IMG/VR virus record: IMGVR_UViG_3300005512_000025
Span: 1,863 to 65,862 of that record
Reading direction: 5' to 3' (one strand)
DNA length: 64,000 nucleotides
Source of the DNA: a virus
Lineage: Duplodnaviria > Caudoviricetes
How positions within the stretch are numbered: the first letter of the stretch is position 1; each line of letters starts with the position of its first letter. The position numbers and the translations under genes were made by a program. This document shows, in pieces, positions 1 to 64,000 of this stretch. A model generated the notes under the pieces. It had not been told where the DNA came from. It saw only the letters and a program-made list of their open reading frames with translations, and did not search any database.

Positions 1-212
1 GAGGTATCCACATCAGCCAGGGTGTCGATGCTCTCGACGGCAACAACGCCACGCCCAACAGGAAAGAGGACACCACTGTCGGCAGTGTAGAACCTGTCCT
101 GGTCGATTGCGTAGATAAACTCACCGTCACCGAAAGCCGTGCTGTTCGCATTCAGGTCGGCAAAATTACCCCTGGCGATACGAATACTATTCCTGGGTGA
201 AGGTACTGGCAT
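1..212 (-). CDS. Tail fibre-type protein, N-terminal part (runs off window start)
   Basis: Read by hand: MPVPSPRNSIRIARGNFADLNANSTAFGDGEFIYAIDQDRFY; same N-terminal motif as the ORFs at 9284-11461 and 11492-11815; late motif at 236-245 upstream. Confidence 0.75.
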   Translation of the reverse strand, partial: MPVPSPRNSIRIARGNFADLNANSTAFGDGEFIYAIDQDRFYTADSGVLFPVGRGVVAVESIDTLADVDT

Positions 213-244
213 TGCCTTTGAAAATCGTTGTCCAGCTAGGATTC

Positions 245-1966
245 CTACGGGGTCGTGAGGCCGCCGTCGATCACCTCGCTGTCTGTTGCAGCAGTATTGC
301 CATTCGTGAAGTTGCCGCCATCGTAGAGCCTATTGGTAATAGCAGTTCCAAGCCCAGTAGTGAAGTTGCCAGCGTCAACAGGCTCGTTGAACGCAACACC
401 AAGAGCCGAAAGCGCGTCAATTAGCTTGACCCATGTACCCGATGCCCTGACGTAGTAATTACCATCCTGTGGTGCTTCCTCGACACCAGTCGCGCTGCCG
501 TTTACAGTAACAACGCCAGTGCCACCTACAGGATCTATGGTGATATTATCACCAGCAACGATCTGAGTGACTCCTGCATCAGTAATGTACCCAGAGTCAT
601 TGCTTAGCTCGCTGATATTATCGCCTGGCTGCAGGGCAGTGTCAGCAGTAGCACCTTGAGCAGCGGTGGCATAGTCTGCATCATTGAAGTCAGTGATGTC
701 GGCTTTTATCAGCGTCACATCCCCTGTCTTGCCAGCAACGGAGGTAACGGGAACACTCGGCACTTCCGCGACCGTGATGTAGCCAGCATCGTTAGCAAGG
801 TCGCTGATGTTATCGCCAGGCTGTACAGCGCTATCGGCGAGACTACCCTGAGCAGAAGTAGCGGCGCCCACGTCTGCAGCTGTGAGCACCACGGCTCCCG
901 TCTGTCCGTTGACGCTGTCCACTGGGGCATCCTGGGCCACGTCGCCAGGGACCCACTCCGATCCGTCCCAGATCAGCGCCTGATTGACATCGGGGGCTGT
1001 TGTTGAAGTATCTACGTCAGACAGGTCATCAATAGACCCAACCAAGGACTGGGTTTCCGCTGTCCAGTTCCCAGTCGCCGTACGATAAACAAGGATATCA
1101 CCGTCTTCAACCCCACTTGTGTCGGTATCAAGCAGGCCAGCCAGTGTCGAAGAGCTGCTACCGTCACCACCTGAGGACTGGACCCACTGACCGCTGTCAG
1201 TATCCACGTACCAGACGTACATGACACCAGTACTGCTCTGCCACCACTGGTCACCCTCCTGGAGCTCAGAACCATCATCACGGGTATCTGGGGCCGTGTC
1301 GGAGATGATGACACCTTCGCCATCGCCAGCACCCCCGCCAGATCCCGTTAAGGGCATGACCTGTGGAACATACAGGTTTGTCCACTCGGCACCGCTCCAC
1401 ATGAGCACCTGACCCTTTTGCAAGGGGATGCCACGATCTACGTCCTTCAGTTCGAACAGACTTGTTTCAGTAGCGTCAATATCCTTGCCGTCGGCGCCAT
1501 CCCTGCCATCGATACCGTCTACACCGTCTTTTCCTGGCCTGCCGCTGCTCACCAACAGCATCTGATCCTGTACGTCCTCTACAAGGCTCTGGAAGCGCTC
1601 TTCGTACTGCGTCAGGTCTACTTGTGCCGTTTTAGTCTTGGGAGCCTCTGGAGCCCTCTGAGTGTTGACAGAGAGAAAGTCGGTAGTGGTAATCGTCGTC
1701 AGCAGGCCCGACGCCACTTTGACGGCTGGCAATAGCTTCGTAATTTCCGCCAGAACAAGGTCGTCAAGCTCACTGCCGTCAGACTCAATCCAGATGGTCC
1801 AGGTTGCTTCGAATTCGTCAACAGATGGGAAACGATTGACGTATATAAACAGTCCCTCAGCACCACTTAGTGACGGCTTACTATCTGCAATCGAAAGCTT
1901 TGCAGACAGGCGGATGATCTCACTGCCGCCGAGTATTCTCAGGATGTCGGCGCTAGAAAGGATCAT
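245..1966 (-). CDS. Virion fibre/structural protein with collagen-like and low-complexity repeats
   Basis: 589-aa ORF; start set at M17 (1966), 20 nt below the late motif at 1986-1995; GxxGxDG repeats, LxDLxDV repeats, C-terminal DGGNF motifs. Confidence 0.75.
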   Translation of the reverse strand: MILSSADILRILGGSEIIRLSAKLSIADSKPSLSGAEGLFIYVNRFPSVDEFEATWTIWIESDGSELDDLVLAEITKLLPAVKVASGLLTTITTTDFLSVNTQRAPEAPKTKTAQVDLTQYEERFQSLVEDVQDQMLLVSSGRPGKDGVDGIDGRDGADGKDIDATETSLFELKDVDRGIPLQKGQVLMWSGAEWTNLYVPQVMPLTGSGGGAGDGEGVIISDTAPDTRDDGSELQEGDQWWQSSTGVMYVWYVDTDSGQWVQSSGGDGSSSSTLAGLLDTDTSGVEDGDILVYRTATGNWTAETQSLVGSIDDLSDVDTSTTAPDVNQALIWDGSEWVPGDVAQDAPVDSVNGQTGAVVLTAADVGAATSAQGSLADSAVQPGDNISDLANDAGYITVAEVPSVPVTSVAGKTGDVTLIKADITDFNDADYATAAQGATADTALQPGDNISELSNDSGYITDAGVTQIVAGDNITIDPVGGTGVVTVNGSATGVEEAPQDGNYYVRASGTWVKLIDALSALGVAFNEPVDAGNFTTGLGTAITNRLYDGGNFTNGNTAATDSEVIDGGLTTP

Positions 1967-2042
1967 GCCCGTTATTTGTCTCCAGCTAGGATTCCGACGG
2001 CCCTTGTTTGGCATCCTACGGCGACGTCATTCATTTCGAACC

Positions 2043-2192
2043 ATGGAAGTAGCCGCAATTGTGGGCCTCGTCCTCTTCATTATCTCCGAGATCCTGCCAT
2101 ACACCCCCCTCAAGGGTAACGGCATTGTTCAGCAAGTCCTGAGCACCGCTCGTGAGATCTTCCCCCATAAAAGCCACACTGACCTGAAGTGA
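2043..2192 (+). CDS. Small membrane protein (holin-like)
   Basis: MEVAAIVGLVLFIISEILPYTPLKGNGIVQ: one hydrophobic helix plus SE-LP--P-KGNG motif; GGCATCCTA motif upstream. Confidence 0.55.
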   Translation: MEVAAIVGLVLFIISEILPYTPLKGNGIVQQVLSTAREIFPHKSHTDLK

Positions 2193-2521
2193 GCCGTCGT
2201 ACCTTCACGGTGACCGAGACCCTACAAGCGCTGACTGTTGAAATCATTCGGCGCTTGTGGGATCAAGGTAAATACAGGGACAACAAGTGGCTCCGCCTGT
2301 GTCACGACAACTGGATCGGCATCTGGATTGACTGGAAAACTCAGGCAACCATGATCAATGTTGACCAACAGGCAAAAGATTTAACACCTCCTCCAGAAGT
2401 TATCAAACCGATATACTGGGGAGAAGAAGAAGGCGAAACGCCACTAGGAGGCCCCATTGGATTCACCTACAAATTTGACGATGCACCAAGCAGTGCAGAT
2501 CCTCTACAAGGGCCAGAATAA
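2189..2521 (+). CDS. Hypothetical protein
   Basis: 110-aa ORF with GTGA overlap to the upstream gene. Confidence 0.6.
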   Translation: MSRRTFTVTETLQALTVEIIRRLWDQGKYRDNKWLRLCHDNWIGIWIDWKTQATMINVDQQAKDLTPPPEVIKPIYWGEEEGETPLGGPIGFTYKFDDAPSSADPLQGPE

Positions 2522-2660
2522 CGTCAAGCTCATGGCGAACGCCATGGATGTTAGTCTGGAAGTAATGCAAAGCGAGCTCAACAAGTATGTCGCCGCAACA
2601 CCCATCGACGAAGACATCTGGCGCGGAGACGTCGAGCCCTCCTGGCCGCACATCACATAG
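2481..2660 (+). CDS. Hypothetical protein
   Basis: MHQAVQILYKGQNNVKLMA..., coupled to neighbours. Confidence 0.55.
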   Translation: MHQAVQILYKGQNNVKLMANAMDVSLEVMQSELNKYVAATPIDEDIWRGDVEPSWPHIT

Positions 2661-2895
2661 ATACAAGGAGACCTGGCAGGATCACCTACGCCACGTTGCC
2701 AACCTGTTCTTCGTCTTATCGTTCGTCAACTTCGAGAACGGTAACGTCATGACCGCCTCAGCGTGTACGCTTACTGGCGAGCTTCTTCTTGCTCCGTCTG
2801 CCCTTAAGCATAGATCCTGGAGCACTGTGGCTACAGGAGCACTTTTTATTGGTCTTGCGCTTTCTGCTCTTGGCAGAGGTCTGTTGGGCAGTTGA
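2587..2895 (+). CDS. Small multi-pass membrane protein, start codon uncertain
   Basis: Hydrophobic C-terminal ~78 aa similar to the ORF at 58153-58464 (GELLLAPSALKHRSW vs GQILLIPFALKHRAW). Confidence 0.5.
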   Translation: MSPQHPSTKTSGAETSSPPGRTSHRYKETWQDHLRHVANLFFVLSFVNFENGNVMTASACTLTGELLLAPSALKHRSWSTVATGALFIGLALSALGRGLLGS

Positions 2896-3055
2896 CAGAG
2901 GAAGGGGCATGATAGAGCCAGTTAGGAATAAAGTGAAGATACTGATCGGCCCAACCTAGGGCCTTTTTTGTTAGCCGCGTTGTCACTGGCTTAACGATAG
3001 CCTCCATAAATGCTATGGCAACCAAAGTGTCGATAACAACTCTGATGTCGCTCAT
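2846..3055 (-). CDS. Hypothetical protein
   Basis: 69-aa ORF with ATGA overlap to the upstream gene. Confidence 0.5.
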   Translation of the reverse strand: MSDIRVVIDTLVAIAFMEAIVKPVTTRLTKKALGWADQYLHFIPNWLYHAPSSVNCPTDLCQEQKAQDQ

Positions 3056-3219
3056 TTGGTTGGAAGCGGCGTCATCAAGGCTAGCAGCAGCGTAACGTAG
3101 GTTTCCGCCGCTCTCTGGAACTCGGTAGGCTTGTCAGAACGAAAGCCCAGAAAAGCAAGATGCGAGGACATCAGAACTCCGAGCAAAGCAAGTGCCCACG
3201 TTTGCTTGTTGGCCGTCAT
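3052..3219 (-). CDS. Small membrane protein
   Basis: Read by hand: MTANKQTWALALLGVLMSSHLAFLGFRS..., 55 aa, ATGA overlaps at both ends. Confidence 0.55.
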   Translation of the reverse strand: MTANKQTWALALLGVLMSSHLAFLGFRSDKPTEFQRAAETYVTLLLALMTPLPTK

Positions 3220-3482
3220 TTCCTCTTCGCCCTTCCGCCAGCACCGTTCCGAGCACGGTTCTTAGAAGCCGACTCCTTTACGAGCTTACCCTTCTTGGTA
3301 TGGCTCATGTCCTTGCCATCGCCATTCCCGTAGGTGCCAGCCTTGCGGTTAGCTTTGTTCAGCTTGCTGCGATACTTGCGCCGTTCAGGAGTGCTGTGGT
3401 AGGCCGTGTCGTACTTCTTTTTCTTCGCACGAGCCTTTGGGTTGCTGGCGTAGTATCGGGCGCTACGTGACTTGGCGGCCAT
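3216..3482 (-). CDS. Basic protein typical of phage late regions
   Basis: K/R-rich 88 aa with GNGDGKDMSHTKKG motif; late motif GGCACACTAA upstream. Confidence 0.7.
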   Translation of the reverse strand: MAAKSRSARYYASNPKARAKKKKYDTAYHSTPERRKYRSKLNKANRKAGTYGNGDGKDMSHTKKGKLVKESASKNRARNGAGGRAKRK

Positions 3483-3539
3483 TCTTAACCTACGTGTACG
3501 TCTTAGTGTGCCAGTTCGCGGCAGCCTAGGTTAGTGAAC

Positions 3540-4166
3540 ATGCCAAATGTGACAACCCAACGCAGAGAGACCGATTGGAAAGGAATCCTGTCGAAGGCTT
3601 TTGTCAAGTTTTTTCTTGAGAGACCAGGTTCTCTCGACGAGGCTGCACGCAGGGTATTAGCCATCTCGTTTTCACTTGGGGTTGGTATCACGGCATACTC
3701 AGTTGCCAGGAATCCAGTCAACCTGATGGAGGCTTTTCGGGTTCCCAGGGAACAGCGCTCTATTACGCATATCTTGGCCGCTGACGAAAAGGTTAGAGAA
3801 TCTGTAATTCGAGAGCTCGAGGAATGGTTTTATGGGCACCGCCCTCACGGCTTGATGCTCGCTGCCTGGGACCGTTTAGACGAAGTGGTTGGAGTATGGG
3901 TTAGACCCAGGTCAGGTTTAAGCGTAAAGCCAGGAACGCAGCCCCTCATAGCGGAAATGAGGGAGCTTGGTGGACACTTTATGTTTGGAGAGTGTCACGA
4001 CATGCCTTCAAACTCAATGCCAGGTAAACGGCTAGTCGCTTGCCCCATCTTTAACGGGTACGACGTCTGGGGCTGGATCGGGGCTGTCGTAGACCAAGGG
4101 GAACTGGACTACATGACCCGATCCCTGAGGAACCTTAGTTCAAGGCTCCAGAGAATCATCTACTGA
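3540..4166 (+). CDS. Membrane-anchored protein with possible GAF-like domain
   Basis: One TM segment, then C-terminal LVACPIFNGYDVWGWIGAVVD; GGCAGCCTAG motif upstream. Confidence 0.6.
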   Translation: MPNVTTQRRETDWKGILSKAFVKFFLERPGSLDEAARRVLAISFSLGVGITAYSVARNPVNLMEAFRVPREQRSITHILAADEKVRESVIRELEEWFYGHRPHGLMLAAWDRLDEVVGVWVRPRSGLSVKPGTQPLIAEMRELGGHFMFGECHDMPSNSMPGKRLVACPIFNGYDVWGWIGAVVDQGELDYMTRSLRNLSSRLQRIIY

Positions 4167-4346
4167 GACCTCGGACCTTGGCTGAGTCATGTACTCAATT
4201 GGCGTACCTTGCCTGATTAAACTCCGCAACGCTTGCTCTTGGTTTGAATGCAGGACCCCCAAGGCAAGAGCAGAAGCCATGGAGCATGAGGACAACACAA
4301 GGGAAACAGTGACCAAGTGACTGCGCCCGCAGGATTTGGTTTTCAC
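4140..4346 (-). CDS. Hypothetical protein, possibly exported
   Basis: GTGA overlap with upstream gene; hydrophobic N-terminal half. Confidence 0.35.
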   Translation of the reverse strand: MKTKSCGRSHLVTVSLVLSSCSMASALALGVLHSNQEQALRSLIRQGTPIEYMTQPRSEVSVDDSLEP

Positions 4347-4543
4347 AACCCTGACCCGTCAAGGTTTTTCTGTCCAGGCTCGTAACCAAGACCTTCAAGC
4401 CCTGTTACGGGATCAGAGATGTTCCGCTCCACGGACTTTGAGGGCAACGCAGCATTTGCGTCGGCATCGATATTGACCCCGTCAATATAGCGGGGTCCTT
4501 CGCTGTACGTCACTTCAAAGTCAGACATGTTGATTAATTGCAT
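4343..4543 (-). CDS. Hypothetical late protein
   Basis: MQLINMSDFEVTYSEGP...; GGAATACTAA motif just upstream. Confidence 0.6.
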   Translation of the reverse strand: MQLINMSDFEVTYSEGPRYIDGVNIDADANAALPSKSVERNISDPVTGLEGLGYEPGQKNLDGSGL

Positions 4544-4568
4544 TTGTTTTCTTAGTATTCCCTGAGAA

Positions 4569-4922
4569 TCAGAGAGCTGCCTCGATTTCCTTACACTTAG
4601 CAAAGATCTCAGCCTTCGGAAGAGCATTCTTCAGGTCATGGCCATGATCCATCGCCCAGTCGAGTAGCTCGGCCTTAGTCATGTCCTCAAGCGCATCCTC
4701 TTCTGCCTGAGGCTCGGTCAGCGAGTCGGTGCTATCGTAGGCATCTCCACCAGCCTCTACAACGATCTCGGGCTGCTTCTCGATGAACTTTCTAGCCTCG
4801 GCTTTTTCACCCTCTTCTGCAAAACCTGCGGCAAGAAACTCCCGAGCCTGAATGGTGTAGTATGCAGCAAGACGCTCGTCACCCTTGACGAACCAGGTAG
4901 GAAGCTTCTTGAGGTGAGCCAT
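4569..4922 (-). CDS. Head-region protein with C-terminal Rho-N/HeH-like helical motif
   Basis: C-terminal LEDMTKAELLDWAMDHG...KAEI; late motif at 4943-4952. Confidence 0.6.
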   Translation of the reverse strand: MAHLKKLPTWFVKGDERLAAYYTIQAREFLAAGFAEEGEKAEARKFIEKQPEIVVEAGGDAYDSTDSLTEPQAEEDALEDMTKAELLDWAMDHGHDLKNALPKAEIFAKCKEIEAAL

Positions 4923-4960
4923 GATCAGAAATACTTTACTTTCTAGTATTCCAGGGCATT

Positions 4961-4986
4961 AAAAAAGAGGGCTTTTGGCCCTCTCT
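4961..4986 (-). terminator. Rho-independent terminator
   Basis: AGAGGG/CCCTCT stem followed by T-run on the minus strand. Confidence 0.7.
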
Positions 4987-5011
4987 TTCTATTCAGTTGT
5001 CAGGAGCGGGA

Positions 5012-5344
5012 TCAGCGCTTAGGTCCGTCAACCAGCTCATAGAACACGCCGCCCACGGAGCCAGCAGAGAGGCTGTAGATGACGTTGTTGTTAGCGGAGC
5101 AGAGAGCGCCACGGACGTGAGCAATCACAACACCGTTGGGATCAGCGTCAGCCGCTGCCAGGACGACGACTTCGCCGCCAAGGGTCACGGTAGCGTCGCC
5201 ACCAGTCAAGCCCACAGCGATCACGCGGATGGTCTTAGCGTGCTCGAGGGTGGTTGCCGCGGCAACAGCAGAGGTGGTGATTTCGCACTCAGCGTCAAGG
5301 TTGAAACCTTCGCGAGGGAAAAGGCCAGTAGAACGTGCAGCCAT
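5012..5344 (-). CDS. Putative capsid decoration/cement protein, paralog 3
   Basis: MAARSTGLFPREGFNLD...ELVDGPKR; downstream of the major capsid gene. Confidence 0.6.
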   Translation of the reverse strand: MAARSTGLFPREGFNLDAECEITTSAVAAATTLEHAKTIRVIAVGLTGGDATVTLGGEVVVLAAADADPNGVVIAHVRGALCSANNNVIYSLSAGSVGGVFYELVDGPKR

Positions 5345-5419
5345 TGTAAGGTTACAGAATGAAGGACAAAGATGCCAAACTTACCGTAGCGAGTTTTGGC
5401 TTACTCACTAGAATACCGA

Positions 5420-5818
5420 TCAGCGGGCAGGGCCGTCCACCAGCTCGATAAACATGCCGCCAATGGCGAGCTGCTCACCAGTACCAGTGTTATTAGCGCC
5501 TTGAGTAATGGAATAGTCCACATCGTTGCCAGTAGTGCCAAAGCCACGGTGGTGGGCAACGTAGACTCCATTTGGATCGGCCTGTGCAACAAGATCGGCA
5601 GCGGTGACGCCGTAAATCTTATCGCCAACCTGGTAGCCGAAAACAGCAGAACCACCATCTCCGACGGCGGGAGTGACAGTGGGCGCCAAGATGATCACAC
5701 GATAGGTGCGAACGTTGGCCATGGTCACAGGCGCTGGAGTAGTGGAGGTCGTCACTTCAAAAGCGCTGTCAAGGTTGAATCCTTCGCGGGGAAAGATTCC
5801 AGTAGAACGTGCAGCCAT
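5420..5818 (-). CDS. Putative capsid decoration/cement protein, paralog 2
   Basis: MAARSTGIFPREGFNLD...ELVDGPAR. Confidence 0.6.
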   Translation of the reverse strand: MAARSTGIFPREGFNLDSAFEVTTSTTPAPVTMANVRTYRVIILAPTVTPAVGDGGSAVFGYQVGDKIYGVTAADLVAQADPNGVYVAHHRGFGTTGNDVDYSITQGANNTGTGEQLAIGGMFIELVDGPAR

Positions 5819-5838
5819 GATGAAAAAGAAGAGAAGGG

Positions 5839-6222
5839 TTAGCGTGAAGCGCGGTCAACGAGTTCCAGGTACACGGCGTCGACAGAGGCGGCACCAGTGT
5901 TCAGGATTACCTGGTATGCAACATCCTGAGTTTTTCCGTCAAGCAATGCCCCACGGATGTGGTCAATGATGATGTTAGAACCAGGCTCGGTGTAAGGAGT
6001 GTTTACATCGTAAGTTCGACTGATACTGTTGGCCGTGTCGAAGTCAATAGTGATTTCGGCATCTCCAGTAATCAGAGGGTTGATCAGAATGATGCGGATG
6101 GTCTTGGCCTTGGAAAGGTCACCCAAAAGGGAAATACCGCCACCTGCGTTCTCGGGAACCTGCATCTGTGCATCCAGGTTAAAGCCCTCGCGGGTGAACA
6201 GTCCTGAGCTGCGAGCAGCCAT
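5839..6222 (-). CDS. Putative capsid decoration/cement protein, paralog 1
   Basis: MAARSSGLFTREGFNLD...ELVDRASR. Confidence 0.6.
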   Translation of the reverse strand: MAARSSGLFTREGFNLDAQMQVPENAGGGISLLGDLSKAKTIRIILINPLITGDAEITIDFDTANSISRTYDVNTPYTEPGSNIIIDHIRGALLDGKTQDVAYQVILNTGAASVDAVYLELVDRASR

Positions 6223-6278
6223 GATAGTTAAAGCAGGTGTTCGCTCTAGTCTTCCAGAACAGCTTTACAGCCTGCCAT

Positions 6279-6302
6279 AAAAAAAGGCCCCCGAAGGAGC
6301 CT
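6279..6302 (-). terminator. Rho-independent terminator after major capsid gene
   Basis: GGCTCC-TTCG-GGGGCC followed by a T8 run. Confidence 0.8.
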
Positions 6303-6323
6303 CAGTAGATCTAGGAGGATAGA

Positions 6324-7217
6324 TCAGGTAGGATCAACAGTAGCGTTGACGCCAGCCACGCGAGCAGCGGCACGGCCATTGATCAGGGCCAGGCCACAGT
6401 ACCACTCGACGCGGGTGATCATCTGGGGCTGGTCGAAGCTCTCGCCCAGTTCGCGGACGTTCACGCCACCGTTCTGGATGCCAGTCAGGTGATCGTTGCC
6501 GAAGGACACGACGTAGAGGTCCTGAGCAGCAGGGTTGCTGTCGAGGATAGCCACGTTCTTGTTGTCGCGATCCAGCTCAAGCAGGGGCAGGCCCATGTAG
6601 GAGGTCTGCTGGTAGCCGAACTCGTTACGACCGATTTCGATCTGGCCGTTGGTGCGAGCCTGACGGGTCAGAGCGCGACGCATGGACTTGGAGCACACGA
6701 TGTACTTGTTGCCACCCTGAGCGTCCACGTTGTCGATAGCCTCGTCAAGCACGCCCAGGTCCAGAGCACCACCGCCGTTGGTGAAGTACTGGGAAGAACC
6801 AGAGACGATACGAGCGGCCAGGCCGTCGAACTCGGAGGGGGACTGGTTGGAGTCGCCGTTGATGAACAGAGCTTCCCAAGCCATGCGCATTGCACGAACG
6901 CGGGACTGGATCTGATAAGCCTTGGCTTCAGCGCCTTCAAGTTCCACGATAGCGCGGTCAACCTTGATGTCGCCACCGAAGAGCTTCAGGCTCTCGGACT
7001 GCTGGCTCACTTCAGCGTAAGACTCAGCCAGGGCGCCGTTGTAGTTACGGAAACCGACATCGGGAAGGCTCTCTTCACGCTTCCAGAACAGGCCGTTGCC
7101 TTCGATGGAGCGGAAGGGGAGAGCAGACATGAGCTGACCAGCGGCCAGTTCGGTTACAACAGCCAGCTCCTGAGGAGTCTTGGCGTGCTTTTGAGCTTCG
7201 AGCAGAGTTAATGCCAT
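6324..7217 (-). CDS. Major capsid protein (HK97 fold)
   Basis: 297 aa directly after the scaffold; MALTLLEA...REESLPDVGFRNYN...FGGDIKVDRAI...FDGL; strongly biased codons. Confidence 0.9.
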   Translation of the reverse strand: MALTLLEAQKHAKTPQELAVVTELAAGQLMSALPFRSIEGNGLFWKREESLPDVGFRNYNGALAESYAEVSQQSESLKLFGGDIKVDRAIVELEGAEAKAYQIQSRVRAMRMAWEALFINGDSNQSPSEFDGLAARIVSGSSQYFTNGGGALDLGVLDEAIDNVDAQGGNKYIVCSKSMRRALTRQARTNGQIEIGRNEFGYQQTSYMGLPLLELDRDNKNVAILDSNPAAQDLYVVSFGNDHLTGIQNGGVNVRELGESFDQPQMITRVEWYCGLALINGRAAARVAGVNATVDPT

Positions 7218-7263
7218 TGTACTAAATACCTAAAAGATGAAAGGTGAAAAGGTTTGGGTGATT

Positions 7264-7331
7264 GAGTCGCCCAGCGTCGCGCTGATTGTCTCAGGACACC
7301 CTGTCCAGTTCGCCTCATCACGAGCCGACCC
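7264..7331 (-). ncRNA. Structured 5' leader of the capsid gene
   Basis: Outer stem GGGTCG/CGACTC enclosing three hairpins: CTC-GTGAT-GAG, GGACA-GGG-TGTCC, CAGCG-CGA-CGCTG. Confidence 0.45.
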
Positions 7332-7369
7332 TTAAGGGTATCATCTACAAGTAGAATACCTATACCAAT

Positions 7370-7394
7370 AAAAAAGGGCCCCCGAAAGGGCCCC
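7370..7394 (-). terminator. Rho-independent terminator after scaffold gene
   Basis: GGGGCCC-TTTC-GGGGGCCC followed by T6. Confidence 0.75.
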
Positions 7395-7426
7395 GTATGA
7401 TTCCGTCTGAGAGTCAGTTCAGTTTA

Positions 7427-8152
7427 TCAGCCGCCAAAGGCTTTTTTGAACAGTGCCTCACGGGAGAGGTTGGACAGATCCTCGGTAGGCATACCGTTGG
7501 CATCAGTACCGCCGTAGCCGATTCCAGCACCAGCACCCTTAGGACCCTTGAAGAAGGTGCCATAGATAGGGTGGACCTTGTAGGAAGCGATGAAGTCCTC
7601 AGCGGAAATACGCTTTCCAGACTCCTTGTCCAGCACAGGGTCGCCAGCTGCGTCAACCACGGTCAGGGAGCCGTCGGCCTCCTGGCGGAAGTTGCCACCC
7701 ACCTGCTGTGCCATCATGTCGAAGAACGACACGCCATCAGCAGCGTCAGTGCGGCCACCAGCGGAATAGAACACCTTCTCGAGGGCGTACTTCTTCTGGT
7801 AGTCCTGGAGCGCAGCCTTGGCAGCAGCGGCCTCTTGGGCGGCAGCTTCGGCTTGCTTGCTGTACTTGAGCTCGATTGCTTCCTTGGCTTCACCGAACTG
7901 AGCCTGCACGCGGGCGGCTTCAGCAGCTTCGGCCTGGAGCTTAGTGTATTCGTCGGGATTGATCTCGGCGAACTTCTCGAGCTGGGACTTACTTTCCTTC
8001 AGGTCGCGCTCGTACTGCTTGCGTGCTTCACGCTCAGCCTTAAGAGCCTTCAGAAGGTTCTCTGCTTCCGAGCGAGGCATCATGTCGTCGCCTGCTGGAG
8101 CGGGTGCGGAGGTCTCGGCTCCTGTCTCAGGAGTGAGGTTCTCGTCAGCCAT
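7427..8152 (-). CDS. Capsid scaffolding protein
   Basis: 241 aa, acidic coiled coil (LKALKAEREARKQYE), ends EDLSNLSREALFKKAFGG; directly upstream of the capsid gene. Confidence 0.8.
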   Translation of the reverse strand: MADENLTPETGAETSAPAPAGDDMMPRSEAENLLKALKAEREARKQYERDLKESKSQLEKFAEINPDEYTKLQAEAAEAARVQAQFGEAKEAIELKYSKQAEAAAQEAAAAKAALQDYQKKYALEKVFYSAGGRTDAADGVSFFDMMAQQVGGNFRQEADGSLTVVDAAGDPVLDKESGKRISAEDFIASYKVHPIYGTFFKGPKGAGAGIGYGGTDANGMPTEDLSNLSREALFKKAFGG

Positions 8153-8210
8153 GTTGTATGCCAGGGATCACCCCTGGGCGAATGTTACGCAGCTAGTATG
8201 CCTAACGTTA

Positions 8211-8885
8211 TCATCCGCCGTTCTGGGTGAGGAAGAGTGTCGGGATCGTGGCCGCAGGGAAAACCGTAGCTGAAGGATCGTTGTAGATGTTAAATGATAC
8301 AGGCCTAGACCCTAGCCAGTTGTTCGTGGCTGATGAATAGCCGTTTTGAATGAAGAGGAGCCCGATAGCTCCAGAAAAAGCTCCGTAGGCAGGATTGACG
8401 TCATTCTGAACCTTCAGGTAAAGCACGTCCTGTTCTCCACAGATGAAATCAAAGCCAGCAGGTTCATAGTCCGCGCCAGTAAGCAGTAAAAATTCTGCCG
8501 TTGTCAACTTGTCGTAAACACCTTCCACCCCCGTCTCCTTGCAATTCAGGCCAGTACAGCGATTACTGCCGACGTGAACCCATTCAATAGGAGTGCAGCT
8601 GTAGCCTAAGTTAGAGAGAATTTTCTGACGGTCGTTGGCGGAGCCGTCGTAGTCTGGGGGAGCCGACTCAAAGCAGAAACGACCGCTGCGGCTATAGAAT
8701 ATGTAGTCAACCAGCCAGGTGGGAGAAGAGGGGAGGCCTGCGATACATTCGCACAGCTCTTCGTCGAAATCTTCGTTGGACTCGCTACACGGATTAGCGC
8801 AGGGGTATACACTCCCCTCGTTGACACCACGGCAGCACTTGCACTTCCGATCGCAAGTGGACATGTCAGGTACGGTTAACGGCAT
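8211..8885 (-). CDS. Cys-rich virion-region protein
   Basis: N-terminal CDRKCKCCRG...CANPC...ELCEC cluster. Confidence 0.65.
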   Translation of the reverse strand: MPLTVPDMSTCDRKCKCCRGVNEGSVYPCANPCSESNEDFDEELCECIAGLPSSPTWLVDYIFYSRSGRFCFESAPPDYDGSANDRQKILSNLGYSCTPIEWVHVGSNRCTGLNCKETGVEGVYDKLTTAEFLLLTGADYEPAGFDFICGEQDVLYLKVQNDVNPAYGAFSGAIGLLFIQNGYSSATNNWLGSRPVSFNIYNDPSATVFPAATIPTLFLTQNGG

Positions 8886-8886
8886 G

Positions 8887-9327
8887 TCAGCGCTCCCACT
8901 TCTTACGAGGACAAAGGTTGTCGGGATTACCCCCTACCCAGGTTTTGGCCTCCATGAAGCAGCCGCAATCAGCGCATCGCTTGGAGTCGGCCAGGAACGC
9001 GGGACAGGCCTTGCACATGTTCATGCGCTCCTCCCTGACCTCTTTACTTACCTTGCCGTGCCTGATTGCTTGGCCAGCCGCTCGAGCAAGGCCACCAGCC
9101 ATCTGCCTAGCACTGGCATTGACTTTCTTCCGCTTTCCGCGCCTGCCGTTAATCTGTTCGGTAATCTGCTCGTTGCGCTCTTTGGGCCAAGCAGAACAGG
9201 GGCCTGTTGGATAGACCCCTGCTGACTTTAATTCTTCACGTAAATTCAAGGCCCAACTCTCGAAAGCTGGGCTAGGATACCGATCAGACGGATGTGTAAG
9301 GTACAGTGGGGACGGTGATGTTCTCAA
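8887..9327 (-). CDS. DUF6171-like CxxC zinc-binding protein (true start probably further downstream)
   Basis: C-terminal ERMNMCKACP...RCADCGCFMEAK...CPRKKW; late motif at 9272-9281 lies inside the annotated N-terminus. Confidence 0.65.
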   Translation of the reverse strand: MRTSPSPLYLTHPSDRYPSPAFESWALNLREELKSAGVYPTGPCSAWPKERNEQITEQINGRRGKRKKVNASARQMAGGLARAAGQAIRHGKVSKEVREERMNMCKACPAFLADSKRCADCGCFMEAKTWVGGNPDNLCPRKKWER

Positions 9328-11461
9328 AGGCTCTAGCTTCAGCGGCGTATGCCCCTGTGTGAGTGAATCGAACTTCGTCCAAGTACCCAGTCAGGTTGTT
9401 ACCTTCGCTGACACTGTTACCGATAGCCCACTTACCGCAGGCTTGTTGGGCATTGGGGTCGATAATGCGCCCCTCCCAAGTCCCGTTGACCCACAGGGTG
9501 AACACGTCGCCATCTTTCTGCAATGCGACGTGGTTCCAGGCGTCTTTGGTGATAGCCAAGCTAGCGCCAGAAATTTCTTCCGCAAGAACTCCGCCCTGGT
9601 ACGTCTGGAAGTAGACGCGGTCCACGCCTACGCCCAGGTTCATCGCGAGTACAAAATGATAGTTTTGCAGAAGACGGGGGAAGTCATTGACGGTCTGGGT
9701 TGCAGCAGGCCAGACCCAGCAGTCAAACGACCACTGTTCTCCAACAGGCCCCGTAAGGATGTAGTAGCCACCATTTGCGCCATTGACATTCAAGGAGTTA
9801 GTCCCGAACTTAGCCTGAGTGGCCTCAACGTTAGAGGAGGTCGCGGTGTTACTACCATTCGTCCAATACATCCGTCCAGCGCCAGGAACTGCACTGTCGT
9901 CAACGTTTGGCGGATCGCCAGCTACGTCGAAATGAGCCAAGTGAGGCTTTTGCTTTAGCGCCAAGGCATTGACATTGGCTTGCTCAAGGCTGATAGCTTT
10001 GAACGAGGAGCTGGTAGAGTCGTACTGGAAAAGCTGGGCGTCCTTGTACTCGGTCAGGGCTTGATTCGTCCCCCATCCGTAGTACGAGATAGTCAGCGGA
10101 CCAGTAGTATCAAGCAGAGTGTCCATGTGCTCTGCACCAGTTCTGTCGGTAATGGTGAAGAAGAAACGCCTTGTTGCGCCAGCGCCACTGAGGTCAGAGG
10201 TGAGGTTGCCAGAAGTAAGAGTCCAGGTCTGGCCAGCAGAGTCGGTGACAGTGATCAGGTCGTTGCCCAGCTGTGAATAGAAGGTCGTATCCCCAGTACC
10301 CTCGAGCGCAGTCTCATGGAATATAATCTGCGTGGTGTCCAGGTACCATTCGTTTGCAGCGACGAACGGGCCAGCAGCGTGTGTGGGCCAAGTCCTGGAC
10401 ACATTCTCCGTGCCGTAGCCAGTGTCACCCAAGTCAGGCGTGTCAAGACTGCCTGACTGCCATAAAGAGCTACCAGCAGCGTACTTCAGGACAGCCCCAG
10501 TGGCGGGAGCACTCTGAGCAGGCAGGGTGGTGTAAACCACGAGCTCGCTGTAAGTATTAATCGCGTTGTCAACGTTAGTGCTTGTGAAGCGAGCGTAGGT
10601 GGTCTGGTTGGTCTTGCCTCCATAGGTGACCTCGGTGACGTTACCGAAGTCGCCGTCAGGAACGAACCAGATACTTCCAGAGGAAGGCAGGGCAGTGAAG
10701 GCAGCCTCAATATCGACGCCATCGGAGTCAGTGAAGAAGAGGCGGAATTCGTTGTAGCTTTCAGCTCTCCACTCACCGTTAGCAGCAGGAGGGTTTGCGG
10801 TGTAAGTGGCAAAGCGACCTAATACCGTGCCGCTGGTGACTGAGGTGGTGACGTCTGTAAGCTCATCCAACGTTGCAGCAGCAGGCGTTGAGGGCGCCCA
10901 GGCACTTCCGTTCCAGGACAGGAGGTCGCCAGTACTGGCGCCAAAGCGTCCAGGAGCCGAGAGTGAGATGCCACCGCTAGTGATAACCGCTGTGGGGGCC
11001 GTGACAAAGCGAATGAACTTGGAGCCAGCACTGTTGTCGACTTCAGACGCCTCAATCTCAACGACCTCAGAACTCGCGTCGCCGTAGGTGATGGTCACCT
11101 GGTCGCCTACCTGCAGGTCTCCCATTTTGCCTGGGCCTGACTGAGCGTTGTTATACGTAATATAGTCAGTGCCAGTCTGCATGTACCACTGACCAGCGCT
11201 ATCGTCGGGAGTAGCGTCGTTGACGTAGGTAGTGTTTCCAGCGTAGGTGCCAATGGATGTATCAGTGAGTCCTGCAAGCGTTTCAGAACCACCACCAGGA
11301 GCGCCAGCAAGCACCAAGGCGCCGCCTTCCAGCATATACAGAGAGTCTTCGTCAGTCGCGTAGACGATTTCGCCTTCGTAAAGGTCAGCGATGTTGGTAT
11401 CTAGAGTGGCCTTCGTGCCCCGAGCAATACGAACTGGGACGCGATTCTCAGGAGCAGCCAT
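9284..11461 (-). CDS. Tail fibre / receptor-binding protein with C-terminal LamG (ConA-like) domain
   Basis: N-terminal RIARGT...GEIVYATD; C-terminal FTFDCW-like motif, WNHVALQKDGDVFTLWVNG...GYLDEVRFT. Confidence 0.8.
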   Translation of the reverse strand: MAAPENRVPVRIARGTKATLDTNIADLYEGEIVYATDEDSLYMLEGGALVLAGAPGGGSETLAGLTDTSIGTYAGNTTYVNDATPDDSAGQWYMQTGTDYITYNNAQSGPGKMGDLQVGDQVTITYGDASSEVVEIEASEVDNSAGSKFIRFVTAPTAVITSGGISLSAPGRFGASTGDLLSWNGSAWAPSTPAAATLDELTDVTTSVTSGTVLGRFATYTANPPAANGEWRAESYNEFRLFFTDSDGVDIEAAFTALPSSGSIWFVPDGDFGNVTEVTYGGKTNQTTYARFTSTNVDNAINTYSELVVYTTLPAQSAPATGAVLKYAAGSSLWQSGSLDTPDLGDTGYGTENVSRTWPTHAAGPFVAANEWYLDTTQIIFHETALEGTGDTTFYSQLGNDLITVTDSAGQTWTLTSGNLTSDLSGAGATRRFFFTITDRTGAEHMDTLLDTTGPLTISYYGWGTNQALTEYKDAQLFQYDSTSSSFKAISLEQANVNALALKQKPHLAHFDVAGDPPNVDDSAVPGAGRMYWTNGSNTATSSNVEATQAKFGTNSLNVNGANGGYYILTGPVGEQWSFDCWVWPAATQTVNDFPRLLQNYHFVLAMNLGVGVDRVYFQTYQGGVLAEEISGASLAITKDAWNHVALQKDGDVFTLWVNGTWEGRIIDPNAQQACGKWAIGNSVSEGNNLTGYLDEVRFTHTGAYAAEARAFENITVPTVPYTSV

Positions 11462-11491
11462 GGAGTCACGAAATAACTGCTCCTAGGATGC

Positions 11492-11815
11492 CTACGTGAA
11501 CAATCCGCCGTCACGCAATCCGAGGTTCTCCACGGGTGGGTCAATCGTCCCAGTCTCAAAGTCTCCACCACCTAAAACATTGGTGGTAAAAAGGGCATCT
11601 ACAGTCATCGTTTCAAAGTCGCCCCCATCGCCACGGTTATCTATTCCGCTTCCGCCGCCAGCAAGGGTAAGGACGCCACCCTCGACCACGTACAAAGAAT
11701 TCTGGTCGTTCGCGTAGCAGATCTCCCCTTCTTCCAGGGATGCAAGGGCCGCGGCCAGGTTGTCGTAAGTACCACGAGCCAGTTTGACTGGAACGCGATA
11801 GGAAGGAACTGGCAT
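11492..11815 (-). CDS. Short fibre-associated protein
   Basis: VPVKLARGT...GEICYAND N-terminus plus GGDF repeats. Confidence 0.7.
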   Translation of the reverse strand: MPVPSYRVPVKLARGTYDNLAAALASLEEGEICYANDQNSLYVVEGGVLTLAGGGSGIDNRGDGGDFETMTVDALFTTNVLGGGDFETGTIDPPVENLGLRDGGLFT

Positions 11816-11842
11816 GTCAGTTATTAAGCTGGCTTAGGATTC

Positions 11843-12457
11843 CTAGTTAAAATTACCACCGTCGGCAGGCTGTCCATCGGAGGCTCCAGTGTCAAAGTCT
11901 CCGCCGCCCCAGTAGACCAAACCTCCTCCGCCACCCCCTGCATTGTCGGCCCAGGACAGTATCCCGCTGCCATCAGTGGTCAGGGCTTGGCCATTCGTCC
12001 CCGTGTTATCTGGAAGGATTAGCGTGTAAGTGGCTGCAGCGGAGTGAGGCGGCGATTGAATTGTTACGCCATGGGTGTTCGCGTTACAGTTAAGAGTTAT
12101 ACTGCCGTCGGTGTCATTACCTCTGACTATGAAGCTGCCAGTCGTGTCAGGCGCTATGACGACATCACCGCCAGAAGCGCTGGACAGGTAGTAGTTGTTA
12201 ACGTCAAGGTTTCCGCCAAGCTGCGGAGTAAGGTCTTCTACGACATTGTCAAGTCCACCACCCCCTCCTCCTCCAGAGATGGTTACAATCGAATCATCTC
12301 CAGCCCTGGTGTAGATACTTACACTCGAAGTGTCGATCCCAAGTACCAGTTCTCCTACAGCGATCTCGTCCGTGCCGCCAGAGCCGATCGCAGTCCTGAT
12401 CTGGGCATCAGTGTCCGTCGAGCTCTTTAATACAATACGATCAGGGAAGACAGCCAT
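11843..12457 (-). CDS. Fibre-associated protein
   Basis: VVEDLTPQLGGNLDVN and GQALTTDGSGILSW motifs typical of cyanophage fibres. Confidence 0.7.
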   Translation of the reverse strand: MAVFPDRIVLKSSTDTDAQIRTAIGSGGTDEIAVGELVLGIDTSSVSIYTRAGDDSIVTISGGGGGGGLDNVVEDLTPQLGGNLDVNNYYLSSASGGDVVIAPDTTGSFIVRGNDTDGSITLNCNANTHGVTIQSPPHSAAATYTLILPDNTGTNGQALTTDGSGILSWADNAGGGGGGLVYWGGGDFDTGASDGQPADGGNFN

Positions 12458-12491
12458 GCGACGAGTTGATCTTTGCTAGGCTTCCTAGAGG

Positions 12492-13457
12492 TTAGGGGAT
12501 CGGTGCGCATTGCCCATCGACTCCGCACTCGAAACCCTCGGGGCAGTCCGCGTGGCAGTGGCACTCAGGCTCGCAGCAGTTGTCGCCATAGCTCTGTGCG
12601 CAAAGCTTCTTAGCGTACTCGATCGCACTCTCCACCAGAGGCAGGCCAGGACTTCCTATCGGTTGGCAATACTCGAATTGCGGTAAAGGCTGTCCAGTGC
12701 AGCAAGTGTGAACGATTGTGACGCACTCTTTGCAGTTAACTGGATCCTCTTCGCAGTCGCCGAAGTTGGGAGATTCTGGGTCTACGTTGCAGGTCAGGCA
12801 AGACTCACTCTTGTTGCATTCCTTGCCCCCATCACAATAACAAGGTGCGTCGTCCAGGGGTTGGCAAGTATTGTTAACGTCACAGAACGTGCAACTGTCA
12901 CAGCTGTTGCCATCAAAGAACTCTTGGCAGCCAGGGCCAGGCTCGCCATTGGCCTTCAGGTAGGAATCGCAAAACTGACTGCACTCGCCGTAGGTAGGGC
13001 AGGGGCCACAGAAACAGCGAACGCCAGGGAAAGGGCTACTCAGGGAGCCGTACTGACAGCAGCGCTCTTCGCTACAGCAGTCCTCAGGGCTTCCTTCGTC
13101 TGGAGACCCATCACCACAGGTAGGCTTCTCTTGGCAGCCATCAGGCCCACCATCCTTTGTGGGACATGTTGTCACCTCTGCGTCGATCTCGTCGGTTATA
13201 TCGCAATCACCAGGACCAGAGATTCCTCCAGTGGTACCGCTGTCGTCCTGCACTTGCTGGCATCGTCCTCCTACGCAAGCCCATCCAGAGCCACACTGCT
13301 CGTTTGCGGTACAGCTGACGACCTTGTTACCAGGGTTCAATCCATTGCCGTTTACAACAACATCGTTTATCTGTCCAGTCTCTCGGAATTGCGCAGCAAG
13401 CTCACTACGCTCATCATAGTAGTTGCTCCACCAACCGTTGAGACCACCTAGGGGCAT
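12492..13457 (-). CDS. Very Cys-rich protein (about 40 Cys in 321 aa)
   Basis: Modules CTANEQCGSGWACVGGRC and CHCHADCPEGFECGVDGQC; in the tail operon. Confidence 0.7.
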   Translation of the reverse strand: MPLGGLNGWWSNYYDERSELAAQFRETGQINDVVVNGNGLNPGNKVVSCTANEQCGSGWACVGGRCQQVQDDSGTTGGISGPGDCDITDEIDAEVTTCPTKDGGPDGCQEKPTCGDGSPDEGSPEDCCSEERCCQYGSLSSPFPGVRCFCGPCPTYGECSQFCDSYLKANGEPGPGCQEFFDGNSCDSCTFCDVNNTCQPLDDAPCYCDGGKECNKSESCLTCNVDPESPNFGDCEEDPVNCKECVTIVHTCCTGQPLPQFEYCQPIGSPGLPLVESAIEYAKKLCAQSYGDNCCEPECHCHADCPEGFECGVDGQCAPIP

Positions 13458-13465
13458 GACTTGAC

Positions 13466-13762
13466 TTAATTCAAGGTAGAGTTCCGAATAGATCCCATGG
13501 AATCAAAGGGTTTTCCCGTGTAACCATTGACTGCTGTCGTGGTTTTAACTTTCTTAAATGACAGTGTTCCGCTAATATCCACGCCGACATAAAGCAAGGC
13601 AGACTTTTGACTGCCAATGCCAGTCCAGTACAGACACAGCTCGCCCTCTACGTTCGGAGTGAGTGCTGACGGATCAGACGAGGTCGATCGTATCGGTTGA
13701 GCTGGCGCAGCCGTTCGCCAAGTAGTGGGACCAGCTACTACAATAGGCTTGTCAATGGCCAC
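13466..13762 (-). CDS. Tail-region hypothetical protein
   Basis: 98 aa, translationally coupled within the tail operon. Confidence 0.65.
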   Translation of the reverse strand: MAIDKPIVVAGPTTWRTAAPAQPIRSTSSDPSALTPNVEGELCLYWTGIGSQKSALLYVGVDISGTLSFKKVKTTTAVNGYTGKPFDSMGSIRNSTLN

Positions 13763-13980
13763 TACCTGACCCTCACGTAACGATTGCCTGAGGGGTCCAC
13801 GATATACAGCTCGACCTGGTCAGTAAATGCATCGTAGTAGCCGCTCAGGATGTTAGGGGTTACTGGCGAAGTGAAGAACGCACTTACATCGGGCCTAGTT
13901 GCCTTCATCTCAATAGCAACATCCGTATTCTCCCTGATCGGCTGAGCGGAGATAGAGCTTCTGTTAATAGCCATGATCAA
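13762..13980 (-). CDS. Tail-region hypothetical protein
   Basis: 72 aa, coupled. Confidence 0.65.
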   Translation of the reverse strand: MIMAINRSSISAQPIRENTDVAIEMKATRPDVSAFFTSPVTPNILSGYYDAFTDQVELYIVDPSGNRYVRVR

Positions 13981-14240
13981 TACCTGCTGTAGTAAACACC
14001 GTCGGCGTAGCTCATCTCGACCCTAGTACCAGCTTGAATCGAGACATACCCCAGGGGCTTTGTGGCGTATGTCTTGCCTTTGTACTTGCACATCCCAGCT
14101 CCATCCTCCCTGAGTTTGACCCAGGTAGCAGTGACGCTACCCTCAAAGTCCCCCTTGATTTCGTTGCCGAAATTCAGGTCCTCCAACATCACCATCCTGT
14201 TGGAGCTGGATCTGTCCATCAGGTCTCGTAAAATACTCAT
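13977..14240 (-). CDS. Tail-region hypothetical protein (small beta/OB-like)
   Basis: 87 aa, ATGA overlap. Confidence 0.65.
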   Translation of the reverse strand: MSILRDLMDRSSSNRMVMLEDLNFGNEIKGDFEGSVTATWVKLREDGAGMCKYKGKTYATKPLGYVSIQAGTRVEMSYADGVYYSRY

Positions 14241-14986
14241 GCCGCGGTGCTGTAGAAGCCGAATTGCTTGACGTTCCAGTAGAACGCAGCTTCGTTGCCA
14301 GCCACCAGGCTGACGGCATTACTGGTCTTGACAACCGTGAACAAGTCACCAGCTGTGGCGTTGGTAGGAGTGTGCACCGTGCTTACAGGGAAGGTCAGGT
14401 CACCAGCTCCAATGGCTGGGTCAAGTCCAGCGAGGGTTGCATTGTTGATCGTCACACTGTCCAGTGCAACATAACCATAGCCAGCCCTGTTAATAGTCAG
14501 GGCGTAGTCAGTCGTAGCAGCACCTGAGTTGGCTACTGTCAGGTCTACAGTGAGACCCACTCCCGAACCAGTGGTAGTGTCTACGGGGATGTTGGTGTAG
14601 GTGGCGTCAGCCATTGATGCGGGTGCCGCGGTAACAGCTCCTAGCGTCAATGCGTTACCATCGCTCCAGACGAGTGCAACATGGCTAAAAGCGATCGGAG
14701 TACCAGATCCGTCGTGAGCGAATACCGTAGCCTTTTGGTTCAGCGGAACACCCCCGTCAGCATAGTTACCCACATCACTGGAACCGTAGGAGATGACGGC
14801 GCGGGCGTAGCCGCCAGTACCGAGAGCCACCTCACCAGCCAGCAGCGTCGCATCAGCGCCAGCTACCGTAGGATCATAGTTATAAGCAGGCAGGTTAATC
14901 AGGCGTGCCTCAAAGTATTGGTCGACGTAACGATCTCGCAAGATGTTGTCGACTTCAGTCGAAGATACCTTGGCTGCAATCGTCAT
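14237..14986 (-). CDS. Tail/baseplate structural protein
   Basis: 249 aa, Thr/Gly/Ala-rich, INRAGYGYVALDSVTI repeat-type motif; late motif at 15008-15017. Confidence 0.7.
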   Translation of the reverse strand: MTIAAKVSSTEVDNILRDRYVDQYFEARLINLPAYNYDPTVAGADATLLAGEVALGTGGYARAVISYGSSDVGNYADGGVPLNQKATVFAHDGSGTPIAFSHVALVWSDGNALTLGAVTAAPASMADATYTNIPVDTTTGSGVGLTVDLTVANSGAATTDYALTINRAGYGYVALDSVTINNATLAGLDPAIGAGDLTFPVSTVHTPTNATAGDLFTVVKTSNAVSLVAGNEAAFYWNVKQFGFYSTAA

Positions 14987-15016
14987 CGTACTGAAGTGTA
15001 GTCGCCGTTAGGGTTC

Positions 15017-17593
15017 CTACGGAGCGGTGGCGAAGAGATCACTTTCAATAATAGTAGCCCCAGAGGTGATTAGGGAGCCATTGTAGTCAACAGGAATGCT
15101 GCCATTGCCTTCCGCTTCCAGGAGCCCCCCAGTACTGACAACGAAGCCAGTGCAGTAGGTGACCAGGGATTGCTCGACCTGTCCAGTCAGGTCCGTGGGG
15201 TTGATCAAGCTTACACCGTTCGGGAAGTAAACAGTAGCACTTGTGTTCAGGTACAGATCAACCCTGACCCTGAAGGCAAAACTTTGGCCAACATTGTCGT
15301 TAGTGACAGTAGGGGGCCCTGAGGGAGCTGTCGGCGGCGTGGTGCCTCCACCCATGTCAGGACGCGAATCACCTGTGAGATTGTCGCCAACACTGACGGA
15401 GCCAGAGGAGAAGCCTTGGAACATGCCGTCGCAAACCATGACGCTCTCTTCTTTCGTGACACCCCAGGAAGCCGCATCGGCTCGCAAGGCGATGAGCTCG
15501 TCGTTCTGTGAGTCGTAATAGCGGAAAGGTACTCCTGGGTACCAGGTGGTCGCGATCTCTGTTCGCAGCGGTTCTGCGACCCTGAGCCCGTATGCCTGCC
15601 CCTTGACAAAGCGGCCCACGTAGTTAACGAAAGCATCAAGAGTTGCCTGCCTTTCGGCTTCCGACCCTTTAAGCGGAACTGGCAGACGGATCTCCATGGT
15701 GATGACGTCGCGGTCTTGAGAGGGGTCGTCGACGGCCTCTGAGCCCCCTTCCGTTTTGTCTCCATCACCATAGGCATCGTCTTCCTTAGCTTCTTCGGAC
15801 AGTCCGTCAGAAAGAGGCAGGAGCACCTCGAGTTCAAGTGTCTCGGTCTCGAAACTGGGGTCGTTCAGTGCATCAGGAGTAACATCCAAGGCCCCAGCAT
15901 CGGTCGAGATACGTCTCGTGCTGGTCCTAATCCCGTCCAGGGCATCAAGGCTCTGGCCTGAATTAATCCCGACACCTCTGCTAGCAATACTGGTATAAGT
16001 GACAGTTGTCTGGATGTTGAGGCCCTCACTATTTTTGTACGACGTCATCGTGCGCTGAGCCCGATAGAAGTCGTCGAATGGGATTTCAGTGAAATCCTGA
16101 GGCTTGCCGTTAACAACACCGCTCCTCCAGTCGGAAGGAATCGCCGCCGAAAGTCTTGTCTGATAGACATCCTCGACAACAAGAGCCAAAGAGTTGTCCT
16201 GAGGGTTGTAGTAGTACTCCGCGTAGGAGTAGCTTTGCTTGACCATCTCCCCAGTACCGTAGTACGGACAGTTGCCGTTTACATTGCAGGCGGTACCCCA
16301 TACCAAGGTGCAGTAAGCATACTGGTCAGCAAAGTACTGTGGATTCACCTCGACAGGTGGGCCCAGGAGGTTTCGCTTGACCATCGAAGCCTGTGCCGCT
16401 GGACCGTTGTAGTAGGTAACAGTCGTAGCCAAGCTCTGTGCTGGGAGATATACTGTTTCGCGATTTGTAGTCCAGTTGTCGGAGCATAGTACAGCGGGCT
16501 TGGTGTCCAACGGGTTTACACCTTGATCCCCATCGGGGTTGGAAGGCGTCTCTGGTGGTGAGGGCGTGTTGCCGCAACCAGAGGTTCCCACGGGCTCGCT
16601 AGGAGGCTGCACAGCGACTGTAGGGACAGCAGGTTCGTTCGATCCTGGGTCCTCGGGAGGGGGGTTCCTTTTCGCGACCGTTGCAGGGAAGGCGGTGAAG
16701 TAATTTGAATACTCACTGACTCGGTCCACGTAGCCCGTATTATCGGCGCCTGGTACTAGGTTCGGAACAGGGTCGCTGCTGCCAGGGTTTGGGTCGTCTG
16801 GATCTTGTGGGTCGACATAGTCCCCAGGCTCTTGGCCCGCCAGAGTAGGGTCCTGGAAATCGTAATCAAGACCAAAGTCGGGCTGCGAGCCGAGGTCCCC
16901 TGCGTCCGTTTCAACAGAGAAGTTGGGATCGCTTTCTGTCGGGTCTGGCACTAAGTCGTAAGTGACGTCGATCTTCTCGGGAACAGGCTCAGAAGTCTCC
17001 AGGGGCGCAACCGCCAACGCTGTTTCCCCAAGAACAGAGGCCCATTCCCCTGCCCTGAACCCGCTAAGGCTATCACCTTCCCAGAACTCGCCTACGACTA
17101 AGTCGCCATTGTTGTCCTGGTAGAGGTATTTGCCAGCTCCCCAGAATGCGGCGGAGTAGTTGTTGATCGTGTTTCGGGTTGCCTCTAGCTCAATGGGAAG
17201 CAGATTAACGATCTGCCTCCTGTCTTCCGCCAGCAGCGCCATCGCAATCTTGCAGCCGACCTCAATGATCAATTGCTCCTGCTCGATGTCGTAGGAGGTT
17301 GTGATGACTCTGAGGTTGCCGCGTGGGTGGACGAACTCACTCCCAGACTCTGGCTCCCTGAGTTTAAGGATTACAATACTGTTGCGCTTGAACTGGTCTC
17401 GGTTGTAATCCGAAATCTCTGTAACCCCGACCGCAGTAGGTTTTTGCGCAAGGATGATTTGCCCTGTAGTAGCAATCAAGCCGTTCTGCCATGCAGACTC
17501 ATCGCTGACAGCAAAAGAAACGAACTCGTCGGTATAGTCGGTGCCATTGATCGTGATGCTGGCGATCCTGGTCTTTTGTGCGATATAAGCCAC
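15017..17593 (-). CDS. Baseplate hub / tail-associated protein
   Basis: 858 aa following tape measure and distal-tail-like genes; Pro/Asp-rich internal linker. Confidence 0.7.
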   Translation of the reverse strand: MAYIAQKTRIASITINGTDYTDEFVSFAVSDESAWQNGLIATTGQIILAQKPTAVGVTEISDYNRDQFKRNSIVILKLREPESGSEFVHPRGNLRVITTSYDIEQEQLIIEVGCKIAMALLAEDRRQIVNLLPIELEATRNTINNYSAAFWGAGKYLYQDNNGDLVVGEFWEGDSLSGFRAGEWASVLGETALAVAPLETSEPVPEKIDVTYDLVPDPTESDPNFSVETDAGDLGSQPDFGLDYDFQDPTLAGQEPGDYVDPQDPDDPNPGSSDPVPNLVPGADNTGYVDRVSEYSNYFTAFPATVAKRNPPPEDPGSNEPAVPTVAVQPPSEPVGTSGCGNTPSPPETPSNPDGDQGVNPLDTKPAVLCSDNWTTNRETVYLPAQSLATTVTYYNGPAAQASMVKRNLLGPPVEVNPQYFADQYAYCTLVWGTACNVNGNCPYYGTGEMVKQSYSYAEYYYNPQDNSLALVVEDVYQTRLSAAIPSDWRSGVVNGKPQDFTEIPFDDFYRAQRTMTSYKNSEGLNIQTTVTYTSIASRGVGINSGQSLDALDGIRTSTRRISTDAGALDVTPDALNDPSFETETLELEVLLPLSDGLSEEAKEDDAYGDGDKTEGGSEAVDDPSQDRDVITMEIRLPVPLKGSEAERQATLDAFVNYVGRFVKGQAYGLRVAEPLRTEIATTWYPGVPFRYYDSQNDELIALRADAASWGVTKEESVMVCDGMFQGFSSGSVSVGDNLTGDSRPDMGGGTTPPTAPSGPPTVTNDNVGQSFAFRVRVDLYLNTSATVYFPNGVSLINPTDLTGQVEQSLVTYCTGFVVSTGGLLEAEGNGSIPVDYNGSLITSGATIIESDLFATAP

Positions 17594-17596
17594 TGA

Positions 17597-18004
17597 TCAA
17601 ACCTCCCGAAGGCCGAAGCTGACCATAGTAAGGATGGGTCCCATGTAGGTGTAGACAGGTGCTGTAACGAACACGGCACTGGTATTCACTTCTGGACCGA
17701 AGGTTTGGTCGACAACACCTACGGCAGCAGATAAGCCTGAGGCCCTGTCCCCATCCCAGTCTCGGTACAGCTGGTCAAAAGTCAGCGCATCAGCGGAATC
17801 GACGATAGATGATATAACCCATTGGAACTTCTGTGAAAAGGCGGGCCCGCCCATTATGTTGGCGCCGTTCGCAGACAGGTCGAACTGGACCGAGTTAACG
17901 TAGGAGCGGGGAAAGGCGTTGTCACCGAAGTTGTTAAATTGCAGGCTATACACTGGCGAGCCACTGCTGGGTGTATACGAAATGCCAATCAGTCTGGACG
18001 CCAT
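17597..18004 (-). CDS. Distal tail protein-like
   Basis: 135 aa between tape measure and hub; FDLSANGANIMGGP...KFQW pattern. Confidence 0.55.
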   Translation of the reverse strand: MASRLIGISYTPSSGSPVYSLQFNNFGDNAFPRSYVNSVQFDLSANGANIMGGPAFSQKFQWVISSIVDSADALTFDQLYRDWDGDRASGLSAAVGVVDQTFGPEVNTSAVFVTAPVYTYMGPILTMVSFGLREV

Positions 18005-18022
18005 CGGAGCCTTCTAACTGGG

Positions 18023-18370
18023 CTAGTTTTCCGAAGCTTCCTTGACGAGTCGTGCGTACTTGGCTCTTGTTGATTGGCCTCCTGGGGGTGTGATCGTCCC
18101 TGCGGCCCACTTCGCTCGGAAGTCCTCAGAGAGCTCTGTAAGGGCGATGAACACCTCGTCGAACCATTCCACTAGAATGTCCAGTACAGCCTGCTCCAAC
18201 CCCTCCTGGTAGCCTCTCGTGGCCGCCGCGTGCAGCCAGGCAAGTGCGTAGCGCAAGTCCTGCTCCTCCATCTCCTCGAAGTGGAGGTCAGGCAGCTTGG
18301 GCCCTGGTCCCCTCATCATCGTGTCGAGGTACATCTTCGCTGTGTCAGCGGGATCTCCAAATGCGAACAA
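18023..18370 (-). CDS. Hypothetical protein
   Basis: 115-aa helical ORF downstream of the tape measure gene. Confidence 0.55.
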   Translation of the reverse strand: MFAFGDPADTAKMYLDTMMRGPGPKLPDLHFEEMEEQDLRYALAWLHAAATRGYQEGLEQAVLDILVEWFDEVFIALTELSEDFRAKWAAGTITPPGGQSTRAKYARLVKEASEN

Positions 18371-18400
18371 GGTTCCCTAGATTCTGAACAAGGATGCCTA

Positions 18401-21163
18401 TCAGCGCAAGCGGCGACGCTTGAGGCGGGTCATCTCGACCATCATGTTGTTCGCGGTTTGGGTGGGATTGCTGGACTGGACTGTGACGTTCTGGTGGAAC
18501 GTATCGCCGCCAGACATGGAGCCCCTGATTGCTCTCACCATTCCAGACATTCCACCGCCACCAGCACGAGCCGCGTTGGCCTTGGCTGCATGGTTCACGT
18601 TAACACCGCCAGTCGGAATGCTCAGCTGTTGTGTTAGGTGGGCGGGGATGACTGTACCAGAGCTGGGGGCCTTCCACTCCCCAAACGCAGGAGCATTGAT
18701 CATGCTCAGCTTTCCGCTAGCAGACAGGAATGCTTCCCTGCCTAGCTCGTTAACCTGGTAGCTAGTACCGCCAGAGACGGGGCCACCAGCAAATCGAGCA
18801 GACAGTCCGCCACTGTCCGAGGTACTGGAAGACCTCTGCGCTGCCTTGGCTGCGTTCAACTGTCGCTGCGCTGCAGCTGCGTCACGAAGAGAGTCCGCCA
18901 GGCGGTCAACTTGAATCTTCGTCGCAGAGTACTCGCCCATCAAGTCATTAACAAGGTTGATCTGTTCGCTCACTTCCGCGTTGGTCAGGTCGATCTCATT
19001 CTTCATGTTCTTGACGCCAGCAGTTGTTTTGTCGATTGCTTCGAGTTCATCTTGTCTTTTGCTCTTGACATCCTCGAGCTGCTGCTTGTTCTCGTCGTAT
19101 TTGGCAATGATGTCATCAACCGCGTCATTGTGTCGCTCCTGTTCAGCCGTTTCTTCTTTTTTCTGCTTCAACCTGAGTTCGGCTTTTTTCGTCAGCGCGT
19201 CTTCGATCTTCTCCTGTTGATTCATCCTGGACAACCTGGCCTGAGCGTTCAGCAGCTCTTCCTGGCTGAGTTTGCCTGAACTAATCTTGGCCTGGAGCTG
19301 TTTCTTGTTGAAATCATACAGGGCCTGCTCCTCCTTCGTCCGCTCCCTGAGCTTCCCGATCTCCATGTCGATTGCGGCCACAGCGGCGTCATAGCGCTCG
19401 CCGATCTCGGTCATGCGGTCCCTGTGTGCTGACTTCTCCTCCTCTTCCTTCTCCTTCAGTCCTTCCATGACTAGCTTAATGCTGTCGATCTCGTCCTGGT
19501 AGCGGCCCTTAATAACTTCTTTCATGGCCTTCAGCTTCTCGACTTCCTTGTCCAGAAGGCCCAGCTTTTCCTCGAGCTCCTTATTCATATCGTTGTAGTC
19601 CTCCACCATCTCCTTTCGACCCGCCTCTTGAGCCAGCAGCTTTTGCGCTGCTGTGATCTCTCCGATCTTACCTGCGGTGCCCTCCATGGCCGTATTCAGA
19701 TCTTCCTGCTCTTCCTTCGCCTGGTTGACTACATGATTAAAGCCAACATAGGCCGCGGCGCCTGCTGCAACTGCGAGCGCAATCTGCCCCCAATTGCCCA
19801 TCAATCCGTTGAAGACAACGGCCGCAGCGTTGGCGACGTTCTGCATGGTCGCGACACCCTGAATAGCGGTTGCAACTAGCTTGATTCCACCAACGATTGA
19901 ACCCCAGTTATTTACGACGAAGAAAGCCGCTGCAGCAGCTGTTGCGCCCACGAAAGCGCCAGCAATCTCAGTAAGGTTCTCGGCAACCACCTTGATACCT
20001 TCGGCGAAGGCCTTCATTGAGCCTGAGACAATACCTCCGAACGCCTTGTCGACTGCATTGAACGTCTCGACCATCTCCTTGGCGAGCTTCTGGAACGAGG
20101 CCTCAATCGCAGCCAGTCGTCCCTGGAAGGTCTCCTGCATACGCTCGGCGATCTCCAGGAAAGCAGAGCCCTCTCCAGTCAAGTTAGTCAAAGCGTCCCT
20201 GACGAGATCAAAACCAATAGCGCCCTCTGAGGCCATCTTCTTGAGTTCAGCCACAGTTTTCCCCGTCACTTTACTCATCTCATCCCAGATAGGAATACCC
20301 TGGATCGCGAATTGTGTTAAGTCACGGGTATAGGCCTGGCCCTGCGCGGCGATCTGTCCAAGGTTTCTAGCAAGCAGATTGATGTCGCCGCCAGTTGCGG
20401 CTGCTACGATACCAAGCTGATTTGTCGCATCAACGGCCTCATCGGTCTCCATCCCGAATGCCATCATGATTTTACCCGCGGTTGCGACCTGCTCCAGGTT
20501 GAAGGGCGTCTGAGCGGCAATCTTCACAAAGTCGTCAAAAGCCGCGTCCGCAGCCTCTGCACTACCCGTAAAAGCCTCCATCTGCAGCGAGAGGACTTCC
20601 ATTCTGCCAGCAGTATCAGCGAACTCGCCAACACCGCGAGCCATTCCCATCAAGGCCCCCGTAGCAGCGTTAGCCAACGTCTGAACCAGAGTAAACTTAC
20701 CGATGACACCTGTCGCTTGCTGTTGGAGCTGCTTAAGAGCTCCCCCGACTGTCATCTTCTTCAGCTCACCCTGAGCCTCCTTGATGCGCTGAGCCACCAG
20801 TTTCCAGTCGCTCGAAACCTTGCCTGTCTTTTCGCTAATCTTTGTTGTATTGCCCTGAATTTCCTTAAGTTTGCTGATCTGTCGCTTAAGTTGATTAGGA
20901 GTCTTTCCCCACTTGCCATTGATCGCGTCAGCGGCCTCCGCCAACCTTTTTGACTCCTGATTAATGTTCTGAACCTTTTTTGCTACCAGTTCACCGTTCT
21001 TTAAGTTGATTTCAACCGTGGTCTGCAAGTCTTGCCCAAAAGCTTTATTTAATTCGCTCTTCGCCTTCGAGGCACCAGCGTCAAAAGCCTGGAAGAACTC
21101 ATTGATCGACGATACGGCCGTGTTAGTATCGACAGCAAGGTTGAAGTTAAGATTTTGCGCCAC
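18401..21163 (-). CDS. Tape measure protein
   Basis: True start GTG 21163 (MAQNLNFNLAVDT), below late motif and terminator; AAQTPFNLEQV...GRQAYTRDL-type core, long coiled coils, C-terminal RFAGGPVSGG..Y.VNELGRE. Confidence 0.9.
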   Translation of the reverse strand: MAQNLNFNLAVDTNTAVSSINEFFQAFDAGASKAKSELNKAFGQDLQTTVEINLKNGELVAKKVQNINQESKRLAEAADAINGKWGKTPNQLKRQISKLKEIQGNTTKISEKTGKVSSDWKLVAQRIKEAQGELKKMTVGGALKQLQQQATGVIGKFTLVQTLANAATGALMGMARGVGEFADTAGRMEVLSLQMEAFTGSAEAADAAFDDFVKIAAQTPFNLEQVATAGKIMMAFGMETDEAVDATNQLGIVAAATGGDINLLARNLGQIAAQGQAYTRDLTQFAIQGIPIWDEMSKVTGKTVAELKKMASEGAIGFDLVRDALTNLTGEGSAFLEIAERMQETFQGRLAAIEASFQKLAKEMVETFNAVDKAFGGIVSGSMKAFAEGIKVVAENLTEIAGAFVGATAAAAAFFVVNNWGSIVGGIKLVATAIQGVATMQNVANAAAVVFNGLMGNWGQIALAVAAGAAAYVGFNHVVNQAKEEQEDLNTAMEGTAGKIGEITAAQKLLAQEAGRKEMVEDYNDMNKELEEKLGLLDKEVEKLKAMKEVIKGRYQDEIDSIKLVMEGLKEKEEEEKSAHRDRMTEIGERYDAAVAAIDMEIGKLRERTKEEQALYDFNKKQLQAKISSGKLSQEELLNAQARLSRMNQQEKIEDALTKKAELRLKQKKEETAEQERHNDAVDDIIAKYDENKQQLEDVKSKRQDELEAIDKTTAGVKNMKNEIDLTNAEVSEQINLVNDLMGEYSATKIQVDRLADSLRDAAAAQRQLNAAKAAQRSSSTSDSGGLSARFAGGPVSGGTSYQVNELGREAFLSASGKLSMINAPAFGEWKAPSSGTVIPAHLTQQLSIPTGGVNVNHAAKANAARAGGGGMSGMVRAIRGSMSGGDTFHQNVTVQSSNPTQTANNMMVEMTRLKRRRLR

Positions 21164-21196
21164 GTCGAGACCAAAGCTACTTATAGCCTTCCCATG

Positions 21197-21221
21197 AAAA
21201 AGAGCCCCCGAAAGGGCTCTT
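21197..21221 (-). terminator. Rho-independent terminator after tail tube extension
   Basis: AAGAGCCC-TTTC-GGGGGCTCTTTT. Confidence 0.8.
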
Positions 21222-21255
21222 GTGGGTTGTGCCGTAAGTATCGCGGTTACGGGCT

Positions 21256-21513
21256 TCAGGCAACGGATGCGACGCGTGCGGTAGCAACACCAGATCCAGC
21301 AGTTTCGCTGATTGTGATGATGTTTCCGACGGCGTATCCTGAACCAGGGGCGGTGATGGTAACTGCTGTAATGTTGCCAGAACCGTCGGTGTCGACGGTG
21401 GCGTCTGCAGCAGTACCGCCTCCCCCAGCGATGTCGACAGCAAGAGCAGAACCAGAAAGCGCAAAGGCTGAGGTAGTGTTCAAGGTGTCGACGGAGGCGA
21501 TACCTCCAGTCAG
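21256..21513 (-). CDS. In-frame C-terminal extension of the tail tube protein (candidate amber readthrough)
   Basis: Same frame as 21514-22080, directly after TAG; LTGGIASVDTL...NITAVTITAPGSGYAVGNIITISE. Confidence 0.6.
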   Translation of the reverse strand: MTGGIASVDTLNTTSAFALSGSALAVDIAGGGGTAADATVDTDGSGNITAVTITAPGSGYAVGNIITISETAGSGVATARVASVA

Positions 21514-22080
21514 CTAAGCCTGGAGAGTCAGGTGGTAAGGACCGTAGCCAGTCAGGGTGCATTCCCAGGACACGATGCTGGTCACTTCGTTGGACTCAGT
21601 GTAGCCAGTCAGGGTGCCGTAGCCAACGATCTCCTCGGTGGTTCCAGTAGGACCAACACGCTTGAAGGCAACACGCAGGCCGTCAGCCACGGTGTTTTGC
21701 TCAGTCAGACGGAGGATCTTGTAGCCAGCGTCGCCGAAATCAGCGATACCAGCAAGGGAGATGCTGAAGCTCTTGGTAGTAGCCACGGACTGGTTGAAGC
21801 CAGAGGTCGCATCATCGTAGGTGTAGATGTCCTCAGTTCCCGTGTCGGTCTCCAGGGAGGCGGAGGTCAGGCCAGACAGACGAACAGCATCGTCGGTGCC
21901 GTCCATGGTGAAGGCCACAGAGTTCACTGTGAAGATACCGTTGCTGTAAGCAACCGTGTGAGCAGCGTCGACGGGAGTAGCGGTGTCAACGGTAGGAGCA
22001 CTAGAGAAGTCCGTGACCAGGCTGTTCTGGACAGGGACGATGTAGAAGTCGTAGCCGAAAGCGGCTGAGAAGTTTGCCAT
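21514..22080 (-). CDS. Major tail (tube) protein
   Basis: 188 aa with high-expression codons; LSGLTSASLETDT...SVATTKSFSISLAG...VSWECTLTGYG, TP901/lambda-like tube pattern. Confidence 0.85.
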   Translation of the reverse strand: MANFSAAFGYDFYIVPVQNSLVTDFSSAPTVDTATPVDAAHTVAYSNGIFTVNSVAFTMDGTDDAVRLSGLTSASLETDTGTEDIYTYDDATSGFNQSVATTKSFSISLAGIADFGDAGYKILRLTEQNTVADGLRVAFKRVGPTGTTEEIVGYGTLTGYTESNEVTSIVSWECTLTGYGPYHLTLQA

Positions 22081-22159
22081 AGTAGAAACGGGAAAAACCC
22101 GTACGAAGGTACCTCGGACCTTCTCGGCCCGTCTATCTTATATTGCCAAAGGGGTGAAA

Positions 22160-22597
22160 TTAGGCTGCCAGAATTGGCATATCGGATCGGATCATGATCT
22201 TGGTCTGGACCAGCGAGCCAAGTCCGTCCGCAGTTGCCACCGTCTGCACCGCCTGAGACCCCAGGAAGCGGCTGCAAGCCCTTTCCGCAGCAGATTGAAG
22301 GTCAGCGCCCTTGGCAGGCTCCCAAGCCACCAGGAAGACGCTCCAGTTGACCGTCAGCCGTGCAGCATCGTTGCTGATATACTCGCTCTTGATGAAGTCG
22401 CCAGCATCCTGGATAATGCACTCAACGCCACTCACGTTGCGCAATGCAGGCATGTCCTCGCCCGCTGAAACGATAGAAATCGCCGTGATCTGCTGACCAG
22501 CCTTGAACTCGTACGTGCCAAGCAGACCCGTAAAGGTAGTATCGGCTGCCAGGACGTCGTAAATCGCCTGTGCAGTTGTCGGGAATTGTTGCGCCAC
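22160..22597 (-). CDS. Tail terminator/completion protein
   Basis: 145 aa upstream of the tube gene; IYDVLAADTTFTGLLG N-terminus. Confidence 0.65.
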   Translation of the reverse strand: MAQQFPTTAQAIYDVLAADTTFTGLLGTYEFKAGQQITAISIVSAGEDMPALRNVSGVECIIQDAGDFIKSEYISNDAARLTVNWSVFLVAWEPAKGADLQSAAERACSRFLGSQAVQTVATADGLGSLVQTKIMIRSDMPILAA

Positions 22598-22719
22598 AGG
22601 CCCAAAATAGCTATTTTAGTGTTCCTTACTTGGTAGAATAGGGGCAAGACAAACCACGGAGGCTTTAATGCTGAAGAACGAATACGCATTTCGTGGTGAC
22701 GTCTCAATAACTATCTGAG

Positions 22720-23163
22720 ATGCACTCCTCCCAGGATTTCCTCCCCGTTTATGAGAGGGTTTCAGATTACTTACACAGCATGTCTGCCTTGACTCGCGGC
22801 GAAGCCCGTCGCCAATGGCGCCAATCTATCAAAGACGCCTGGAACAACCGTTGTGCCTATTGTGGCAAGCCTCCAATCGACGACGACAGCTTAACAGTAG
22901 ATCACGTCCGCCCAAAGTCCAGTGGTGGCGAAGACAAGACCAGCAACTGCATCCCCGCCTGCCGTGAATGCAACCAGGACAAGTCATCCCAGCAATGGGT
23001 CGCCTGGTTCCGTATGCAGCCGTTCTATACCATTGAGTCAGAGTGGCGTATTCGCCAGTGGCTGAAGGGTGGCATTCAAGGGTTTGGGCAGTACTCGGAA
23101 GAAGACGCCAGGATCGTCGACCAGTACATCAACGAAATCGGCACCTCCTGGCCTATGGGGTGA
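22720..23163 (+). CDS. HNH endonuclease
   Basis: RCAYCG...LTVDHVRPKSSGG...NCIPACRECNQDK. Confidence 0.9.
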   Translation: MHSSQDFLPVYERVSDYLHSMSALTRGEARRQWRQSIKDAWNNRCAYCGKPPIDDDSLTVDHVRPKSSGGEDKTSNCIPACRECNQDKSSQQWVAWFRMQPFYTIESEWRIRQWLKGGIQGFGQYSEEDARIVDQYINEIGTSWPMG

Positions 23164-23775
23164 GGACCTCGTCCTCCCTCGCTATGACCTTAGTCTCGAC
23201 AAAGGGTACTCGGAGCCTAACTTCGGTGCCCTTTGTTGATGTAAAGACCCTTGTCTGATCCCCAGCAGACTCAAGGGCAATCAGCATACCCGTGTAGCCA
23301 CCGCCTTGCTGTGGTTCTGGGTGCAACAGAATGGCATCCTCGGCTATCAGAGCAGGCTCTCCAGGGACGTATCCCGAAGCAGCATGGGCGGCCATGTCCT
23401 TGTAGCAGAACAACGCCCAGGACGGCAGCAGTTTGCGCTTAAGAAGCTCCAAGTAGGCTGCTCCGTTGTATCCCTCGGGCTTCTCCCCAGCCGTTTTTGG
23501 CTTGTAAAAGCTGAAGTCCAGGTAGCTGTATGGCTTGCTTTGCTTCTTCTGATCCCTTTGACTGTTCGCGTATATCGAGGACAGCATGGCGACAGGCCTT
23601 TCGCTGTCGTGAAGCCTGCGATGATACACAGACAAGCCCCTGTTAACAGCTGCTACCACATAACCCCAGGGAAGGGTCCCGTAGTTGTCTAAGGAGAATT
23701 CGGGATCGCCAGGAAAGGTTGACTTGAGGATCCAATAGAACTCCTCAAAGTCGTACCCTTCGTCCTGGCTAATTA
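23153..23775 (-). CDS. Tail assembly chaperone, -1 frameshift (gpGT-like) extension
   Basis: Open -1 frame GKVISQDEGYDFEEFYW... with no start of its own, entered at GGGAAAG. Confidence 0.8.
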
Positions 23776-24294
23776 CTTTCCCTCGGCACCGCCTTCCTGT
23801 TTGACTGCAGCGGTCAAGGCCTCGGTAGAGCGTTGATCTTCTTCGTAGTACAGGATGGCCAGGTCCCGAAGAAGGTCTGGGTGCAGGTCCATCGACTGCT
23901 CTACAGTCCAAGAGTCGTCAACGCGACAGATGATCAACACCGTGGCCTGGACGAGGTTCACCCGCTCCTGGTACGACATCAGGTCGACCATGCAGGCAAG
24001 AATCTCCTCCTCGTAAGCACCCATGTAGTCAGGGCGAGAGGGCTTCATCAGGTCCTCCATGACCTGCAGCTGCTGAATGCCTGTTTCGCGGGCAATACGA
24101 CCGCCAAGAGCATACATAGCACGCATAGACTCATCACCCTGCGTGGTCTGCTGCACCATGGCCTTCTCAGACACCGACAGATACCCACGGCGCTCGATCT
24201 CGAGAATACCGCTCTCTTCGCTACCCACTTTCTCGACGATAGGCTGCAAACGAGGCTGTACTACGAACGGGAGCCCCTTCTTCTTGCGTGCCAT
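23773..24294 (-). CDS. Tail assembly chaperone (gpG-like)
   Basis: 173 aa ending GGAEGK* on the slippery heptamer. Confidence 0.8.
   Translation of the reverse strand: MARKKKGLPFVVQPRLQPIVEKVGSEESGILEIERRGYLSVSEKAMVQQTTQGDESMRAMYALGGRIARETGIQQLQVMEDLMKPSRPDYMGAYEEEILACMVDLMSYQERVNLVQATVLIICRVDDSWTVEQSMDLHPDLLRDLAILYYEEDQRSTEALTAAVKQEGGAEGK
23776..23782 (-). other. Programmed -1 frameshift site G GGA AAG
   Basis: Heptamer identical to the lambda G-T slippery site, immediately before the TAA of 23773-24294. Confidence 0.85.
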
Positions 24295-24321
24295 GGTTAA
24301 CTAAAATCTGGGCTAGGATAC

Positions 24322-24810
24322 CTATCCGAACTGTGCTGTCCAGGCCTCACTCACGCCCTTGTTGAACGGTGTTTCGATGTCAAACTTGGGCTGCCCGTGA
24401 GTGCCTTCAAGTACCGCCTGAACCCACGGCCTAGCAGGAATCAGGACATCAGCAGCGCTTTTGTTACCGTACGGCTTCATGAGGCCACCATAATGAACAA
24501 AGGCCGCATACGGGGTCTTGTAGATGACCTGGAACCCGACCTTGGTCTGGTTGAACGTTGTTTTGATGCTCAGGGACTCCATGAGGCGCCCTGTGTCAAT
24601 AATATCACGGGTCCCTGTGGTCCAGGCCCAGTCAGAGCCGATGGAGTTGTCCAAGGCTACTCTGAGACCCCGCTCCACGTAGGTAGAGCCCTTCTGAGCC
24701 CCCTTTGTGATGGCCTTGTTGACTGCAGCCTTCATCTTCTTGCTATCAGCCTTGCCCTGCACTTTGGGCATCTTGATTTCCAGCTTCTGGCTAAACTTGA
24801 ATTGCGCCAT
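24322..24810 (-). CDS. HK97 gp10-like neck/tail protein
   Basis: RDIIDTGRLMESL...YAAFVHYG...PARPWV motifs. Confidence 0.7.
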   Translation of the reverse strand: MAQFKFSQKLEIKMPKVQGKADSKKMKAAVNKAITKGAQKGSTYVERGLRVALDNSIGSDWAWTTGTRDIIDTGRLMESLSIKTTFNQTKVGFQVIYKTPYAAFVHYGGLMKPYGNKSAADVLIPARPWVQAVLEGTHGQPKFDIETPFNKGVSEAWTAQFG

Positions 24811-24812
24811 AA

Positions 24813-25322
24813 TTAGTTCTGCAGGTCACCGCCTGTCAGCTGCAGCTCAACGCCGCCGATCTCCTTGTAGATGATTTCATCGATGCCCAGGCCGCCGTAT
24901 TGGCCGCTAGAGCGCTGAATCTTAGCCGCGGACATGATTGGATCCTGGCCAAAGCGGAATTTACACTCAGTTCCAGTTGCCAGCCATGTATATTGCGTCG
25001 TAACCTGTGCAAAAGTCAGCACAGACTCATCAGAAGTCTCTAAATCCCAGTTGCTGGGTACATTTACCCACTCTAGAGCATAGCCACGGTAGTAGAACTG
25101 GTCTCCAGACGCACCAGGCATCATTTCGCCATCAAGCTGAGACGGAATAGGGATCATTTTCGATCCCGAGGACACTCCAGAATACTGCTGACGGGAAAGA
25201 AAGCACTTAACAAGGTACGAATCCCCTGCGGCCTCTACCCAGCGCCCATCAACAAGGCTTACAGCGCCCTGCGAAGGCACCAGAATACGTGCATTGGCGT
25301 AACTAAGAAGTGGAGATGCCAT
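24813..25322 (-). CDS. Head-tail connector/closure protein
   Basis: 169 aa in the head-tail cluster; late motif at 25341-25350. Confidence 0.55.
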   Translation of the reverse strand: MASPLLSYANARILVPSQGAVSLVDGRWVEAAGDSYLVKCFLSRQQYSGVSSGSKMIPIPSQLDGEMMPGASGDQFYYRGYALEWVNVPSNWDLETSDESVLTFAQVTTQYTWLATGTECKFRFGQDPIMSAAKIQRSSGQYGGLGIDEIIYKEIGGVELQLTGGDLQN

Positions 25323-25393
25323 AATACGCCTTTATCTTGTCTAGTATTCCGCGCGGCGGCGATTTATAGTGTCACTCGCGCCATGCGCTCGCG

Positions 25394-25966
25394 TCACTTG
25401 CGGCATTTACCGCATGAGCAGAGGCTTGTTTGCCAGTTCTTGGTTTCAGTGAACTGGGACTGATAGGCTAGCGCCTCCTCGAGAGTATGCCAGGAGCCGT
25501 GATACTTGCCGTCCATGCGGAACGTGTAAGAACCTCGGTCCAGGGTGACGCATCCACGCCTGTGGGTAGTGGTACCATCGAGCAGGAGCTGCTGCTTTGC
25601 CTGGAGAACTTCTTCTTCGGTCTGGCACTGCTTGACAATCTTTTGTTTGATCCGCAGTTCCCAGGATCCACGCTGGTGATAGATCCGAGGCTCGAAGTGG
25701 CGGGCACGTTGATTGTTGTTCTGAGCTCCTCTGCTAGCCCAAATGCAGTTCCATGGGGCGTAGGGGCCATCGTTGTCTTTTCGCTCGATAGAGAAGCCCT
25801 CAGGACGCTCTCCCATGTCTCTGACGAACGTCCAGAAGTCGTTCCACTCACTGGCAAGGTAGATTCCGCGTCCGCCGTAATTGGAATAGGCCTTGCAGCG
25901 CGGATTGTTACACCGCTGGCGAATCGCTTTCCAGGTGTCGTAGAGGTAGTGCTCCTTGCACTTCAT
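25394..25966 (-). CDS. HNH homing endonuclease-like protein
   Basis: YDTWKAIRQRC...YGGRGI...DMGERP...SIERKDNDGPYAPWNC.WA; duplicated AP2-like beta modules at the C-terminus. Confidence 0.85.
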   Translation of the reverse strand: MKCKEHYLYDTWKAIRQRCNNPRCKAYSNYGGRGIYLASEWNDFWTFVRDMGERPEGFSIERKDNDGPYAPWNCIWASRGAQNNNQRARHFEPRIYHQRGSWELRIKQKIVKQCQTEEEVLQAKQQLLLDGTTTHRRGCVTLDRGSYTFRMDGKYHGSWHTLEEALAYQSQFTETKNWQTSLCSCGKCRK

Positions 25967-26009
25967 TTGCCACAGGCTTAACTACCTCTAGTATACCATA
26001 AACGTGTGG

Positions 26010-26183
26010 TTACTGCCTACAGCGTCCGCAGGACTCTATCTCACCTTTAACATATTTGGCGTATGCTGCGTTCATTTTACGCCAATCATCACAACCAAGG
26101 CACCAAACATCGCAGGTATCGCCTTTAGCGACCTCTGCCATGAGCTTGTTAACCTCTGGGCTGTTTTCAGGATGACCAGACAT
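26010..26183 (-). CDS. Small zinc-finger-like protein
   Basis: Read by hand: MSGHPENSPE...WCLGCDDW...ESCGRCRQ, 57 aa. Confidence 0.55.
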   Translation of the reverse strand: MSGHPENSPEVNKLMAEVAKGDTCDVWCLGCDDWRKMNAAYAKYVKGEIESCGRCRQ

Positions 26184-26222
26184 GGGTTGAAAACCGTAAA
26201 AATACTGTTAAAGTCTACCGAA

Positions 26223-26474
26223 TCAGCACTTCCAACGACGACGTGCAGCTCTTCCGCGTTCTCCTGTCCAGCCACGCGAACGAGCGCAGAATGATTTGCG
26301 ACGTTTTGCATCCTTACTGCCAGGTTTTACCTTGCCAGTTACAGGTGCCTTCAGGTTGGAACCAGTTTTAGCGTTAATACGCTTCCTTCCTTTGGCCGTA
26401 AGGCCTCCTTTCTTAGACTTACAGCCATTCTTGATGCCGCAGCCTTTCATTGCACCCTTTTTCTTGGCAGCCAT
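26223..26474 (-). CDS. Basic conserved phage protein (DUF6321-like)
   Basis: GGLTAKGR...GSNLKAPV...RRKSFCAR. Confidence 0.75.
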   Translation of the reverse strand: MAAKKKGAMKGCGIKNGCKSKKGGLTAKGRKRINAKTGSNLKAPVTGKVKPGSKDAKRRKSFCARSRGWTGERGRAARRRWKC

Positions 26475-26503
26475 TGGTAAAAATCCTTTGATCTAGTGTG
26501 CCG

Positions 26504-26905
26504 TCAGCTACGAATCAGTGGTGTACCACCATTGTAACCACCCATATAGCCACCAAGACAGGAACAAAACGCAAAGTACTGCGCGATTTCACCCTTAGTC
26601 CTCATCATCTCCTTCTGTGGACCACTTGCCTGGCCCTTATCTACCTCCCACTCCAATACATCAGCCTTCACCAGCGTCTTACCCTCAGCATCACCTAAAT
26701 CCTGTGTAGTTTGAGCCGCTTTTGCTGCCTCATACTCAGTCAACAACTCCCTTACGTTCAATACAGCCTGGGCACTCATATCCTCAAGCTGATTACAGCA
26801 GTTGCTTACACAGTCCAGCGTATACGAACCAAATGGCAGACTCAACGCCTCGATAATACGCAGCTCATCGCCCGCTACCCAGTTACCAGTAACATCCAAA
26901 GCCAT
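26504..26905 (-). CDS. Head-tail adaptor-like protein
   Basis: 133 aa with LVKADVLEWE motif, ends GTPLIRS; late motif upstream. Confidence 0.55.
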   Translation of the reverse strand: MALDVTGNWVAGDELRIIEALSLPFGSYTLDCVSNCCNQLEDMSAQAVLNVRELLTEYEAAKAAQTTQDLGDAEGKTLVKADVLEWEVDKGQASGPQKEMMRTKGEIAQYFAFCSCLGGYMGGYNGGTPLIRS

Positions 26906-26950
26906 GAGTCGGCACTCTAAACGGTCATATTAGTATGCCCACCAGGTATA

Positions 26951-27154
26951 ATGAAGGATCTTACTCGCCAACAAATGGTAACCAATTCCCTAGCATTACT
27001 GTTGGCAGTACGTTGCCGCTCAGAAGACGCTACAAAACAACTCCTTGGCCGCTTCTATCACCAGATGTCCGCTAAGCAATCTAAAACCCTCCTCAATCGC
27101 ACCATAATGCTCCTGGAACCACGCGAAAGAGACTGGCTAAAGAGCCTGTACTGA
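26951..27154 (+). CDS. Hypothetical protein
   Basis: 67 aa, divergent from the virion module. Confidence 0.55.
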   Translation: MKDLTRQQMVTNSLALLLAVRCRSEDATKQLLGRFYHQMSAKQSKTLLNRTIMLLEPRERDWLKSLY

Positions 27155-27232
27155 TAAAACCCGTTTCAGTTTTTTTGAAAAATTTTCAGAGGGGGCTGCC
27201 TGAGATACCACCCTGGTGAGTCGGGGGTGGGG

Positions 27233-27246
27233 GGTACAGATGTACT
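27233..27246. promoter_or_regulatory. LexA-box-like palindrome
   Basis: GGTACAGATGTACT fits cyanobacterial RGTAC-NNN-DGTWCB. Confidence 0.5.
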
Positions 27247-27279
27247 ACCCGCCTGCCCTGAGTAATTTTACCCAGTGCC

Positions 27280-27387
27280 TATTGCGAATGGTTCTCAGCA
27301 GTAATTGCGAACGGTTCTCAGTTGGCTCGCTGGCCAGGCATCAGGTTATTGCGAACGGTTCTCAGTAATTACTGCGAACGGTTCTCA
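27280..27387 (+). repeat. Four direct copies of a 17-nt Fur-box-like motif
   Basis: A(T/C)TGCGAA(T/C)GGTTCTCA at 27281, 27304, 27348, 27371. Confidence 0.85.
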
Positions 27388-27406
27388 TCTGGCGAATCTC
27401 GCTAGT

Positions 27407-27460
27407 CTCAGAAAAACTCAGAAAAACTCAGAAAATCCCAGAAAAACCGAAAACGCAGAA
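27407..27460 (+). repeat. 10-bp-phased A-tract tandem repeat
   Basis: CTCAGAAAAA CTCAGAAAAA CTCAGAAAAT CCCAGAAAAA, then degenerate copies. Confidence 0.85.
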
Positions 27461-27557
27461 TGAGTATTTCTACCCCTAGGCAAGGGTCGGGCGATCGGCC
27501 ATACTATGGGCATGGGAGAGGAACACACCTCACTCACTCTCTCTCCCCCACCGACCC

Positions 27558-27668
27558 ATGACCACCAAGCAAGTCAGAGACCTCCAAGCCTTTGCAGCTG
27601 AGCTGACCCGTGAAGGGAACACCGCTGCAGCCCGCGAGGTCCTCGCCCTGATCACCACCAAGGCCTAG
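27558..27668 (+). CDS. Early small protein
   Basis: MTTKQVRDLQAFAAELTREG..., 36 aa, behind a promoter/stem-loop cassette. Confidence 0.6.
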   Translation: MTTKQVRDLQAFAAELTREGNTAAAREVLALITTKA

Positions 27669-27790
27669 TAGTATGATTGAACTACTGCTCGCTGCCATCC
27701 TGCTGCCAGGCCTGACACTAGGTACTATTACCCTACTAGGTAGATAGGCCTACCACTCCACCCCAAACCACCCCATAGGAAAAACTACCC

Positions 27791-27952
27791 ATGACCCGCA
27801 CCGAACTCCTGACCGCTGCAATCCAAGCTGAAGCCATCGCCGAAATGGCTGGCACCCGACGCGACGCACTGACCGCAGCCAGCAGAGCCTGGGCCTGCAA
27901 GATCGCTGAACTGGTGATCACCGAGCGCATCAGCCTCATCCCTGAGGCTTGA
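27791..27952 (+). CDS. Early small protein
   Basis: MTRTELLTAAIQAEAIAEMAG..., 53 aa. Confidence 0.6.
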   Translation: MTRTELLTAAIQAEAIAEMAGTRRDALTAASRAWACKIAELVITERISLIPEA

Positions 27953-28122
27953 GTATTTCTACTCTAGGCACGCCGCGGCCAGGCACGCAGGCTCCCCAGG
28001 TTGAATGTTAAGTTCTGTAACGAGATTGCAGGATGAGTATTTCTACCCTAGGCAAGCCGCGGCCAACCGACTATCTTAGAGACATGGAGGAACACACCTC
28101 CACCAACCACAGGATCCAATCC

Positions 28123-28437
28123 ATGAGCAACGCCACCACGTACACCATCACCGTCGGGCTCGAGTCCCCTACCCTCAGCGTCCAAGCTGCCAAGGATGCT
28201 GCACTGTTCCTCGCGGGTGTCCGCTTCCCTTCAGGCCATACCGTCGTAGAGGGTACAGGGCGCTGGGAGTCTCCTGAGCGCGGACTAGTCGACGAACCCT
28301 GCCTGATCATTACGGTGATCGGTGAGGGTCAGGCTCACCGCGATGCAGTCGGTAAGTTCTGCAGGCAATACAAGGACGCAGCCGCCCAGGATGCAGTCCT
28401 CCTGCAGATCACCAAGCCTGAGACCCTCTGGGTTTGA
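28123..28437 (+). CDS. SAM-lyase / DUF3574-like protein
   Basis: G-x-W...DEP...QDAVLL pattern in about 104 aa; true start M31 after the cassette. Confidence 0.5.
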   Translation: MSNATTYTITVGLESPTLSVQAAKDAALFLAGVRFPSGHTVVEGTGRWESPERGLVDEPCLIITVIGEGQAHRDAVGKFCRQYKDAAAQDAVLLQITKPETLWV

Positions 28438-28465
28438 CTCTCAGGTAACGCTCAGGAAACGGGGG

Positions 28466-28494
28466 TTGTCAAACCGACCCCCACCGACTATCTT
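28466..28494 (+). promoter_or_regulatory. Sigma70-type early promoter
   Basis: TTGTCA-N17-TATCTT followed by a GGAGG/CCTCC hairpin. Confidence 0.7.
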
Positions 28495-28535
28495 AAAGAC
28501 ATGGAGGACAACACCTCCACCACCCCACAAGACAA

Positions 28536-28712
28536 ATGCTCTTCCCCTACACCACCAGCCACCAGATCATCACCAACATGGCCAACAGCGCCCGTGAGGT
28601 GATGGCCCTCACCCCCAGCCAGCGCACAGGCGAGCTCCAAGCCTGCCACGCTTGCAGGATCCATGAGCTGATGCGCTACCGCTCCCACACCGTCGACACC
28701 GACGGATTCTGA
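28536..28712 (+). CDS. Early small protein
   Basis: MLFPYTTSHQIITNMANSARE..., 58 aa. Confidence 0.55.
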   Translation: MLFPYTTSHQIITNMANSAREVMALTPSQRTGELQACHACRIHELMRYRSHTVDTDGF

Positions 28713-28797
28713 TCAGGACAAGGCGTGAAGCTGGGGGATCGAATCCCCCTCCTGACCCTGGCCCACAAGGGCCCACAACACAACCAAAGGTTCTACC

Positions 28798-28932
28798 ATG
28801 TCCCGTCCTTCCTCCCGTCAACTCGCTCAGTTCCAGCAGGCCATGGCCGACGCTCAGCAGGCTGCCTGCCGCGTTCCCAGCCGCAAGGAGCTCGAGTCTC
28901 GCCGTGACGCCTACCTGGCTTCACTCCGCTGA
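28798..28932 (+). CDS. Early small protein
   Basis: MSRPSSRQLAQFQQAMADAQQAA..., 44 aa, after an AACCAAAGG leader. Confidence 0.55.
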   Translation: MSRPSSRQLAQFQQAMADAQQAACRVPSRKELESRRDAYLASLR

Positions 28933-29323
28933 TAGCCGCGGCCAGGGTCACAGGCTCCCCAGGTCAATTGTTAAGATAAGTGACAGGGCTGGCCTACGGG
29001 TTGGCCCTTCGCTATGATTGGGACAAGCAAGGGGAGGAGGCTCCCAGACCGAAAAACCAAACTAGAGCTGGGGTAAGCTCGCAGAAGAAATGGTCGACAC
29101 CGACCCTGCCATAAAATACTTTTAGGCCGAATGTTAAGCTTTGTGACAGCGCCCAGGTAGTGACCTCCCCAGTGCTAGGATGAAGGTAGAACCTGTAATT
29201 TGTGAAGGAATGTAACAAGATTCAGGAATGAGTATTTATACCCTAGGCACCAACACGGCGACCGACTATCTTAGAGACATGGGAGAGGAACACTCACCCA
29301 ACACCACTACAGGCCACCAGCCC

Positions 29324-29488
29324 ATGTCCGACCTTCAATCCTACGAGTCCAGCCACGGCCACCTCCGCGCACTCTGGAACCTCTACACTCACCTCCTGAT
29401 CTGCAACAACCAAACCGAAGCTGCCACCGTCCGTGCAGCCATCGCGATCGCTGAGAAGGAGGAGCTCGACGCAGTCGGTAAGTTCTAA
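29324..29488 (+). CDS. Early small protein
   Basis: MSDLQSYESSHGHLRALWNLY..., 54 aa, behind a cassette. Confidence 0.6.
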   Translation: MSDLQSYESSHGHLRALWNLYTHLLICNNQTEAATVRAAIAIAEKEELDAVGKF

Positions 29489-29562
29489 AGAAATGTTAAC
29501 GGGCCCGCCACAGGGCCCCATCCCTCGCTACCATTAAGACATCAACCAAAGGCAACCAGCCC

Positions 29563-30165
29563 ATGACCCGCACCAACGTTGACAACATCAAAGCCATTCA
29601 TCAACTGGCCAGCCTGACCGAACAGCAGGACGGCATCAACTGGTACCCCGCAGCACGCCAGATCGCACGCAACCTGGCAGACCGTCACGGTATCCACCCT
29701 GCAGAGGCAGCTGGTGTGATCGCAGCACTGTCACCCCGCAATCGCTGGGAACGTAACGTGCAGGACGCTGACGCACTGATCTCCGCCTATGTCGCTGGTG
29801 GACCCGAACAGGCGCAGCTGACCAAAGTCTGCACCTTCGGAGCCAACAAAGCTAAGGCCATCAGGATCCTGGAAGCAGGTGTCCTGACTGACGCAGACGT
29901 TCTGACCATCCTGTCAGGTCCCAAGCTTAAGGAGTTCTACAGCTGCATCCAGGGGATCGCTGATGTCTGCATCGATGGCCACGCGTTCTGCATCTGGGCG
30001 GCCAACCGCACAGGCCTGAAGGATGTTCCCGCGATCGGCGTCAAGCTGCGTCGTGAGATTAAGGCCGACTATTCCACAGCTGCCGACGAGTTGGGCATGA
30101 CCGCTGCAGCACTCCAAGCCATTACCTGGGTGACCTGGCGCCGCATCCACGGGGTGACAAAGTGA
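29563..30165 (+). CDS. HhH-GPD/DNA-glycosylase-like phage protein (DUF7178-like)
   Basis: WYPAA...AGVIAALSP..W..N...GPKLKEFY...VCIDGHA...LQAITWVTWR. Confidence 0.55.
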   Translation: MTRTNVDNIKAIHQLASLTEQQDGINWYPAARQIARNLADRHGIHPAEAAGVIAALSPRNRWERNVQDADALISAYVAGGPEQAQLTKVCTFGANKAKAIRILEAGVLTDADVLTILSGPKLKEFYSCIQGIADVCIDGHAFCIWAANRTGLKDVPAIGVKLRREIKADYSTAADELGMTAAALQAITWVTWRRIHGVTK

Positions 30166-30320
30166 AGCACCTCACGATGGCTGACAGCTGGGAACTGAGT
30201 TGGTCCCGAGCTCAGGTCGCTCACATCCAGCGAGAATTAACAAAGCTTCACAAGCATGAAGCGAAGCTTAACAGGCAACTCTCGCAACACAACGCAACAA
30301 TCAAGCGTTACGAAGCTTAA
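30162..30320 (+). CDS. Small coiled-coil protein
   Basis: 52 aa, GTGA overlap, followed by a terminator. Confidence 0.5.
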   Translation: MKHLTMADSWELSWSRAQVAHIQRELTKLHKHEAKLNRQLSQHNATIKRYEA

Positions 30321-30326
30321 CTGAAA

Positions 30327-30359
30327 GGATCCTGAGTCGCGAGATTCGGGATTTTTTTG
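30327..30359 (+). terminator. Rho-independent terminator closing the early island
   Basis: ATCCTGAGTC/GATTCGGGAT stem followed by T7. Confidence 0.7.
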
Positions 30360-30423
30360 TGTTCTCAGCTGTTGAGAATGCGACGCAATAGCAATAGGTT
30401 TTCCACAGGGTACAAATACCCAT

Positions 30424-30529
30424 AGTACACCTGTACCATAGTGTCACTGTGCCAGTTCGTTACATTCCTTCACAGTAGTACACCTGTACTAGTGAGAACC
30501 ATTCTCAATAACGGTAGTACACCTGTACT
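30424..30529. promoter_or_regulatory. Three LexA-box-like operators plus one Fur-like box
   Basis: AGTACACCTGTAC(C/T) at 30424, 30477 and 30516; TGAGAACCATTCTCAATA at 30493-30510. Confidence 0.6.
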
Positions 30530-30572
30530 ATAGTACTTGTACTACTCGCCTCCCAAGGGAACCTCGTTCACT

Positions 30573-30602
30573 ATCATAGCTGCATGTATCCAGCCATGTC
30601 AA
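30573..30602 (-). promoter_or_regulatory. Leftward sigma70-type promoter with no downstream ORF
   Basis: TTGACA-N18-TATGAT on the minus strand. Confidence 0.55.
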
Positions 30603-30974
30603 CCCCCCGTCACAAAGCTTAACAGTCCCGTATTGTCACCCTTCTTAACGTCACAGTTCGTACGAAAATGTTGCATTTCTTAAGGGCGAAGCCCCTCCCC
30701 CCTTTCTTCACACAACGTAATCATTACGATTTATGCCACCAGCCAAGGAGCCTGTGTACTGGTATATGTATACTACCCGCATCCCAACCACACGATAGGA
30801 CCATTCTAAGGCCTCTGCAAGCCCCTACAAGGCCCCTCTACCATCCATCAGGTACAATCTAGCGTGAAGGGTGTAGAAGGCCATCAGAGAGGCTTGTGTA
30901 GACACTCTTGATTCACTGCTGGATATGGCTGTTAAAAGCTCTCTTCTACTTCTTAGATATATTCTTAGATTCTA

Positions 30975-31065
30975 TATATATAGATGTACCGTCACTTAAC
31001 AACGCATAAAACGACATTTCACGTCGCATGGTGCGACACTGAATGACGCGTACTTTAACATCGCA
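30975..31065. other. Origin-like element, copy A
   Basis: TATATATAGATGTACCGT and ACGCGTACTTTAAC, 71 nt apart start to start, as in 58822-58912. Confidence 0.5.
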
Positions 31066-31274
31066 CGCGCATTCGGTCCCACCTAAATGCTCCTCCTGGG
31101 AAAAGAAAAAACAGCCGCCAACAAAAAAAGGGGAAGAGAAAAAAGAAAAGAAAAAATCTTTTGGAGAAGGCCAAAAAAAATCCCCCTGGATGGGGGAGAA
31201 AAACTATTCAGAGATCTTCCATACAAACCTGGAGATCAGTCCCATGATGGACCAGAAAACAACTGTCTCTACCA

Positions 31275-31808
31275 TCAGCCAGCTCCGTTATCCTTGGGCC
31301 AGTCATGGCCTGCACAGGCCTCAATTAACAGATCCGCTACCTGACCCTCTTCCATGATGGTGGCAAGTACCCGTGCCTCTGCCTCTCCACCCCACTTGTG
31401 TGGTTCATATCCCAGGATGTTCCAGTGCAGGTGTTCCTGTGCATCCGAGATGTACTGGTCCTCATGCTGTGGATGGATCACATCTCTACCCACGCAATAC
31501 TGCACCGCATGGATCAGCTCATGCCGAAACGTGTTTGCCAGCTCAGCCGTATCACCCTCATGGGCCTCTGGGCAGATCAACAGATAACCCTTTTCGTACA
31601 TGGCACCCATCATGCCATCCACTTCCTCGCAAGGTCCTACACCACTATAGGTGTCAATGCCAACGAGGTGTGCAGCGTTAATCAGGCGCTCTATTTCGCT
31701 CTCAACCCATGGTTGTTCTGGTACATGATGTGCGAACGCAGCTGAGGCGAAGCCGAATGCTGCTAAGCCCGTAAGGGCTGTGGTGGCGACGCGGGAAAAG
31801 AAACTCAT
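31275..31808 (-). CDS. Secreted HEXXH metallopeptidase-like protein
   Basis: Signal-like N-terminus MSFFSRVATTALTGLAAFGFASAAFA; FRHELIHAVQYC and later EAEA. Confidence 0.65.
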   Translation of the reverse strand: MSFFSRVATTALTGLAAFGFASAAFAHHVPEQPWVESEIERLINAAHLVGIDTYSGVGPCEEVDGMMGAMYEKGYLLICPEAHEGDTAELANTFRHELIHAVQYCVGRDVIHPQHEDQYISDAQEHLHWNILGYEPHKWGGEAEARVLATIMEEGQVADLLIEACAGHDWPKDNGAG

Positions 31809-31902
31809 TGGACCTCCTTGTGTTGTGTGTTTACAGCATACACGGCCTTGATGGCACATGCAACTGCTGTGAGAGTACTTAACAGAACGATACCGAATGC
31901 CA

Positions 31903-32040
31903 TCAGCTGTCCTCCTTGTTCAGACGCTTGAGTTGTGCTTCCTTGTCGGCTACCAGGTGCATGGAGGACACGAATGCCCTCCTGTTGCCGACGACGACGT
32001 AATAGCCTAGGCCGTCTTGCGTAGGTACTGTTGCTGTCAT
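31903..32040 (-). CDS. Small hypothetical protein
   Basis: MTATVPTQDGLGYYVVVG...SSMHLVADK, ATGA-coupled. Confidence 0.55.
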   Translation of the reverse strand: MTATVPTQDGLGYYVVVGNRRAFVSSMHLVADKEAQLKRLNKEDS

Positions 32041-32252
32041 AACTTCACCAATGTGTTGCGGTAAGCAATGTCGCCATCAGCGTAGCCAGTGACGTGGATG
32101 CCGTTGCCTGCATCTAGATCGCCGAACTCAAGGCTGGTGTCGCCCCAGGACAGTACGGTGAAGCCTGCATACTCACTGTCTGGGTTTTGCCAGAGGATGG
32201 CAGCGGGACCGATGCGGAGCAGGCCGCCAGTGGAATCGATGTCAAAAATCAT
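32037..32252 (-). CDS. Hypothetical protein
   Basis: 71 aa, coupled. Confidence 0.6.
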   Translation of the reverse strand: MIFDIDSTGGLLRIGPAAILWQNPDSEYAGFTVLSWGDTSLEFGDLDAGNGIHVTGYADGDIAYRNTLVKL

Positions 32253-32605
32253 TTCTTGGATCCTCCTTGGGAATCGGTGAACAGTTTGGGTTTGATCCGT
32301 CCCCAGCCACTCCTGATCTCAAGAACGGCTAGGGCAGCATCGTAATAAGCGTCGAAGATGTCCGCCTTGCCATAGGCACGGACTGCATCACATCCTACAG
32401 CTCCCTCAGGAGTCCTGTAGCGGACGAGATGGGTGTCGGTAGGCAGTTCACCGTCGAGGTCGGCTAACTCGTCTTCAGAGGTCTCCTGCATGAGCAGTAC
32501 AAGACCGTACTTCTCGAAGACCTCGCCGAAGTTTACCTCGTCCTGCTCATTGATGGCCTTGGCCAGGCAGTGGTTGTCGTTACCACCAGCAATGACAAAA
32601 CTCAT
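32249..32605 (-). CDS. Conserved cyanophage-type hypothetical protein
   Basis: LPTDTHLVRY...DAVRAYGKADIFDAYYD...GRIKPKLF. Confidence 0.7.
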   Translation of the reverse strand: MSFVIAGGNDNHCLAKAINEQDEVNFGEVFEKYGLVLLMQETSEDELADLDGELPTDTHLVRYRTPEGAVGCDAVRAYGKADIFDAYYDAALAVLEIRSGWGRIKPKLFTDSQGGSKK

Positions 32606-32769
32606 TTGTCGCACCCCTTGATGACGGAGAAGATGCGGCCAGGGTGAGACTTGAGGCTTGGAACTTCAGCGCGAGCTGCTTCGATGGCCTCGGTGACGTG
32701 CTCAGCCTTGACGCAGAGGGAGATCTTGACGCCCTCGCCATTGCGGTACTGGACTGTGTAGCGATTCAT
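32602..32769 (-). CDS. Small hypothetical protein
   Basis: MNRYTVQYRNGEGVKISLCVKAE...VPSLKSHPGRI. Confidence 0.6.
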   Translation of the reverse strand: MNRYTVQYRNGEGVKISLCVKAEHVTEAIEAARAEVPSLKSHPGRIFSVIKGCDK

Positions 32770-32779
32770 GGTGATCCTC

Positions 32780-33202
32780 CTAGATACGGGACTCAAAGTA
32801 CTGGCCTACTAGTACTAGCTGGCCTGTCTCTACATTGTAGCCTACGGTCTGACGAAGGCGGAACATGTCCTCCTCAATCAGTCGCACTTCTTCACGAAAG
32901 CGGACGCCGTCGTACTTAGTGCACAGGACGATGCAATCCTGATCAACTACCTCGATAGCAGAGGTGCTGCCAGCATCTTCACCAAAATAGTTCCTGGAAC
33001 GATGCAAGAAACTGCCATCCAAGGTGAGCTCCATAGTGCCAGAGGTGTTGCCCTCCCAGACCACTTGGAACACGTCGCCAGTCAGCTCGGTGACACTGAA
33101 TTTGGTGGTCATGTTGACGCACTTGAGCCTAGGGCCGTGCAGGTAGCGTCGTTCACTGGACCAGCTGCCGCAAGTGCGGCGAAGGAAGTTACGGGCTGTC
33201 AT
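32780..33202 (-). CDS. CpcS/CpeS-like phycobiliprotein lyase
   Basis: F.RRTCGSWSSERRYL N-terminus, L.RSRNYF, FREEVRL...RLRQT, C-terminal GQYFESRI; beta-barrel pattern. Confidence 0.6.
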   Translation of the reverse strand: MTARNFLRRTCGSWSSERRYLHGPRLKCVNMTTKFSVTELTGDVFQVVWEGNTSGTMELTLDGSFLHRSRNYFGEDAGSTSAIEVVDQDCIVLCTKYDGVRFREEVRLIEEDMFRLRQTVGYNVETGQLVLVGQYFESRI

Positions 33203-33519
33203 TCGTCTTCTCCCAAAGCGTTCTTAAGGGCGGTGATGGCATCCATCTTTTTGTCCGTATAGGTGTATGCCTTCTGGAAGGCAAGCTGGAACAGTGCGGC
33301 AGTGCTCAAGCAGGACAAGCCCAGCATGACTGGATCGTCTATGTAGATGGCAACATTGGGCTGCCACTTGGCCACGACTTTGCAGAACTCGCGAACCATG
33401 GTCACAGTTTCCTCTTCATCCATGTCGTCGAGCATGAGCTGAGCGGTCTGGATGCCGTAGTCAACCATGTCGGCTGCGACTTCTTCTGGTGTTGGATTAG
33501 ACATTGGACTTTCCTCCAT
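33199..33519 (-). CDS. Hypothetical protein
   Basis: 106 aa, coupled. Confidence 0.6.
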   Translation of the reverse strand: MEESPMSNPTPEEVAADMVDYGIQTAQLMLDDMDEEETVTMVREFCKVVAKWQPNVAIYIDDPVMLGLSCLSTAALFQLAFQKAYTYTDKKMDAITALKNALGEDE

Positions 33520-33718
33520 AAAGACGGTAACAGCGTGCGGAGATCTTGTCGGCCTCCGATTGAGTCAACAGGCCGCGTTCAGCGGAGATGTTGACCTCCC
33601 TGGTGAGCTCAGAGCACAGTTGGTTGCCAGAGCGTTGCCCCTTTGGTATCGGTGCTGCCAGGATAGCTCCCAGGCCGAAGCTGCCCAGGAACACGACAGT
33701 GATCAATCGTAGGGTCAT
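33497..33718 (-). CDS. Small exported protein
   Basis: Signal-like MTLRLITVVFLGSFGLGAILAAP; two Cys. Confidence 0.55.
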   Translation of the reverse strand: MTLRLITVVFLGSFGLGAILAAPIPKGQRSGNQLCSELTREVNISAERGLLTQSEADKISARCYRLYGGKSNV

Positions 33719-33807
33719 TTGCTCAGGTCCTCCAGTCCATAGACAATACCAGTGAACAGGAGAGCAATAGCTGCTGAGCACCCAAAGAGTGCAATGTGGT
33801 GAATCAT
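33715..33807 (-). CDS. Small membrane peptide
   Basis: 30-aa hydrophobic ORF, ATGA overlaps. Confidence 0.45.
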   Translation of the reverse strand: MIHHIALFGCSAAIALLFTGIVYGLEDLSK

Positions 33808-34031
33808 AGGAAATACCTGTGGATGATGGATACAGTTGATGCGCAGACAAAAAAGAGCGAAAGGCCCATCATATCTGGCGCTTTGACCTCCCTGTAGAAG
33901 GAGATGCGCAGCAGTTCTGCTACGAGTTTGGTCCACACGCCGATCATGACCTCTTCGGAAATGATCATTGCCAGATAGCCAGCAATGCCAATGTAAACAC
34001 TGAGGCCTTTCTGGAAACGTGCGCGGCTCAT
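33804..34031 (-). CDS. Two-TM membrane protein
   Basis: 75 aa, ATGA overlaps. Confidence 0.55.
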   Translation of the reverse strand: MSRARFQKGLSVYIGIAGYLAMIISEEVMIGVWTKLVAELLRISFYREVKAPDMMGLSLFFVCASTVSIIHRYFL

Positions 34032-34168
34032 GGAGCTTTGTACTTAGGGACAGGGTAAGGGCGGATGGCAATGACCCGATCATCATTGTCAAACAGCTCT
34101 TCGGCCTCCAGGTGGGTTAGGCCGTTCTTGACGTGACCATCGGCGTATTCGGCTTGATAGGTGGTCAT
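34028..34168 (-). CDS. Small hypothetical protein
   Basis: MTTYQAEYADGHVKNGL..., 46 aa, fills the gap with ATGA overlaps. Confidence 0.55.
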   Translation of the reverse strand: MTTYQAEYADGHVKNGLTHLEAEELFDNDDRVIAIRPYPVPKYKAP

Positions 34169-34647
34169 GGTAGCTCTCCGTGGTTGATAAAGGTCGTGAC
34201 CCCCCAGGGGCTGATCCCATGGTAGTGCGGAGGGTGATCATCCGCAAGTGGGCAATGGTAGCGATTGAACTCCTTGGTCTCATCATACTCATCATCTCTG
34301 ATGGCATGGTTGAGCAGCAGGCTGCCAGATTTGCCGCTGTAGGAGCGATGAAAGGTTCCAGGTGGGATCCACAGGGCACCAGCGGTATCGTCCAGGTAGA
34401 CGAACCAGTGCTTGTCGACCCAAGTGGGATTGAACAGCTCAAACAAGCGCCCTCCGTAGATGACACGGTTGTTGTCAGTCTGATGCTTGTGCACGTACCA
34501 ACAGCGTCGACCATCGCTGTCTGGAGGGCTTACAGCGGGCCCTGAGTGCTCTACGAGGTCGATCCCGTTGGACCCAGGTACGCTGATGTCTGCGAAGTGA
34601 ACGCCAGGGGTGCGGCGAAAGGTGCGCTCGTCAGTGAATCTGATCAT
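34165..34647 (-). CDS. RmlC-like cupin protein
   Basis: WYVHKHQTDNNRV...ALWIPPGTFHRS cupin motifs. Confidence 0.7.
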   Translation of the reverse strand: MIRFTDERTFRRTPGVHFADISVPGSNGIDLVEHSGPAVSPPDSDGRRCWYVHKHQTDNNRVIYGGRLFELFNPTWVDKHWFVYLDDTAGALWIPPGTFHRSYSGKSGSLLLNHAIRDDEYDETKEFNRYHCPLADDHPPHYHGISPWGVTTFINHGELP

Positions 34648-34844
34648 GAGAAGAAATCCTGTAGGTGAGTGTACTCGTCAACCCTGCCGACAAAGTACTG
34701 GGAGTTCTCCAGTGCTGCTCGCTGCAGGTCGTGAAGGAGCTTGGTGGTGGTACCACCCTCGTCGTCCAGGTATTCAGAGACGACTTCCTTGAGGCGCTCG
34801 TAGCGCTGCTGGTCAAGACTTCCTTGAGTCAGTGGGTCAAACAT
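34644..34844 (-). CDS. Hypothetical protein
   Basis: RYERLKEVVSEYLDDE, 66 aa. Confidence 0.6.
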   Translation of the reverse strand: MFDPLTQGSLDQQRYERLKEVVSEYLDDEGGTTTKLLHDLQRAALENSQYFVGRVDEYTHLQDFFS

Positions 34845-34847
34845 TGG

Positions 34848-35123
34848 TCAAGCCTCCTGGGTGAATGTGGTGACAGTGCCGTTGGCCTTGATACTGGTGA
34901 CGCGCTCGGCACGAAAAGAGCGCCACTGGTTCAGCTTAACGTCGACAATGCGGAAGACGGCAGGGTCTTTGCATTTCGTACCAGTACCAAGGATCTCGCC
35001 AATCTGCTTAGGATTGGTCGTGAGCTGACGGGCCTCGCCATTGGCCTTGGTGAACTCGATGCTGACGAAGGTGCTCTTGGCAGCTTCGAGGATGGTGCGG
35101 ACGTTTTCGGGAGTGTTGATCAT
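34848..35123 (-). CDS. WYL-like / DUF2693 SH3-barrel protein
   Basis: FVSIEFTKANGEARQL...DVKLNQWRSFRAERV. Confidence 0.7.
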   Translation of the reverse strand: MINTPENVRTILEAAKSTFVSIEFTKANGEARQLTTNPKQIGEILGTGTKCKDPAVFRIVDVKLNQWRSFRAERVTSIKANGTVTTFTQEA

Positions 35124-35162
35124 GGTTGCCTCCTTTGGTTAATGGGTTAATCGTAGCACAGA

Positions 35163-35318
35163 TCAGACGACTGACCAGAGTGCGGGCAAGCCTCGGTCGG
35201 TGAGACGGTCATTCGCGGAATCGGCGAAGTCGCTGGCTTCCTGCTCGCTGTAGAAGGGGCCTTCATAGGAGCAGGCTTCAGCGGATTCGGGGGTCAGGAG
35301 CATTGCGTAGTAGGTCAT
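35163..35318 (-). CDS. Small early protein
   Basis: GPFYSEQEASDFA; own promoter and AACCAAAGGAGG leader. Confidence 0.6.
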   Translation of the reverse strand: MTYYAMLLTPESAEACSYEGPFYSEQEASDFADSANDRLTDRGLPALWSVV

Positions 35319-35497
35319 GGATCCCTCCTTTGGTTGATGTCTCAACTATACAGCATCCGAGGTCCAAATGCCATACGTCAACAAAGCTTTACACAATGCC
35401 TCTGACAGCTCCTCCTTGGTTTCAGCGCACCTGGCTGCCAGGATGTATCCCTTGGCCAGGATGTTTGCCCTGCGCAGTTGCTTGCGCTGCTCTCCTG

Positions 35498-35755
35498 TCA
35501 CTTCTTGCGCTTGGGCTTGGCCCACTGAACCTCATCGCCGTCGACCAGTACCTCGAACTTAACGCCGAAAGCAGCCGCGGTCTCAGCGAAAACAATCGCG
35601 ATCTGCACCCAGGTGTCGTGCACCAGGTCCTGATCCCAGGCGTAGTTGCCTTTGACTGACTTCTGTTTGACCACCCGCAGTCGATTTAGTAGCTTCTCCA
35701 CGGCAGGCGGGAACAGTCGGGCGAAGTTTGCCTTCTTGGTGTCGATGTCAGCCAT
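35498..35755 (-). CDS. Hypothetical protein
   Basis: MADIDTKKANFARLFPPAVEKLL. Confidence 0.6.
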   Translation of the reverse strand: MADIDTKKANFARLFPPAVEKLLNRLRVVKQKSVKGNYAWDQDLVHDTWVQIAIVFAETAAAFGVKFEVLVDGDEVQWAKPKRKK

Positions 35756-35879
35756 TGTAATCCTCCAGGATGATGTTGAGATAGTGCTGAGCCTTGTCGG
35801 CATGTTTCTGGGCCTGATCTGCCTTGTACTTGTGGCGCAGGTACTTGGCGATCAGCTTCTCTTTGTGCTTGTCTTTCAT
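35748..35879 (-). CDS. Small basic protein
   Basis: MKDKHKEKLIAKYLRHK..., 43 aa. Confidence 0.5.
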   Translation of the reverse strand: MKDKHKEKLIAKYLRHKYKADQAQKHADKAQHYLNIILEDYNG

Positions 35880-36046
35880 TGGTGTGACTCCTTTTCGTAA
35901 CAGTTGCGGATGTGCTTGACAGCCTGGTAGGCCTTCTTGAATTCCTCCCGCTTGGCAGTGGCTTCAGGCGAGTCCCAGCCCTGCTCCCTGACAATGGCCA
36001 GCTCCTCGCGACCAATAACGGTGAGCCATGCTTTGGTGTAATTCAT
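35876..36046 (-). CDS. Small hypothetical protein
   Basis: MNYTKAWLTVIGREEL..., 56 aa, coupled. Confidence 0.55.
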   Translation of the reverse strand: MNYTKAWLTVIGREELAIVREQGWDSPEATAKREEFKKAYQAVKHIRNCYEKESHQ

Positions 36047-36297
36047 CAGTCCTCCAGGTAGGCTTCGATCAGATCCCCAGGGACAATGCCCAGGAGGTCA
36101 AACAGGTAGCTGTATCCTTCCGAATCATAGCGGCCGAAGTCAGCCTCCTCGATGGTGGCCTGAATGGCGTCACCTTTGACGGTCCAGGGTACGATTGAGT
36201 AGATGTACTCACCAAGGAGCATGTCCTCGATCCTGTCCAGGCCTTGGATGACTCGGCGGTTGTTGTGCAGTGTGACTGAGATGGTGCAGGTTTCCAT
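36046..36297 (-). CDS. Early hypothetical protein
   Basis: METCTISVTLHNN... after an AACCAAAGGAGG leader. Confidence 0.6.
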   Translation of the reverse strand: METCTISVTLHNNRRVIQGLDRIEDMLLGEYIYSIVPWTVKGDAIQATIEEADFGRYDSEGYSYLFDLLGIVPGDLIEAYLED

Positions 36298-36568
36298 GGA
36301 TTCCTCCTTTGGTTGATGTCTACAGTATGGCAATAAAAAAGCGGCCCGTCAAGGCCGCGTCATATTGCTTAACGTGCGTAGAAGAGTGGTGCTGACTGGA
36401 CTATGGCTGCGCAGATCAGGATGAAAATGATGTTGCCCAGGATGCTCTTGAAAGGATCGGTCATGGATGAGGTCCCAACTGATCATATTCTGGCTTCTGG
36501 ACTCGCCGAAGTCAAGGATTGTCAGCGGGAGCAAACCGAAGAAAAAGATTCTGAATATCTTTGCCCAT

Positions 36569-36592
36569 GAAAAAAGGGCCCGCAGGCCCCTT
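36569..36592 (-). terminator. Terminator after the DUF4278-like gene
   Basis: GGGGCC-TGCG-GGCCC followed by T6. Confidence 0.7.
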
Positions 36593-36594
36593 GA

Positions 36595-36702
36595 TCAGAT
36601 GAAGGTGGTGTACTTGATCCCTCGGTAGCAAAGCTCCTTTTGGGCGGCTTGCAGGGCGGCCTTCTTGAGGGCCTTCTTTTTGATCAGTGCTAGAACGTTC
36701 AT
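36595..36702 (-). CDS. DUF4278-like small peptide (GifB/IF17-related family)
   Basis: MNVLALIKKKALKKAALQAAQKELCYRGIKYTTFI, with L-x-YRG-x-x-Y motif. Confidence 0.7.
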   Translation of the reverse strand: MNVLALIKKKALKKAALQAAQKELCYRGIKYTTFI

Positions 36703-36717
36703 GGTCTTGTGGTCAAT

Positions 36718-36774
36718 GCCCAGGTCCCCGTCCTTTGGCCTGGATCGAGCTGCAACCCCTGAGGGTCGGACGCT
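36718..36774 (-). ncRNA. Glutamine-II (Downstream-peptide) riboswitch
   Basis: P1 CGTCC/GGACG, P2 GACCC/GGGTT, GCAG junction, pseudoknot CCAGG/CCTGG, GGGA after P1; ends ~16 nt before the YRG peptide start. Confidence 0.75.
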
Positions 36775-36834
36775 TATAACATAGACTACCCGATTACTGT
36801 AGCGAATGTTACTGAAACTGTATCAGCACGCAAC

Positions 36835-36856
36835 AAAAAAGGGGCCGAAGCCCCCT
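36835..36856 (-). terminator. Rho-independent terminator
   Basis: GGGGGC-TTCG-GCCCC followed by T6. Confidence 0.75.
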
Positions 36857-36873
36857 AAGTTGAGTATTTGTAC

Positions 36874-37059
36874 TTAGAGCCTGTAGTCACCTGGGTCCCG
36901 TTTTGAGAGAACCACTCCACCAAACTCAGGCTGAAGGTCGATAGCATTGCGGACGATCTCCTCGGTCAAGCCAAAGGAGCGATCTTTGCCAGACGGTTCA
37001 ACAAGGGCCCACATAAAGCGGGTCTTGCGAACGGTCCAGCCTTCAGGTAGTTGCTTCAT
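36874..37059 (-). CDS. Hypothetical protein
   Basis: 61 aa, coupled. Confidence 0.6.
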   Translation of the reverse strand: MKQLPEGWTVRKTRFMWALVEPSGKDRSFGLTEEIVRNAIDLQPEFGGVVLSKRDPGDYRL

Positions 37060-37520
37060 GAGAAAACGAGGTCAGTAGGGTGGGCAAGGAGGAGGATGTT
37101 TGGATTACCTGCGTCGAACTGTTTGCAGGCATCACCTTTTCCGAGACAACAGGTGTCGTCTTCGCGAAGGAAGACACGGACGCCTTCGGGTATGAACTTG
37201 GCAGCTCCCAGGGCATCCAGTAGCCCGTTCAGGCGCTCGCGAGTGGTGCGAGAGGGGCGGCCCTTGCTGTCGTAGAAATCGCCAGAAAAGACTCCAATAC
37301 CAGCGATGACGCGAGGGTTGAAAGGGTTGGCAACCAGGCGAATGATCTCCTTGTCGAACAACCGTACTGCAAGGGCAACGCAAGGGCAACAAGGGCAGTC
37401 CTTGAGGACGACCTCGGTATTCCCTGCCTTCCCGTCCTGAAATCCCTCAGGGCCATGGACCATGTACTGGCGGATCTTATCTACCGCAAACTGCGTCAAT
37501 TGACGATTGGATCTTGCCAT
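37056..37520 (-). CDS. Hypothetical early protein
   Basis: 154 aa with GxPSRTTRERLNGLLDAL motif. Confidence 0.65.
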   Translation of the reverse strand: MARSNRQLTQFAVDKIRQYMVHGPEGFQDGKAGNTEVVLKDCPCCPCVALAVRLFDKEIIRLVANPFNPRVIAGIGVFSGDFYDSKGRPSRTTRERLNGLLDALGAAKFIPEGVRVFLREDDTCCLGKGDACKQFDAGNPNILLLAHPTDLVFS

Positions 37521-37762
37521 CAGCCCACCTCCTCGTCGTAGGCCTTCAGGACTTCAGCCAGGTACTCGGTAGGAGCGTCTGCATACGGATAGTCGGCTTC
37601 GTACTGTCTGACCAGTTCCTCGACATTGCGGTCATCCAGCAGCAGGTCAACCAGGTACTGGCGAACCCAGCGATTGCGATTGGTCTTAACACTGACCCTC
37701 ATCAGATGCTCTGCCAGTAAATGGCAAGAGTCCTTCATTTCTCGAATGCTTTGCTCAATCAC
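37520..37762 (-). CDS. Hypothetical protein
   Basis: 80 aa, CCAAAGGAGG leader. Confidence 0.6.
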   Translation of the reverse strand: MIEQSIREMKDSCHLLAEHLMRVSVKTNRNRWVRQYLVDLLLDDRNVEELVRQYEADYPYADAPTEYLAEVLKAYDEEVG

Positions 37763-37886
37763 GGTTGTCCTCCTTTGGGTAAAGTTTTGCGATGGTTTCG
37801 TGGTAGCCAGGCGGCTGTAGGTCTGGCCGTCTTTTCAAGATAGCCGTCCAGTCGATACCCTGGACTGGCTTTTCACTTTTCTTCAT
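37755..37886 (-). CDS. Small hypothetical protein
   Basis: IDWTAILKRRPDLQPPGY, 43 aa. Confidence 0.55.
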   Translation of the reverse strand: MKKSEKPVQGIDWTAILKRRPDLQPPGYHETIAKLYPKEDNRD

Positions 37887-38221
37887 AGTGCCCCTTTTCC
37901 GTACCACCACTCCCTGTCCTCTTTGCTGAGGCGGAAGTAGTAAAATGTCTTGACTTCCTCCCACTCCGCTCCTGAGGCATCAACTCCTCGAACGGAGTAA
38001 GAATGGCAGCGGCGAACAGACAGATCAGCAACAAACCGACGACCAATGCGTCGCCACGAGGGCTGTTTGCCACGCCACTGAAGGGAACAGCTGGGCCAGG
38101 GGAGTTCGTTTCTGTCGTAGAGACGGCATACGGGGCCAAGGACCTCGTAGACGAAGCTACCGCCAGGAGATCGAATGCGTTTACCTGATTCATAGATCAT
38201 TTGAAGAAGCGTGCGAAGCAC
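37883..38221 (-). CDS. Conserved cyanobacterial/cyanophage hypothetical protein
   Basis: YDRNELPWPSCSLQWRGKQPSWRRIG.RFVAD. Confidence 0.65.
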   Translation of the reverse strand: MLRTLLQMIYESGKRIRSPGGSFVYEVLGPVCRLYDRNELPWPSCSLQWRGKQPSWRRIGRRFVADLSVRRCHSYSVRGVDASGAEWEEVKTFYYFRLSKEDREWWYGKGAL

Positions 38222-38324
38222 CAGTAGTACCAGACCAGGGTGGCTCCCAGTCCGATGGCGATGGCGAGTCCTGCCAGGTTCAGAGTAAAAACTAGCAGGT
38301 TTGTGTAGTACTCAGTTTGAGTCA

Positions 38325-38558
38325 TCAGGCAGGCTCCGCGAAGTCGGACAGGTTGACAACTTTGCCGTTGATGATGGCGTTGCAATCAAGCAGTGCGTCA
38401 TCGAACTGGTGCACGTAGTCCATCACTTCTTCGATGTCTTCGACTTGGAGCTCGGTAACAGTTGGCTGGAACTCCTTGCCGTCAAGCTCGATGACATCAA
38501 GGAACTCGCTGGCGCGGGACTGCTTGAAGTTAAAGCGGGCGATGATTGGATCGGTCAT
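38325..38558 (-). CDS. Early hypothetical protein
   Basis: MTDPIIARFNFKQ... after an AACCAAAGGAGG leader. Confidence 0.6.
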   Translation of the reverse strand: MTDPIIARFNFKQSRASEFLDVIELDGKEFQPTVTELQVEDIEEVMDYVHQFDDALLDCNAIINGKVVNLSDFAEPA

Positions 38559-38613
38559 GGTGTGTACCTCCTTTGGTTGGTATGTGAAAAGCATAGCACA
38601 AGACGACAGGGCG

Positions 38614-38844
38614 TCAAGTGCCCTGCGTGTCGATCTTGATCAAGGTGCCGTCAAGCTGCTTCAAGGGCGGGATCGCCTCGTAGTTGCGGGCCTTGGCGTC
38701 TGCTACCAGACGTGCCAGATGAGCAACCTCTGCCAGGGCAATGTGGTACCCAGCAGTGTTGCCCATTGCTTTAGCTGCAATCATTGCCTCGTGGGCACGA
38801 TTCATTGCGCCAACGCGGCGCTCGTAAAAACCTGTTGGAAGCAT
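38614..38844 (-). CDS. Hypothetical protein
   Basis: 76 aa; GATAGACT promoter-like motif upstream. Confidence 0.6.
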   Translation of the reverse strand: MLPTGFYERRVGAMNRAHEAMIAAKAMGNTAGYHIALAEVAHLARLVADAKARNYEAIPPLKQLDGTLIKIDTQGT

Positions 38845-38872
38845 GGGGCAGTTTTGCGACTACCCCAGTCTA

Positions 38873-40438
38873 TCACTGATCGACCTTGGCCGCTTGGGCC
38901 GTCTTCTCTTGTTCAGACTTTCCTTCCGTTTCGGGGGACTGGACTGTCTTTTTCTCTGCCAGCTCAACTTCGTGCGCCTCGCGCTCTGCCGTGTCCTCTT
39001 CGATGCGCTCAATCTCGTCTTCAACCACCAGGTCAGGATCGAGGACACCACCACGCTGCAGCTCATCCAATACAGTCCTGCGGGACATCAGTCCATTGCT
39101 GTACAGATTGACCAGTTGAGCCATCTCAGAGGCCTCCAGGGGCTTGCTCATCAGCGAGTCGTTAATCGCTAGGCCAGACTCACTGGTGATCGCCGACTGC
39201 TCCCCCGCATACCAGGCCCAGAGGCGCATCAGGATGCCGAACATGGCCGCCTTGTTGCGAGTTAACGAGGCAACACTAGAAGCAACCTGAGAGGCCCTGA
39301 GGGATGCCTCGGTGGCTGTCTTGACATTGGCTCCGTAAAGGAAGTTCAGGGAGCTGCGGTCCATCAGCTGCTCAACGTGCTGAATCTCCTGCTGATGACG
39401 CTCAAGACTCTTGCCAGATGGCTCAGCAAAGGAAAAGTCGCCACCCTCTGCAGACAGGTCGACAGCTGTGTTGGGTCCCAGGATCAAAGGGGCAGGCTTG
39501 CCGTCAGGGCCAATAGGCGCACCCTTGCGAACAGGGACAGGCATTGCGCACTTATGCAGCAGTTCAGTTAGGTCTGAACGCATCTGGAAGTGCTGGATGC
39601 TCAGCTCGGCCAGGCCGTCCATGGGCAGGTCACCCTGTGCGAAACGGGTGGTGGTGGCGCCATACCACACCAAGGGCACGATAGGCAAGCTGGTGTTAAT
39701 CTCATCGATCTTCTGGTTGGACCAGCGACTGGCGTCTGACTTGACGAGGCGGTAGGTCTCGACCTTACCAGGTGTCAGCACGTAGTAAATGGGCTCAACC
39801 TGGCTGCCATAGCCCTCAGCGGCTGTAGAACGAAGCTGGCGGACGGTGACGCGCTCAATCATTTCACGGCCCCGCTCATAGCTGACCTGCCAGTTAATTA
39901 CGTCGGAACGCTCGATTGAGATGAAATAGGGATGGCGCCCGTCGTTCATCTGATCAAAGAAATTATCACTACCGCTGTCGGGCATCATGTCAACCATCAC
40001 GAAACTGCCGCCGTCACGCAGCGTCATCTCGTCAACACGGGTCAGGAAGCTCGTCATGCTGGAGCCCTGCAGGTCGACGTTGTCGTCATTGGCCTTCATT
40101 GACTCAGGGGCATCAATGATCTGGAAACGGCTCAGCAGTCCAGCGTAGGAGCGAATGCTGTCGCGGTAGATCGGCGTGTAGGTGGCGCGATCACGGCGTG
40201 CTTTGTACGCAGGATTAGGCTCTGCGGGCTCCTTGTGCAGATACTTCCCCTTGGCAACTCCAAGGCCGTCGGCGTTGAGAAGTGTCCAGCAGTCGTAGGC
40301 CTGCTCTAGCTGAGGAAGAAGCTTGACCAGCTCAGGGCGATGGTAGCTCACCAGCTCTGGGTCGTTGATCGGGTGATTAATGCCGTGCATGAGAATCCGT
40401 CTCGGAAGGTTGGGTAACAGTGGCATCACGCCAGCCAT
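38873..40438 (-). CDS. Portal protein (DUF4055-like)
   Basis: YLHKEPAEPNPAYKARRDRA...DNVDLQGSS...IPLVWY...KTATEA; 521 aa; late motif at 40444-40453. Confidence 0.85.
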   Translation of the reverse strand: MAGVMPLLPNLPRRILMHGINHPINDPELVSYHRPELVKLLPQLEQAYDCWTLLNADGLGVAKGKYLHKEPAEPNPAYKARRDRATYTPIYRDSIRSYAGLLSRFQIIDAPESMKANDDNVDLQGSSMTSFLTRVDEMTLRDGGSFVMVDMMPDSGSDNFFDQMNDGRHPYFISIERSDVINWQVSYERGREMIERVTVRQLRSTAAEGYGSQVEPIYYVLTPGKVETYRLVKSDASRWSNQKIDEINTSLPIVPLVWYGATTTRFAQGDLPMDGLAELSIQHFQMRSDLTELLHKCAMPVPVRKGAPIGPDGKPAPLILGPNTAVDLSAEGGDFSFAEPSGKSLERHQQEIQHVEQLMDRSSLNFLYGANVKTATEASLRASQVASSVASLTRNKAAMFGILMRLWAWYAGEQSAITSESGLAINDSLMSKPLEASEMAQLVNLYSNGLMSRRTVLDELQRGGVLDPDLVVEDEIERIEEDTAEREAHEVELAEKKTVQSPETEGKSEQEKTAQAAKVDQ

Positions 40439-40460
40439 TCTTATTAGGTTGCCTTTGCAT

Positions 40461-40483
40461 GAAAAAAGGGCCCGAAGGCCCTT
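40461..40483 (-). terminator. Rho-independent terminator
   Basis: AAGGGCC-TTCG-GGCCC followed by T6. Confidence 0.75.
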
Positions 40484-40486
40484 GGA

Positions 40487-40993
40487 TCATCCTTTCGAGA
40501 CCTGAACTCCTTGGTCTCCTTGGTAGCGACCCGTTGAGGCGTATGTCCTCATCGGTGTCTCGTCCAATTTGGCAAACCTCAGTTGACCAATGCGCATACC
40601 GTGCTCCAAGGGGAGGCGGTGATAGCGATTGACGTTGACCAGCTCCAGGGTGACGCGACCACGAAAGCCAGGATCAATGTAGCCAGCCATGAGGTGCTCG
40701 TAGCCTTCTCGACCTCGGGACGACTTCAAGTTGAAGACGCATTCAAGGTTGCCTGGGACACGGATCAGCTCCTGGGTAGCAGCAAGGACGAACTCTCCAG
40801 GGGCCAGGCTGTAGACACCGTTCTCGATGTCCACTTCGACCCAGCGCTCCTCCCCTGAGCCGCCCTCCCTGAGGATGGTGGGCCCCAGGGTGACGTCGAT
40901 AGAAGCAGGGTTAATCATCTCGGGAGTAAAGGGCTCCACAAGACCCATGTTTTTGCACAGGTTGCGGAGCTGGTGGTCGACTAGAGTAGCCAT
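40487..40993 (-). CDS. dcd: dCTP deaminase
   Basis: INPASIDVTLG, KSSRGREG, AGYIDPGFRGRVTLEL, RIGQL, RYQGDQGV. Confidence 0.93.
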   Translation of the reverse strand: MATLVDHQLRNLCKNMGLVEPFTPEMINPASIDVTLGPTILREGGSGEERWVEVDIENGVYSLAPGEFVLAATQELIRVPGNLECVFNLKSSRGREGYEHLMAGYIDPGFRGRVTLELVNVNRYHRLPLEHGMRIGQLRFAKLDETPMRTYASTGRYQGDQGVQVSKG

Positions 40994-43344
40994 CAGTTCT
41001 TGCCCTCCAGCTCATCCTTCTCTGCCTTGGCGATGCAAGCAGCTGATGTGCAGGCGGTTACGGACTCGATGTTCCAGTCAGAGGAATCGTACTTGTTGAG
41101 GACCTCGAGGAAGTCCACGTCCTCATCACGACCGATCTCCTGGATCATTTTGAGCTCATCGTACTTCTCCTTACTGATCGGCTCGAAGGGCAGGCGGGGG
41201 AAGGTTCCACCGTCTACATCGAAGCGGGCCAGCAGAGCGGCAGAAATGTAGCCGCCGTCGTTCTGGATGTCGTTGTGGATCAACTTGGCCAGTGTGGGCA
41301 CCTCATGAGCACGCAGTTCAATGGTTGCAGACGTGTTGTGGTCCGTGTACCAGTTCTGAACTTGCATGTAGAGGCCGTATTGAGCTTCGACAGGGAGATA
41401 GGCCAGGTCGAACTGATCACAGCCAGGCAGGTTAGCCCAGCTCACTTCGGTTGGGATTTCGACCAGAACTTCTTGAACTCGTGGGTCTGTAATGTCATCC
41501 AGAAGGTTGCCCTTTTCGTCACGAGCGGACTGAGCGGGGATGACTGAATATCCTGTCTCCAGGAGAGCTGCGACCAGTGGATCATTGACACCAAGAGTAA
41601 TACGACGGATGAAGCGCTGCGCTTTAGGGGGATGCCAGCCAGAGGAAGCACCTGTCAGCAGGCTCTTGGTGCCCGCGGGCTGCACGGTTGTGATGCGATT
41701 CGGTGTACGAATCTTGTGGGTGTTGCAGTAGTCGCGAACACCTTGGCGAGCAGCGATAGCAAAACGCTCCAGGTACATGGCCTCGACCTCTTTGAAATAG
41801 GCCGCACGGCGACCACCCTCAGGACGACCCTTCATCATCCAGCTCAGCCACTCGGAACCGCAAGCATGAACGAGGAAATCAAACAGACCAGTAAAGCTGA
41901 CACCAACAATAGGATCGATCTCACGAGAGTACTGGTACCGCTCATGAACGAACTCGTGTTGCAGAAGTGCAGCCACCTGTAGGCCAGCAGCGTAAAAAGC
42001 GTCGGCTTGTCCTTTTGCATCTTTGGGGTCCAGGGTGTTCAGGTGTACCTCGGCCAGGTTGCAGTGGAAGTCACGGCCAATGATCTCACCACAGGGGTTG
42101 AGGCCATAGCGGTCCATGCGGTGCTGCAATTCGCGCTCATCCAGCTCGGGAGCCAGGATCTTCAGGAAGGACAGACCAGCCTCGCGGCCACCCTCGCTGT
42201 AGTCACGGATGAAGGCGGACTTCAGAACGGGAGTATTCAACAGGTCAGCATTGGCGCGGGCTACTGCCTCGGGCACGTACTGGATAGCACCCTCGCCAGA
42301 CTCAAGCTGCATCTGGACAGCAGTCTCGATCTCTTCGTAGCTGGGCTTGGTGTGGTAGCAGCGGGTGTGGTTTGCCATCCGCAGGGCTTCCTTCTCACGG
42401 TCTACAGACCACTTACCGTCCTCGTCCTGGCGGTAGAGCCCGAGCTTGGCTGAGGCTGCGGCGCGGTCATCCTGAGAAAATTGTCGCATCCCAGCAGAGC
42501 GACGAATGTTACCAGCAACGATACACGCAGCAGCTTCGTCAATAAGCAGGCAGGCTTCGACTGTGGTGAGCTTTCTTCCATTGGCCTTGTTGAGGAGGTT
42601 GATGACTTTCTGGAACATTTGCTCCAGGTTGATCGGATTAGAGGTGCCGCCAAACCCCTGAAGACGCTCTCCAGCAGGTCGAACGTTGCTCAGGTCCAGA
42701 TGCAGGCGGATATGGCCGCCGTTGCGAGCTAGGCCTCTGTAGGCCAGGTTGATGACGAACTGGTAAGCATCGCGCCAGCCTTGACGAGAGTCGCCTACAG
42801 ACAGGAAGACGATTCCAGAGGGAAGCAGGGTCTCGTACTTAGTCAGCTCGCAGCGGTCCTTGGCTGGCTTGGTGCCAACAGGGCTGACTCCAACCAGTTC
42901 GATGGTGTTCTCGATTTCTGGAAGTTGGTCGATGACATCCTGTTCCAGGACAGCGCCAGTGCCAGAGCCTTGCATTGCCAGGTCGACCAGTAGGCCGAAG
43001 GCATCCAGGTCCTCGATGTGAGTACTGGTGCAGTTGTAGTAGCCAGAGAAATTCTCGGGCCTTTTACCCCACTCAGTGCCAGCTACCCAGAAGGCGCGAC
43101 CTGAAGGGAAAGCATGTTGTGCCAAAGCCTGCTCCTTAACCAGCTCGGCCTCCTGGATGGTGAATTTACCAATGCGAGCAATGTCCTCGACGGTGCGGGT
43201 CATTGCCTCCTGGAAGTTCTCACGGGTGCCGTCCGCTTTACGGCGGCTATAGGTGCGGTAGAACACGGTCTCCGCTGATGGTGCTGATGGACGGAATTCT
43301 TGCATAGGGCTCAAGCGCGTAGGGAAAGGTTGCCTAACCAGCAT
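40993..43344 (-). CDS. nrdJ: Class II (adenosylcobalamin) ribonucleotide reductase, RTPR type
   Basis: PSGRAFW, YNCT, AGNIRRSA, GLNPCGEI...CNLAEV, TTVQPAGT; no small subunit gene; likely start MQEFRPS. Confidence 0.92.
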   Translation of the reverse strand: MLVRQPFPTRLSPMQEFRPSAPSAETVFYRTYSRRKADGTRENFQEAMTRTVEDIARIGKFTIQEAELVKEQALAQHAFPSGRAFWVAGTEWGKRPENFSGYYNCTSTHIEDLDAFGLLVDLAMQGSGTGAVLEQDVIDQLPEIENTIELVGVSPVGTKPAKDRCELTKYETLLPSGIVFLSVGDSRQGWRDAYQFVINLAYRGLARNGGHIRLHLDLSNVRPAGERLQGFGGTSNPINLEQMFQKVINLLNKANGRKLTTVEACLLIDEAAACIVAGNIRRSAGMRQFSQDDRAAASAKLGLYRQDEDGKWSVDREKEALRMANHTRCYHTKPSYEEIETAVQMQLESGEGAIQYVPEAVARANADLLNTPVLKSAFIRDYSEGGREAGLSFLKILAPELDERELQHRMDRYGLNPCGEIIGRDFHCNLAEVHLNTLDPKDAKGQADAFYAAGLQVAALLQHEFVHERYQYSREIDPIVGVSFTGLFDFLVHACGSEWLSWMMKGRPEGGRRAAYFKEVEAMYLERFAIAARQGVRDYCNTHKIRTPNRITTVQPAGTKSLLTGASSGWHPPKAQRFIRRITLGVNDPLVAALLETGYSVIPAQSARDEKGNLLDDITDPRVQEVLVEIPTEVSWANLPGCDQFDLAYLPVEAQYGLYMQVQNWYTDHNTSATIELRAHEVPTLAKLIHNDIQNDGGYISAALLARFDVDGGTFPRLPFEPISKEKYDELKMIQEIGRDEDVDFLEVLNKYDSSDWNIESVTACTSAACIAKAEKDELEGKN

Positions 43345-43395
43345 ACATAAAGAAAGGGGCCTTGCGACCCCTCTGTGACAGATTTGTAACTTAGC

Positions 43396-43599
43396 TTAAT
43401 CCTCTTCGACTGTCAGGCGAGACCAAGCTGTGTAGGTCTGGTCGAAGGTGCGAGCTGCCTCGTACTCGGAGTTGGCACGGACCTTGAAGGTGCCGAACAC
43501 ATACCGAGAGTCTGGCGGCAGGGTGCGGCGTTGGGCGAAGACGACGAACTCGCGGGAGTTAAAGTCGTTGCTGAACAGGTGTGAAAAAAAGCTAAACAT
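43396..43599 (-). CDS. Small hypothetical protein
   Basis: 67 aa. Confidence 0.55.
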   Translation of the reverse strand: MFSFFSHLFSNDFNSREFVVFAQRRTLPPDSRYVFGTFKVRANSEYEAARTFDQTYTAWSRLTVEED

Positions 43600-43601
43600 A
43601 A

Positions 43602-43781
43602 TCAGTCGCAGCGGCAGTGGGCGGAATCTGGACGGAGAGCGCACTCACGCTCAAAGTAGGTGGAAGGAGATTCCAGCCATTTGCGCTGCTGAGTAGCCAT
43701 CGGAGACGGATCAGCCTCGATGTAGTCGGAGTTGTAGACGGTGTCGCAGGTGCAGTTTTTGCAGGGTGCTTTGCAGGTCAT
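43602..43781 (-). CDS. CP12-like protein
   Basis: C-terminal YFERECALRPDSAHCRCD resembles the CP12 tail FExxCxxxPxxxxCRxxD. Confidence 0.45.
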   Translation of the reverse strand: MTCKAPCKNCTCDTVYNSDYIEADPSPMATQQRKWLESPSTYFERECALRPDSAHCRCD

Positions 43782-43831
43782 GGGTTCCTCTTGGTAACGT
43801 TGATTGAGTCGGGTGAGGCAGAAGCCAGGGA

Positions 43832-43963
43832 TCACTTGCCCTGGCCACGGTACGGCTTTTGACCCTTCTTCTTGAAGGAGCCGCGCTTACGAAGGCCTTC
43901 GCCTTGACTGGTCCGCTTCTTGGGACCACGTTGGAACAGTTCGCCAGATTGATACATTGCCAT
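43832..43963 (-). CDS. Small basic protein
   Basis: GPKKRTSQGEG...KPYRGQGK, 43 aa. Confidence 0.55.
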   Translation of the reverse strand: MAMYQSGELFQRGPKKRTSQGEGLRKRGSFKKKGQKPYRGQGK

Positions 43964-43993
43964 GGGATTCAGGGATAGGTGAACAGATTCATT

Positions 43994-44230
43994 CTAGCTC
44001 TCGCGATCCCATAGGTCAACATAGACAAAGGGACCAGGCTCGGGAAAGCCGTTTTCTTTGCATATCTTAACGAGAGAGCGATACATGCGCCATGCCGCCC
44101 ACTTGGTGCGCAGGTTCATGACGTAGATCTCTGCCTTTAGTGAGGCAGCTCGCAGGATGCGTGCAGTGAGTTCGCCATCGAGGGCAAACGCACAGGCCAG
44201 GAGGATCACGAGTAGATAAAAACCTTGCAT
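43994..44230 (-). CDS. Small membrane-anchored protein
   Basis: 78 aa, N-terminal hydrophobic segment. Confidence 0.55.
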   Translation of the reverse strand: MQGFYLLVILLACAFALDGELTARILRAASLKAEIYVMNLRTKWAAWRMYRSLVKICKENGFPEPGPFVYVDLWDRES

Positions 44231-44234
44231 AAAT

Positions 44235-44390
44235 TCAGCTCCAGTCAGGGTTGTGGAAGACGCGAACGAGTTCCGCGTCGGTTGGGATTAGCTCTTTGGC
44301 CGACATCGTGGCGCCAGTCAGGTCCTTGGCGTACATGTCGAGGTTGCGCTCTTGGTCTTGGTGGCGGTAGACGGCTCGATACAGATGCAT
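44235..44390 (-). CDS. Small hypothetical protein
   Basis: MHLYRAVYRHQDQERNLDMYAKDL...NPDWS, 51 aa. Confidence 0.55.
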   Translation of the reverse strand: MHLYRAVYRHQDQERNLDMYAKDLTGATMSAKELIPTDAELVRVFHNPDWS

Positions 44391-44426
44391 GTTGTGGATC
44401 TCCAGGTGGACTCAGTAAGCATAGCA

Positions 44427-45062
44427 TCAGGCGTTAGGCTGCCAGGCCTCTCTGATACTTTGTAACACTTCGGTGACCTCCTCCCTGTCGATCTTGGACC
44501 GATTGCCGCCAATGTGATCGTAGAAGCCGCGGCCGTTGCGGTATTCGATCGACGCCCATTCCTTTGCCAGCTCATCCAAGGCCCAGCCCAGCAGCTTATG
44601 GTCACCACGTAGGTAAGCGCCTACTGCTGGACGCTTGTAGACGATCAGGGCGGCCATCAACGTGTCCTGGACTTCGGGTGTAAACATATCCAGCTCATTG
44701 ACACTGGAATGATTGACAGCCCAGCGAAGGGTGGAGGGGATAATCTGGTATCGGCCGACAGCATGTACTTGCCAGCGCTGCATCTGGATCACCTCTTTGA
44801 CGGTAAAGTTCTCGAAGGTGCGGCCCTTGAGCCACTGAATACCGCCAGGCGTATCGCCAGCGCGTCCTCGGTTGAGCGAATTGTAATCACCCTCTCCCGT
44901 CGCTATGAGGTCCATGAGAGGCTTTAGGTGCCCTTCCAGGGAAACGTACTCAGGGTTGGGGCAGAAGGTCTTGGAGGCCCTTGCAGGGGGTGCAAGGAAA
45001 GCCCCTGGCCCACCCAGCAGTACAGCCAGAGCGAGACAGGGGCAGAGTTGAGAGAATTTCAT
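44427..45062 (-). CDS. Signal-peptide-bearing lysozyme / lytic transglycosylase (lambda R, GH104-like)
   Basis: LIATGEG.YNS, AVGRYQIIPSTL, FTPEVQD, LAKEWAS. Confidence 0.8.
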   Translation of the reverse strand: MKFSQLCPCLALAVLLGGPGAFLAPPARASKTFCPNPEYVSLEGHLKPLMDLIATGEGDYNSLNRGRAGDTPGGIQWLKGRTFENFTVKEVIQMQRWQVHAVGRYQIIPSTLRWAVNHSSVNELDMFTPEVQDTLMAALIVYKRPAVGAYLRGDHKLLGWALDELAKEWASIEYRNGRGFYDHIGGNRSKIDREEVTEVLQSIREAWQPNA

Positions 45063-45067
45063 CAGGT

Positions 45068-45262
45068 TCAGTGTTTACGGCACCAAGCGGCCAACTCGGT
45101 AAAGCCTCCAATCGCTTCACCGTCCACTTCGATGTATGGTACCGTCGGCCATAGATCGGATTTGCCTTCAGCCTCGATGTACTGGATGCCTTTGAGGTCC
45201 AGCAGCTTCTTGGCCTTAACGCACCAGGGACAATTGGGCAGGGTGTTGATGATTGCGGTCAT
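45068..45262 (-). CDS. Glutaredoxin
   Basis: CPWC, TVPYI, IGGFTEL. Confidence 0.92.
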   Translation of the reverse strand: MTAIINTLPNCPWCVKAKKLLDLKGIQYIEAEGKSDLWPTVPYIEVDGEAIGGFTELAAWCRKH

Positions 45263-45753
45263 AGTTTGATTTTGATGGCGAGGTGTTGAATTTCTTTAAG
45301 GGGGACCATGATGCAGGCTTCCTTGGTGCGGTCACGGCCTTCCCAGTTGGCTCTAGCGTACCAGTTGCCATTGGATCGACCAGCTCCCGTCTGCGGGCAC
45401 CTGGCGGGTGGTTCACCATGTTTGGCGACCACCAGTTCCTTAAGCTTGCCACAGGGAATGCGCCAGTAGGTGTCGTTGTCAATAAACTTAACAACGTAGT
45501 CGATCTTGTGTAGCCAGCCAGCAGAACCGTTAACAGCACGCCACTCGATGCAGAGCCCAGGTGGACCAGAGCGGGTGGGTGCCTTGACGTTGACGGTCAG
45601 GCCCTGGACGACAAAGTCGATCTTGCCCTTGATGTCAGCGTCAGCACCAACCTCAGTTGTGAAGTTGATACCCTTGCTGCGGAGGTGTGAGGCAAAACGC
45701 TTCTCACTGATCGTGCCACTGCGGAAGCTGCGTTCCCTGCGATCACTCATCAA
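45259..45753 (-). CDS. PD-(D/E)XK-like nuclease-fold protein
   Basis: SEKRF...DIKGKIDFVV...VNVK pattern. Confidence 0.45.
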   Translation of the reverse strand: MMSDRRERSFRSGTISEKRFASHLRSKGINFTTEVGADADIKGKIDFVVQGLTVNVKAPTRSGPPGLCIEWRAVNGSAGWLHKIDYVVKFIDNDTYWRIPCGKLKELVVAKHGEPPARCPQTGAGRSNGNWYARANWEGRDRTKEACIMVPLKEIQHLAIKIKL

Positions 45754-47021
45754 ATCACCACTTGGACGATTGTCTGAGGCGCACGCAGAGACTCATGAGC
45801 CTTATCAGCGGATCTTGCATTGTACTCGGCAAGCTTAGAAATAATTTCGTAGCCCTCCACTCCATCCACATTCTGAAGGTCAGCCTTAAACCCATCCAGT
45901 CCTTGAGGCGTGACGATGTGGATGTTTTGCGCTGCTTTCGACACGAAGCCCAGTGCCTCCTCAGAATAGGCGTTAGAACCCACGAGGCTGGCATTGCGAG
46001 AAACGTAGTCAGAGACAACCGTCGCATGGATGTGACCGCAAAGGATGTGAGTGATGTTGATGCCCTTGGCAGCAAACTTGCCGATAATGGCCTGGCATTT
46101 CTTCTGGTCGGTGGCGTTGACCTGATGGCCATGCACACCCAGGAAGGTCTCGTTATGGACCTGGAACACGACTTCGTTGGCATTGAAATCATTGAAGCGC
46201 ATACCTTTGTCGTCTGTCGCATCAAAGACGGCCTGAAGCATCGCGTAGATGGTGTAGTCGTAGCTGTCGGTAGCCACAACGTCAACCCAGCCCAGGTTGT
46301 CCTTTGCGCGAGATTCGTTGCCAGTTACACCGAAACAGTCGACAAAGAAGTCGGCCCGCAGATCCATGAGGAACTGCTTGTAAAGGTGTACCGCAAGGAC
46401 AGTGGCCCGTGCACGGTTGGTGCTCATGGCCAGCAGCTCATCGAGGCGACGGTCGCTGTTCATCAAGTCGCCGCCAAAGAAGACGACAACACGCTCAACA
46501 CCGTAGGCCTTGCCCAGAAGCTTGGCTTTCTGTGCCAGTAACTGCAGGCGCTTGGCTGCTACTTGGAAGTCGAAGCGGTTGGTCGGCAGATTGACCAGTT
46601 CGTTGAAGTGATTGTCGGACAGGTGGACAACCAAAGCAGCTGCAGAGGGATCCAGAGGACCACTGCGGCGGGGACAGTCAGCAAGAGAGGCGCCGTGCTG
46701 CTCCAGCTCCGCGAGAATAGCCTCGCTATAGGCCGTGACAGCGTTCTCAATGCGAGCATGTTCCCTAAAAGCCTTGTTGGCGATACGGTTACGGTCTAAG
46801 AGCCCTTGATTGGCCTTGGCCAACTTGACATTGGTCTCGACAGTCTCGTAGTCAAGTGTCGGGCCAGCCAGCTCAGTCTTGATGTAGCTGCGCAGGTGGT
46901 TGGGCTTGGCCAGGTGCGGGTATCGCTCGTGAAGCGCGTTTGCCACGCCAAGGTAGCTGCCGATCTCTTCGTAGAGCTCAGTCACTTCGTCGTGAAGGTG
47001 GCTGATAGGTGTCAGGCTCAT
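45750..47021 (-). CDS. Calcineurin-like metallophosphoesterase
   Basis: LSDNH, GGDLM, TGNE, VHGH, CGHIH motifs. Confidence 0.8.
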   Translation of the reverse strand: MSLTPISHLHDEVTELYEEIGSYLGVANALHERYPHLAKPNHLRSYIKTELAGPTLDYETVETNVKLAKANQGLLDRNRIANKAFREHARIENAVTAYSEAILAELEQHGASLADCPRRSGPLDPSAAALVVHLSDNHFNELVNLPTNRFDFQVAAKRLQLLAQKAKLLGKAYGVERVVVFFGGDLMNSDRRLDELLAMSTNRARATVLAVHLYKQFLMDLRADFFVDCFGVTGNESRAKDNLGWVDVVATDSYDYTIYAMLQAVFDATDDKGMRFNDFNANEVVFQVHNETFLGVHGHQVNATDQKKCQAIIGKFAAKGINITHILCGHIHATVVSDYVSRNASLVGSNAYSEEALGFVSKAAQNIHIVTPQGLDGFKADLQNVDGVEGYEIISKLAEYNARSADKAHESLRAPQTIVQVVI

Positions 47022-48598
47022 AGGGTTTTTTGGGGTACATCTTTTGACAGTATAACAGATATGTGACGCAGTACGCCATCGGTGTCGTCAATCTGCACGT
47101 TTGGCTGAACCACAGTCCGAAGCTGTGCCATGAAGTGGGGCTCAGAGGCTGCTACGACGGCCATTACGCTGTGAGGGGTAAGATCGGTTAGGCAGTACTG
47201 CTCAAGTTCATCCAGACGCTCGCAGAGCCACCTCAGGGGCGGATGAGTCACCTTCGTCAGCAGTGGACGGAGTTGGTCGCGATGGTGCGGCTTGTGGACG
47301 AAGATCCGCAGCATTCGACGCTCTGTCGTTACCCGTGTCTGTGCCTCTGTAGGTGGCGTCCACTCGCGCTTCTCGATTGCCACACTGCGGTCACCCCAGC
47401 CCTTGGCAGTTGCTGCGGCTTCCTTCTCAGTGCGAGACAGAACCCTGGACACCTTGTCGATGTAGTGAGTTCTGACGGCATTGCTGTGCAGGCCATCGAT
47501 GACCGCACGCAACTGGTTCTCTACGTCGGTGACATAGGCACTGTTATCCAGGTCCAGATCAGCGGCCCAGTAGTCGATCACCCAGTCCAGCCAGGGGTCG
47601 GCAGCTGCCAGCAAGCCATGGAACGCATCAGCGCCCTGCTCACGGCAGATCTCGTCGGGGTCCTTGCCCGCAGGCAGTTGGGCTACATTGACCTGGATCT
47701 CACCCTTCTGGGCCAGGGGTCCTGCTGCCGAGATGAACTGCTGGACGGCCTTCTTACCGCCCTCGTCACCGTCAAAACAGAGGACGAAGTTGTCGACGGT
47801 CTTGGCTAGACGCTGCAGTACAAACGGCTCAGGGGCTCCAGTACCCTGCATGGCGACCACGTTGGCAATCCCATGCTGCCAGAGCGACACGACGTCTAGA
47901 TGGCCTTCCACAAAGATTAAAGAGCCAGCCAGGCGTGCAGCTTCCTTGGCCCTGACCTCGTTGAATACAAGCGACTTTTTGTGGAACAGGTCACCGTCTG
48001 CCGAGTTCTTGTACTTACCAGGCATGTCTGGCTTGGTGGCACGGCCTGTCCACCCCACCAGCTCGTTGCGGTGATTGAGGATCGGGACTGTGATGCGGCC
48101 AGCGAACATGCCCTGTGGAGCGAATCCCAGACCAAACTCTTCTGCAGTTACCTTGTTGAGCCCACGGTCCTTAAGCACCTGGCGGATCCGACCAGCTTTC
48201 TCGTGGTGCAGGTTTGCGACATAGCCTTGCTGCTCCTTGGCCAGCTTGTCCAGCGCCGATTGGCGTTGCGCCCGCTTCTTCGCCTGCTGTTCAGGACTGA
48301 TGCCATCGGTCTCCAACTGGATGCCCAGAATCTCTGCTGCCAGGTTGGCTGCATCCACAAACTCCAGGCCTTTGCGGCGCCTGGTATAGGCAATGACGTC
48401 GCCCCCTTCTCTGCAGACATGGCAGAAGCAAAAGCCCTTGTCGTCGTTGATCGTCAGCGACGGGTTGGTGTCCTCATGCCAAATGCATTGCGTAACAAAC
48501 TCCCTGCCCACCCGCTTCAGCTTGCTGCCCAGGCTCTCGATGACCTTAGAGATCGAGCCAGACTTGAGCTTTTCGAGTGAAGCAGAGGTTATTGCCAT
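47018..48598 (-). CDS. dnaG: DNA primase (CHC2 zinc finger + Toprim)
   Basis: CIWHEDTNPS...CFCHVC, KYKNS, VEGHLDV, FDGDEGG, GKDPDE. Confidence 0.95.
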   Translation of the reverse strand: MAITSASLEKLKSGSISKVIESLGSKLKRVGREFVTQCIWHEDTNPSLTINDDKGFCFCHVCREGGDVIAYTRRRKGLEFVDAANLAAEILGIQLETDGISPEQQAKKRAQRQSALDKLAKEQQGYVANLHHEKAGRIRQVLKDRGLNKVTAEEFGLGFAPQGMFAGRITVPILNHRNELVGWTGRATKPDMPGKYKNSADGDLFHKKSLVFNEVRAKEAARLAGSLIFVEGHLDVVSLWQHGIANVVAMQGTGAPEPFVLQRLAKTVDNFVLCFDGDEGGKKAVQQFISAAGPLAQKGEIQVNVAQLPAGKDPDEICREQGADAFHGLLAAADPWLDWVIDYWAADLDLDNSAYVTDVENQLRAVIDGLHSNAVRTHYIDKVSRVLSRTEKEAAATAKGWGDRSVAIEKREWTPPTEAQTRVTTERRMLRIFVHKPHHRDQLRPLLTKVTHPPLRWLCERLDELEQYCLTDLTPHSVMAVVAASEPHFMAQLRTVVQPNVQIDDTDGVLRHISVILSKDVPQKTL

Positions 48599-48628
48599 AG
48601 GGAACGAGCAGTTCCCCTCAGCCTACCA

Positions 48629-49357
48629 TCAGAAGAGCGAACCCTGCAACCTTCCTTCGCTAATCTCCTTCCAGCCATCGATCAGGTCGATCTCCTCCTC
48701 AGACCAGTCGGTGGCATTGCAGCCAGCGGCGAGCAGAAACTCATTGATCTCCTCTTTGGGGATCACGCTGCCATTGCCGCTCAGATATACGTCTAGTGCT
48801 GAGATGGCACTCTCTCCGCCGATGCGTTCAATCGCGTCTGCTGCCAGGCCCATGTACATAGCACCAAAGTCGATCTCGCTGGGCTCCAGGGGGTCTGTCG
48901 GTTTGGCCTGTTCCTTTAGCTCCAGTGGTGGGCCAGAGCACACCTTGCGCACTTCGAGCCACTCTTCTTTGGTGATACCTAGCTCAGCGGCGACCTCGTG
49001 GTCGGTTGAGCCTCTGTACAGCAGCTTGCGACCTTTAACCCAGCGCTCGCGCATCTTGTGACTGAGCCTTACCGCGTATGTCTTGTCCCGCACCCAGTGC
49101 AGTAACTCCCCTCGGATCGTCGGTACTGCTAAAGAGCTGAATTTCATGCTCTTACCTGTAACAGGATGTGGCCGATCAGGATCATAGCGATGAGCGGCCT
49201 TGCACAGACCCTCAAAGGCAACGGATTCCAGGGTGTGGTAGTCAATGCCAGTGGTGCGCTGAATGCGCCATGCCTCGCGGCGGGCGAGGTTAAGGTTGTC
49301 CGTTGCGAGCTTCTGCTGCTCCTGGCTCATCTGAAACTTTGCAGGCTTCCGAGCCAT
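48629..49357 (-). CDS. RNA polymerase sigma factor, group 3 (SigF/SigB-like)
   Basis: LCKAAHRYDPDR...KFSSLAVPTIRGELLHWVRDK. Confidence 0.85.
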   Translation of the reverse strand: MARKPAKFQMSQEQQKLATDNLNLARREAWRIQRTTGIDYHTLESVAFEGLCKAAHRYDPDRPHPVTGKSMKFSSLAVPTIRGELLHWVRDKTYAVRLSHKMRERWVKGRKLLYRGSTDHEVAAELGITKEEWLEVRKVCSGPPLELKEQAKPTDPLEPSEIDFGAMYMGLAADAIERIGGESAISALDVYLSGNGSVIPKEEINEFLLAAGCNATDWSEEEIDLIDGWKEISEGRLQGSLF

Positions 49358-49382
49358 AACCTGTTAAAATACTACACACAGT

Positions 49383-50900
49383 CTACCAGGTGGAGTATCT
49401 TTCGACATTCGGCAAGATCCTGTCGCCGCGACCCCAGGTAACAGTTGTCATCTGAGGGGCAGAGCGTTGAGCGCAGTAGTTCAGAGCCATCGTCAAAGAG
49501 TCGACCATGTCATCGTTCTTGGAGGCGGGGAACAATGCGAATTCGTTCAGAAACGCATCCAGCCAAGGTGTACTGGCGGGCAGGTAGATATTGCCTGCTT
49601 CAACCATAGGCACAATACCTGCTGCTCTGGACTCTTTGGATTTCTCTGGCCTGACACCAATTAATCCTGGCACCTTCTTTTGCATCATCTGATAGACAGC
49701 AAAACCCGATGCCGCAAGTTCGATTACAGTGCCCGACAAGTTGTGGCGCTTGTAGAGCCTGGCGATCATTGCCATCGTGCCGACGACATCCAGCTTCTCC
49801 CTGACCATGTCTAGGACATAGAATTGCGACCCCGCTTGCCCCACAACAGTGCCCACCACGTAGTCACTCTTGTTGTTGGCGGTAAACGTAGCGTCAACAG
49901 ACAGGATGACACGCTGGAAGTCTGGCAGCGGCGTGTCCCAGTCGTAATACTGCCACCAACTGGGGTCGAACATGTTACCACCCTCGGGGGCTGGCCTCTG
50001 CTGGTAGAGAGAGGCGAAATCCCTGGAGCCAACTGCTTCTCTAATGCGCTCCAGGGCGTCTATGTCGTAACGCTGGGGGCATAGCGCCTCACCTACTTCT
50101 TCACGCCAATCAGATACAACAGGACAGTGCTCAGGAAGCTTCGGGCGGTCGTCCTGGTCTTCGTAAATAGCTGGCAGGTCGACGACTGTCCAGTTCTCGC
50201 GACCTTTTTCCGACACGTTGTGTTCGTTCTCCAGCAGTTGCCCGATCATGTCGTTTTCCGACCACCTGGTCTGAATCACCACGATGGCACCCACATGGGG
50301 CTCCAGACGGGTGTACAGGGTGGAGGTGTACCAGTCATTGAGCTTTTCCATCATGCGGCCCGACTCTGCGTCCTCGCGGTTCTTCACGGGGTCATCGATG
50401 ATCAACAGGTGGCCAGATCGACCAGTCACGGCACCGCCCACACCAGCAGCCCACAGACCACCGCCGCCCTCAGTGCCCCAGGCATTGACAGCTTTAGATG
50501 AATCGTTCAGGAGTCCGCCACCATCCTTGAAGTAGTCTCGAGCCTTGCGGGAGAATCCTTCGGCGAGTTCTGCCGAGTAGGACGAAATACCGACGTAGCG
50601 GTCAGGATGAGCCAGCAAGTAAGCAGCAGGGAGAAGCTGCGAAGCAAGAAGCGACTTTCCGTGTCGAGGTGGGACCTGGAGGATGAGGCGGTTGCACTTG
50701 CCATCGATGACGCGTTGAAGTTGTTCAATTACGGTTGCGTGAAATTTGTAGAACTTGTAAGAAGGCATTACCTTCTTGATGAACTTCCAGAGAATAACAC
50801 GTTCAGCATTCTTCTCGGATTTTTTCTTCTTGACGTCCTTGATCAGATCCTGACCAGACGCGGCGTACTCTAGAAAGTCGGCCCCAAGTTTAGTGCTCAT
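49383..50900 (-). CDS. terL: Terminase large subunit
   Basis: PPRHGKS Walker A, LIIDDPVK Walker B, C-terminal RNaseH (SVDATF, IELAASG, DDMVDS). Confidence 0.95.
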   Translation of the reverse strand: MSTKLGADFLEYAASGQDLIKDVKKKKSEKNAERVILWKFIKKVMPSYKFYKFHATVIEQLQRVIDGKCNRLILQVPPRHGKSLLASQLLPAAYLLAHPDRYVGISSYSAELAEGFSRKARDYFKDGGGLLNDSSKAVNAWGTEGGGGLWAAGVGGAVTGRSGHLLIIDDPVKNREDAESGRMMEKLNDWYTSTLYTRLEPHVGAIVVIQTRWSENDMIGQLLENEHNVSEKGRENWTVVDLPAIYEDQDDRPKLPEHCPVVSDWREEVGEALCPQRYDIDALERIREAVGSRDFASLYQQRPAPEGGNMFDPSWWQYYDWDTPLPDFQRVILSVDATFTANNKSDYVVGTVVGQAGSQFYVLDMVREKLDVVGTMAMIARLYKRHNLSGTVIELAASGFAVYQMMQKKVPGLIGVRPEKSKESRAAGIVPMVEAGNIYLPASTPWLDAFLNEFALFPASKNDDMVDSLTMALNYCAQRSAPQMTTVTWGRGDRILPNVERYSTW

Positions 50901-51520
50901 TCTTCAACGGGGATGTCGTAGGCTTCGTCCTCGTTCTCATCCATGATCTCGACCTGAACTTCTTCCAGTTCCTGGTCAACCACAGTCATCAACTGGCCGA
51001 CACCCAGCGCCGTAGCCCAGGACTGGCGACCAGAGTCGGAGATGTTTGCGGCAGCACGCATCAGACCGCTGATCAGGCCCATGGGGATGTCTTCGCCCTC
51101 TGCCTCTGCCTTAATGATCCGCTTTTGGATGATTGCCATCAGGTCCGCAGATGTTTCCATCATCATCTTGGCCTGTTCTTCGTTGGCCTTGCGGTACTCC
51201 TCAATAGAATCCCGCTGACGCTTGCGCTCGATCTTGTTAGCTTCCTTGACGGCCAGGGCCATCTCCTTCGTGTCCCAGGAGGCAGCACGACGCTCCCATT
51301 GATACTTCTTGGCCCACTTGGCAATCGTAGAAGAGGTTACGCCGCTTTCAGCTGCCACGTCTTCAAAGTTGCGCTTGCCGTGCAGGTAGACCTGGAAGGC
51401 GTTGAACTGATCGTTGCTTTCGTGTTGACCAGCAGCGTAGACGTGGTAGCCACGCCGAAACTCCCAGATCTTGCGATCATACTTAACCTCTGGCTTCCAT
51501 TCCTTGAACTCCCCTGCCAC
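50897..51520 (-). CDS. Terminase small subunit-like HTH protein
   Basis: FNAFQVYL...TIAKWAKKYQWERRAASWD; ATGA-coupled to terL. Confidence 0.65.
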   Translation of the reverse strand: MAGEFKEWKPEVKYDRKIWEFRRGYHVYAAGQHESNDQFNAFQVYLHGKRNFEDVAAESGVTSSTIAKWAKKYQWERRAASWDTKEMALAVKEANKIERKRQRDSIEEYRKANEEQAKMMMETSADLMAIIQKRIIKAEAEGEDIPMGLISGLMRAAANISDSGRQSWATALGVGQLMTVVDQELEEVQVEIMDENEDEAYDIPVEE

Positions 51521-51560
51521 GACTGAAATCTCTTCAGAACTGGGCTAGTATTCCGAGGCA

Positions 51561-51584
51561 TGAAAAAAGGGCCCATAAGGACCC
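51561..51584 (-). terminator. Probable terminator
   Basis: GGGTCC/GGGCCC stem followed by T6. Confidence 0.6.
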
Positions 51585-51611
51585 TCGTCGATGCAACGCT
51601 GATTCAGTTTA

Positions 51612-52259
51612 TCAGGTGAAGGCTGCTTCGTAGACGTCAGGGAGCTGCTCTTCGAAGATACTTTTAACAGCCTCGGCAATCAGACGATGTTCGAGCTGGG
51701 TTTCGATGCCTGCGCGGATCTGAATGTAGTGGATCCAGCTGCGGATCGAACCGCTCATGTAGAGCCTCGTGGGCGTACCCAGGGGCAGGATGCTACGGGC
51801 ACACTCTTTAGCCACGCCCTGACTGAGCAGGTACTCGTAGTAGTCGAAGGTGCTGTGGTAGATCTGCTGGATCTGCTTGTTCATCAGGTCAACCATCTCA
51901 GGATCAAGGTTGTCATGTGACGCCTGCTTGTTCTTGAGGTCCTGGCTGCGCAGGTGAGGTAGTCCAACGGTACCAAGCTGGTCGACAGAGCTGTAGCGCT
52001 GTGAGAACTCCTGGAAGGAGAAGCTGCGGTGGCGCAGGATCTGGGCGGCGATAGCCCGAGTGGTCTCGATCTCAACCTGCATGGAGGCCATCTCGAACGG
52101 GCTCCAGTGCTTGTGCTTGATCAGGTACTTGATCAGGCGTGGGGCAGTCTCCAGATTGTTCTGGTTACTGGGGTTGGACACCCTGGCCATGTAGACAATC
52201 TGCTTCTCAGCGTCGGGCGTGATGCTGACGAGACGGGCTGTGTGGACTTCGCGGTTCAT
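51612..52259 (-). CDS. thyX: Flavin-dependent thymidylate synthase
   Basis: HWSPFE, RHRSFSFQEFSQRY, ARSILP, TQLEH. Confidence 0.97.
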   Translation of the reverse strand: MNREVHTARLVSITPDAEKQIVYMARVSNPSNQNNLETAPRLIKYLIKHKHWSPFEMASMQVEIETTRAIAAQILRHRSFSFQEFSQRYSSVDQLGTVGLPHLRSQDLKNKQASHDNLDPEMVDLMNKQIQQIYHSTFDYYEYLLSQGVAKECARSILPLGTPTRLYMSGSIRSWIHYIQIRAGIETQLEHRLIAEAVKSIFEEQLPDVYEAAFT

Positions 52260-52477
52260 GGGTTCCTCCGTGTGTTGCGTGGGGTTTCTTTGATCTTATC
52301 AGAGGCTTCAAGCACAGCCTCGAGGGCTCCTTGCAGGGTGCGATCACACCCCATCAAGTCCCTCTTCTCCAGCTCGACGACCCAGTTCCACCAGTAGCCG
52401 TCGTAGTCAACCTTGATCGTGGGTTCAGAAGACATCGGAAAGATCCTCCTCAACGGTGGGCTCTTCCATGCTAACAC
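52256..52477 (-). CDS. Small hypothetical protein
   Basis: Likely start MSSEPT. Confidence 0.45.
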   Translation of the reverse strand: MLAWKSPPLRRIFPMSSEPTIKVDYDGYWWNWVVELEKRDLMGCDRTLQGALEAVLEASDKIKETPRNTRRNP

Positions 52478-53279
52478 GGTTGTACCAACCTGGGTAGTCC
52501 AGTTGACGGATTACTGGTTCGCGGTTAGGCCATTCGCCTGAAGCTTCGCACTGGGCATAGGTCTTGAGGGCCTTCTCGCACTTGTAGAGCCCCTCTGACA
52601 TCATGTCTGGTGTCACCTCGAAGATGTCCACCGTGTATGGCGCCTTGCGCTCTACTGCTACGAACAGGAACTTGAAGGGCTTGCCGAAAGCGGCTTCAGC
52701 AGCTTTGGCGTAATAGGCGGCTTGGAAGTCGTATCCCAGGCCGACCACCTTCTTGGTGAACAGCTCGGGCTCCACAGTATCAGTCGTTTTCAGGTCAAGG
52801 ACAATACCCTCTTCCACGAGGACGCTGTCCAGACGAGCCTTGCAACGCACCCCAAGCCAGTCCCAGTAGACCGACACCTCGTTGCGTTTGATGTACTCGT
52901 CACCTGTCCCTGCATACCACTCAAGTCGCCTCAGAGACTCTGCCATGCCCTGCACGGCGTTCCAGGGATCGTCCTTACCTCCAGTGCCCAGGACTTTCTT
53001 GCGGCCAACACCAGCCTTCCACTCCTTGCCTTCCTTGGTCGTCAGCTTGATGTTGTCGGGCTTTTTGATGTACTGAGCATCAAATGCCTTCTCGCCGTCC
53101 AGCACAAGACAGTGAGCCGCTGTACCCATTTCCATCGCAGGCGTCGGGATCAGGCGGTGCTTCAACGCTGCCTGGTAGTGGGCTGGGCTCTCCAGGATCT
53201 TCTTCAGGCTCGACTGATTGACTCCAGCCTCTTTTCTGTAGGCAAAGTCGCTCTGGTTGTAGGCAATTTCAGCGTTCAC
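52425..53279 (-). CDS. RecE/exonuclease VIII-like PD-(D/E)XK nuclease (DUF3799)
   Basis: VNQSSLK, MGTAAHCLVL, CKARLD, DLKTT, YDFQAAYY. Confidence 0.88.
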   Translation of the reverse strand: MNAEIAYNQSDFAYRKEAGVNQSSLKKILESPAHYQAALKHRLIPTPAMEMGTAAHCLVLDGEKAFDAQYIKKPDNIKLTTKEGKEWKAGVGRKKVLGTGGKDDPWNAVQGMAESLRRLEWYAGTGDEYIKRNEVSVYWDWLGVRCKARLDSVLVEEGIVLDLKTTDTVEPELFTKKVVGLGYDFQAAYYAKAAEAAFGKPFKFLFVAVERKAPYTVDIFEVTPDMMSEGLYKCEKALKTYAQCEASGEWPNREPVIRQLDYPGWYNRVSMEEPTVEEDLSDVF

Positions 53280-53307
53280 GGGTAGCTAAGCATCTCAGCT
53301 CAGTCTA

Positions 53308-53715
53308 TCAGAAAGGCAGTTCTTCCTGCTCTTCTCCGATCTCAATAATCCTGACGTACCAGGCGCTTTGATCTTTCTTGGTCTTAATCCATTTGACCGA
53401 CAGTTCAGGGATAATACTGATCCTGTCGTCTTCCCATAAGACTTTGTTAACTGTGTCGAAGAAGGCGCCAACGACGTTGTCGATGTCTGCTCTTCCTTCG
53501 CCATACAGCTCCATTTCAACACGAAGGGGCCCCTTTAGAGGAGGCCCATCGTACTGTTCTTTGACCTTGGCTAGTAGTTCGCGTTGATTGTCCTTATAAG
53601 CCTTCGGCATGAAGGTTCCCCGTGAGGTGACACGAGGCCTGGCTTTGGAGAATAACGGATGGAAGATTTCAAGCGTGATCATACCTGATCTCCAGCGTAA
53701 CCATCGACGGCGCAT
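53308..53715 (-). CDS. rusA: RusA-like Holliday junction resolvase
   Basis: SKARPRV, ADIDNVVGAFFD, EDD. Confidence 0.82.
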   Translation of the reverse strand: MRRRWLRWRSGMITLEIFHPLFSKARPRVTSRGTFMPKAYKDNQRELLAKVKEQYDGPPLKGPLRVEMELYGEGRADIDNVVGAFFDTVNKVLWEDDRISIIPELSVKWIKTKKDQSAWYVRIIEIGEEQEELPF

Positions 53716-53800
53716 CCAACTGCTGCCAGGATACCAATCACCCCCACTGAGAACCCAAGGAACTTAAGCAGGGGCATAATGGCGGCCAAAGAGAAGCAGA

Positions 53801-54355
53801 TCACGACTCGATCAGCTGATGAGCTGCCTTGATCGGATCTGTGGCGCAGGTCCAGTAGGGACCCTCGTTGCGGCCGACGTAGTTCGACTGTTTGAGAGTG
53901 AACTCAGAGCTGCTCATGAGGGTCTGCCACTCGTCCCCGACCAGAATCAGCGGCCGTGGCTGCATGTGGTTGACCTGCAGCAGCTGAACCACCGTCAGGA
54001 TCTCCAACATGGTGCCGTAGCCGCCAGGCAGGGCAATGAACGCATCACACTGAGAGAACTGCTCCAGGCGGGTGAAGAAGTTTTGGTGGTGGGTGTCATG
54101 CTGAACGGCGGGGTTAGTCTCCGCCTCGAAGGGCAGGAAGATGCTGTACCCCAGAGAGCAGAGGCTGCCCTCGTCACAGACCTCCAGTGCGCCCTCGTTG
54201 CAGGCTTGCATCAAGCCAGGTCCACCGCCAGTGGCGATAGTCCAACCGACGGCGGAGAGAAGCCTTGCAGCCTGCTTGGACTGCTGGTAGATGGCAGAGT
54301 CAGGAGTCGGACGAGCCGACCCGAACATTGCGACTGTCTTGGTCATCACAAGCAC
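53801..54355 (-). CDS. LOG-family nucleotide phosphoribohydrolase
   Basis: FGSAR, TGGGPGLM, PGGYGTMLE, PLILV. Confidence 0.88.
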   Translation of the reverse strand: MLVMTKTVAMFGSARPTPDSAIYQQSKQAARLLSAVGWTIATGGGPGLMQACNEGALEVCDEGSLCSLGYSIFLPFEAETNPAVQHDTHHQNFFTRLEQFSQCDAFIALPGGYGTMLEILTVVQLLQVNHMQPRPLILVGDEWQTLMSSSEFTLKQSNYVGRNEGPYWTCATDPIKAAHQLIES

Positions 54356-55047
54356 CTCCCGTTGCCGCCTAGCTCACAGGTGGAGCCGTCCTTTTTGATG
54401 CCCAGGATGAAGCCGCGCTTCTCGACTGTAGCGACGATCTCAGCGTCCTCAAACTGGTCCAAGGCCTTCTTGGCTAGGATGTCTACGATCTCCTTCTCGG
54501 ACAGCTCTACGGGGCCTACAGAGGGGTCCCAGAGCACGTCTGCCTGATCCTCGGACCAGAAGTCTTCCCAGTCCTCGTCGGTCACCTCGATGTTAATAGT
54601 AGACGGTGGCCAGGCTTCCTTTTCGTCAATGCTTTGACCGTAGTAGGTTAGCACGTCGTCGTACTGGACGCCAGGACTGGTCAACAGGGTGCGAAGCCTT
54701 TTGATGTCAGGTGCCGAAAGGGAGCTGGTGTGAGACTTTACGTTGATGTCCAGGGCGTCACATGCTTCCAGGACGTCCCGATTATCCAGGCCCAGCTCAC
54801 GAGCCAACTCGTAGACCCTGAGAACACCAGATGGGCGCAGGGCGTCAAGAGAAGCGATTTCCCTATCCAGGTACCAGCGAGCTTTGCGCAGATCCTCAAG
54901 GATGTCCTTCTTGCGACCAGCACGACTGATGTATTTCACCGTGTTGGCCAGACGGAAGTTGAGCTCCCAGTCCTCGATGACGTCGATAGGCTCGAACTGA
55001 CGGCCTTCGGCGTAGTGGCTGGGGTTGTTGATTGGATCGTGGTTCAT
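54346..55047 (-). CDS. DUF3310 protein with an inserted IF2 N-terminal domain
   Basis: NNPSHY...KYISRAGRK..EDLRKARWYL, then LRVYELARELGLDNRDVLEACDALDINVKSHTSSLS. Confidence 0.8.
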   Translation of the reverse strand: MNHDPINNPSHYAEGRQFEPIDVIEDWELNFRLANTVKYISRAGRKKDILEDLRKARWYLDREIASLDALRPSGVLRVYELARELGLDNRDVLEACDALDINVKSHTSSLSAPDIKRLRTLLTSPGVQYDDVLTYYGQSIDEKEAWPPSTINIEVTDEDWEDFWSEDQADVLWDPSVGPVELSEKEIVDILAKKALDQFEDAEIVATVEKRGFILGIKKDGSTCELGGNGRCL

Positions 55048-55057
55048 GGGGGTCCTC

Positions 55058-55267
55058 CTAGATTTGTTTGATGTTGCGGGCGTCGAAACAGGTCCTGGAC
55101 CTGCTAGTGCCTCGATTCAGCCTAACAGAGCAATGGCGCTTTGTCGACTCGGTAACTGTTCCCTTCTCCCAGCCAGCGCCCATATAGATGCTGACGGGAG
55201 TGCCTCTACGAAAGACAGGCATAGGGGTGGATGGCCTGGAAAGCCGTTCCTGTTCAGTTTCTTTCAT
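55058..55267 (-). CDS. Small SH3/KOW-like protein
   Basis: FRRGTPVSIYMGAGWEKGTV. Confidence 0.55.
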   Translation of the reverse strand: MKETEQERLSRPSTPMPVFRRGTPVSIYMGAGWEKGTVTESTKRHCSVRLNRGTSRSRTCFDARNIKQI

Positions 55268-55497
55268 CGGCTCATCCTGTGCTGCTCGTTCAAGATGATT
55301 GCCTTGCCGTGTTCGTTCCAGACTGCGACAGCCTGCTCCCAGTTGAGGCCAGATGCGACTGTCTTGCGAGCCTTTTGATCATACACCTTGAAGGTGCCAG
55401 GGCGGTGATCGTCAATACCATTGGTGTTGATGTCGTTCTCAAGCTGAACCTGACGGCGCTGTGCGCGTTTCTTTTGTGCTCTACGTGGCATAATCAA
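55264..55497 (-). CDS. Hypothetical protein
   Basis: 77 aa, coupled. Confidence 0.6.
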   Translation of the reverse strand: MIMPRRAQKKRAQRRQVQLENDINTNGIDDHRPGTFKVYDQKARKTVASGLNWEQAVAVWNEHGKAIILNEQHRMSR

Positions 55498-55922
55498 ACT
55501 CCCTCCCTTTCTGCAATGTACGACTGCGGAAGGCTACCATTCGTGCCTGATACGGCGTTGATCACCTGTGGTAGGTGCTTGTCAGAGCTGTTGAGGACCC
55601 AGAGATCTGCTTTAGTGCTGTAACGCAGCAGGCCAGAGGCAACCATGTCACCTAGAACCTCCTCCACAAGCCACTCCAGGCGGGTTCTGTTATCCTCCTC
55701 GTCCAAATACTCCGACCAGCCACTGTAGAGCTCGCTATGGGCGCACATCGGGGTAATAGCTCCAACCACCTCACTCTTTCTGACTGCTCCACGGAACAAC
55801 AGGATTGACCAGACAAAAGGGCGGACGTCAGCTGTTGTCAGCTCTGGTGTTGAGTCGTACAGCAGGCCGAGGGTGCCTGGAGCAACTTCCGCTTCCTCGA
55901 TACGAAAACCAAACTGTGCCAT
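55494..55922 (-). CDS. Conserved cyanophage-type hypothetical protein (winged-helix-like)
   Basis: ADVRPFVWSILLFRGAV. Confidence 0.65.
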   Translation of the reverse strand: MAQFGFRIEEAEVAPGTLGLLYDSTPELTTADVRPFVWSILLFRGAVRKSEVVGAITPMCAHSELYSGWSEYLDEEDNRTRLEWLVEEVLGDMVASGLLRYSTKADLWVLNSSDKHLPQVINAVSGTNGSLPQSYIAEREGV

Positions 55923-56028
55923 GGATACCTCCTTGGTTAACTGAGTTCAGCATAACACCAAAAAAGCCCAGGCGCAAGGCCCAGGCTTCTAAGGTCGTTC
56001 GGTTGGAAGGGGTGAACTATGTTACCGA

Positions 56029-56382
56029 TCAGAAGAGGTCAGTACCGCCTGATGCAGGAGTGTCCTTACGACCTTCCAGGAACGTGACTCTGGCGTTCTT
56101 GACGTCCAGATACGTCTTGTCGTTGTAGTCGCGCTGAACCAGTTGACCATGCACTGCGACACGATCACCACGCTCGAGGCGATCTGCCACGATCTCGGCA
56201 CCCTTGCCAGTCACTTCCACACTGTAGAACTGACCTTTCTTGTCTTCGTCCTTTGAGTAGAAGTACTCGGAGTCGACCATGCTGAACTTGGCGATTTTGC
56301 CGCCATTGCCGAATTCGCGAACTGTGACAGCAGGAGTGCCCTGTTTGCCAGTCACTTTTCCGCCGAGAGAGATTGAAGCCAT
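56029..56382 (-). CDS. ssb: Single-stranded DNA-binding protein
   Basis: OB-fold pattern, RLERGDRVAVHGQL, acidic C-terminal DLF. Confidence 0.85.
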   Translation of the reverse strand: MASISLGGKVTGKQGTPAVTVREFGNGGKIAKFSMVDSEYFYSKDEDKKGQFYSVEVTGKGAEIVADRLERGDRVAVHGQLVQRDYNDKTYLDVKNARVTFLEGRKDTPASGGTDLF

Positions 56383-56439
56383 TTTCGTGTCCTCGTTGAG
56401 GGTTTACAGTTTTGTGTGGTCCGACCACACTTCATTCTA

Positions 56440-57276
56440 TCAGCCGTGAGCGACCTTATGCCGCATAGTGCGGACAGCCTCCTGGTACAGGTTCTGACAG
56501 TGCTTGGGGCTGAGGGACAGCTTGCTGGCGACGATAGACATGCGGCCACGCTTGGTGTAGTTGCGCACAATCTCCTGAGTGCGGGGCTTGATACCGCAAT
56601 CGTTCATTAGCTGGTCGAGCTCGGCAGATGCTTTGACGCTCTCACCCTGCTTGTTGTGATACAAGCTGTTGTCGTTGCCCATCAGGTCGGCCAGAGTGCT
56701 GCCGTCCTCATCATCCAAGCGAACGTCAATAGAGCTGACGGAGCCACAGCGATTGGCGGCATTGATGCATTCCTCGCTGACAGTGCGGCTCTTGGACTTA
56801 CTGGGCTTGCCGTTGCGCTTACGGTACAGCACCTCGGTCATCGTGCCCTCAGGTACATAGATGGCACGGTCGTGACTGTTGTGCCAGCGGGTGAAGGCCT
56901 GGTAGATCCAGGGGTGGGCGTAAGTAGAGAAGGCAAAACCACGGGCACCGTCGTACTTCTCAGCAGCACGTCGCAGGCCGATGTAACCCTGCTGGAGCAG
57001 GTCAGAGATAACCTCGCTGCTCATGGTAAAGCCTATGCGCTTGTTAATGTACTTGCGCACCACATTGGGTACGAGGCGCAGGTTGTGCTCACTGATCTTG
57101 TTGATCACCTTGATGTAGGCGCGGGAGCCAGGCTCCAGGGTGTCGCGCTTCTTGGCGAGTCGGATCATTTCGGACTTGGGCAGGAGAGGGAAACGTCCTG
57201 CTGCGTTGAGCCATGCCTGGATTGGGTCGTTAGTCATTTCGGGTCCTCGTTGAGGTGGATGAATTAAGTATGCCAT
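56440..57276 (-). CDS. RNA polymerase sigma factor, RpoD/RpoS-like
   Basis: HNLRLV, DLLQQGYIGLRRAAEKYD..RGFAFSTYAHPWIYQA; likely start MTNDP. Confidence 0.9.
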   Translation of the reverse strand: MAYLIHPPQRGPEMTNDPIQAWLNAAGRFPLLPKSEMIRLAKKRDTLEPGSRAYIKVINKISEHNLRLVPNVVRKYINKRIGFTMSSEVISDLLQQGYIGLRRAAEKYDGARGFAFSTYAHPWIYQAFTRWHNSHDRAIYVPEGTMTEVLYRKRNGKPSKSKSRTVSEECINAANRCGSVSSIDVRLDDEDGSTLADLMGNDNSLYHNKQGESVKASAELDQLMNDCGIKPRTQEIVRNYTKRGRMSIVASKLSLSPKHCQNLYQEAVRTMRHKVAHG

Positions 57277-57333
57277 AAAAAGGGACCCTACGCAATGAGG
57301 GTCCCCTTAAAGAAATCTATAAATCCGCTGAGA

Positions 57334-58032
57334 TCACCACTGCTCTGGGCTGGCTTCTTCTTTGGGGCCGTACTTGGCGTTGAGTTCCTCTGCGGTTTTG
57401 CCGTTGAGGACGCCGAGGCCTTTCTCGAAGTCGCCGCCGAGCTTGTCACTAACGATGCCGACGAGGGTGTCGATGGCAACGGTGTGGACGCCTTTTTCGA
57501 GGGCAGCTTCGCGAAACGTGGCCTCAGATGCCTTGGCAACCTCCGCAGAGGGGGCCTGTGCTGGAGTAGCGGTAGCCGCGGCCTTTGGGGCTGCCTTGGG
57601 TGCCTCCTCGCTTGCAGGAGCGTTGTAACCAGATTCCATCGGCATCTTGGCCCACAGCTCGTATGCCAAGCCAAAGGTCATGGCAGCAGCCATGCACATT
57701 CCGCGACGCTGGGTGTCAGAGATGTCACGGGCAGTGATCTTCTCCAGGGCGATCGCTTTATTGCGGTTGTCCATTACGGCCTGAGGTAGCGCAGGAGTCA
57801 CGGTGCCGTCAACGTGCTTAAAGCGAATCATCAGGTAGCCGCCGACAGGAGCCTCGTGCAGCAGCTTGCCGTCTGTAGTTGGCTCGTAGTCCACCATCCA
57901 GCCAGGGGCATGGGTGCGGAGCAGGTTCATGGTGCGTGACCAGTTGATGTAGGCAGCCGCAAATGAGCCAGTGCCAATCTTTTCAACCAGGTCCTTTGAG
58001 GCTACGCCTGCGAGGTTGGGGAGCGTTGTCAT
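57334..58032 (-). CDS. Single-strand annealing recombinase (Sak3/DUF1071-like)
   Basis: AYINWS, VMDNRNKAI, RDISDTQRR, FGLAYELWA. Confidence 0.8.
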   Translation of the reverse strand: MTTLPNLAGVASKDLVEKIGTGSFAAAYINWSRTMNLLRTHAPGWMVDYEPTTDGKLLHEAPVGGYLMIRFKHVDGTVTPALPQAVMDNRNKAIALEKITARDISDTQRRGMCMAAAMTFGLAYELWAKMPMESGYNAPASEEAPKAAPKAAATATPAQAPSAEVAKASEATFREAALEKGVHTVAIDTLVGIVSDKLGGDFEKGLGVLNGKTAEELNAKYGPKEEASPEQW

Positions 58033-58152
58033 TTCGTGTCCTCAGGGAGGTTTACAGGATTCAGTCTATCAGCTTCCTGCTGGTATGGCAACTCCCTGCC
58101 AGTCTTTAGATCCCAGGCTTGACGGACAACAGGCCACAGCCATTCATCGTGG

Positions 58153-58464
58153 TTAGTTGAGCACGCCTGCCAGTTCGGTGGCTGCAGACACGGAACGATC
58201 AGCCCGCTCCACACGGCTTGAAGCTGCAGCAGAAGGACGAGCAAGCTTTGCGGCATGGGGTGCAAGGGCGATGACGTTGACGGTCGAGAAGAACACACTC
58301 AGGACGATCATGTCCCAGGCGCGATGCTTCAGGGCAAACGGGATGAGGAGGATTTGTCCGACGAGGTTGAGGCTGGCACCAGTGGCCACCATGCCAGACA
58401 CCAGGGAGATGTAGCTGATTGGTGCAAGAGCTGACGCAGCCAGGCGACAACGGTTTGGAGACAT
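58153..58464 (-). CDS. Small multi-pass membrane protein
   Basis: GQILLIPFALKHRAWDMIVLSVFF; paralog of 2587-2895. Confidence 0.6.
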   Translation of the reverse strand: MSPNRCRLAASALAPISYISLVSGMVATGASLNLVGQILLIPFALKHRAWDMIVLSVFFSTVNVIALAPHAAKLARPSAAASSRVERADRSVSAATELAGVLN

Positions 58465-58491
58465 CGAGGGGGCTCGGGGTTAGTCATGTCT

Positions 58492-58782
58492 TCAGTCTAC
58501 GTCTTCCCCTCGGCGCTTTGCCCTGTCCCTGGCGACCTCTCTGGACTTCTTCCACAACTTGTAATCATGCGGGTTGTCCTTGACCCAGTGGTACCGAAAA
58601 ACCTCAAGGTGCCATCGAGCGCCCAGGACACCGCCAAGCATCTTCCAGGCCTTGATCGCTTTGTCCTCATGCCACAGGTAGAACCTGCCAAGAGCCTTGC
58701 CATGCTCCTCGTACTCCTTCCGCAGCTTGGGGCACTGCGTGAAGCCTGGTGGTGGTGTGAATCGTCTTTTCCGTCCAGCCAT
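58492..58782 (-). CDS. Basic hypothetical protein
   Basis: MAGRKRRFTPPPGF..., 96 aa. Confidence 0.55.
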   Translation of the reverse strand: MAGRKRRFTPPPGFTQCPKLRKEYEEHGKALGRFYLWHEDKAIKAWKMLGGVLGARWHLEVFRYHWVKDNPHDYKLWKKSREVARDRAKRRGEDVD

Positions 58783-58821
58783 GTCTTTTCCCTTCTTAAG
58801 GAAGTTCTTGAGAAAGTTCTC

Positions 58822-58912
58822 TATATATAGATGTACCGTAGGCAAACGACGCACGATCCGTAGTTTAATGACGCACGATCCGACGGCAAACTACGCGTAC
58901 TTTAACGTCGCA
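58822..58912. other. Putative replication origin, copy B
   Basis: AT-rich block, 13-nt direct repeats GACGCACGATCCG at 58848 and 58870, directly upstream of the initiator gene. Confidence 0.55.
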
Positions 58913-58951
58913 TGTGCTAGTATGATTCCAACGCCACCCCACGGAGGTTCC

Positions 58952-59806
58952 ATGAGATTCATCCCAACCAGGGCCAACACGGCCTTCACCAAGGTCCCCC
59001 ATTCAATCACTTTCAGCGACCTGCTCACCCCTCACCAAAAGCTGGTTTGGATCATGCTGGACGCGAACTGCTACAACCAGGAGACGGAAGTAGGTAGCGC
59101 GACCCAGTTGGCAGAAAAGCTGGGCCTACCAGCTCGCGGGCTCCAGCGCACGATCAAGGAGCTGATCGAGATGGGCTTCATTACCAAGAAGGGCAGGGTC
59201 CACTCCCTGGAGACTGAGCCAAAGGAAGAGGCGGAGTCGACCCTCGAGCGGAAGGAGCGTCGAATGACTGGAGACGAAAAGTTGCGCCTGGAGCTCAGGG
59301 ACATCTGGAACAAGTACAAGCCCAAGAATGCTCCGTCCATGCGGAACTTTACTCCTGAGCGCTTGAAAACGCTGCGCGTCTACGTTGAGCGGTTCAACGC
59401 TGATGAACAGGTCGTACTCCGCAGAGTGTGCGACGGTTCTAACGCCGACGAATTCCGCAAAGACAAGTCCTGGGACTTTGTCAACATCTTCGGCGACGGA
59501 GAGCCTACCGAAGAGAAGCAAGGCAAGGTGGAAAAGGTTTACAACCTGGGCTGTTCTGGGAAAGGACGTGCTGCTGTTTTCGACCACAAGGACGACCAGT
59601 GCTGGCTCGATTGGTTCCACGCCAAGGGCCACAAGGACAAGGTCGAGGTTGTTCGCCTGGAAATGGATCGCAGCGATGCCTGGAATCACGACATGGACAA
59701 CGAAGGAGATGGCACTATCTACATTTACACACAGGGTGAACGCCTGGTACACTGGACGGACAAGGAGAGAAGCGTCGGCGTCTCCTACCTCCCCACCGCC
59801 AAGTAA
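58952..59806 (+). CDS. Replication initiator (HTH protein)
   Basis: AFTKVPHSI...LTPHQKLVWIML...LAEKLGL...IKELIEMGFI winged helix; GGAGG SD; directly upstream of the helicase. Confidence 0.75.
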   Translation: MRFIPTRANTAFTKVPHSITFSDLLTPHQKLVWIMLDANCYNQETEVGSATQLAEKLGLPARGLQRTIKELIEMGFITKKGRVHSLETEPKEEAESTLERKERRMTGDEKLRLELRDIWNKYKPKNAPSMRNFTPERLKTLRVYVERFNADEQVVLRRVCDGSNADEFRKDKSWDFVNIFGDGEPTEEKQGKVEKVYNLGCSGKGRAAVFDHKDDQCWLDWFHAKGHKDKVEVVRLEMDRSDAWNHDMDNEGDGTIYIYTQGERLVHWTDKERSVGVSYLPTAK

Positions 59807-59809
59807 GCC

Positions 59810-61504
59810 ATGACATTCCCCAAGCACATCCAAAACGCAGTCGATCTCGGACTGCTCACTGCCGAAGATGGCAAGGTCACAGGAGTAGGCACCGAAGAGG
59901 TCAAGTCGGTATTCGGCTTGGCCCGCCTGGTCGAGAAGATCCAGCCCACTACGAAGTTCGAGGGCGACGACACCACCCAGCAGGAAGGCATCGTCCTTTG
60001 CCGTGTGCTAACCAGTCCGTCTGGTGTAGCCCGTGAACTGTGGTCAGACCTCCGCATCGCTGTTGGTGTGGGCCACGGCCAGGCTTTGCCTCGTCAGCTG
60101 TGGTCTACTGACGTGTTCCGTGCCATCGGTGGCCTGATTGACCGCGTCTTCAATGGCGAAGCCGACGGAACGGAGCTGATCAGCAAGGACTCCTTGATCC
60201 GCGCATTCTCCCTCAACAGCGGCCAGTACTGCAGCAAGCTTGAGTTCGAGATGACGGTCAACGACCTGTCTGATCCCGAGATGATGGACAAGTACGGCGA
60301 TGCCGAGTCCGAGTGGGGTGTCGCGCTTGACCTCCTCCGCCAAGCACGCGCTCGTGCAAACTTCATGGAGGCCCAGCACGCTGCAGGCCAGGCAATCCGC
60401 TCTGACTCCAAGCTAGTCAAGGCCATCGAAGCCCAGCAAGAAGAGCTCATGCGCTGTCTCGGTATGCTCCGTGGCTCTGTGGGCAACGAAGGTAATGCCA
60501 CTGACGCAGTGGAAGACCTGCTGGCACCCAAGAATGGTGGCAAGTCGTTCATCGACTCGATCATGGAAGCCCGTGACCAGGTGCCCCCAGTCAGCACTGG
60601 AATGCCAGCCATGGACATCGACATGGAGGGCGGTGTCCGCCCCGTAGGACAAGCCGCTGGTGGCCGACTGTTTACGTTAGCTGCACGTACTGGTGTCGGC
60701 AAAACCGTCCTGGGCGTCTATGCTGCGGTCAACCTGGCAGTAGGTGGCCTCAAGGTCGGCTTCATCTCTGCAGAGCTTGACAAGCACGCCATTTACGCAC
60801 GGATCTGGGCTGCAGCAACCAGAGTCGCAAACCCGAACACTAACTGGGCAGAGGTGGGTGACATCGAATCTCCCAACCATAATCGCGACAAGGTCTCGGC
60901 CAACCTGGTAATGGCAGCTGGCAAGATCCAGGAGAATGGCGGCAAGCTGTTGATCGAGGATCCGTGGGGTGCTGACGTCGACTCAGTGATCAACTCACTC
61001 CGCTCGATGAAGGCTAAGAACCCTGACCTGCGCTGTGCGGTGGTTGACCACTTCCACGTCCTTGCCCGCCACAAAGGTGCTCCGACCTCTGACGCTGCCA
61101 TGCTGGAAGATCGTGCTTACAAGCTCATGAACTGTGCCAAGCAGTTGGAGATCGATCTGATCGTACTGGCACAAATGAACCGTGTTGGCATGGACTCCGT
61201 CGGAAAGAAAGAAGCTCCGACCCTGGATCAGATCCGAGGTACTGACGCCCTTTCCCACGTCAGTCACGCTGTCTGGATTGTCCGCAAGGAGATCGAGCGA
61301 GAGGATGCTGAGGACAAGTGGACTGGTGGCCTGGAATTCTGGCACGCTAAGACCCGCGGCCGCCAAGCACGCTGGACTGGCTCCAAGGTAGAGGGCATCG
61401 GCGGCTTCCTTGATAAGTCCATCCTAAAAATGGACTATGCCCACAGCTCAGTCAGGGATGATGAGACAAAGGCGCTCATTGACATGAAATTCAGGAAACG
61501 GTAA
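59810..61504 (+). CDS. dnaB: DnaB-like replicative helicase
   Basis: AARTGVGKT, FISAE, VVDHFHV, LAQMNR, DQIRGTD. Confidence 0.92.
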   Translation: MTFPKHIQNAVDLGLLTAEDGKVTGVGTEEVKSVFGLARLVEKIQPTTKFEGDDTTQQEGIVLCRVLTSPSGVARELWSDLRIAVGVGHGQALPRQLWSTDVFRAIGGLIDRVFNGEADGTELISKDSLIRAFSLNSGQYCSKLEFEMTVNDLSDPEMMDKYGDAESEWGVALDLLRQARARANFMEAQHAAGQAIRSDSKLVKAIEAQQEELMRCLGMLRGSVGNEGNATDAVEDLLAPKNGGKSFIDSIMEARDQVPPVSTGMPAMDIDMEGGVRPVGQAAGGRLFTLAARTGVGKTVLGVYAAVNLAVGGLKVGFISAELDKHAIYARIWAAATRVANPNTNWAEVGDIESPNHNRDKVSANLVMAAGKIQENGGKLLIEDPWGADVDSVINSLRSMKAKNPDLRCAVVDHFHVLARHKGAPTSDAAMLEDRAYKLMNCAKQLEIDLIVLAQMNRVGMDSVGKKEAPTLDQIRGTDALSHVSHAVWIVRKEIEREDAEDKWTGGLEFWHAKTRGRQARWTGSKVEGIGGFLDKSILKMDYAHSSVRDDETKALIDMKFRKR

Positions 61505-61526
61505 ACTGGAGTATCACGAGGACGTC

Positions 61527-61934
61527 ATGAGAAAGCTGTTGTTCCAAGCCATCAGTGCTAGCTTCGGCACCGCCATTATCGTGGTCCAGTGGTCTTCAAC
61601 CTTGGTGCTGAAGATTTTGGGCACCACGGGGCATTGGCTGCTAAGGCTCGTGGACTCTAGTCGAGTGGCATTGTACGACTCGATCAACGATCAAGACGAC
61701 CAGCCGAACGAGCTGGAAGTGCAGAACATGGAACTGCGGCTACTCGCCAGCGCAGTCCAGGTAAGGGACCATGCAAAAGAAACCGATGACTGGACAGACA
61801 GGCACACCGAAGCTCTGAACGCCGTAGGCGACGCCCTGATCGTCGAGGCTGGCTGGGAAGAGGACGCTGTTCATCAGTACCTCCGAGGCCTTGTTGAATC
61901 CATCGATGGTCTGGAGTACGACACCGAAGACTGA
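61527..61934 (+). CDS. Hypothetical protein
   Basis: 135 aa, hydrophobic N-terminus, acidic C-terminus. Confidence 0.65.
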   Translation: MRKLLFQAISASFGTAIIVVQWSSTLVLKILGTTGHWLLRLVDSSRVALYDSINDQDDQPNELEVQNMELRLLASAVQVRDHAKETDDWTDRHTEALNAVGDALIVEAGWEEDAVHQYLRGLVESIDGLEYDTED

Positions 61935-61977
61935 TAGAATAACAAAGAGGCCGTGGGGGCTTCGGGGAACAAAGATC

Positions 61978-62000
61978 AAGGGGGCTTCGGCCCCCTTTTT
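61978..62000. terminator. Terminator between convergent genes
   Basis: AAGGGGGC-TTCG-GCCCCCTTTTT. Confidence 0.75.
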
Positions 62001-62006
62001 CAATGC

Positions 62007-62216
62007 TCAGATTTCGCCACGTTCTACAGCTGCCTTGATCCCAGACATCTTAAGGAACAGGCCAACAGTAGGCCCTTCACGAAAGATTGGGCGACAGTAG
62101 ATCATGATCTCACCGTCTTCGCGCAGGTGTTGGGTGGGAGGGATTGCGGCCCCAGTAGAGCGGAGGGTTCCGCGATCCCACATATAGCCAGGTAACCAAG
62201 AAAGAACGACTTGCAC
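62007..62216 (-). CDS. Hypothetical protein
   Basis: 69 aa downstream of the endolysin. Confidence 0.45.
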   Translation of the reverse strand: MQVVLSWLPGYMWDRGTLRSTGAAIPPTQHLREDGEIMIYCRPIFREGPTVGLFLKMSGIKAAVERGEI

Positions 62217-62241
62217 CGTTTTGAGTAATTCTGCGGGTAGG

Positions 62242-63291
62242 TTACCAGTTATTTCCGCTCTTGACCTTCATCCACCAGCCGTCGGCGCCAGATCCGTCGA
62301 TCATCCAACGCTTCATCAGGTTTTCACGGGTGTAGCGCTGATCCTTGCCCGCCACAGGACCGTTGTCTATGTTGTATCCGCCGCGAACCAGGTCAAGCTG
62401 CCCGAACGGGTCATGTACATGGAAATACTTCTCGTCATAGCCGATCAAGGTGATCCAGTGGCCGCCGCCAGTTGGGTGCCAGACATTGCCTTTATGCAGG
62501 ATGCCGACGGGGGTGGGAATACCCTTGTCCAGCTGGTCCAGCAAGGCCTGCTCGGTGCCGTTCGTATGGAACTCGACGTCAAAGCCAAGCGATTCGGCCG
62601 CGGCAACCTGTGCTGTCGAGGACACGGTATCGCCGTACTTGAAGACATGGCTGATGTACCAGTCGTCATCTCCAGCAATTGCATCGGGATCGATGTAATC
62701 CAGCGTCATTGCCATCGCACTGGAGAAACACATCCGCTCTCCGTGGCCTGTCTTGCTGTCTCGCTGGTAGAAGTAGGGCACATCCAGGGGAAATGTTACC
62801 AGATCGTCCTCTACGGCCTCTACAAGCACCTCGGAGGGCTCGGAGAGGTATCCAAGACACGCGAGGTCAGCCTCAGCTTGACGACGCTTCACGAGACCCT
62901 GAAGCACACCTGAGCCACCCTTGTTCCAGCGAGGCAGCTCCTTCTGGTACACCCAGCAACGGGGTTCATCAGCCAGCAGGCGCCTGCGCAGAGTAGAAGT
63001 TTCCAGCGAATGCACTCCAACATTGAAGGCAAAGCTGACGAGGGCATCGAATTCACTCTGGCTGAGCTCGATGGGCAGTAGGGACTCCACGGCACGCTCG
63101 AAGCTGTCCAGATCCGACCGCAGGATCATTTCGGCCTGGTCCTCGGTAATGACGTCACCAGGACGTACGCCACCAGTGTGGCCATAGCCAATTGTCCACG
63201 GCTCCCCGCCTGTCCCAGGATCGGCGTACGCGTGTAAGCGCAGCCCCTCGTGGGATTTAATCAGCGAGATGCCGTGGTCAGAGGTTCTCAT
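62242..63291 (-). CDS. Endolysin: GH24 lysozyme plus C39-like peptidase domain
   Basis: HEGLRLHAYADPG...WTIGYGHT; VPYFYQRD...CFSS...GGHWI...HDPFG. Confidence 0.9.
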   Translation of the reverse strand: MRTSDHGISLIKSHEGLRLHAYADPGTGGEPWTIGYGHTGGVRPGDVITEDQAEMILRSDLDSFERAVESLLPIELSQSEFDALVSFAFNVGVHSLETSTLRRRLLADEPRCWVYQKELPRWNKGGSGVLQGLVKRRQAEADLACLGYLSEPSEVLVEAVEDDLVTFPLDVPYFYQRDSKTGHGERMCFSSAMAMTLDYIDPDAIAGDDDWYISHVFKYGDTVSSTAQVAAAESLGFDVEFHTNGTEQALLDQLDKGIPTPVGILHKGNVWHPTGGGHWITLIGYDEKYFHVHDPFGQLDLVRGGYNIDNGPVAGKDQRYTRENLMKRWMIDGSGADGWWMKVKSGNNW

Positions 63292-63318
63292 TACCAGTCG
63301 TAAGCTGGGCTAGGATGC

Positions 63319-64000
63319 CTACGCTTGCTCCAGAGCAGAAAGACGAGCTTCTAAGTCACTGTTCTGAGTCTCCAGTGCCTCGATCCGCGCCATTGCCTCT
63401 TGAAGTGCTTTGACAGACTTCATGTAGAGGACGGAGTAGTTGACAGACTTCAAGCCGTCCTCATCGGTGTCGACCAGGCCTGGGGAGACCTCTTCAACCT
63501 GCTGTGCGATAACACCAAGCTGTTTGTGGGTCTGATGACCAGTCTCTTCCTTAAAGTTATAGTTAACGATTTCGATGTCCTTGATGTTGTCCCACTGTTC
63601 AGAGGCAGGAACGATGTTCTCCTTCAGGGTGATGTCGGAGATGGCACCGTAGGAGTTGTTGATATTTTGAACGTCGCCGTTTGAGTAAACCTGCATCGAC
63701 ACTGTGAATTGACCTACTGCTGTGGCCGTGTGGCCGACAATAAATGGCCTAGCAATTGTGCCAGCCGTATCCTCTGTTGTCGCATAAAGCGCATTCTGGG
63801 TTCCTTGAATTACAGTTAAGCCATCCCTATCAATCCTCATCCGCTCCGTCGGGCTGCTGCTTCCGTCGGCAGTAACCGAGAACACTAATCTTGTCGGTTT
63901 ATCACCAGAACCGTGGTCTAAATCAGCTTCAGCTTCAATCCTGGCACCTTCTTCCCACACATTGCCACCTTTACTGAAGAATCGGATTAAACCTAAGTTT
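63319..64000 (-). CDS. Tail fibre C-terminus with peptidase S74 intramolecular chaperone (continues beyond window)
   Basis: SDITLKENI...LGVIAQQVEEVSPGLV...VNYSVLYMKSVKALQE coiled coil. Confidence 0.9.
   Translation of the reverse strand, partial: NLGLIRFFSKGGNVWEEGARIEAEADLDHGSGDKPTRLVFSVTADGSSSPTERMRIDRDGLTVIQGTQNALYATTEDTAGTIARPFIVGHTATAVGQFTVSMQVYSNGDVQNINNSYGAISDITLKENIVPASEQWDNIKDIEIVNYNFKEETGHQTHKQLGVIAQQVEEVSPGLVDTDEDGLKSVNYSVLYMKSVKALQEAMARIEALETQNSDLEARLSALEQA

Follow-up and report, generated by a model that had tools for sequence, protein, structure and literature searches.

The tail tube gene and the frame that continues behind it

The window, which is the whole stretch of 64,000 nucleotides of marine cyanophage DNA analysed here, carries on its minus strand a tail tube gene that ends in an amber codon and is followed in the same frame by a further open segment, a terminator and the tape measure gene. 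The coordinates of these features are collected in Table 1. Among cultured phages, the Synechococcus siphoviruses S-CBS2 and S-CRES1-3 come closest to this phage.

Table 1. Features of the tail tube locus in window coordinates, with the evidence for each.
Feature	Position	Strand	Evidence
Tail tube (major tail) protein CDS, 188 codons	21517..22080	-	PF06199, PHROG 38654, AF2 fold, synteny with S-CBS2
In-frame amber codon UAG, proposed recoding site	21514..21516	-	Sequence; TAG kept in relatives
15-nt linear context U-UAG-CUG-ACU-GGA-GG, with SD-like GGAGG 6 nt past the stop	21503..21517	-	Nucleotide conservation
Proposed 85-codon readthrough extension: short LTGG linker and small beta-barrel repeat domain	21259..21513	-	AF2, BFVD, profile search
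TGA stop of the extended form	21256..21258	-	Sequence
Intrinsic terminator past the extension, ahead of the tape measure gene	21196..21221	-	RNA folding
Tape measure protein gene (probable GTG start at 21163)	18401..21163	-	ORF; synteny with S-CBS2 gp021 and S-CRES gp83

The product of the first gene was identified as a siphovirus tail tube protein by an HMM match above the curated cut-off (PF06199, 26.8 bits against a Pfam cut-off of 23.8), by its tube fold and by the position of the gene just upstream of the tape measure gene. The protein also matched PHROG 38654 'tail protein' with an E value of 6e-65, and the gene is syntenic with S-CBS2 gp019. The AlphaFold model of the 274-aa product that readthrough would give had a mean pLDDT of 85 and matched the tubes of lambda (gpV), 80alpha, T1 and SPP1, lambda gpV being the best match in the PDB.

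The sequence-only reading had placed the codons CAG GCT TAG CTG ACT GGA GGT ATC at the junction, with 85 open codons past the stop and the operon terminator after the extension, not after the TAG. These observations were reproduced. The tube ORF runs from 22080 to 21514 (188 aa and the TAG), the continuing frame closes at the TGA at 21258-21256, and a 9-bp G+C-rich hairpin followed by a U-tract (-18.2 kcal/mol, z -3.15 by folding) lies beyond it at 21221-21196. A simple terminator scan missed this minus-strand terminator and folding confirmed it. S-CBS2 and S-CRES2/3 have equivalent hairpins behind the tube or the extension. The sole in-frame ATG, GTG or TTG of the extension is the TTG at codon 11 (21483), and GGAGGT does precede it by 18 nt. 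Furthermore, the lack of a tRNA gene, which had been noted for the window, holds for the whole 65,862-bp genome, two low-threshold aragorn calls having been disregarded. A search of Rfam over 20900-22400 found nothing.

Two further observations concern the neighbourhood of the tube gene. No G/GT-like gene pair is present between the tube and tape measure genes in this phage group (21164-21255 in the window; related loci L002, L003 and L016). An HNH endonuclease-like ORF of 147 aa (22720-23163, plus strand) lies on the opposite strand within the late operon, at the same position as the HNH genes of S-CBS2 (gp017), S-CRES2 (gp80) and S-CRES3 (gp81).

The use of TAG elsewhere in the genome was also evaluated. 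TAG ends 19 of 92 crudely called ORFs, long structural genes included. At six TAG-ending late genes the stop is followed by G and by a second in-frame stop two codons later. The tube gene has C at this position, as had been claimed, and is the sole gene with TAG-CUG and with 85 open codons behind it. The six late genes share the motif TAG-GNA-(T/C)CC-TA(G/A), often continued by CCCAGCTT, at positions 63321, 24324, 15019, 11845, 11494 and 247 of the minus strand. All six copies are on the late strand and none is on the other. The motif is kept at the homologous junction in relatives, in two of them after another stop, so that besides providing a back-up stop it may serve as a signal between late genes.

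Conservation of the amber codon and of its nucleotide context

The junction of S-CBS2 is the same (AAT TAG CTG ACT GGA GGT ATC GCC) and is followed by an in-frame extension, whose codons 8-85, starting at an internal GTG, carry the annotation gp020, 'structural protein'. S-CRES2 and S-CRES3 are without the extension; their tube gene ends in TGA and the terminator follows directly. Further loci were collected from IMG/VR and JGI metagenomes, duplicates were removed, and the extension was scored as present if at least 75 codons follow the tube stop. The expectation raised by the earlier reading, that homologous tube genes keep both the in-frame TAG and the downstream ORF, was upheld in all 74 distinct extension-bearing relatives. 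The 22 distinct relatives without the extension end in TGA (19) or TAA (3) in every case. Moreover, a census of metagenome junctions for sense codons at the stop position found TAG at 15 of 15 further tube junctions, the other 33 hits being unrelated chance matches. Although chance could give 85 open codons in one genome, it is no explanation for 74 of 74 homologous loci.

A maximum-likelihood tree of 90 distinct tube proteins was employed to follow the extension. Its presence switches at least eight times on the tree, seven of the switches being forced by well-supported branches, and TAG changes at the same places as the extension in seven of seven independent pairs (sign test p 0.016), indicating that the association between the two is not a single inherited accident. 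The conservation of the frame is partly inherited together with the conserved junction. A relative on a 65.8-kb contig (L016/L241) has a tube that is 92% identical, carries no cassette and ends in TGA.

One locus, L039, has an extra in-frame TAG (3052-3054) at tube codon 18, where its near-identical twin L038 has AAG (Lys). Either one base has mutated to give an amber codon in this essential gene, or the reads are in error.

Per-position conservation was calculated for 65 distinct sequences anchored on the TAG. A conserved island extends from -1 to +13, with major-allele frequencies of 0.8-1.0 inside and 0.3-0.7 immediately outside. The codon before the stop ends in T (U) in 65 of 65 sequences, across seven residues (N, A, S, T, G, V and I); where it encodes Asn it is AAT in 23 of 23 cases, compared with 25% gene-wide, and where it encodes Ser it is AGT in 9 of 9, compared with 6%. 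Only CTG (60) or TTG (5) follows the stop. At codon +3, GGA accounts for 59 of the 62 Gly codons as opposed to 17% gene-wide; the codon is GGA, GGG or AGA, whereas GGC and GGT, although they account for 79% of Gly in these genes, never occur there. For comparison, at the 40 tube columns with an invariant residue, the third position has a mean conservation of 0.68 and rises above 0.95 in a single column. Judged from these frequencies, the constraint at the junction acts on the RNA, at the nucleotide level and against codon preference, and not on the protein.

The possibility was considered that a 3' stem-loop or pseudoknot of the MuLV type stimulates the event. This candidate was rejected, because neither conserved structure nor covariation was found; the region from -15 to +75 in 59 sequences had a consensus energy of about zero and no compensatory pairs. 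Likewise, the GGAGG/CCUCC mini-hairpin of the window is not conserved among relatives.

An exact scan of IMG/VR with the 15-mer gave 57 hits, about 44 of which are tube junctions, the rest being chance occurrences with short ORFs. The 15-mer is also present behind tubes only 42-46% identical to that of the window (L124, L133 and L135) and, on a 106-kb contig (L084), behind a tube with a long branch in the tree. It is quite possible, although we propose it tentatively, that the 15-nt string is a self-contained and portable bacterial readthrough signal of a new class, in which the 5' U at the P-site wobble position and the GGAGG in the entry channel are mechanistic, and which phages move about as a cassette. 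Such a signal could work without a suppressor tRNA or RNA structure and could dose different surface domains onto the tail, and the leak rate, hence the adsorption properties, might follow the translation state of the host. The weakness of UAG-C as a termination context, to which the leak had been attributed, may be one cause of it, but the signal extends far beyond the +4 base. GGAGG may also have a role in readthrough.

The added domain, its mobility and its fused forms

When the extension alone was modelled with AF2, the pLDDT was 96.9. The fold begins at residue 3-5, ahead of the sole TTG of the extension in the window, and the first beta-strand covers residues 5-15. The 85-aa domain matched no Pfam family above the cut-off, and Foldseek on the PDB with the extension gave no hit at E<=0.001. 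The best solved structures found by VIA-align were generic barrels resembling EF-Tu domain II/III (Z about 5) and domain I of the T4 sheath protein gp18 (Z 4.4). Ig-like decoration domains (Big_2, FN3, I-set) were looked for in Pfam and among solved structures, and no Ig match to the added domain was obtained. The matches among the predicted structures of BFVD included a Syn5 structural protein (43% identity) and fibre, tail and structural proteins of cyanomyoviruses. A profile search of 1.84 billion representative proteins located the domain in 2802, and many of the proteins that bear it are 1000-7000 residues long with 10-40 tandem copies. Phage fibre proteins commonly contain this domain, a surface repeat module whose use is comparable to that of Ig-like domains.

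A distant second copy of the domain was detected by hmmsearch with the extension profile (E 4e-5) in a tail-region ORF of 256 aa (14240-15007, minus strand), which has no Pfam family.

The identities of the tube and of the extension to those of the window are uncoupled; at one locus they are 95% and 62%, respectively, and at another 57% and 68%. Since the two are uncorrelated, the mosaic tube and extension sequences (loci L004-L083) suggest recombination at the conserved junction. Furthermore, the cargo itself varies. A two-domain cargo of about 187 aa stands behind the 15-mer at L060, L061, L066, L072-L075, L133 and L135, and one of 188 aa at L084. It consists of an unrelated domain of about 95 aa, which had no PHROG or Pfam hit, and then the same 85-aa domain (hhalign probability 98.4%). 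Because the 15-mer precedes different first domains, the bases that encode LTGG belong to the signal or linker and not to one cargo. As far as these sequences can be compared, signal and cargo together act as one cassette, which S-CBS2-like cyanosiphoviruses acquire, lose and exchange.

Natural fusions of tube and domain are rare. Nearly all of about 1000 tube relatives in a catalogue of 5.8 billion proteins stop at the junction. The exceptions are known as protein records only. P0052 (290 aa) joins the tube to the domain through a different linker with no stop, and no close copy of it was found in IMG/VR. P0072 (290 aa, one contig) and P0122 (291 aa, three contigs) read ...AGN-Q-LIGGIATTD..., with Gln at the stop position, and belong to a cluster at 90% identity whose other four members end in ...AGN. 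P0080 is a similar fused record with a garbled end. If these records are real, a covalent fusion of tube and domain is tolerated and Gln (CAG, one transition from UAG) fits the site. tRNA-Gln tends to misread UAG, and the Gln at the stop position of the fused records agrees with this. The rarity of the fused forms also argues that the stop is maintained by selection and that most subunits need to be short.

Proposed amber readthrough, rival explanations and known systems

The earlier proposal was that the tube gene gains its extension by amber readthrough and not by a frameshift. A +1 or -1 programmed frameshift was rejected, since all 74 sequences have the extension in frame 0, and on this point the proposal stands. 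The C-terminally extended tube isoform that it predicted is supported by the TAG, the frame, the 15-nt context, the start-poor extensions, the fold and the rare fusions. A single in-frame stop separates the upstream ORF from a conserved coding segment in the same frame. The downstream segment is mostly without an initiation signal of its own, about 14% of the sequences (including S-CBS2) being excepted, and the identity of the stop and its flanks is conserved beyond coding need. A tail assembly chaperone of the G/GT type was considered separately and rejected, because in close relatives only the terminator separates the tube stop from the tape measure gene and because the domain is a fibre-protein repeat.

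From the sequence comparisons, it is likely that a fraction of ribosomes reads the tube UAG by means of a near-cognate host tRNA and makes a 274-aa isoform, which polymerises together with the 188-aa subunit and places its domain on the tail surface. Most ribosomes would stop at the UAG and release the 188-aa subunit. Some would decode it with a near-cognate host tRNA, for which Gln is the best guess, and continue in frame, thereby adding the 4-residue LTGG linker and a beta-barrel domain of about 80 residues. The resulting 274-aa isoform would co-assemble into the tube with the extra domain outside. The linear 15-nt signal would set the leak, and neither a suppressor tRNA gene nor RNA structure past the stop would be involved. 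That readthrough occurs at all, how efficient it is and which amino acid is inserted, we infer from these features. The extended form is presumably the minority of subunits, and the extension would probably function in surface adhesion.

The extension could instead be a separate small virion protein of 85 aa or fewer that attaches to the virion unaided. Its translation would begin at a downstream GTG or TTG served by GGAGG as SD, or else ribosomes that have terminated would reinitiate at the CUG or UUG next to the stop. Elsewhere in the phage GGAGG does work as an SD, 25 minus-strand GGAGG motifs lying ahead of starts, and gene callers give free proteins of 75-83 aa. In S-CBS2 the GTG at codon 8 lies 9 nt after GGAGG, and this workable spacing is the reason for the annotation of gp020. 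However, a GTG or TTG at codon 8, the sole workable spacing from GGAGG, was found in only 9 of 65 distinct sequences. In this group of about 14%, to which S-CBS2 belongs, ribosomes could initiate independently; the remaining 86% have no start at an SD-compatible distance. Among 62 distinct extensions, at least 13 have no in-frame ATG, GTG or TTG anywhere, and in many others the first one appears only at codon 30-70. The codon after the stop is always YUG, the pattern of a weak start, yet it is never AUG or GUG in 65 sequences, though these are better starts, and the SD lies downstream of it, on the wrong side. Amino-acid conservation begins at the first codon past the stop (LTGGIA...), and the conserved residues 1-10 of the extension make up part of the first beta-strand. 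Moreover, the invariant U before the UAG and the strict TAG would have no role in the synthesis of a separate protein, and natural fused forms exist. A separate protein is thus improbable.

Less probable again, to the point that we would be surprised by it, is a dedicated suppressor tRNA or a reassigned UAG that makes most or all subunits long. Amber recoding is known in other phage groups, and L039 has its second in-frame TAG in the tube gene, but that TAG is a single AAG-to-TAG change relative to L038. The complete 65.9-kb genome has no tRNA gene and one in-frame TAG only, TAG serves as a true end for 19 of 92 ORFs, six of them with a back-up stop two codons on, and a strict 15-nt context would be needless. 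That hard-fused forms are so rare likewise points to a need for the stop. An artefact or a decaying gene, in the form of an assembly error or a recent nonsense split of a fused gene, is what a bare in-frame stop alone would bring to mind, but it can be practically dismissed given that 74 distinct sequences from IMG/VR and isolates, and another 15 metagenome contigs, all have the TAG, and given an extension that is under clear protein-level constraint and folds at a pLDDT of 97. Hardly more credible is stop hopping, in which the peptidyl-tRNA slides over the UAG with no decoding. The invariant U before the UAG hints at a part for the P-site tRNA, and some apparent readthrough could be stop-hopping (review PMC5009743). 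Hopping needs matching codons, however, and the take-off codon varies (GCU, AGU, AAU, GGU, ACU, AUU, GUU) and never equals CUG or UUG.

If amber readthrough is confirmed, it would provide a defined, short and structure-free UAG readthrough context for a bacterium, of use in studies of RF1 competition and in tunable expression tools for cyanobacteria. Hundreds of metagenomic tube genes, as well as gp019/gp020 of S-CBS2, would have their annotation corrected, and the means by which abundant marine cyanophages control the amount of an adhesin-like repeat domain on their tails would become apparent. S-CBS2 is in culture, and readthrough is therefore directly testable.

Programmed readthrough is textbook material for RNA phages and eukaryotic viruses. 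Among the papers searched, none describes readthrough in cyanophages or for a tail tube gene, and we know of no bacterial precedent for the U-UAG-CUG-ACU-GGA-GG context. In Q-beta (Allolevivirus), the coat gene has a leaky stop, and the minority A1 readthrough product enters the virion beside the short form, with no phage suppressor tRNA. The cyanophage would resemble Q-beta in having a leaky-stop structural gene with a C-terminal extension. The differences are that Q-beta is a ssRNA phage of E. coli with UGA in the gene of a capsid protein, whereas the cyanophage is a dsDNA tailed phage with UAG, a longer and different linear context, and a tail tube.

Lambda gpV carries a constitutive C-terminal Ig-like domain on every subunit, with no recoding. 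The two-domain logic and the tube fold are common to gpV and the cyanophage protein, and the fused P0052 has the architecture of gpV; in contrast to gpV, the cyanophage group keeps the stop in nearly all of its roughly 1000 relatives. In amber-recoded phages, TAG is read as Gln by a phage-encoded suppressor tRNA. These phages are similar in the use of UAG as sense in late structural genes, but the cyanophage lacks tRNA genes, has only one in-frame TAG and ends 19 ORFs with TAG as a normal stop.

Leaky stops of eukaryotic systems include the UAG-CAR-YYA of TMV, the UAG with a pseudoknot of MuLV and the human UGA-CUAG. Like the cyanophage junction they are context-driven, with determinants immediately 3' of the stop. 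The cyanophage differs from them in bacterial translation with RF1, in having no conserved 3' structure, in its invariant 5' U and in its SD-like GGAGG. The 'stop-CU' with which its 3' context starts resembles the CUAG motif (10.64898/2026.07.14.738498).

For tailed phages, a 2016 review of recoding gives only frameshift-derived extensions of tail and capsid proteins (PMC5009743). Among these, SPP1 gp17.1* and the major tail proteins of the Listeria phages A118, A500 and PSA have two isoforms from one start, the long one with a C-terminal surface domain (PMC5009743). One difference is that no Ig or FN3 fold match was obtained for the domain added in the cyanophage. Furthermore, the long isoforms of SPP1, A118, A500 and PSA arise by a +1 or -1 frameshift at slippery or hungry-codon sites, whereas the cyanophage extension lies in frame 0 behind a stop codon.

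Follow-up and report, generated by a model that had tools for sequence, protein, structure and literature searches.

Type-2 glutamine riboswitches, represented in Rfam by RF01704, have been described from marine picocyanobacteria only (PMC6212724). They include the Yfr6/PMM1846 leader of Prochlorococcus MED4 (PMC2864571, PMC6212724, PMC6698751), a strain in which the type-2 switch was shown to operate in an ON, translational mode (PMC6212724, PMC6698751). The same logic is found at gifB of Synechocystis, the gene for IF17, whose core promoter contains an NtcA operator and whose leader acts as a glutamine-dependent translational ON switch (PMC6212724, PMC6316151). Glutamine riboswitch aptamers have already been reported in cyanophage genomes (PMC5473149, PMC9964418), one survey having listed only two of them (PMC5473149), and in T4-like cyanomyoviruses aptamers of the glnA type (glutamine-I) lie upstream of Syn9 gp198-like peptides (PMC9964418, PMC5473149).

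Here, we describe a glutamine-II aptamer followed by a small peptide gene in a 64,000-nt stretch of viral DNA (the window). The window is a near-complete S-CBS2-like cyanosiphovirus from a record that comprises a 65.9-kb virus genome, 95% complete, and the host is a marine or estuarine cyanobacterium. We consider it likely that the locus is a host-derived nitrogen-sensing mini-gene acting through the mechanism proposed below.

A Glutamine-II Aptamer in a Cyanosiphovirus Genome

The phage genes of the window include those for the portal, the large terminase, the tape-measure protein, ribonucleotide reductase and primase, and structural and replication genes flank the cassette on both sides (Table 1). 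A preliminary description of the locus had proposed that a YRG peptide gene on the minus strand is preceded, in its 5' leader, by a glutamine-II (Downstream-peptide) riboswitch carried by the phage, and had named a covariance-model search as a check. This search bore out both the identity and the strand: RF01704 (Rfam Glutamine-II) matched 36775..36719 over model positions 1–60 of 60 with 48 bits (E 1.4e-8), above the gathering score of 33 bits, so that the earlier end at 36774 was one base short. RF01704 was the sole Rfam match in the 64 kb, and a search of the whole genome gave the same result. The topology of P1, P2 and pseudoknot had been drawn correctly, but the helices were misnamed; in the nomenclature of Rfam and the crystal structure, which is followed here, the name P2 belongs to the CCAGG/CCUGG hairpin, and the pseudoknot, which the 5' strand forms with the P2 loop, is CGUCC/GGACG.

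Table 1. Coordinates of the cassette features in the window, listed in the direction of transcription.
Feature	Position	Strand	Basis or remark
Intrinsic terminator of the preceding gene, hairpin and U-run	36839..36856	(-)	-12.3 kcal/mol; upstream boundary of the unit
NtcA-type box GTAACATTCGCTAC, perfect GTA-N8-TAC	36799..36812	(-)	Motif match; 10 nt upstream of the -10 hexamer
-10 hexamer TAGTCT (TAN3T)	36783..36788	(-)	7 nt before the start of the aptamer model
Glutamine-II riboswitch aptamer	36719..36775	(-)	RF01704, invariant core, covariation, base-triple covariation
Pseudoknot strands CGUCC and GGACG	36772..36768 and 36733..36729	(-)	Within the aptamer
Aptamer P1	36767..36754	(-)	
Aptamer linker GCAG	36753..36750	(-)	
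Aptamer P2	36744..36739 with 36724..36719	(-)	
Spacer CAUUGACCACAAGACC, 16 nt, aptamer to AUG	36703..36718	(-)	Length equal to that of the host spacer; lacks CACUGUGGAG
Gene of 35-aa basic peptide with N-terminal amphipathic helix and single YRGxxY	36595..36702	(-)	Shortened phrog_545/DUF4278-like member
Intrinsic terminator, 8-bp GC-rich stem, loop UGCG, U6	36570..36592	(-)	-14.2 kcal/mol, z -2.9

Covariation and the Ligand Pocket

Alignment of 14 phage aptamers left exactly CGU, GCA, A and ACGGGG invariant, and these are the bases of the ligand pocket in the crystal structure (PMC6698751). Over the same 14 copies, 97.6% of cells are paired and compensatory double changes occur in 11 of 15 pairs, while sliding the partner strand as a control drops pairing to 24–44%; none of 500 shuffles attained the observed covariation. 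The pseudoknot occurs in four compensatory versions among the phage copies, and that of the window is itself a compensatory variant. Because this was the sole Rfam match in the 64 kb and its covariation lay above that of all shuffles, the match is far beyond chance, and comparative sequence analysis confirms a genuine glutamine-II riboswitch.

Among the 12 core bases of highest conservation, 11 are the same in the window, the exception being G35, which is replaced by A. These 12 pocket bases, each more than 97% conserved, are C1, G2, U3, G18, C19, A33, G35 and A38–G42 in crystal numbering, the counting of G35 among them being a reading of PMC6698751. The base at the triple position, which partners pair 4:37, is G in all 46 sequences with U:A and A in all four with C:G; the A of the window would fit an alternative base triple with C4:G37.

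Conservation in Related Phages

Relatives were gathered via the portal protein, for which the window shares 73% identity with isolate S-CBS2, a phage that carries the same cassette. A blastn search of 36300–37100 against the phage collection gave no match, because the relatives are too divergent in DNA. Of 57 related virus records, 17 have the aptamer approximately 2 kb downstream of the portal gene, as do isolates S-CBS2, S-CRES1 and S-CRES2. Such synteny in cultured phages bears on the suspicion that the locus reflects chance resemblance, host contamination or a chimeric assembly, which could draw on the described limitation of RF01704 to marine picocyanobacteria (PMC6212724) and on some IMG/VR motif matches that adjoin tRNAs and may be host islands. 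The isolate genomes refute that explanation; the cassette is also present in P-SS2, and in the window the match extends over the full model at a low E-value with phage genes on both sides.

Aptamer and peptide gene are closely linked. In the sample of phage genomes scanned for this linkage, a peptide gene followed every aptamer at 15–25 nt; among 50 related records, it was present after all 15 aptamers above the cut-off, and no aptamer without a peptide was found. In one lineage (L082), the two decayed together, leaving a 28-bit aptamer and a stop-ridden peptide. Two others (L014 and L016) kept the peptide with a degenerate aptamer, and the switch is therefore dispensable in some lineages. Many relatives with contigs that span the site lack the cassette. 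The peptide family, PHROG phrog_545, is present in more than 300 isolated cyanophage genomes. Two unrelated cyanophage morphotypes carry it after a glutamine aptamer, which is of type 2 in S-CBS2-like and P-SS2 siphoviruses and of type 1 in T4-like myoviruses.

Promoter, Terminators, and Spacer

The locus had been taken for a self-contained unit, and a promoter of its own and terminators on both sides (Table 1) agree with this. The sequence of the upstream terminator is kept in three relatives (L068, L073, and L078), and relatives carry a terminator at the place that matches the downstream one, which begins 3 nt past the stop codon with its stem at 36592..36573. The -10 hexamer is positionally homologous to TAGAAT, TATAAT, TAAACT and TACAAT of relatives and to the host -10, although it is weaker than those of the relatives. 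Transcription is predicted to start near 36776–36774 and to yield a transcript of approximately 205 nt.

The earlier suggestion that the phage senses host nitrogen status gained strength from the perfect NtcA box, which is shared with the host cassette and had escaped the first reading. This box is retained in five close phage copies with variable N8. Its predicted center, approximately -29.5 from the predicted transcription start, can be set beside known NtcA repressor sites, which are centered at -30.5, -28.5 and -7.5 (PMC6316151), and the phage box is predicted to occupy a repressor-like position.

The spacer of the window lacks the Shine-Dalgarno-like GGAG and the CUGUG, both of which occur in 18 of 18 host cassettes and in most phage copies. 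An alternative fold that would sequester the ribosome binding site (RBS) was sought in the leader, and none was convincing. Pairing between the linker CGCAG and the conserved CUGUG beside GGAG is possible in hosts and in about nine of 13 phage copies; it shows no covariation, the window lacks CUGUG, and an RBS-linked switch of this kind is offered as an idea only. The pairing predicted by RNAfold in the window between AGGACG, the 3' strand of the pseudoknot, and CGUUCU of codons 3–4 is not conserved and was set aside.

The 35-Amino-Acid Peptide

As first described, a 35-aa reading frame follows the aptamer, open from the ATG at 36702 to the stop at 36597–36595, and its predicted product ends LCYRGIKYTTFI. 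That gene callers had missed it fits the absence of the exact 35-aa peptide from approximately 15 billion proteins searched. The peptide matched phrog_545 with an E-value of 2.2e-9 (38.1 bits; residues 1–33 on positions 1–34 of 55), and the peptides of relatives match the same family at E 2e-14 to 8e-21. On Pfam PF14105 (DUF4278), the window peptide reached 15.4 bits (E 0.025) over the last 19 profile positions only, compared with a gathering score of 25.3 bits, and an NCBIfam search gave no match. DUF4278 was nevertheless the best match for 13 of 13 phage peptides, the five whose scores were seen being sub-threshold at 15–21 bits. A profile search with the phage peptides retrieved 246 proteins, including Cyanobium proteins that score 27–28 bits on DUF4278, and the NCBI name of the Cyanobium homologues is ‘DUF4278 domain-containing protein’. 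Homology thus supports the placement of the window peptide in the DUF4278 lineage, as the preliminary description had proposed, whereas its own Pfam score does not.

The full family pattern consists of two YRGxxY repeats with a linker of approximately 15–20 aa. Two YRG motifs are found in 11 of 12 aligned relatives, compared with one in the window, and at 35 aa the window peptide is at least 20 residues shorter than all relatives, which measure 54–62 aa. The length difference is in frame and may reflect an internal or a C-terminal deletion: DNA alignment suggests an in-frame gap of approximately 66 nt, whereas the PHROG alignment covers the first 34 of 55 positions. Other short-form copies were not found in IMG/VR with an exact spacer pattern, nor in JGI metagenomes with a codon-degenerate QKELCYRGIKY pattern or with an aptamer pattern.

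These features raise the question of whether the unit is a half-decayed relic, in which the aptamer folds and may bind glutamine while the output is broken, the regulated function is gone and the unit is heading to loss. A perhaps recent and possibly disabling deletion that left 35 aa and one YRG would fit such a course, as would the weakened -10, the loss of GGAG and CUGUG, the lack of further short-form copies in IMG/VR, JGI metagenomes and the protein collection, the decay known within the clade (L082, L014, and L016) and the relatives that lack the cassette. Shine-Dalgarno sequences are, however, often absent from marine picocyanobacterial mRNAs, which counts against this reading. The length difference, moreover, preserves the frame and the invariant Y-R-G-x-x-Y, the L014 peptide has lost its first YRG and nothing else, which suggests that forms with one YRG may be viable, and all parts stand in register, from the NtcA box and TAN3T -10 through the 48-bit aptamer, 16-nt spacer, ATG and open frame to the strong terminator. 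The relic reading is judged quite improbable. Within the preferred reading of a functional mini-gene, the output side may be weakened or rewired in the window copy, because one YRG and the GGAG are missing.

A second issue is whether the peptide is a glutamine synthetase (GS) inactivating factor of the IF17/IF7 type, with which the phage would throttle host GS at high glutamine. The regulation resembles that of gifB and gifA in its NtcA operator and glutamine riboswitch (PMC6212724, PMC6316151), the peptide has a basic character and resembles DUF4278, and its occurrence in hundreds of isolated cyanophage genomes indicates that the family matters for infection. DUF4278 corresponds, however, to the N-terminal part of IF17, which was reported to be dispensable for GS inactivation (PMC6212724, PMC6316151); IF17-like proteins of picocyanobacteria lack the C-terminal region bearing the critical arginines (PMC6212724), and IF-mediated control of GS has been questioned for marine picocyanobacteria (PMC6316151) and was earlier ruled out for the streamlined ones (PMC6212724, PMC6316151). 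A sequence search of the PDB with the peptide profile gave no meaningful match and no likeness to solved structures. The earlier proposal that the phage may throttle GS is thus unsupported, and we regard it as unlikely.

Host Origin of the Cassette

Homologues of the peptide are encoded in 35 genomes of Cyanobium, Synechococcus or Prochlorococcaceae. Of 20 host loci scanned, 18 have an RF01704 match that stops 16 nt short of the ATG, and a 19th has its match further upstream. The NtcA box and -10 were found in 18 of 18 examined host cassettes, with GTAGCAACCGCTAC at the equivalent place. Cassettes of Cyanobium and subcluster-5.2-type Synechococcus, such as those of Cyanobium sp. ATX 6A2, FACHB-13342 and CH-040 and of Synechococcus sp. 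8F6, have the same order and spacing of parts, namely the NtcA box, -10, RF01704, a 16-nt spacer and a DUF4278 protein of 59 aa. Host and phage peptides have the N-terminal MNxLxLI...AQ helix in common, and some phage copies carry an NtcA box almost identical to the GTATCAACCGCTAC of the Cyanobium-type host. The differences are that the host protein contains two YRG motifs and scores above the DUF4278 cut-off, that the host spacer is an invariant CACUGUGGAGACCGUG, and that the distance between NtcA box and -10 is 7 nt in hosts, compared with 10 nt in the window. Because Cyanobium-type hosts hold the whole cassette and the phage keeps the NtcA box, the cassette, as judged from sequence, is a captured host module of the Cyanobium type.

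Proposed Mechanism

A monocistronic transcript would be made from a sigma-70-type promoter with the -10 TAGTCT, whose -35 region is overlaid by the NtcA box. In a nitrogen-starved host, 2-oxoglutarate-activated NtcA would repress this promoter, as at gifA and gifB, a role suggested by the position of the box. The groove of the pseudoknot/triplex formed by CGUCC/GGACG and the GCAG linker strand would accommodate glutamine, and the ligand would stabilize this fold. By analogy with the family, ligand binding would increase initiation of translation at the AUG, which lies 16 nt downstream, such that the lysine-rich phrog_545/DUF4278-like peptide would be made only in glutamine-replete infected cells. 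The virus probably reads the nitrogen state of its host via the switch, and the peptide most likely binds a host protein of nitrogen metabolism.

Significance

Riboswitches are rare in phage genomes. Novelty is limited by the glutamine aptamers already reported in cyanophages (PMC5473149, PMC9964418); what is added here is a cyanosiphovirus clade with a complete host module, consisting of NtcA operator, aptamer and DUF4278-like peptide, together with a sub-threshold version in P-SS2. The module was unannotated in the GenBank records examined (S-CBS2, P-SS2, and S-CRES1/2), and the association gives phrog_545, a large PHROG of unknown function, its first functional label. The window itself mainly provides a solid annotation, in which a genuine riboswitch precedes an atypical, shortened output gene. 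It is tentatively suggested, at somewhat less than even chances, that cyanophages in general use a glutamine-gated phrog_545 micro-protein to act on host nitrogen assimilation, a strategy that has not been described so far. If so, the phage copies would help to reveal what the multi-copy DUF4278 peptides do in marine picocyanobacteria. Cultured phage-host pairs allow the roles of the riboswitch and the IF17-like peptide to be tested under varied nitrogen supply.

Comparison With Known Systems

The MED4 leader and the window aptamer belong to the same covariance-model family and share the P1/P2/pseudoknot topology and 11 of 12 conserved pocket bases, G35 being A in the window. In both, a very small YRG reading frame starts within approximately 20 nt of the aptamer, on a short monocistronic transcript (predicted in the window) with an NtcA motif in the promoter. 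The MED4-type RNA is cell-encoded, whereas that of the window is virus-encoded; the MED4-type pseudoknot is CGUUC/GAACG with G at the triple, compared with CGUCC/GGACG and A in the window, and the window peptide differs from the MED4-type peptide in its 20-aa N-terminal helix and in having only one YRG.

Within the phage lineage of the window, syntenic cassettes are found in the gp099 region of S-CBS2 (GU936714, 70798–71050) and in S-CRES1 and S-CRES2, and Prochlorococcus phage P-SS2 carries an aptamer ahead of a peptide gene at 25481–25730. The aptamers score 66 bits in S-CBS2, 47 in S-CRES1/2 and a sub-threshold 30.8 in P-SS2, with the peptide gene 17–19 nt downstream. Unlike the window, these isolates encode a full two-YRG peptide of 55–58 aa and keep GGAG. 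The RNA is unannotated in the GenBank records of all four; the peptide gene is likewise unannotated in S-CRES1 and is overlapped by an opposite-strand CDS call in S-CRES2.

The product of Synechocystis gifB is likewise small and basic and contains a DUF4278 segment, although the gifB leader belongs to the type-1 aptamer class (glnA, RF01739) and IF17 has a GS-inhibiting C-terminal IF7-like region that the phage peptide lacks (PMC6212724, PMC6316151). The cyanomyovirus cassettes differ in riboswitch class and virus family and in their location in the talC/nrdB auxiliary-gene region, and their aptamers are often in tandem, the second seemingly interrupted by a small reading frame. Their peptides nevertheless belong to phrog_545 as well, with 46–49% identity to the siphovirus peptides, and are likewise encoded behind a glutamine aptamer.

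A glutamine-II unit in an uncultured cyanosiphovirus

The window takes up 64,000 of the 65,862 bases of its IMG/VR record, which is rated 95% complete, and has a GC content of 53-56%. Its genes include those for the portal, large terminase, tape-measure and tail fibre proteins, together with a class II-type ribonucleotide reductase, a primase, an exonuclease and a DnaB-like helicase. The portal shares 73% identity with that of Synechococcus phage S-CBS2, whose host is Synechococcus sp. CB0204 from Chesapeake Bay, and the virus is an uncultured S-CBS2-like cyanosiphovirus.

The sole Rfam family at or above its cut-off within the 64 kb is RF01704, the glutamine-II aptamer (formerly the Downstream-peptide motif), which scores 48 bits (gathering score 33). 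The preliminary description of a glutamine-II riboswitch unit on the minus strand, comprising aptamer, 35-aa ORF, TAGTCT hexamer and terminators on both sides, is confirmed, and its reading as a riboswitch with a peptide of the YRG family is supported. The helices are present as described but were misnamed: in standard nomenclature CCAGG/CCUGG is hairpin P2, while the pseudoknot is CGUCC/GGACG. The next mini-unit downstream (window 36341-36515, minus strand) contains a 31-aa ORF that may encode a small membrane peptide.

Features of the riboswitch unit, the downstream mini-unit and GTA-N8-TAC sites in the window
Feature	Position	Strand	Details
Terminator of preceding gene	36856..36839	-	hairpin + U-run
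NtcA-type box GTAACATTCGCTAC	36812..36799	-	GTA-N8-TAC motif, 10 nt upstream of TAGTCT
-10 hexamer TAGTCT	36788..36783	-	7 nt ahead of aptamer
Glutamine-II aptamer, RF01704	36775..36719	-	E 1.4e-8, full model
Peptide ORF	ATG 36702, end 36595	-	35 codons; ATG 16 nt past aptamer
Downstream terminator	begins 3 nt past peptide stop	-	8-bp GC-rich stem + U6
Promoter-like TTGACT-17-CAGAAT	36515..36487	-	downstream mini-unit
31-aa hydrophobic ORF MTDPFKSILGNIIFILICAAIVQSAPLFYAR	36464..36369	-	downstream mini-unit
Terminator	36358..36341	-	downstream mini-unit
GTA-N8-TAC sites 1-7	3453, 3685, 12228, 14807, 15529, 27740, 32497
GTA-N8-TAC sites 8-14	34661, 36799, 38147, 41161, 50577, 51327, 62415

Conservation and covariation of the aptamer

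Above-cut-off matches to RF01704 occur in 17 of the 57 related IMG/VR loci compared, all of them among the closer relatives and at a common site about 2 kb downstream of the portal gene. S-CBS2 itself has an unannotated 66-bit aptamer (70798-70856) immediately ahead of gp099, whose annotated product is hypothetical; S-CRES1 and S-CRES2, both estuarine isolates, score 47 bits, and in the Prochlorococcus siphovirus P-SS2 a sub-threshold match (30.8 bits) stands right before a homologous peptide gene. An opposite-strand CDS, gp45, is annotated over the aptamer and peptide gene of S-CRES2 (OQ587940, 964-1416), and S-CRES1 has no annotation at this site; in view of the 47-bit RF01704 match and a conserved 55-aa ORF, both annotations are probably errors.

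When 14 phage copies are aligned, the invariant columns are CGU, GCA, a single A and ACGGGG, which the crystal structure shows to form the glutamine pocket (PMC6698751). Covariation was scored on a structure that included the pseudoknot. In this alignment 97.6% of cells are paired and 11 of 15 pairs show changes on both sides; the observed values were matched by none of 500 shuffles on four of five measures and by seven of 500 on the fifth, and sliding the 3' partners lowers pairing to 24-44%. Four compensatory versions of the pseudoknot are seen (CGUUC/GAACG, CGUUG/CAACG, CGUCC/GGACG and CGUCG/CGACG), and its two variable pairs are those reported by the crystallographers as not conserved (PMC6698751). 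Across 50 distinct aptamers (loci L002-L121; alignment columns 11, 54 and 56), the major-groove triple base at pair 4:37 is G in all 46 sequences with U:A and A in all four with C:G, the window being among the latter. Because the triple base covaries with this pair, the window's one apparent departure from the core is a coordinated three-base change and not damage. These patterns of substitution argue for structural selection on the aptamer across the phage relatives.

The downstream peptide

The ORF behind the aptamer of the relatives encodes 54-62 aa with the pattern MNxLxLIK...AQ...KAYRGVxY, a linker of about 15 aa and xYRGxxY; the window peptide ends after the N-terminal helix and a single YRGxxY. 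Alignment of the DNA introduces an in-frame 66-nt gap that would delete the first motif and linker, but alignment to the PHROG profile places the window peptide on the first 34 of 55 positions; it may have been shortened either by loss of an internal segment or by truncation at the C-terminus.

Membership in DUF4278, as originally suggested, holds by homology through profile search and falls short by HMM score, since the peptide's sole Pfam match, DUF4278, reaches 15.4 bits against a cut-off of 25.3. DUF4278 is likewise the best match of all 13 phage peptides, at least five of which score below the cut-off. The window peptide matches phrog_545, a family of unknown function, with an E value of 2e-9, and a profile of the phage peptides retrieves 246 proteins, some of them Cyanobium proteins that score 27-28 bits on DUF4278, above its cut-off, and are listed by NCBI as DUF4278 domain-containing. 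The Pfam, PHROGs and profile-search results together identify the window peptide, by homology and not by Pfam threshold, as a divergent and shortened member of the DUF4278 lineage.

The preliminary description suggested that the phage peptide may throttle host glutamine synthetase (GS), an idea prompted by regulatory logic that mirrors that of gifB, the gene for the GS inactivating factor IF17. This role is unlikely, as DUF4278 is equivalent to the N-terminal portion of IF17, which is reported to be dispensable for inhibition, and the picocyanobacterial IF17-like peptides, whose function is explicitly stated as unknown, lack the C-terminal arginine-bearing segment (PMC6212724, PMC6316151).

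Distribution among phages

Among 50 related virus records, the peptide gene lies directly downstream in all 15 that have an above-cut-off aptamer, and no aptamer without a peptide gene was found. Two records retain the peptide with a visibly degenerate aptamer in which the ACGGGG core is shortened: L016 (10935-11195) has ACGG and an intact two-YRG peptide, and L014 (10950-11225) has ACGGG and KTG in place of the first YRG. The cassette of another record, L082, has decayed on both sides, with an aptamer of 28 bits and two stops in the peptide frame, and several relatives lack the cassette although their contigs span its site. This pattern of linkage, decay and absence among relatives is the behaviour of an accessory module.

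A tblastn search with a relative's peptide matched 313 isolated phage genomes. The matches listed, which belong to phrog_545, have 100% query coverage and 45-49% identity and come from T4-like Synechococcus cyanomyoviruses (Syn9 gp198, S-RIM8, Syn19, S-SM1, Syn30, Bellamy and others). In such phages the peptide gene often adjoins talC and has a glnA-type (type-1) aptamer sequence upstream. At the cyanomyovirus loci compared (L122-L131: Syn9, S-RIM8, Syn19, S-SM1, Syn30, S-B64, S-P4, Sf-CH1b and Bellamy), the glnA-type aptamer of Bellamy is complete (34.5 bits, cut-off 35), and six others have a complete first aptamer followed by a second one (e.g., L128:100-400). The 5' half of the second aptamer (CGUUCAUCCC) adjoins the ATG of a ~53-aa ORF (T4-GC 430 / Syn9 gp197, C-terminus ...WDAND), and its 3' half (GGGACGCAAACGACUGAAGGAACGGG) overlaps the last codons. 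The whole ORF appears to lie inside the hairpin loop of this aptamer, and a compensatory change in S-RIM8, from UCCC/GGGA to UCCU/AGGA, fits such a long-range stem.

The siphovirus and cyanomyovirus loci tie the peptide family to both glutamine aptamer classes and to two phage morphotypes. Glutamine riboswitch aptamers have already been reported in two cyanophage genomes (PMC5473149) and glnA RNA in T4-like cyanophages (PMC9964418, PMC9602691), and Melnitz-like phages are reported to carry a glutamine riboswitch (PMC9004378); the type-2 aptamer has been described as occurring only in marine picocyanobacteria (PMC6212724). In the open-access literature consulted, no paper was found that describes a type-2 cassette of siphoviruses, mentions its NtcA box or recognises the phage peptide as resembling DUF4278. 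The clade-wide, cross-morphotype pattern is a more interesting lead than the window element.

Host cassettes and proposed regulation

A homologue of 57-60 aa with the same N-terminal helix is present in 35 Cyanobium, Synechococcus and Prochlorococcaceae genomes, including the isolates Cyanobium sp. ATX 6A2, FACHB-13342 and CH-040 and Synechococcus sp. 8F6. RF01704 ends 16 nt ahead of the ATG in 18 of 20 host loci scanned, with the aptamer farther upstream in a 19th, and each of five whole host genomes searched returns one RF01704 match, the cassette aptamer. In all 18 host cassettes examined, a -10 hexamer is preceded, at a distance of 7 nt, by a perfect NtcA box (mostly GTAGCAACCGCTAC), and the spacer is invariant, CACUGUGGAGACCGUG. 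Because the module is in every host genome examined and carries the operator of a host transcription factor, transfer would have been from host to phage. A cyanobacterial NtcA-box/RF01704/DUF4278 cassette (57 bits) also occurs on a 242-kb contig (L093, CALRKN020000002.1) from a MAG labelled Bradyrhizobium ivorense, of which the bin or label is probably wrong.

The proposed mechanism builds on the observed fold, conserved pocket, ORF linkage and flanking terminators. By analogy with the family, glutamine would stabilise the pseudoknot and triplex and increase translation; ON behaviour was demonstrated for the type-2 leader of Prochlorococcus MED4 (PMC6212724), and closeness of the aptamer to the AUG is a pointer to translational control (PMC6698751). 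The weak point is the expression platform. P2 is followed in hosts and most phage copies by CACUGUGGAG, the CUGUG of which could base-pair with CGCAG of the linker; that strand would have to be released before it can dock once ligand is bound. Such pairing makes an attractive switch model but shows no covariation. The window has CAUUGACCAC in place of CACUGUGGAG and is without GGAG, suggesting that its copy is either rewired, Shine-Dalgarno-independent or partly disabled.

GTA-N8-TAC stands at the place equivalent to the host box in the window and four close relatives, in some cases nearly matching that box. The motif is frequent in the window (14 sites vs. 5.0 ± 2.2 expected from shuffles, 0 of 100 of which reach 14), so a lone match is weak evidence, and the weight of the evidence lies in the conserved position in hosts and phages. 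Judging from this position, NtcA would repress the promoter at high 2-oxoglutarate, which in combination with a glutamine ON switch would confine the peptide to infected cells that are replete in nitrogen and rich in glutamine. If transcription starts about 7 nt past the -10 hexamer, the box would be centred at about -29.5, within the range of positions from which NtcA represses gifA and gifB (-30.5 and -7.5; -28.5 in Anabaena gifA) and unlike the activator position of -41.5 (PMC6316151).
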